From: Octopus sinensis | Lineage: Eukaryota | Direction of reading: 5' to 3' | Length of the DNA: 13,853 nt | Assembly: GCF_006345805.1 (NCBI RefSeq) | Contig: NW_021825958.1 | Coordinates: 1 to 13,853, forward strand | Shown: positions 1-13,853 of the stretch, in pieces | How the letters are laid out: the number at the start of each line of letters is the position of its first letter | Numbering within the stretch: position 1 is the stretch's first letter | Translations under genes and position numbers: made by a program | The notes under the pieces: model-generated | What the model saw: the letters and a program-made list of their open reading frames with translations, nothing else | The model's database searches: none | Told to the model about the DNA's origin: nothing

Positions 1-734
1 TGTCCCTTAGAAACGTCCAGTTGTCCTCTACCCCCTGTGATACTCTCTTATCCCCTTCTACTTCGTCAAGGCTTCAAGTACATGTCTCTAAATCTCTGTC
101 CATTCACAGGATCCTTAAGCTTCCAGATCCTTCTTCCCATGTTGGTCGTCTTCTGGTTGTCCTCATACTCCTGATCCTAAAGTCACTAACTACCAGTCTA
201 TGTTGTGGGGTACATTCTTCGCCTGGGAAGGTTTTGGCATTTATAAGTAGCCATCTCTCCCTTTGCCTGGCAAGGATGTAGTCAATTTGGCTGGTATGTT
301 GGCCCGATCGGTAGGTGACTAGGTGGCTGGTAGGTTTCCTGAAGTTAGTGTTGCAAATCATAAGATTATTTGCATCGCAGAACTCCAGCAGCCTGGTCCC
401 TCCTCGTTGCGGGAACCACAGCCATAGCCTCCATGTACGCCATGGAAGCCCCCAGCATGTCGTCCAACGTGACCATTGAAGTCACCAGCCACAAAGAGAA
501 GGTCTCTGTCATTCGTCAACGAGGTAGTCTGCAGTAGAGTGTCATAGAATCGGTCTTTCTGTCCATCAGGTAGCCCCGACTGAGGAGCATAGGCTGATAT
601 AATGGTTGCTAAACTATGATGAAGCGCTAATCTAATCTTAAGTATTCTGTCGCATACTCTGATTACCTCAATTACTTTATCTACCCATTTCTCAGCGATA
701 AGTATACCCACGCCTCCAACCCCGTCAGTGTTCC
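1..734 (-). mobile_element. RTE-clade LINE relic, apurinic-like endonuclease domain (CFDP2-like), frameshifted and 5'-truncated
   Basis: ORFs 358..753 and 104..361 give NTDGVGGVGILIAEKWV...ISAYAPQ...AGDFNGHVG...GYG.G.RNEEG and CNTNFRK...TYRSG...SQIDYIL...QHRLVVSDF, the typical RTE endonuclease motif series, split by a frameshift near 390; similarity ends at 734. Confidence 0.93.
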
Positions 735-1035
735 AAAGGGCGTCTGCTTGCATGTGTGTGTGTGTGTGTGTGTAAATGTGTGTGTGCGTGCGTGCATGCA
801 GCGCACATTTGAAAATGGTGTCACAGTGTTATATGTACAAATTAGATATAAGCTTGTTACCACTTCAAATCAAAATGTCTAAAAACATATTTGTAGTGAT
901 AAAATGTTTGTGTGTGTGTGTATATATATATATATTTATTTATATATTTATAGTATATATATAATTTATTTATATATATTATATATATATATTATATATA
1001 GATATATATATAATTATATATATATATATATATCC

Positions 1036-1407
1036 CATTATATAAGGCTTAGTAAAATAAATTCCTTTGCCCACATCTGAACTATTAGCAATAGCAGCCA
1101 AAAAAAATTTTTTTTTAGCCGTTTCTACTACTTAAGACATTTCTCTCAGATAATGGTTTCCTACTCCAGACAGCTCCACAAGGTTTGGAGTAATACAGAA
1201 AATATCACAAGTAGCATAGATCGTTTTGAGTACGTCAACGTTTTTCCAGATTACCTCCAAACCTTCGTGAGCTGTCTGGATAAACATTATCTGAGAGAAA
1301 TTTTCTTTAAGTATAGAAACGGCTAAAAAAATTTTTTTTGGCTGCTATTTCTACTAAGTTCAGTATGTGGCAAAGTAATTATTTTACTAAGCCCTAATTA
1401 TATAATG
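1036..1407. mobile_element. Foldback/MITE-like element in (TA)n, ~165 bp imperfect inverted arms with ~40 bp spacer
   Basis: CATTATATAAGGCTTAGTAAAAT...GGTTTGGAGTAAT pairs with ATTACCTCCAAACC...ATTTTACTAAGCCCTAATTATATAATG; TA tracts on both sides. Confidence 0.75.
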
Positions 1408-1563
<156 letters not shown>

Positions 1564-2059
1564 CACAACACACACAACACAACTTTATCACTACAAATAT
1601 GTTTTTAGACATTTTGATTTGAAGTGGTAACAAGCTTATATCTAATTTGTACATATAACACTGTGACACCATTTTCAAATGTGCGCTGCATGCACGCACG
1701 CACACACACATTTACACACACACACACACACACATGCAAGCAGACGCCCTTTGCGTGTTTATTTAATGAGTCGTCTCTACGGATTGCCTATTCCGGATTC
1801 ATCAACGTTTATAAATATAGAGATTTCTGCACGACTTTGTTTGGTAGCAGAGGGACGATTAATTCTAGGTATTTTTTGCTGTAGTATGTAGTGTGGGTGA
1901 CGGGTGACTTAATTTGCAGCTGTTTTATATTTTTAGAAAACTTATTATTGCTCATAAACTCATCAACACACACACACACACGTGCGCCCACAGATGAATG
2001 TAAAATGGGGGAAACTAGTAAATTAAAGTTGGATGTAACAATAATACGGAAAGGCAAAT

Positions 2060-2245
2060 GGCGGTGAGCTGTCGTTACGTTCAGAGTTCAAATTCCGCCG
2101 AGGTCGACTTTGCCGTTCATCCTTTCGGGGTCGATTAAGTACCAGTTACGCACTGGGGTCGATATAATCGACTTAATCCATTTGTTTGTCCTTGTTTATC
2201 CTCTCTGTATTTAGCCCCTTGTGGGTAGTAAAGAAATAGGTATTT
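2060..2245 (+). mobile_element. tRNA-derived SINE, family A (Meta-like central domain), with 48 bp internal deletion
   Basis: GGCGG start, B-box-like GAGTTCAAAT, GTCGACTTTGCC.TTCATCCTTTCGGGGTCGAT..AGTACCAG domain; aligns to the full copy at 3600-3830. Confidence 0.88.
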
Positions 2246-2341
2246 CGTCTGCCGTTACGTTCAGAGTTCAAATTCCGCCGAGGTCCACTTTGATGTTCAT
2301 CCTTTCAGGGTCGATTAAATAAGTGTCAGTTACGCACTGGT
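2240..2341 (+). mobile_element. Partial tandem second copy of SINE family A
   Basis: GTATTTCGTCTGCCGTTACGTTCAGAGTTCAAATTCCGCCGAGG...CAGTTACGCACTGG repeats the internal part of the preceding SINE. Confidence 0.88.
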
Positions 2342-2931
2342 ATGATCGATGTGTTTTATTGTGTACAGAAGAATATATTACTGAAAGAAATTCCAGCTTT
2401 GATTTCCACGTTTTATTTAGAATCTTAATATAATATAAGATAATATAATGAAATGATAGAATATTAACTGTCCGTTCTGATTGAACTAGTACTTTCATGC
2501 ATTATACTACGCAATCCTCAGGTTCATGTAGTAATTCTGACAGTTATGTTTCACAATTTACAACTGTAGTGAGATGGCTAAACTGTGTGCCTTAAATACA
2601 TTTGTGTAGGCTGCAGAATGTTAAGTTTTGCAAACTGTAATTGCTTTCGAGGTGTACATCTATAACGACATTTACTCGGCTCGGAAATAAATTTGACTTG
2701 GGTCTTCCTATTGCACGTCATCTCGGGTAAAAATTTCTGGCTCAGAAACATCAAAATTCGATCACGTGGGACCATATGATTTTTCGTTAATTTCCGGATT
2801 TTTTATTTATTTATTTACTTTTCGCACGCCGTGTTCAGCTCTATGAATTTTGTAATCAGTCACAGAAGCATACAAACACACACGTACACCCATTATCTTT
2901 CATATACACGTACATGTATAAATGCACGTTC

Positions 2932-3320
2932 TTTTATTTGTTTCGATCCCTTTGACTGCGGCCATGCTGGAGCACCACCTTTAGTCGAACAAATCAACCC
3001 CAGGACTTATTCTTTGTAAGCCTAGTACTTAGCCTATCGGTCTTTTTTGCCGAACCACTATGCTACGGAGACGTAAACACACCAGCATCGGTTGTTAAGT
3101 GATTGTGGGGGTGGGGACAAACACAGACACACACACACACACAGATATATATATACGATGGGTTTCTTTGAGTTTCCACTTACCAAATCCATTCACAAAG
3201 CCTTGGTCGGCTCAAGGCTATAGTAGGAGACACTTGCCCAATGTGCCACGCAGTGGAACTGAACCCAGAACCATGTGGTTGGTAAGCAAGCTACTTACCA
3301 CATATCCAATCCATTGCGCG
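2932..3320 (-). mobile_element. Near full-length tRNA-derived SINE, family B (CORE-like, resembling octopus OR-type SINEs)
   Basis: The minus strand has an A-box-like ..TGTGGTAAG, B box GGTTCAGTTCC, TGGCAC.TTGGGCAAGTGTC (CORE-like), an internal (TG)n and the tail GGTGCTCCAGCATGGCCGCAGTCAAA; aligns with 5454-5651 plus 7111-7301. Confidence 0.9.
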
Positions 3321-3411
3321 TATAACCACACACGTATACGTATACATATACACATGTGTATGTGTGTGCAATTTCTCATGTTTCCGAGTCGAACAATGCC
3401 ATGTTAATGAA

Positions 3412-3582
3412 ATTAGCAGACGGAAACTGTACAGAAGCCCATCATATGCATATAGGTACATGCGTGTATGTGTTTGTGTGATTGTTTCTACCGCCGCTTA
3501 GCTACCGGTGTCTGTTGTTAACGTGCCCTTAAACTGGAGGTTTCGCAAAAAAGGACGAATGGATTAAGTACTTGATTAAAAA
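3412..3582 (+). mobile_element. Older internal fragment of SINE family B
   Basis: AGACGGAAACTGTACAGAAGCCC...(TG)n...GGTTTCGCAAAAAAGGACG...TAAGTAC matches the middle of family B with many substitutions. Confidence 0.7.
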
Positions 3583-3599
3583 TGAAATAAAATAAAATG

Positions 3600-3830
3600 T
3601 ATTTATTTACTGCCCACAAATGGCTAAACATAGAGGGGACAAACAAGGACAGACAAAGGGATTAAGTCGATTACATCGACCCCAGTGGGAGACTGGTACT
3701 TTATTTATCGACCCAGAAAGGATGACAGGCAAAGTCGACCTCGGCGGAATTTGAACTCAGAACGTAACGACAGACGAAATACGGCTACGCATTTCGCCCG
3801 GCGTGCTAACGTTTCTGCCAGCTCGCCGCC
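3600..3830 (-). mobile_element. Full-length SINE family A
   Basis: Minus strand GGCGGCGAGCTGGCAGAAACGTTAGCAC...GAGTTCAAATTCCGCCGAGGTCGACTTTGCC...GTGGGCAGTAAATAAATA; homologous to 2060-2245. Confidence 0.92.
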
Positions 3831-3857
3831 TTTAAGTAAAGTAAAATAAAAACCGTA

Positions 3858-4229
3858 AACTCGCTCTAAGATTTATTATTGCTTGATTACTCCTTTTCGA
3901 TATCAGTGTCTTTACGATACTGGAAAAGGGATAAGTGTTTGTGAAGGGAACCGACTTCTCATCGACAACTGTGATTGTCACACGCCGATGACGGATCAAT
4001 ACTCAGAAACTCGAGTCCGTGTGTATCATAAGTTGAAGACGGGAAGGATGGCTTCCCTTTGCAAACACTGATAGGGCACAGAAAGTGTGCCTAAAGCCAG
4101 CTGGAGGAGGTGTCCTCTTGGGGCTACAAACTACAGTAGCATCCACCCTTAGGGGTTAGCCATATTTAAATTGCAAATATACGTCACAATGTGTTGCAGC
4201 TACTGTTTATAACTCGCTCTAAGATTTAT
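3858..4229 (+). mobile_element. Penelope-like pLTR/retrozyme-like unit bounded by a 19 bp direct repeat
   Basis: AACTCGCTCTAAGATTTAT occurs at 3858-3876 and 4211-4229; the interior has a hammerhead-like motif and hairpins (~3891-3930, 4075-4091). Confidence 0.62.
3979..4023 (+). ncRNA. Minimal type I hammerhead ribozyme-like motif (CCGAUGA core variant)
   Basis: Stem I CACACG(3979-84)/CGTGTG(4018-23); core CCGATGA (3985-91); GAAA (4006-09); palindromic CTCGAG; GTC site with predicted cut after 4017. Stem II is poorly paired. Confidence 0.62.
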
Positions 4230-4280
4230 AATCGTAATTGTTTAGTTTAGTGATAAAAAAAAAAATTAAGGGTTTACTTT

Positions 4281-4466
4281 TTATACTGTATAAAGACTGG
4301 CGAAAGCCGCTAGAAAATGGGCAAATATTTTATTTTTCTCAATGGAATTACGCCAGAGAAACTCATGCAAATATGAAACAAACCATTCATCCGATGTCTC
4401 AAACTGTCGTCTCAGCTTCCGTTTCACCTGCATCCACATATTTTCCACATCTTGATCATGAGAATC
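4281..4466 (-). pseudogene. Merlin (IS1595/ISXO2-like DDE) transposase C-terminal relic
   Basis: Manual translation: DSHDQDVENMWMQVKRKLRRQFETSDEWFVSYLHEFLWRNSIEKNKIFAHFLAAFASLYTV*, fitting the Merlin pattern HxQxxExxW..K......YL.EF.WR. Not in the ORF track. Confidence 0.82.
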
Positions 4467-4593
4467 GATTGCAAGGAATGACCAAACATCTTTGACTTAC
4501 TTAGGTTCTTCAGTTATGTCCTTTTGCTTCTATTACTACTTATCTCCCCTTTAATTTTAATTTACTTTTTTTTCATGTCACTAAACTGAACAA

Positions 4594-4978
4594 TCTTTAT
4601 ATATAAAAGTGAAGTTGTGTGAGTGTCTGTCTCCTACGATTTAGATTCCTAACTCCTCCCACATTTTGCGATGCAGTTTAACCAAAGCGGGTATCTTATA
4701 GTCGTGATTCATATCGAGCCCTTTGGGTATTAGCGCGCGTCTACGATGAGTCTACATTAAAGAAAAAATTACCATCAATTTTCCCATTTTTAATGCACTT
4801 TGGCATATATAAGGGAAGTAACTCTCTAAAAATTTATTATAAATCTCAGAACGTAAAAAGCTACAGTAACACCCCGCTTTGTGGTAACCATATTGGAGAT
4901 GGCTATATACTTTACATCTCTAAAATGCTTATATAGTTATTTCCCTTACAACCCGGCAACGCCGGGCGATACTGCTAG
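4594..4978 (+). mobile_element. Non-autonomous Helitron (385 bp)
   Basis: 5' TCTTTATATATAAAAG after a host A; subterminal hairpin CCCGGC-AAC-GCCGGG (4952-4966); 3' CTAG followed by a host T; no TSD. Confidence 0.88.
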
Positions 4979-4989
4979 TTACTAATAAA

Positions 4990-5070
4990 AACTAATACTA
5001 GGGTCCATTTGTTCTAATAAAATGCTGAAGGTGTTGATACAGCACCGCCGCGGTCCTATAACTGAAAGGA
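4990..5070 (+). mobile_element. Degenerate 3' tail of SINE family B
   Basis: TACTAGGGTCCATTTGTTC...AAGGTGTTGATACAGCACCGCCGCGGTCCTATAACTGAAA resembles 7234-7300. Confidence 0.45.
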
Positions 5071-5123
5071 ATGAAGTCGACTTTTATCCGACAGTCTCAA
5101 TATCAGATATGTGCTTTATCATA

Positions 5124-5402
5124 TGTGGTGTGTGCGCGATTCGAATATAAAGGCACCTACCCTCTCTTCGTTCCGATGGAGACCCTTCAGTGGTAACGGA
5201 TCCTTCGACACAGCCCCGACCCGAACACTAAAGATAGCAGCTGCTTCACCCAACCTTAGCGACATCTTCCCACGTCTTGACACGTCGACGACTCTGGTTC
5301 GAAAGGCCGAAATCCCCGCTCGCTGCGCGCGCCTGCCGGCTGACCCCTTTCGGTCAGCCCCAACTTCCGGTCAACTCACCCAGCTGCTGATGTCATCCCA
5401 CA
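5124..5402. mobile_element. Solo LTR (279 bp)
   Basis: TGTGG...CCACA termini; flanks TCATA/TTATA (5 bp TSD, one mismatch); end-to-end homologous, in inverted orientation, to 5652-5915. Confidence 0.85.
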
Positions 5403-5453
5403 TTATATTCTAAATTTACTTAGCCATAATATCAGTAAGTTATCTATACGGTA

Positions 5454-5651
5454 GGCGCAGGGGTGGCTGTGTGGTAAGTAGCTTGCTCACCAACATGGTT
5501 CTGGGTTCAGTCCCACTGCGTTGCACTTTGGGTAAGTGTCTTCTACTATAGCCTCGGGCCGACCAAAGCCTTGTGAGTGGATTTGGTAGATGGAAACTGA
5601 AAGAAGCCCGTCGTATATATATGTTTGTGTCTGTGTTTGCCCCCCCCCCCC
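5454..5651 (+). mobile_element. SINE family B, 5' half (interrupted)
   Basis: GGCGCAGGGGTGGCTGTGTGGTAAG, B box GGTTCAGTCCC and the CORE-like block; stops at a poly-C run. Confidence 0.92.
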
Positions 5652-5915
5652 GTGGGATGACGTTAGCAGCTGGGGAGCTGATCGGAAGAGGAAGGGCGCA
5701 GCAGTGACGCGCGCGCAGGCAGGGGACGATTAGGCCTTTTCAATCGGGGAAGCCGACAGTGCTGGACGTGTGAGCGCTTCGACAAGGTAAGTGAAAGCAG
5801 CTACTATTTTTAGCGTTCGGGTCGGGCCACGCGGAAGGGTGCGTTAGCACCGGGGAGGACTGCGTCGACGAAGAGAAGGTAAGTATCTTACTTCCAATCT
5901 CCCGCAAACACCACA
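5652..5915. mobile_element. LTR related to 5124-5402
   Basis: GTGGGATGACGTTAGCAGCTGGG...GCAGCTACTATTTTTAGCGTTCGGGTCGGG...CACCACA aligns to the reverse complement of the solo LTR. Confidence 0.82.
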
Positions 5916-7107
5916 AGCTATTTCGGCGACATTGATGTGGTTAAAGTTGTCTGCTTTCCGAAGCCAGGCCGCGTCCTCCACCTCAGCGCCTTCGATCTCC
6001 AACAAAACCCCTATCGCTATACTGCTAGCTTCACACCAGACGGTCCCGCATTCCATCATGGGCACATACCAGTTCCCCCTGACCGGTTCCTCCGCTCTCG
6101 TCCTCTCTAGGATTTCCCGCATCATCGCCGCCGTACCTTCTCCCACCTTGTCGCCCCAACTCTCCCCCTCCGCTCGTCTCTTGGTGTAACTGCACGCCGT
6201 GCGCAGCCATCCAGCGATCGGGTAGTGACCGACCAACTTCCCACACACCGAGAACAGCTTTCGGATCTTTTCGGTTTGAACGGCAGTTTTTAACATAATT
6301 TCTAGGTAACTAAACACTTTTAAACTTCGTTGGTAGAATGTGTTTATAAAACATCTTTTTCTCTTGGCTTTATTGAGAAAATTCTGTAGTTTGTAAGATA
6401 TTTGTTGTTTTTTTTCTTCAATTTCTGCAATTTCAACCAATCAGTGACGTCTATTGAGTTAAAAAGCATTCTGTGCCGTATGAATATGTCCCTCGTTTAA
6501 GAAACAGATTGGGTTTATTTACATTTGTGAACAAAAAAAGATACCTTCCTAACTAACCCTAATACATATTGAAATGCAATAGATCGATACTAGGGTCATA
6601 ATTATGGGTGGCAATTTCACATGACACCGCTAGAAAAAACTGCTGTTCAAACCGAAAAGATCCCAGCTCTCTCCTGCTGACGCTGGAACTCAGCACTGGG
6701 ATTTCATTTCCTCTCTGAAACACCAATTCACCCGATCTATCTCTTCGCAGCTTCAGCCCCAGTATAGCTCTCTCCCCGCCATCGACTCTGGTGGCTTCGT
6801 AATCAGCCCGAACTTCTCCAGATGTCTCAATACCTCGTTGGCTGGCGTTACAGTTTCGTCCACCAAAATATCGTCTATGTAGGAACTGGTGGCCTTTCTT
6901 ATCCTGTCCTCTTTCCCTAGGACGGACTTAAGCACCGTCGCCGATGATCTTCGGAGCGGAATTCAGTCCGAAACCCAAACTGGTTAAACAGTACGTCTGA
7001 CCCTTGTACCGCACCAGCTGATATCGCCACAGTTTGTCGCTCACGTGGAGCTGCAAGTATGCCGATTTCAAGTCGACAATCGTCGCTGCCTTAGTCGACT
7101 GTCTCCA
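5916..7107 (-). pseudogene. LTR retrotransposon pol relic (RT + RNase H), probably Ty3/Gypsy-like; frameshifted and interrupted by a MITE
   Basis: IVDLKSAYLQ...YCLTSLGFGLNSAP, SYIDDILV, then SRRELFSVCGKLVGHYP (restored by removing 6263-6663), WCEASS...HINVAE. No integrase is seen. Confidence 0.9.
6263..6663. mobile_element. MITE with 29 bp TIRs and 8 bp TSD (Merlin-like candidate)
   Basis: GGATCTTTTCGGTTTGAACGGCAGTTTTT / AAAAACTGCTGTTCAAACCGAAAAGATCC; TSD CAGCTTTC / CAGCTCTC; excision restores the pol frame. Confidence 0.92.
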
Positions 7108-7110
7108 CAC

Positions 7111-7301
7111 ATGTAGGTGTGTTTACGTACCCGTCACTTAGCGGTTCAGCAAAAAAATACCAGCACATAGCAAAGATCCACCACAACAAAGATAGAATAA
7201 GGATAGAATAAGTACTAGGCTTACAAAGAATAAGTCCTGGGGTCGATTTGTTCAGCTAAAGGCGGTGCTCCAGCATGGCCACAGTCAAATGACTGAAACA
7301 A
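7111..7301 (+). mobile_element. SINE family B, 3' half (continuation of 5454-5651)
   Basis: GGTGTGTTTACGT...AAGTACTAGGCTTACAAAGAATAAGTCCTGGGGTCGATTTG...GGTGCTCCAGCATGGCCACAGTCAAATGACTGAAAC. Confidence 0.9.
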
Positions 7302-7580
7302 CGGAATGTATTACATCAAAAATATTCGTTTCGGTAATTCAGAAAAGGCGAGTTAGGTTTTTATACTCTCCCTCCCTGTTACTCCACTTTTATCAACAGT
7401 AGCGGTTTAAAAATATTTTGGCTGCTTCCCACAGTTTCTAGGTTAGTGCAGCTGAAATAAATAAACGTTATCTAAACCGTATTTATTTAATGTTATTCCA
7501 CCCAGCAAAAAGTAAGAAAAACTAGTAAATCTCCGCATTTGGCAGCAGAAAGACATCAGTAAGAAGCGACAGATTAAACG

Positions 7581-7909
7581 GTTAAGGAGTTGATTCTGTT
7601 AGACTAATGTGTCAAAGTAGCTGGTTTCTAAGACAAGAGTTATTCTTTAGCCAGACAAACACTGGGCATAAATAACCAAGCCTCGCGTTTTACCAAGACT
7701 AAAGGTAATATTATTTTATAGTATTATGAACAATAGTAATCGTCGTCGTCGTCGGTACTACTTGAGAACAGTGGTCCCGGGTCGCGCACGTGCGTACTCG
7801 CGCATCCGCGCCAGCTAGTCATGACTGGCCGATCCTTACTTTGTGTTTTTGTTATTTACTTTGTGTTTTAAAAAAAAAGGATCTACTTTATTTACTTTGC
7901 TAGGTAGTC
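7581..7909 (+). repeat. Segment A, near-identical to 13141-13468
   Basis: GTTAAGGAGTTGATTCTG...TAGGTAGTC is present twice; I see only one substitution and one A-run length difference. Confidence 0.95.
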
Positions 7910-7978
7910 GTTGTAGGATCGACTAGTCACGCGGATGCGCAACTGCGCGCACCGGGACCACTGTTCGCTAGTAGTACC
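7754..7978. mobile_element. MITE with GGTAC termini and 9 bp TSD (Merlin- or Mutator-type)
   Basis: GGTACTACT..GAACAGTGGTCCCGG / CCGGGACCACTGTTC..AGTAGTACC; flanked by GTCGTCGTC on both sides (within a GTC repeat). Confidence 0.85.
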
Positions 7979-8027
7979 GTCGTCGTCATCGTCATCATCA
8001 TCGTCATTATCATAATAATAATAATTC

Positions 8028-8161
8028 GGTACTTGTCTATTGTAGTGGTCCCGGTTTCGGACACGCGAATTCGCGCGCGCGCAAGACGCAGATACTCGAT
8101 ACTCGAGATCCTACGAGGTGACTTGCGCATGCGCAGTGCAGAATTCGCGCATGCGCGTTAA
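8028..8161 (+). repeat. Segment B: left end of a related GGTAC MITE, CpG-rich; duplicated at 13012-13145
   Basis: GGTACTTGTCTATTGTAGTGGTCCCGG...GCGCATGCGCGTTAA occurs twice with a few differences. Confidence 0.88.
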
Positions 8162-8554
8162 CCCCCCCCTAAAAAAAAGGATCTTTTTTTAGATACCTTT
8201 CTGCTTTTTAAGACAAAAAGGTGTTGGATTTCGCTAAAAATATATATGTGTGTGTGTGTGTGTGTATATATAACATTTTCAATTTTACACAAAAAAATTA
8301 CATAGTCGCTTTCCTCGCGGATTTACAGATAAATGAATTAATTACTATTTTACAAAATAAAATTAATGAATTAATTATATAATTAAATAATTCTTGAAAA
8401 TTAATTAATATTAATTAATATTTTTTGAACAAAGTAAATAATTATAAAACTTGGTTAATAATTTTTTTTACACAAACGCGAACGTATATAATTTGTGAAA
8501 CTTTTTTTTTTTACAGACGTATATAATTTGGTAAACTTAATGAATTAATTCTTC

Positions 8555-8973
8555 TCATCATCATCATCGTTTAACGTCCGTTCTCCATGCTAGCATGGGT
8601 TGGACGGTTCGACCGGGGATCTGGGAAGCCAGAAGGCTGCACCAGACTCCAGTCTTATCTGGCAATGTTTCTACAGCTGGATGCCCTTCCTAACGCCAAC
8701 CACTCCGAGAGTGTAGTGGGTGCTTTTTACATGCCACCCGCACAGGTGCCAGGCGAGGCTGGCAACGGCCACGGTCGGATTGGTGCCAGTCGAGGCGGCT
8801 CTGGCATCGGCCACGATTCGGATAGTGCTTTTTACGTACCACCAGTCCAGGGGTCCTGGCATCTGCCGGGTGCCACACTTGCCCCAACATGTCTTCGCAA
8901 GCAAAGGGGGTTGGCATGGGTGCCTGTCGTGGGATGAGGTTCGATATCAACTTCGCTTGCCTCAACAGGTCTT
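8555..8973 (-). mobile_element. RTE-type 3' UTR/tail (5'-truncated RTE or RTE-dependent SINE)
   Basis: Minus strand GGTTGGCGTTAGGAAGGGCATCCAGCTGTAGAAAC...GGACGTTAAACGATGATGATGATGA with a (GAT)n tail; internal imperfect tandem repeats at ~8720-8850. Confidence 0.78.
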
Positions 8974-9095
8974 TGTGTATAAATGTATAAATTTTTCGCA
9001 CTAAATTCTTTCCGTAGAATTTATCAAAATTTAAGACCGCGACCTGTTCACTGACAAAACCTTGTGCTGCATCTGAGAAAGTAACAATTAGTTCG

Positions 9096-9334
9096 TTATA
9101 TATATGTACGTATGTATGTGTGTATGTATGTATGCACGCATGTATGTATGCATGCATGTATATATGTATGTACGTACGTACGCCTGTGTGTATGTATGTG
9201 TGTATATATATATATACATATATACACACACACATATATACACACATACATAAACTTAAATGTTGAAGTGAATCGAACGGCTTTTGTGTGTTTCTTAAAT
9301 GGCTTACAAACACCTTCCACGCTGCAATTGTGTG

Positions 9335-9392
<58 letters not shown>
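9096..9392. repeat. Compound (TATG)n/(TA)n/(CA)n microsatellite
   Basis: Directly visible; short unique spacer at ~9252-9328. Confidence 0.93.
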
Positions 9393-9393
<1 letters not shown>

Positions 9394-9639
9394 CAATAAT
9401 ATGTTACATTACTCGATAGTCAAGATAAAACTCTGAGTTTCAGATGCCGAAGTGGGAATCCACAACACCATCTCTTCGCCAGATAACCGAAGAGATGGTG
9501 TTGTGGATTTCCACTTCGGCATCTGAAACTCAGAGTTCTATCTTGACTATTGAGTAAATGTAACTATTTTATAGATAAATTTCCTCTATTTACATAATAT
9601 TGAGGTCTCTTTCTTTCTTTTGTATCTTACCGTTTACAA
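9393..9639 (+). mobile_element. Penelope-like pLTR fragment with inverted partial copy, inserted in (TA)n
   Basis: Near-perfect inverted arms 9403-9478/9488-9564 with a 9 nt spacer, then a ~75 bp unpaired tail; contains a hammerhead-like motif. Confidence 0.6.
9481..9543 (+). ncRNA. Type I hammerhead ribozyme-like motif (CCGAAGA core variant)
   Basis: Stem I AGATAA/CTATCT (TTATCT in the inverted arm); CCGAAGA (9487-93); stem II GATG...CATC with inner GTGG/CCAC hairpin; extra T, then GAAA (9525-28); ACTC-A-GAGT stem III; GTT site. Confidence 0.5.
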
Positions 9640-9707
9640 ATATATATTATATATATATATATATATATCTATATATATATATCTATATATATATATATAC
9701 ATATATA

Positions 9708-11476
9708 ACTTAGAATAACTTAGAAAGGTTTTGGCCAGTATTGGCCCAGGCCATGTCTAACTTAATAGCACCACCTGGGTCAACACAGGGTAGATTGAAG
9801 TCTCCCATCATGATATGTTGCTAGAATGGCACTGTTGAATAAAGCACTAATGCTGTTGAGGCATTCTTTAAAGCACAGTATGGGTGTTTTGGGGCGGCCT
9901 ATAGAGCCCAATTACTGTCAGTCATTGGCTTTGTTGTGCACGGTGACTGATTCACAGTAGCCGTTGGAGAATATACTATTCCATCTGCCGTAAATGAATC
10001 ATGCAGGAAAATGGCAGTTCCACCCTTCCTCCTGCCGATACGATCCGCGCGGATGGTTGTGAAATTCTTCACTCTCACTTCGGCTTCCAAGTGGGAGTTG
10101 TCAGGTGGGTCTCAGTGAGAATGAAGAAAGGGATGTGGTGTGAATGGTTACCAACCCAGTCTTCAATGAATTGGACCTTCCATTTTTGTGCATTGATGGA
10201 AGGGCTGACACCTTGTGCATTGAGTAGGAATGTGGAGGTTAGTGTAGTGGCTGGTTTTGACTGTGCAGGGGGCTTGGATTTTTTTGTGTGTGTTAGTGGC
10301 AGCAATGTGGGGAATTGGTGGCACTGGGGTAACAAGATGGTGTTTGAGTGATGGCTAGAATGTTTTTGTGTATCTCTTTTGCCATGTTCAACATGGCTAA
10401 AAAAGAATTTTCCTGCTTAGGGAGCAGTTTTGGCTGGAGGTGTGGTTGCACTGTTGGATAGGGTTGTAGTTTCCACTTTTGTTGTTGTTGTTTTTGTGTC
10501 TTCCTGAAAAGACTGGACCAGCATTACTGCAGCATGGTGTGTTTCTATTTTTATTGTTATTCAGGTTTGTGTGTTGGCTTGAGGCCCTGTTTCTGTTTGT
10601 GCGTCGGGTCCCTGGAAGATGGTGAAGGGACAGTCACTCAGTAGACATGTTCTCTCACGTTGGGAATACCGGCAGATTTTGGGACTCCGAGTTGGTGTGT
10701 GTTTTGAATTTCGATTTACTATTTGGTGGTGTTGATGTTATTGTGGGATGCATGCTTTGGCCTTGCCGGTAGTGCGTCTAGTGCCGGTAGATCGTGAAGA
10801 TGCAGTCACTATTTGTGCAGAGTCTCTGGCGCAGTGAATAGCGGCATATTTGGGGATTTCTTGTTTGTGCCGTGGGGGGCGCATTCTGCTTCCTATGTTT
10901 CTTTAAGTTTTTGTTTAACTGCAGTAGTATTGGGGTGGTGATGTGGGGGAAGAGGGCAGTGGTTTCTTATTTGGTTTTCTGTTGGTATTTTTGGTGATAG
11001 AAGACGATGGTGGCAGCGGTGGTGATGATGATGATGATAATTGTGGTGGTTGCTGTGAGAGCGGTGAAAAGATACTGGCATTTAGTGAATCGTCTAGTAA
11101 GCTAGAGTTGAGGAGTGGCTGTTGTTGTTCTTGTTGCTGTGCTGTTGTTGTTGTTGTTGTGCCTGACCGATGTCAGGGTCAGCCATTGTGCTGGGAACCA
11201 GGAGTGGCCTTTCTGTTTTGTGTTGTTGTGGGCTGCTGATTTTCTAGCTGTTGTTGTTCTTGAACTGTGAAAATATGTAGAAGCTTTTCATAATGGCTCT
11301 TATCAGTTTGAAAATACTTCGATATGTTTCAACTTGCTACGAATCTGTTTGGACGGATCGTGTGTTGACCACTTGTGATGTTTTTTCGGCAATCTCATTC
11401 AACACAAGACATTTAGATTTTCTGTTTGGGAAAGAGAGAGCCATGTGTTTTTTAAAACATCAATTTCGTTATCAGA

Positions 11477-11478
<2 letters not shown>
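9708..11478 (-). mobile_element. CR1/L2-group LINE 5' half: degenerate ORF1 and ORF2 endonuclease, 3'-truncated
   Basis: Endonuclease motifs LNAQG, ILTETHL, IRADR...KGGTAIFL, GLYRPP and MGDFNLP across frameshifts (~10230-9780). The upstream T/N/Q-rich ORF1 begins near ATG ~11444 and has two ICRYS-x-C-x4-C fingers. Confidence 0.85.
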
Positions 11479-11572
<94 letters not shown>

Positions 11573-11643
11573 CATTATATATATATACAATATATATAAT
11601 ATATATATAACATATATATAGATATTATATTATACATTATATA

Positions 11644-11733
<90 letters not shown>

Positions 11734-11740
11734 TATATAG

Positions 11741-11784
<44 letters not shown>

Positions 11785-11970
11785 TATATATATATACATA
11801 TATATAATATAATATATTATATATATATCCTATATATATATATATAGATATATATATTATACATATATATATTATATATATATATACAATAATATATATA
11901 TATATATTATATATCCTTATATTATATATATATATTATATATATATATTATATATATATATATATATATA
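11479..11970. repeat. ~490 bp imperfect (TA)n tract
   Basis: Directly visible. Confidence 0.97.
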
Positions 11971-12382
11971 AAGTACCCACCCCACGATTTTGTTACCTCA
12001 TAACTTTCAGATAATTGATATTTTTTAAATGAAATTTTCTGCAAATACTCTTCAGATGGTGCAGACTTCGATTATATCGGGATTTGATGTGAAAAACAAA
12101 AATTCTGGTGAATGGGGAGAGGAATTTCCGAACATTCACAGAGTTTGCTTTCTTTCCTCATAACTTTTAGAAAATTGGTGCTTTTCTATTGAAATTTTCT
12201 ACAAATATCTTTCAGTGCGTGCAAATTACAACTATATTGGAATTTGATATGAAAAATAAAACTGTTGGTCACGTACACGCATCTTAATTGCTTTATAAAT
12301 GTGTCAGTATATATGTGTGTGAGCATTCTAATTTTCTTTTCTTTTTTTTTTATCCGTATCAAATTCAGATATAATTATAATC

Positions 12383-12663
12383 GGTACCACTTAAGAAGAG
12401 TGGTCCCGGTGCGCGCACTCACGCACTCGTGCTACCTAGTCGTGACTAGCCTGTAAAAAATTATTTATTTTATTTAAAAAAAAACCTATTTGTTTAAAAA
12501 AAACCCCACTAATTTATGATGGGGGTACCAAACGTTTATCTAATAACTTCTAATAACTTTCAACCGAATTTGTATGAACATTTGTTATAGGATCGACTAG
12601 TCACGACTAGCTTGCGCGAGTAAGCGAGTGCGCGCACCGGGATCACGATTCTTAAATAGTACC
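12383..12663. mobile_element. MITE, same GGTAC family, ~65 bp TIRs and 9 bp TSD
   Basis: GGTACCACTTAAGAAGAGTGGTCCCGGTGCGCGCAC / GTGCGCGCACCGGGATCACGATTCTTAAATAGTACC; TSD ATTATAATC / ATTGTAATC. Confidence 0.92.
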
Positions 12664-12941
12664 ATTGTAATCTGCACACTTTTAAACGTTTTTATAGAAA
12701 ATTTCATTGGAAAATAACCATTTTCCTAAAAGTTATTAGGAAACAAAACTGATTTATGTGAATTTTTTGAAACTCTGCTCCTCGCCCACGGGGAAAAAAA
12801 AAAAAAAAAAAAACTCACTACAAATTCCGAAATATTCGTAATCTACACTATCTGAAGTATATTTGTATATAAAAAATTTTTATTAAAAAATATCCATTTT
12901 TCTGGAAGTGATGAGGGAACAAAGTCGAGGTTCGCACACAT

Positions 12942-12976
<35 letters not shown>

Positions 12977-13011
12977 AAAGAATTATTATTATTATTATAA
13001 AATAATTATTA

Positions 13012-13468
13012 GGTACTTGTCTATTGTAGTGGTCCCGGTTTCGCACACGCGAATTCGCGCGCGCGCCAGACGCATGTACTCGATACTCGAGATCCTACGA
13101 GGGGACTTGCGCATGCGCAGTGCAGAATTCGCGCATGCGCGTTAAGGAGTTGATTCTGTTAGACTAATGTGTCAAAGTAGCTGGTTTCTAAGACAAGAGT
13201 TATTCTTTAGCCAGACAAACACTGGGCATAAATAACCAAGCCTCGCGTTTTACCAAGACTAAAGGTAATATTATTTTATAGTATTATGAACAATAGTAAT
13301 CGTCGTCGTCGTCGGTACTACTTGAGAACAGTGGTCCCGGGTCGCGCACGTGCGTACTCGCGCATCCGGGCCAGCTAGTCATGACTGGCCGATCCTTACT
13401 TTGTGTTTTTGTTATTTACTTTGTGTTTTAAAAAAAAGGATCTACTTTATTTACTTTGCTAGGTAGTC
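13012..13468 (+). repeat. Rearranged copy (B then A) of 7581-8161
   Basis: 13012-13145 matches 8028-8161 and 13141-13468 matches 7581-7909, overlapping at GTTAA. Confidence 0.93.
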
Positions 13469-13505
13469 TGAAAGTTATGAAGTAACAAAATCGTGGGTGG
13501 GTACT

Positions 13506-13506
<1 letters not shown>

Positions 13507-13543
<37 letters not shown>

Positions 13544-13557
13544 GTATATATATATAT

Positions 13558-13599
<42 letters not shown>

Positions 13600-13624
13600 T
13601 ATGTATATATATATAATATATATG

Positions 13625-13694
<70 letters not shown>

Positions 13695-13765
13695 GTAATT
13701 ATTAATAAGGGTGTAGGTAGTCTGAAAGTAGAAGTAACAAAGTCGTGGGGTGGGTACCTTACTTG

Positions 13766-13808
<43 letters not shown>

Positions 13809-13853
13809 ATATATATATATATATATATATATGTATATGTATATATATATATA
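13507..13853. repeat. (TA)n tract containing a second copy of the foldback terminus at 13714-13757
   Basis: TAGGTAGTCTGAAAGTAGAAGTAACAAAGTCGTGGGGTGGGTAC repeats 13460-13504. Confidence 0.9.

What the first reader, a model, noticed from the sequence alone, without database searches (positions are those of the whole stretch)
3858..4229. ~350 bp retrozyme/Penelope-like unit with a minimal, probably dimer-acting hammerhead
Seen: a 19 bp exact direct repeat brackets non-coding DNA with a perfect 6 bp stem I, CCGATGA, GAAAC-TCGA-GTC and further hairpins. Established: Penelope-like elements and metazoan non-LTR retrozymes carry minimal type I hammerheads with a palindromic stem III that cleave as dimers, and retrozymes give small circular RNAs. 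Inference: a cephalopod retrozyme/pLTR family; this copy may be inactive because stem II is mispaired.
Basis: partly seen in the sequence, partly recalled or inferred. Interest (0 to 1): 0.72.

Follow-up and report, generated by a model that had tools for sequence, protein, structure and literature searches.

The report
Penelope-pasted retrozyme with deviant hammerhead
This is one copy of a many-copy, protein-less 353-base repeat that carries a hammerhead (self-cutting RNA) motif and lands with the two fixed ends and mirror-image arms of Penelope retrotransposons, which likely paste it; this copy's ribozyme is predicted to be dead, and its whole subfamily carries two core changes that a younger sister subfamily lacks.

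Summary
The feature is real. 3858-4229 is 1.05 laps of a 353-nt ORF-less unit; the "19-bp direct repeat" is that overlap, not a target-site duplication. One 30-mer from the unit has 1,769 exact genomic matches.

In 66 insertions sampled without regard to the ribozyme, 95 of 108 arms end at one of two sites about 45 nt apart. Of 28 classifiable inverted pairs, 27 use one site each. This is the Penelope tail and two-start-site footprint.

The hammerhead has canonical type I architecture and is not minimal. The window's subfamily carries U4C plus a C·A mismatch at the base of stem II, and this copy has a further private break. A younger sister subfamily has a textbook core (Rfam Hammerhead_1, E 6e-5) and arrays up to 7.1 units. 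Stem and palindrome compensations occur even among C·A lineages.

Cleavage, circles and the partner Penelope element are not shown. The scan has noted like elements on other DNA. Verdict: a variant of the known animal retrozymes.

The parts
3858..4229 (+). Whole insertion: 1.05 laps of the 353-nt unit, 5'-truncated at unit position 335 and ending at the 'long' 3' site; no inverted arm and no target-site duplication seen at this locus
3858..3876 (+).
   Evidence: other copies extend it upstream into the unit's 3' end
3877..4229 (+). One full 353-nt unit, subfamily A; 3.3% from the subfamily majority over unit positions 100-311
3934..4074 (+). Predicted long rod that carries the hammerhead at its tip
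   Evidence: prediction
3971..4029 (+). Type I hammerhead domain: distal stem 3971-3975/4025-4029, internal loop, stem I 3979-3984/4018-4023
3985..3991 (+). 5' core CCGAUGA (U4C variant; C at position 4 in 27 of 30 aligned copies)
3992..4005 (+). Stem-loop II: C·A at 10.1-11.1 (subfamily-wide), G-C, G·U, then a private A×C break at 3995/4002, U-A, 4-nt loop
4009..4016 (+). 8-nt palindrome (2-bp stem III plus tetraloop); predicted intermolecular stem III of a dimer
4017..4018 (+). Predicted self-cleavage site (after C17); not an insertion boundary
   Evidence: sequence
4187..4192 (+). 'Short' 3' end site of family insertions (inferred reverse-transcription start 1), in a predicted stem-loop
4188..4229 (+). 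Penelope-type tail, about 45 nt between the short and long 3' end sites; the window copy ends at the long site (inferred start 2)
   Evidence: concept from PMC11167929

Best explanation
The window holds a 5'-truncated, 1.05-unit copy of an ORF-less 353-nt hammerhead-bearing repeat (a non-LTR retrozyme) whose copies end at two fixed sites, and which was likely pasted by the reverse transcriptase-endonuclease of an unidentified Penelope-like element. Shown: the unit structure, subfamilies, two 3' end sites, inverted arms and TA-rich targets. Inferred mechanism: the Penelope protein cuts both strands of TA/AT-rich DNA; the two DNA ends prime copying inside the RNA, one at each of two sites about 45 nt apart; copying runs 5'-ward through the ribozyme site and stops at variable points, giving one arm or two head-to-head arms of 0.1 to 7 laps. 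The template is likely a circular monomer or a tandem transcript. In the young subfamily B, with its textbook ribozyme, dimer-assisted cleavage and circularisation are likely. In the window's subfamily A the ribozyme is predicted to be weak (U4C, C·A). This copy has a single hammerhead with a broken stem II, so it is predicted not to release a unit-length RNA.
For: Family size: 2,023 candidates, best 40 at 92-96% apart from the window itself; 1,769 exact hits of a 30-mer, control 0. Ends: in 66 distinct insertions from the first 100 of those hits, 108 arms end 52 at the short site, 43 at the long site and 13 elsewhere. 35 of 66 have head-to-head arms; 27 of 28 pairs with both ends classifiable have one short and one long end (binomial p 2e-7). 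71 of 95 such ends abut (TA)n. Two internal RT starts that define the tail, and AT-rich cutting of both strands, were shown in vitro for a Penelope element (PMC11167929). Partial tandems, inverted 5' copies and a one-sided tail are PLE hallmarks. Intact RT + GIY-YIG ORFs of 781 and 775 aa exist in the genome. Ribozyme lineage: subfamily B matches Rfam Hammerhead_1 at 32.2 bits, E 6.2e-5, with 758 exact hits of its stem II/III motif. Across 7 subgroup majorities, 0 of 11 core and 0 of 12 stem I positions vary, against 37 of 157 downstream columns. Two-sided changes occur in the distal stem, stem II and the palindrome. The predicted dimer of a typical A copy and of a B copy is the double-hammerhead fold. 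Read-through: only 1 of 52 arms that reach the cut site stops there. Locus-private changes are shared by 7 of 7 and 5 of 5 laps in two B arrays.
Against: No Penelope element sharing sequence with the unit was found among 89 loci holding 12 GIY-YIG clusters, so the partner is inferred from the footprint only. The B Rfam score is 1.8 bits under the gathering cut-off, and A and D copies give no hit. A mispair at 10.1-11.1 is normally grounds to reject a hammerhead, and U4C lowers activity (PMC3088659; PMC9901934). Dimer folds of a D copy, a U·U copy and the window copy were not the double-hammerhead fold. Core invariance alone is marginal (P about 0.05; 0.09 for D/E/A only), and covariation shuffles ignore relatedness. 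Most locus-private changes are not shared between laps (B 4 of 36, A 4 of 56), and shared ones could come from gene conversion or assembly polishing. In vitro the ribozyme was dispensable for Penelope insertion, and 8 of 9 predicted Xenopus retrozyme dimers did not cleave.
Confidence: 0.85

Rival explanations
1. The unit is a non-autonomous Penelope derivative whose hammerhead is vestigial in all subfamilies; it moves as uncleaved linear tandem transcripts, with no circles, and the motif persists as a protein-binding or structural element.
For: Ribozyme mutants insert normally in vitro and unprocessed RNA was the main substrate. No 5' ends pile up at the cut site (1 of 52). C·A and U·U subfamilies spread widely. 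Monomer folds give stem III probability near 0 in all 10 monomers tested.
Against: Compensatory change in the dimer palindrome (C-G, U·G, U-A) and invariance of the catalytic bases, while 37 of 157 downstream columns changed. A textbook core in B coincides with longer arms and more two-ribozyme arrays. Read-through at the cut site is equally expected of a ligated circle.
Confidence: 0.3
2. The copies are 5'-truncated stumps (pLTRs) of a coding Penelope element.
For: Same ends, tail and inversions as coding PLEs. Earlier scan notes reached this reading for other hammerhead modules.
Against: Upstream sequence returns into the same 353-nt unit, up to 7.1 laps. Among 127 5' flanks, shared sequence was essentially the unit's own diverged part in subfamily D. 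The oldest subfamily also shows about 355-nt partial tandems.
Confidence: 0.05
3. An ordinary SINE or satellite, with the 19-bp repeat as a target-site duplication.
For: Size, dispersal, and a 19-bp exact repeat flanking the inner part.
Against: The 19-mer recurs inside nearly all unrelated copies. No poly(A) end is visible. The two fixed 3' ends and inverted arms are not SINE or satellite features.
Confidence: 0.02

Closest known systems
Metazoan non-LTR retrozymes (Cervera and de la Pena 2020, PMC7229834; parts 2-4 of 6 read): mussel 350-390 bp repeats, axolotl Rtz_353 with a U·U pair at the base of helix II
   Same: ORF-less tandem unit of about 350 nt, one type I hammerhead per unit with a 2-bp stem III and tetraloop, self-paired fold, co-existence with PLEs
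   Different: No cephalopod family appears in the parts read. This lineage has C·A, C·U, U·U and G-C states at 10.1-11.1 and a U4C core. Most insertions are under two units. Circles and cleavage are untested here. The paper only proposes PLE mobilisation, whereas here the insertion ends show the PLE footprint.
Vertebrate retrozymes as non-autonomous PLE derivatives (Li et al. 2026, bioRxiv 10.64898/2026.07.22.740005; parts 1-3 of 5 read)
   Same: Monomers, dimers and short arrays; PLE dependence proposed
   Different: Their evidence is co-occurrence and pLTR homology. No homologous pLTR was found here, and the evidence is end mapping. The window copy fails their 'active' rule of two consecutive hammerhead units.
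Endonuclease-bearing Penelope-like elements: PAc of Anolis (Frangieh et al. 2024, PMC11167929; parts 1-2 of 4 read) and insertion anatomy in Craig et al. 2021 (passages)
   Same: Two internal start sites defining a tail, AT-rich targets, partial tandems, inverted 5'-truncated arm, hammerhead upstream of the start sites
   Different: No ORF; the tail is about 45 nt rather than 30-40; the one-short/one-long rule for paired arms was not seen in the passages read.
Minimal PLE hammerheads (Cervera and de la Pena 2014, PMC4209133; parts 1-2 of 4 read)
   Same: Palindromic helix III region, predicted dimer action
   Different: Min-HHRs have a short helix I, a long helix II, a conserved G10.1-C11.1 pair and little or no helix III; this motif has canonical helix sizes.

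Membership tests
Metazoan non-LTR retrozyme | ORF-less unit of 150-450 bp in head-to-tail repeats | tested here: met
   353-nt unit; arrays to 7.1 units in B and 2.4 in A; window 1.05; longest ATG frame 27 aa
Metazoan non-LTR retrozyme | Type I hammerhead with consensus core in each unit | tested here: inconclusive
   Met by subfamily B (38 of 39 with CUGACGA, 39 of 39 with G-C; Rfam E 6.2e-5 but under gathering). Subfamily A and the window deviate at U4 and 10.1-11.1 and give no Rfam hit
Metazoan non-LTR retrozyme | At least two consecutive hammerhead units ('active' rule of Li et al. 2026) | tested here: not met
   The window copy has one. Exact-motif direct pairs: B 16 of 55 insertions, A 0 of 91, although 3 of 29 best A-like loci are direct near-dimers
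Metazoan non-LTR retrozyme | G+C under 50% | tested here: met
   0.43 over 3751-4250
Metazoan non-LTR retrozyme | No LTR, PBS or PPT; TSD longer than 4 bp when present | tested here: inconclusive
   No LTR pair and no TSD visible at the window locus; most ends sit in (TA)n where a TSD cannot be read; PBS and PPT not searched
Metazoan non-LTR retrozyme | Self-cleavage (as dimer) and accumulation as linear and circular monomers | not testable with these tools
   Folding predictions only
Penelope-like element (autonomous) | ORF with RT and GIY-YIG endonuclease | tested here: not met
   None in the unit; PLE ORF pieces near some copies belong to several unrelated families, mostly across (TA)n
Penelope-type insertion footprint | Partial tandem, inverted 5'-truncated arm, one-sided tail, AT-rich target | tested here: met
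   35 of 66 insertions have inverted arms; 95 of 108 ends at two sites about 45 nt apart; 71 of 95 abut (TA)n
Minimal PLE hammerhead (min-HHR) | Helix III absent or vestigial, helix I 4-5 bp, helix II 7-8 bp, conserved G10.1-C11.1 | tested here: not met
   6-bp helix I, 4-5-bp helix II, 2-bp helix III with tetraloop

The most novel reading that the evidence does not exclude
This lineage is a natural experiment on whether retrozymes need their ribozyme. Older subfamilies (D, E, A) spread with a C·A mismatch at the normally G-C base of stem II, A adding U4C, while keeping the catalytic bases and co-varying the dimer palindrome. That would make it a weak or protein-assisted hammerhead variant whose extra C also locks the monomer by pairing with the cleavage triplet. 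The lineage then passed through C·U and U·U to a textbook G-C core, at which point long rolling-circle arrays appear. Paired arms further show that a Penelope enzyme primes the same retrozyme RNA twice, once at each fixed site.
Probability: 0.3. Interest if true: 0.7.

Novelty: new variant of a known kind. Interest (0 to 1): 0.47.

Why it matters
Which enzyme moves animal retrozymes, and whether the ribozyme and the circle are needed, are stated as open in the papers read. This family gives direct genomic evidence of a Penelope-type mechanism: two fixed start sites, one per inverted arm. It also offers a graded series of natural hammerhead cores in one 353-nt backbone, with measurable differences in array length, so cleavage rate, circle formation and insertion length can be compared directly. 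The window copy itself is very probably an inert repeat.

Tried and rejected
RNA evidence: no RNA holder was listed on record. Contigs of three runs guessed to be RNA and one unlabelled large run were laid on the window and on a B unit. They carry family sequence of several subfamilies, but contigs cannot show strand, ends, level or circles, so they are not used as evidence either way.

Depth step: a step near the cut site suggested copies truncated at the ribozyme. Direct end mapping rejected this (1 of 52), and the step was much weaker on the B reference.

Partner search: GIY-YIG loci (30 of 150 hits, plus 16 wider regions), 7 neighbouring regions, 30 copies of one young PLE family and 6 other hammerhead loci were compared by blastn and by a profile of the unit. 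Only copies of the unit itself were found. L125 looked like a PLE-retrozyme fusion but has (TA)n between the two. L230 is a direct junction, but its PLE arm ends 28 nt short of where the other 29 copies end, so it stays a single weak candidate.

Other checks: a genome-wide Rfam RF00163 search scored only 74 candidates and returned other hammerhead families, not this one. The TSD reading of the 19-mer was rejected.

Literature: no paper on an octopus retrozyme or on a C·A pair at 10.1-11.1 surfaced. An octopus repeat annotation has 0 mentions of ribozyme or retrozyme in its main text. Lunse et al. 2017 and Nelson and Uhlenbeck 2008 were not held and may cover such variants. No supplements were read, and Repbase and Dfam could not be searched.

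Full report
Observation. The described features are all present at the stated coordinates. A hammerhead descriptor hits once in the window and never in 500 shuffles, and the inner 334 nt fold far better than shuffles (z = -6.95). Rfam finds no hammerhead in the window.

What the unit is. The genome (2.7 Gb) gave 2,023 candidates for the inner sequence, and the best 40 were 92-96% identical apart from the window itself. In 30 aligned loci the 19-mer is part of the element: upstream of it, copies continue into the element's own 3' end. The unit is 353 nt (3877-4229), and the window holds 1.05 laps. A 30-mer from the unit has 1,769 exact matches against 0 for the reversed control, a lower bound on family size. 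No ORF over 27 aa lies in it.

How it lands. I took the 66 distinct insertions among the first 100 listed hits, a sample chosen without regard to the ribozyme but limited to one chromosome. Of their 108 arms, 52 end at unit positions 305-317 (window about 4187-4192), 43 end at positions 348-13 across the unit junction (window about 4229-4237), and 13 end elsewhere. Thirty-five insertions have two head-to-head arms. In 27 of the 28 pairs with both ends classifiable, one arm ends at each site (p = 2e-7); 7 pairs had one unclassifiable end and were left out. Seventy-one of 95 ends abut (TA)n. 5' ends are scattered, and only 1 of 52 arms reaching the predicted cut site stops there.

Why this points to Penelope. 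Partial tandems, inverted truncated arms and a one-sided 30-40 bp tail are Penelope hallmarks (Craig et al. 2021, passages). For a purified Penelope protein, the tail was shown to be the stretch between two internal reverse-transcription starts, with both strands of AT-rich DNA cut and extended (PMC11167929). I infer that a Penelope enzyme primes this RNA once from each DNA end, at the two sites. The genome has intact RT + GIY-YIG ORFs, but none of 12 GIY-YIG clusters in 89 loci shares sequence with the unit, so the partner is unidentified.

The ribozyme. A variant seen led to a sister subfamily B: 758 exact motif hits, about 84% identical to the window over the whole unit, with a textbook core and 5-bp stem II. 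It scores 32.2 bits on Rfam Hammerhead_1 (E 6.2e-5, gathering 34). Among 125 hammerhead-bearing segments the groups, with their 10.1-11.1 state, were:
- D: 18 segments, C·A in 13, median 7.2% from the group majority
- E: 4, C·A in 3, 4.1%
- A: 36, C·A in 33, CCGA core in 29, 2.8%
- C·U: 9, 2.4%
- U·U: 5 with CCGA (1.4%) and 13 with CUGA (3.8%, a mixed group)
- G·U: 1
- B: 39, all G-C, 1.0%
These are not a random sample. A midpoint-rooted FastTree of up to 8 rows per group places D and E apart (support 1.0) and B beside a U·U clade (0.73-0.93). With the divergences, this suggests C·A first and G-C last; the order among A, C·U and U·U is weakly supported. Exact A-type motifs number 108, and the broad motif 1,156.

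Was the C·A ribozyme under selection? For: 0 of 11 core and 0 of 12 stem I positions differ between 7 group majorities, against 37 of 157 downstream columns (crude P 0.05 for the core and 0.001 for 25 positions; 0.09 and 0.004 for D/E/A alone). The palindrome changes on both sides (C-G in D, U·G in E, U-A in A), as do one distal-stem pair and pair 10.2-11.2 (14 distinct hand-picked rows; the shuffles ignore relatedness). The predicted dimer of a typical A copy and of a B copy is the double hammerhead.

Against: D, U·U and window dimers did not fold that way. A mispair at 10.1-11.1 is normally disqualifying, with U·U the best tolerated (PMC3088659, section 8 and passages). U4C lowers activity in vitro but was enough for a viroid in vivo; a CCGA hammerhead self-cleaved in a 2026 preprint (passages); and a mutational scan found low activity for changes in that turn (passages). 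In all 10 circular monomer folds stem III probability was about 0. In the two structures printed for natural A and B monomers, a GAC in the 5' core pairs with the cleavage triplet, and the C comes from position 10.1 in A and position 7 in B (prediction only). I put self-cleavage by typical A dimers at about 40% and by B dimers at about 75%.

Ribozyme state and array length. A-like arms (best match to the A reference at 90% or more, which includes C·U and some U·U copies) have a median of 155 nt, and 4 of 39 exceed one unit. B arms have a median of 387 nt, and 22 of 40 exceed one unit (p = 0.0015). Sixteen intermediate arms (median 380 nt, 10 over one unit) were left out of that test, and they show that long arms are not confined to B. 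Direct two-ribozyme tandems occur in 16 of 55 B insertions and 0 of 91 A insertions, while inverted pairs occur in 12 and 9 (Fisher p = 0.005; first 100 listed hits of each). Age and a different partner enzyme are alternative causes. Laps of one B arm differ by 0.67% against 1.76% between insertions, and two arrays share a locus-private change in every lap (7 of 7, 5 of 5), but only 4 of 36 private changes are shared. This fits a circular template without proving it.

This copy. It belongs to A, ends at the long site, has one hammerhead, and carries a private A3995 that removes stem II in both monomer and dimer folds. It is predicted not to release a unit-length RNA and is very probably inert.

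Comparison and novelty. It works like the animal non-LTR retrozymes (PMC7229834; Li et al. 2026). At family level it meets the features testable here, with B meeting the core test and A failing it. It is not an autonomous PLE and not a min-HHR. The searches made found no cephalopod retrozyme paper, no end mapping of retrozymes to the two-site footprint, and no C·A variant, but two relevant papers were not held and no supplements were read. The scan had no look-alike by sequence but has unreviewed notes on similar elements in other genomes, so the footprint is not unique to this family. Verdict: a new variant of a known kind, interest 0.47.

Noticed in passing
window 2350-2639 (-): Fragment about 79-82% identical to the 3' end (hammerhead-bearing pLTR) of the coding Penelope-like family at L125.
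   Followed up: partly
window about 3570-3832 (-), with related copies near 2069-2340: Extremely abundant repeat (far deeper than the retrozyme) whose head, read on the minus strand, looks like a tRNA-derived SINE with A and B boxes (motif recognition recalled; ARAGORN finds no tRNA). It lies head-to-head 26 bp from the retrozyme.
   Followed up: no
L230 4296-6066 (G000:C1:76382000-76391000): One block between TA tracts joins a Penelope-like 3' arm and an inverted ORF piece directly to a subfamily-B retrozyme arm: a candidate chimeric insertion.
   Followed up: partly
L237-L266: A young Penelope-like family (2,136 candidates) has a hammerhead-like pLTR motif with the U3-A8 core covariation and a 2-bp stem II in at least 25 of 30 copies.
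   Followed up: no
L125 (rc 4760-4810) and L091: The pLTR hammerhead of another coding PLE family also has U·U at the base of stem II, and CCGA in one copy.
   Followed up: no
L118, L122, L123, L125: Intact RT + GIY-YIG ORFs (775-781 aa) are preceded by an overlapping upstream frame of up to 479 aa in two families, suggesting a two-ORF or frameshifted organisation.
   Followed up: no
L031-L037: A second, unrelated type I hammerhead family passes Rfam's cut-off, with a pair about 431 bp apart and an inverted arrangement.
   Followed up: no
window 734-919 / 1568-1753 and 7581-7877 / 13141-13437: A 186-nt inverted repeat at 97% around a TA-rich core, and a 297-nt exact direct duplication 5,560 nt apart.
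   Followed up: no
L034 2482-2938, L104 3114-3202: Still more diverged fragments of the 353-nt unit, one as an inverted pair, suggest subfamilies older than D.
   Followed up: no
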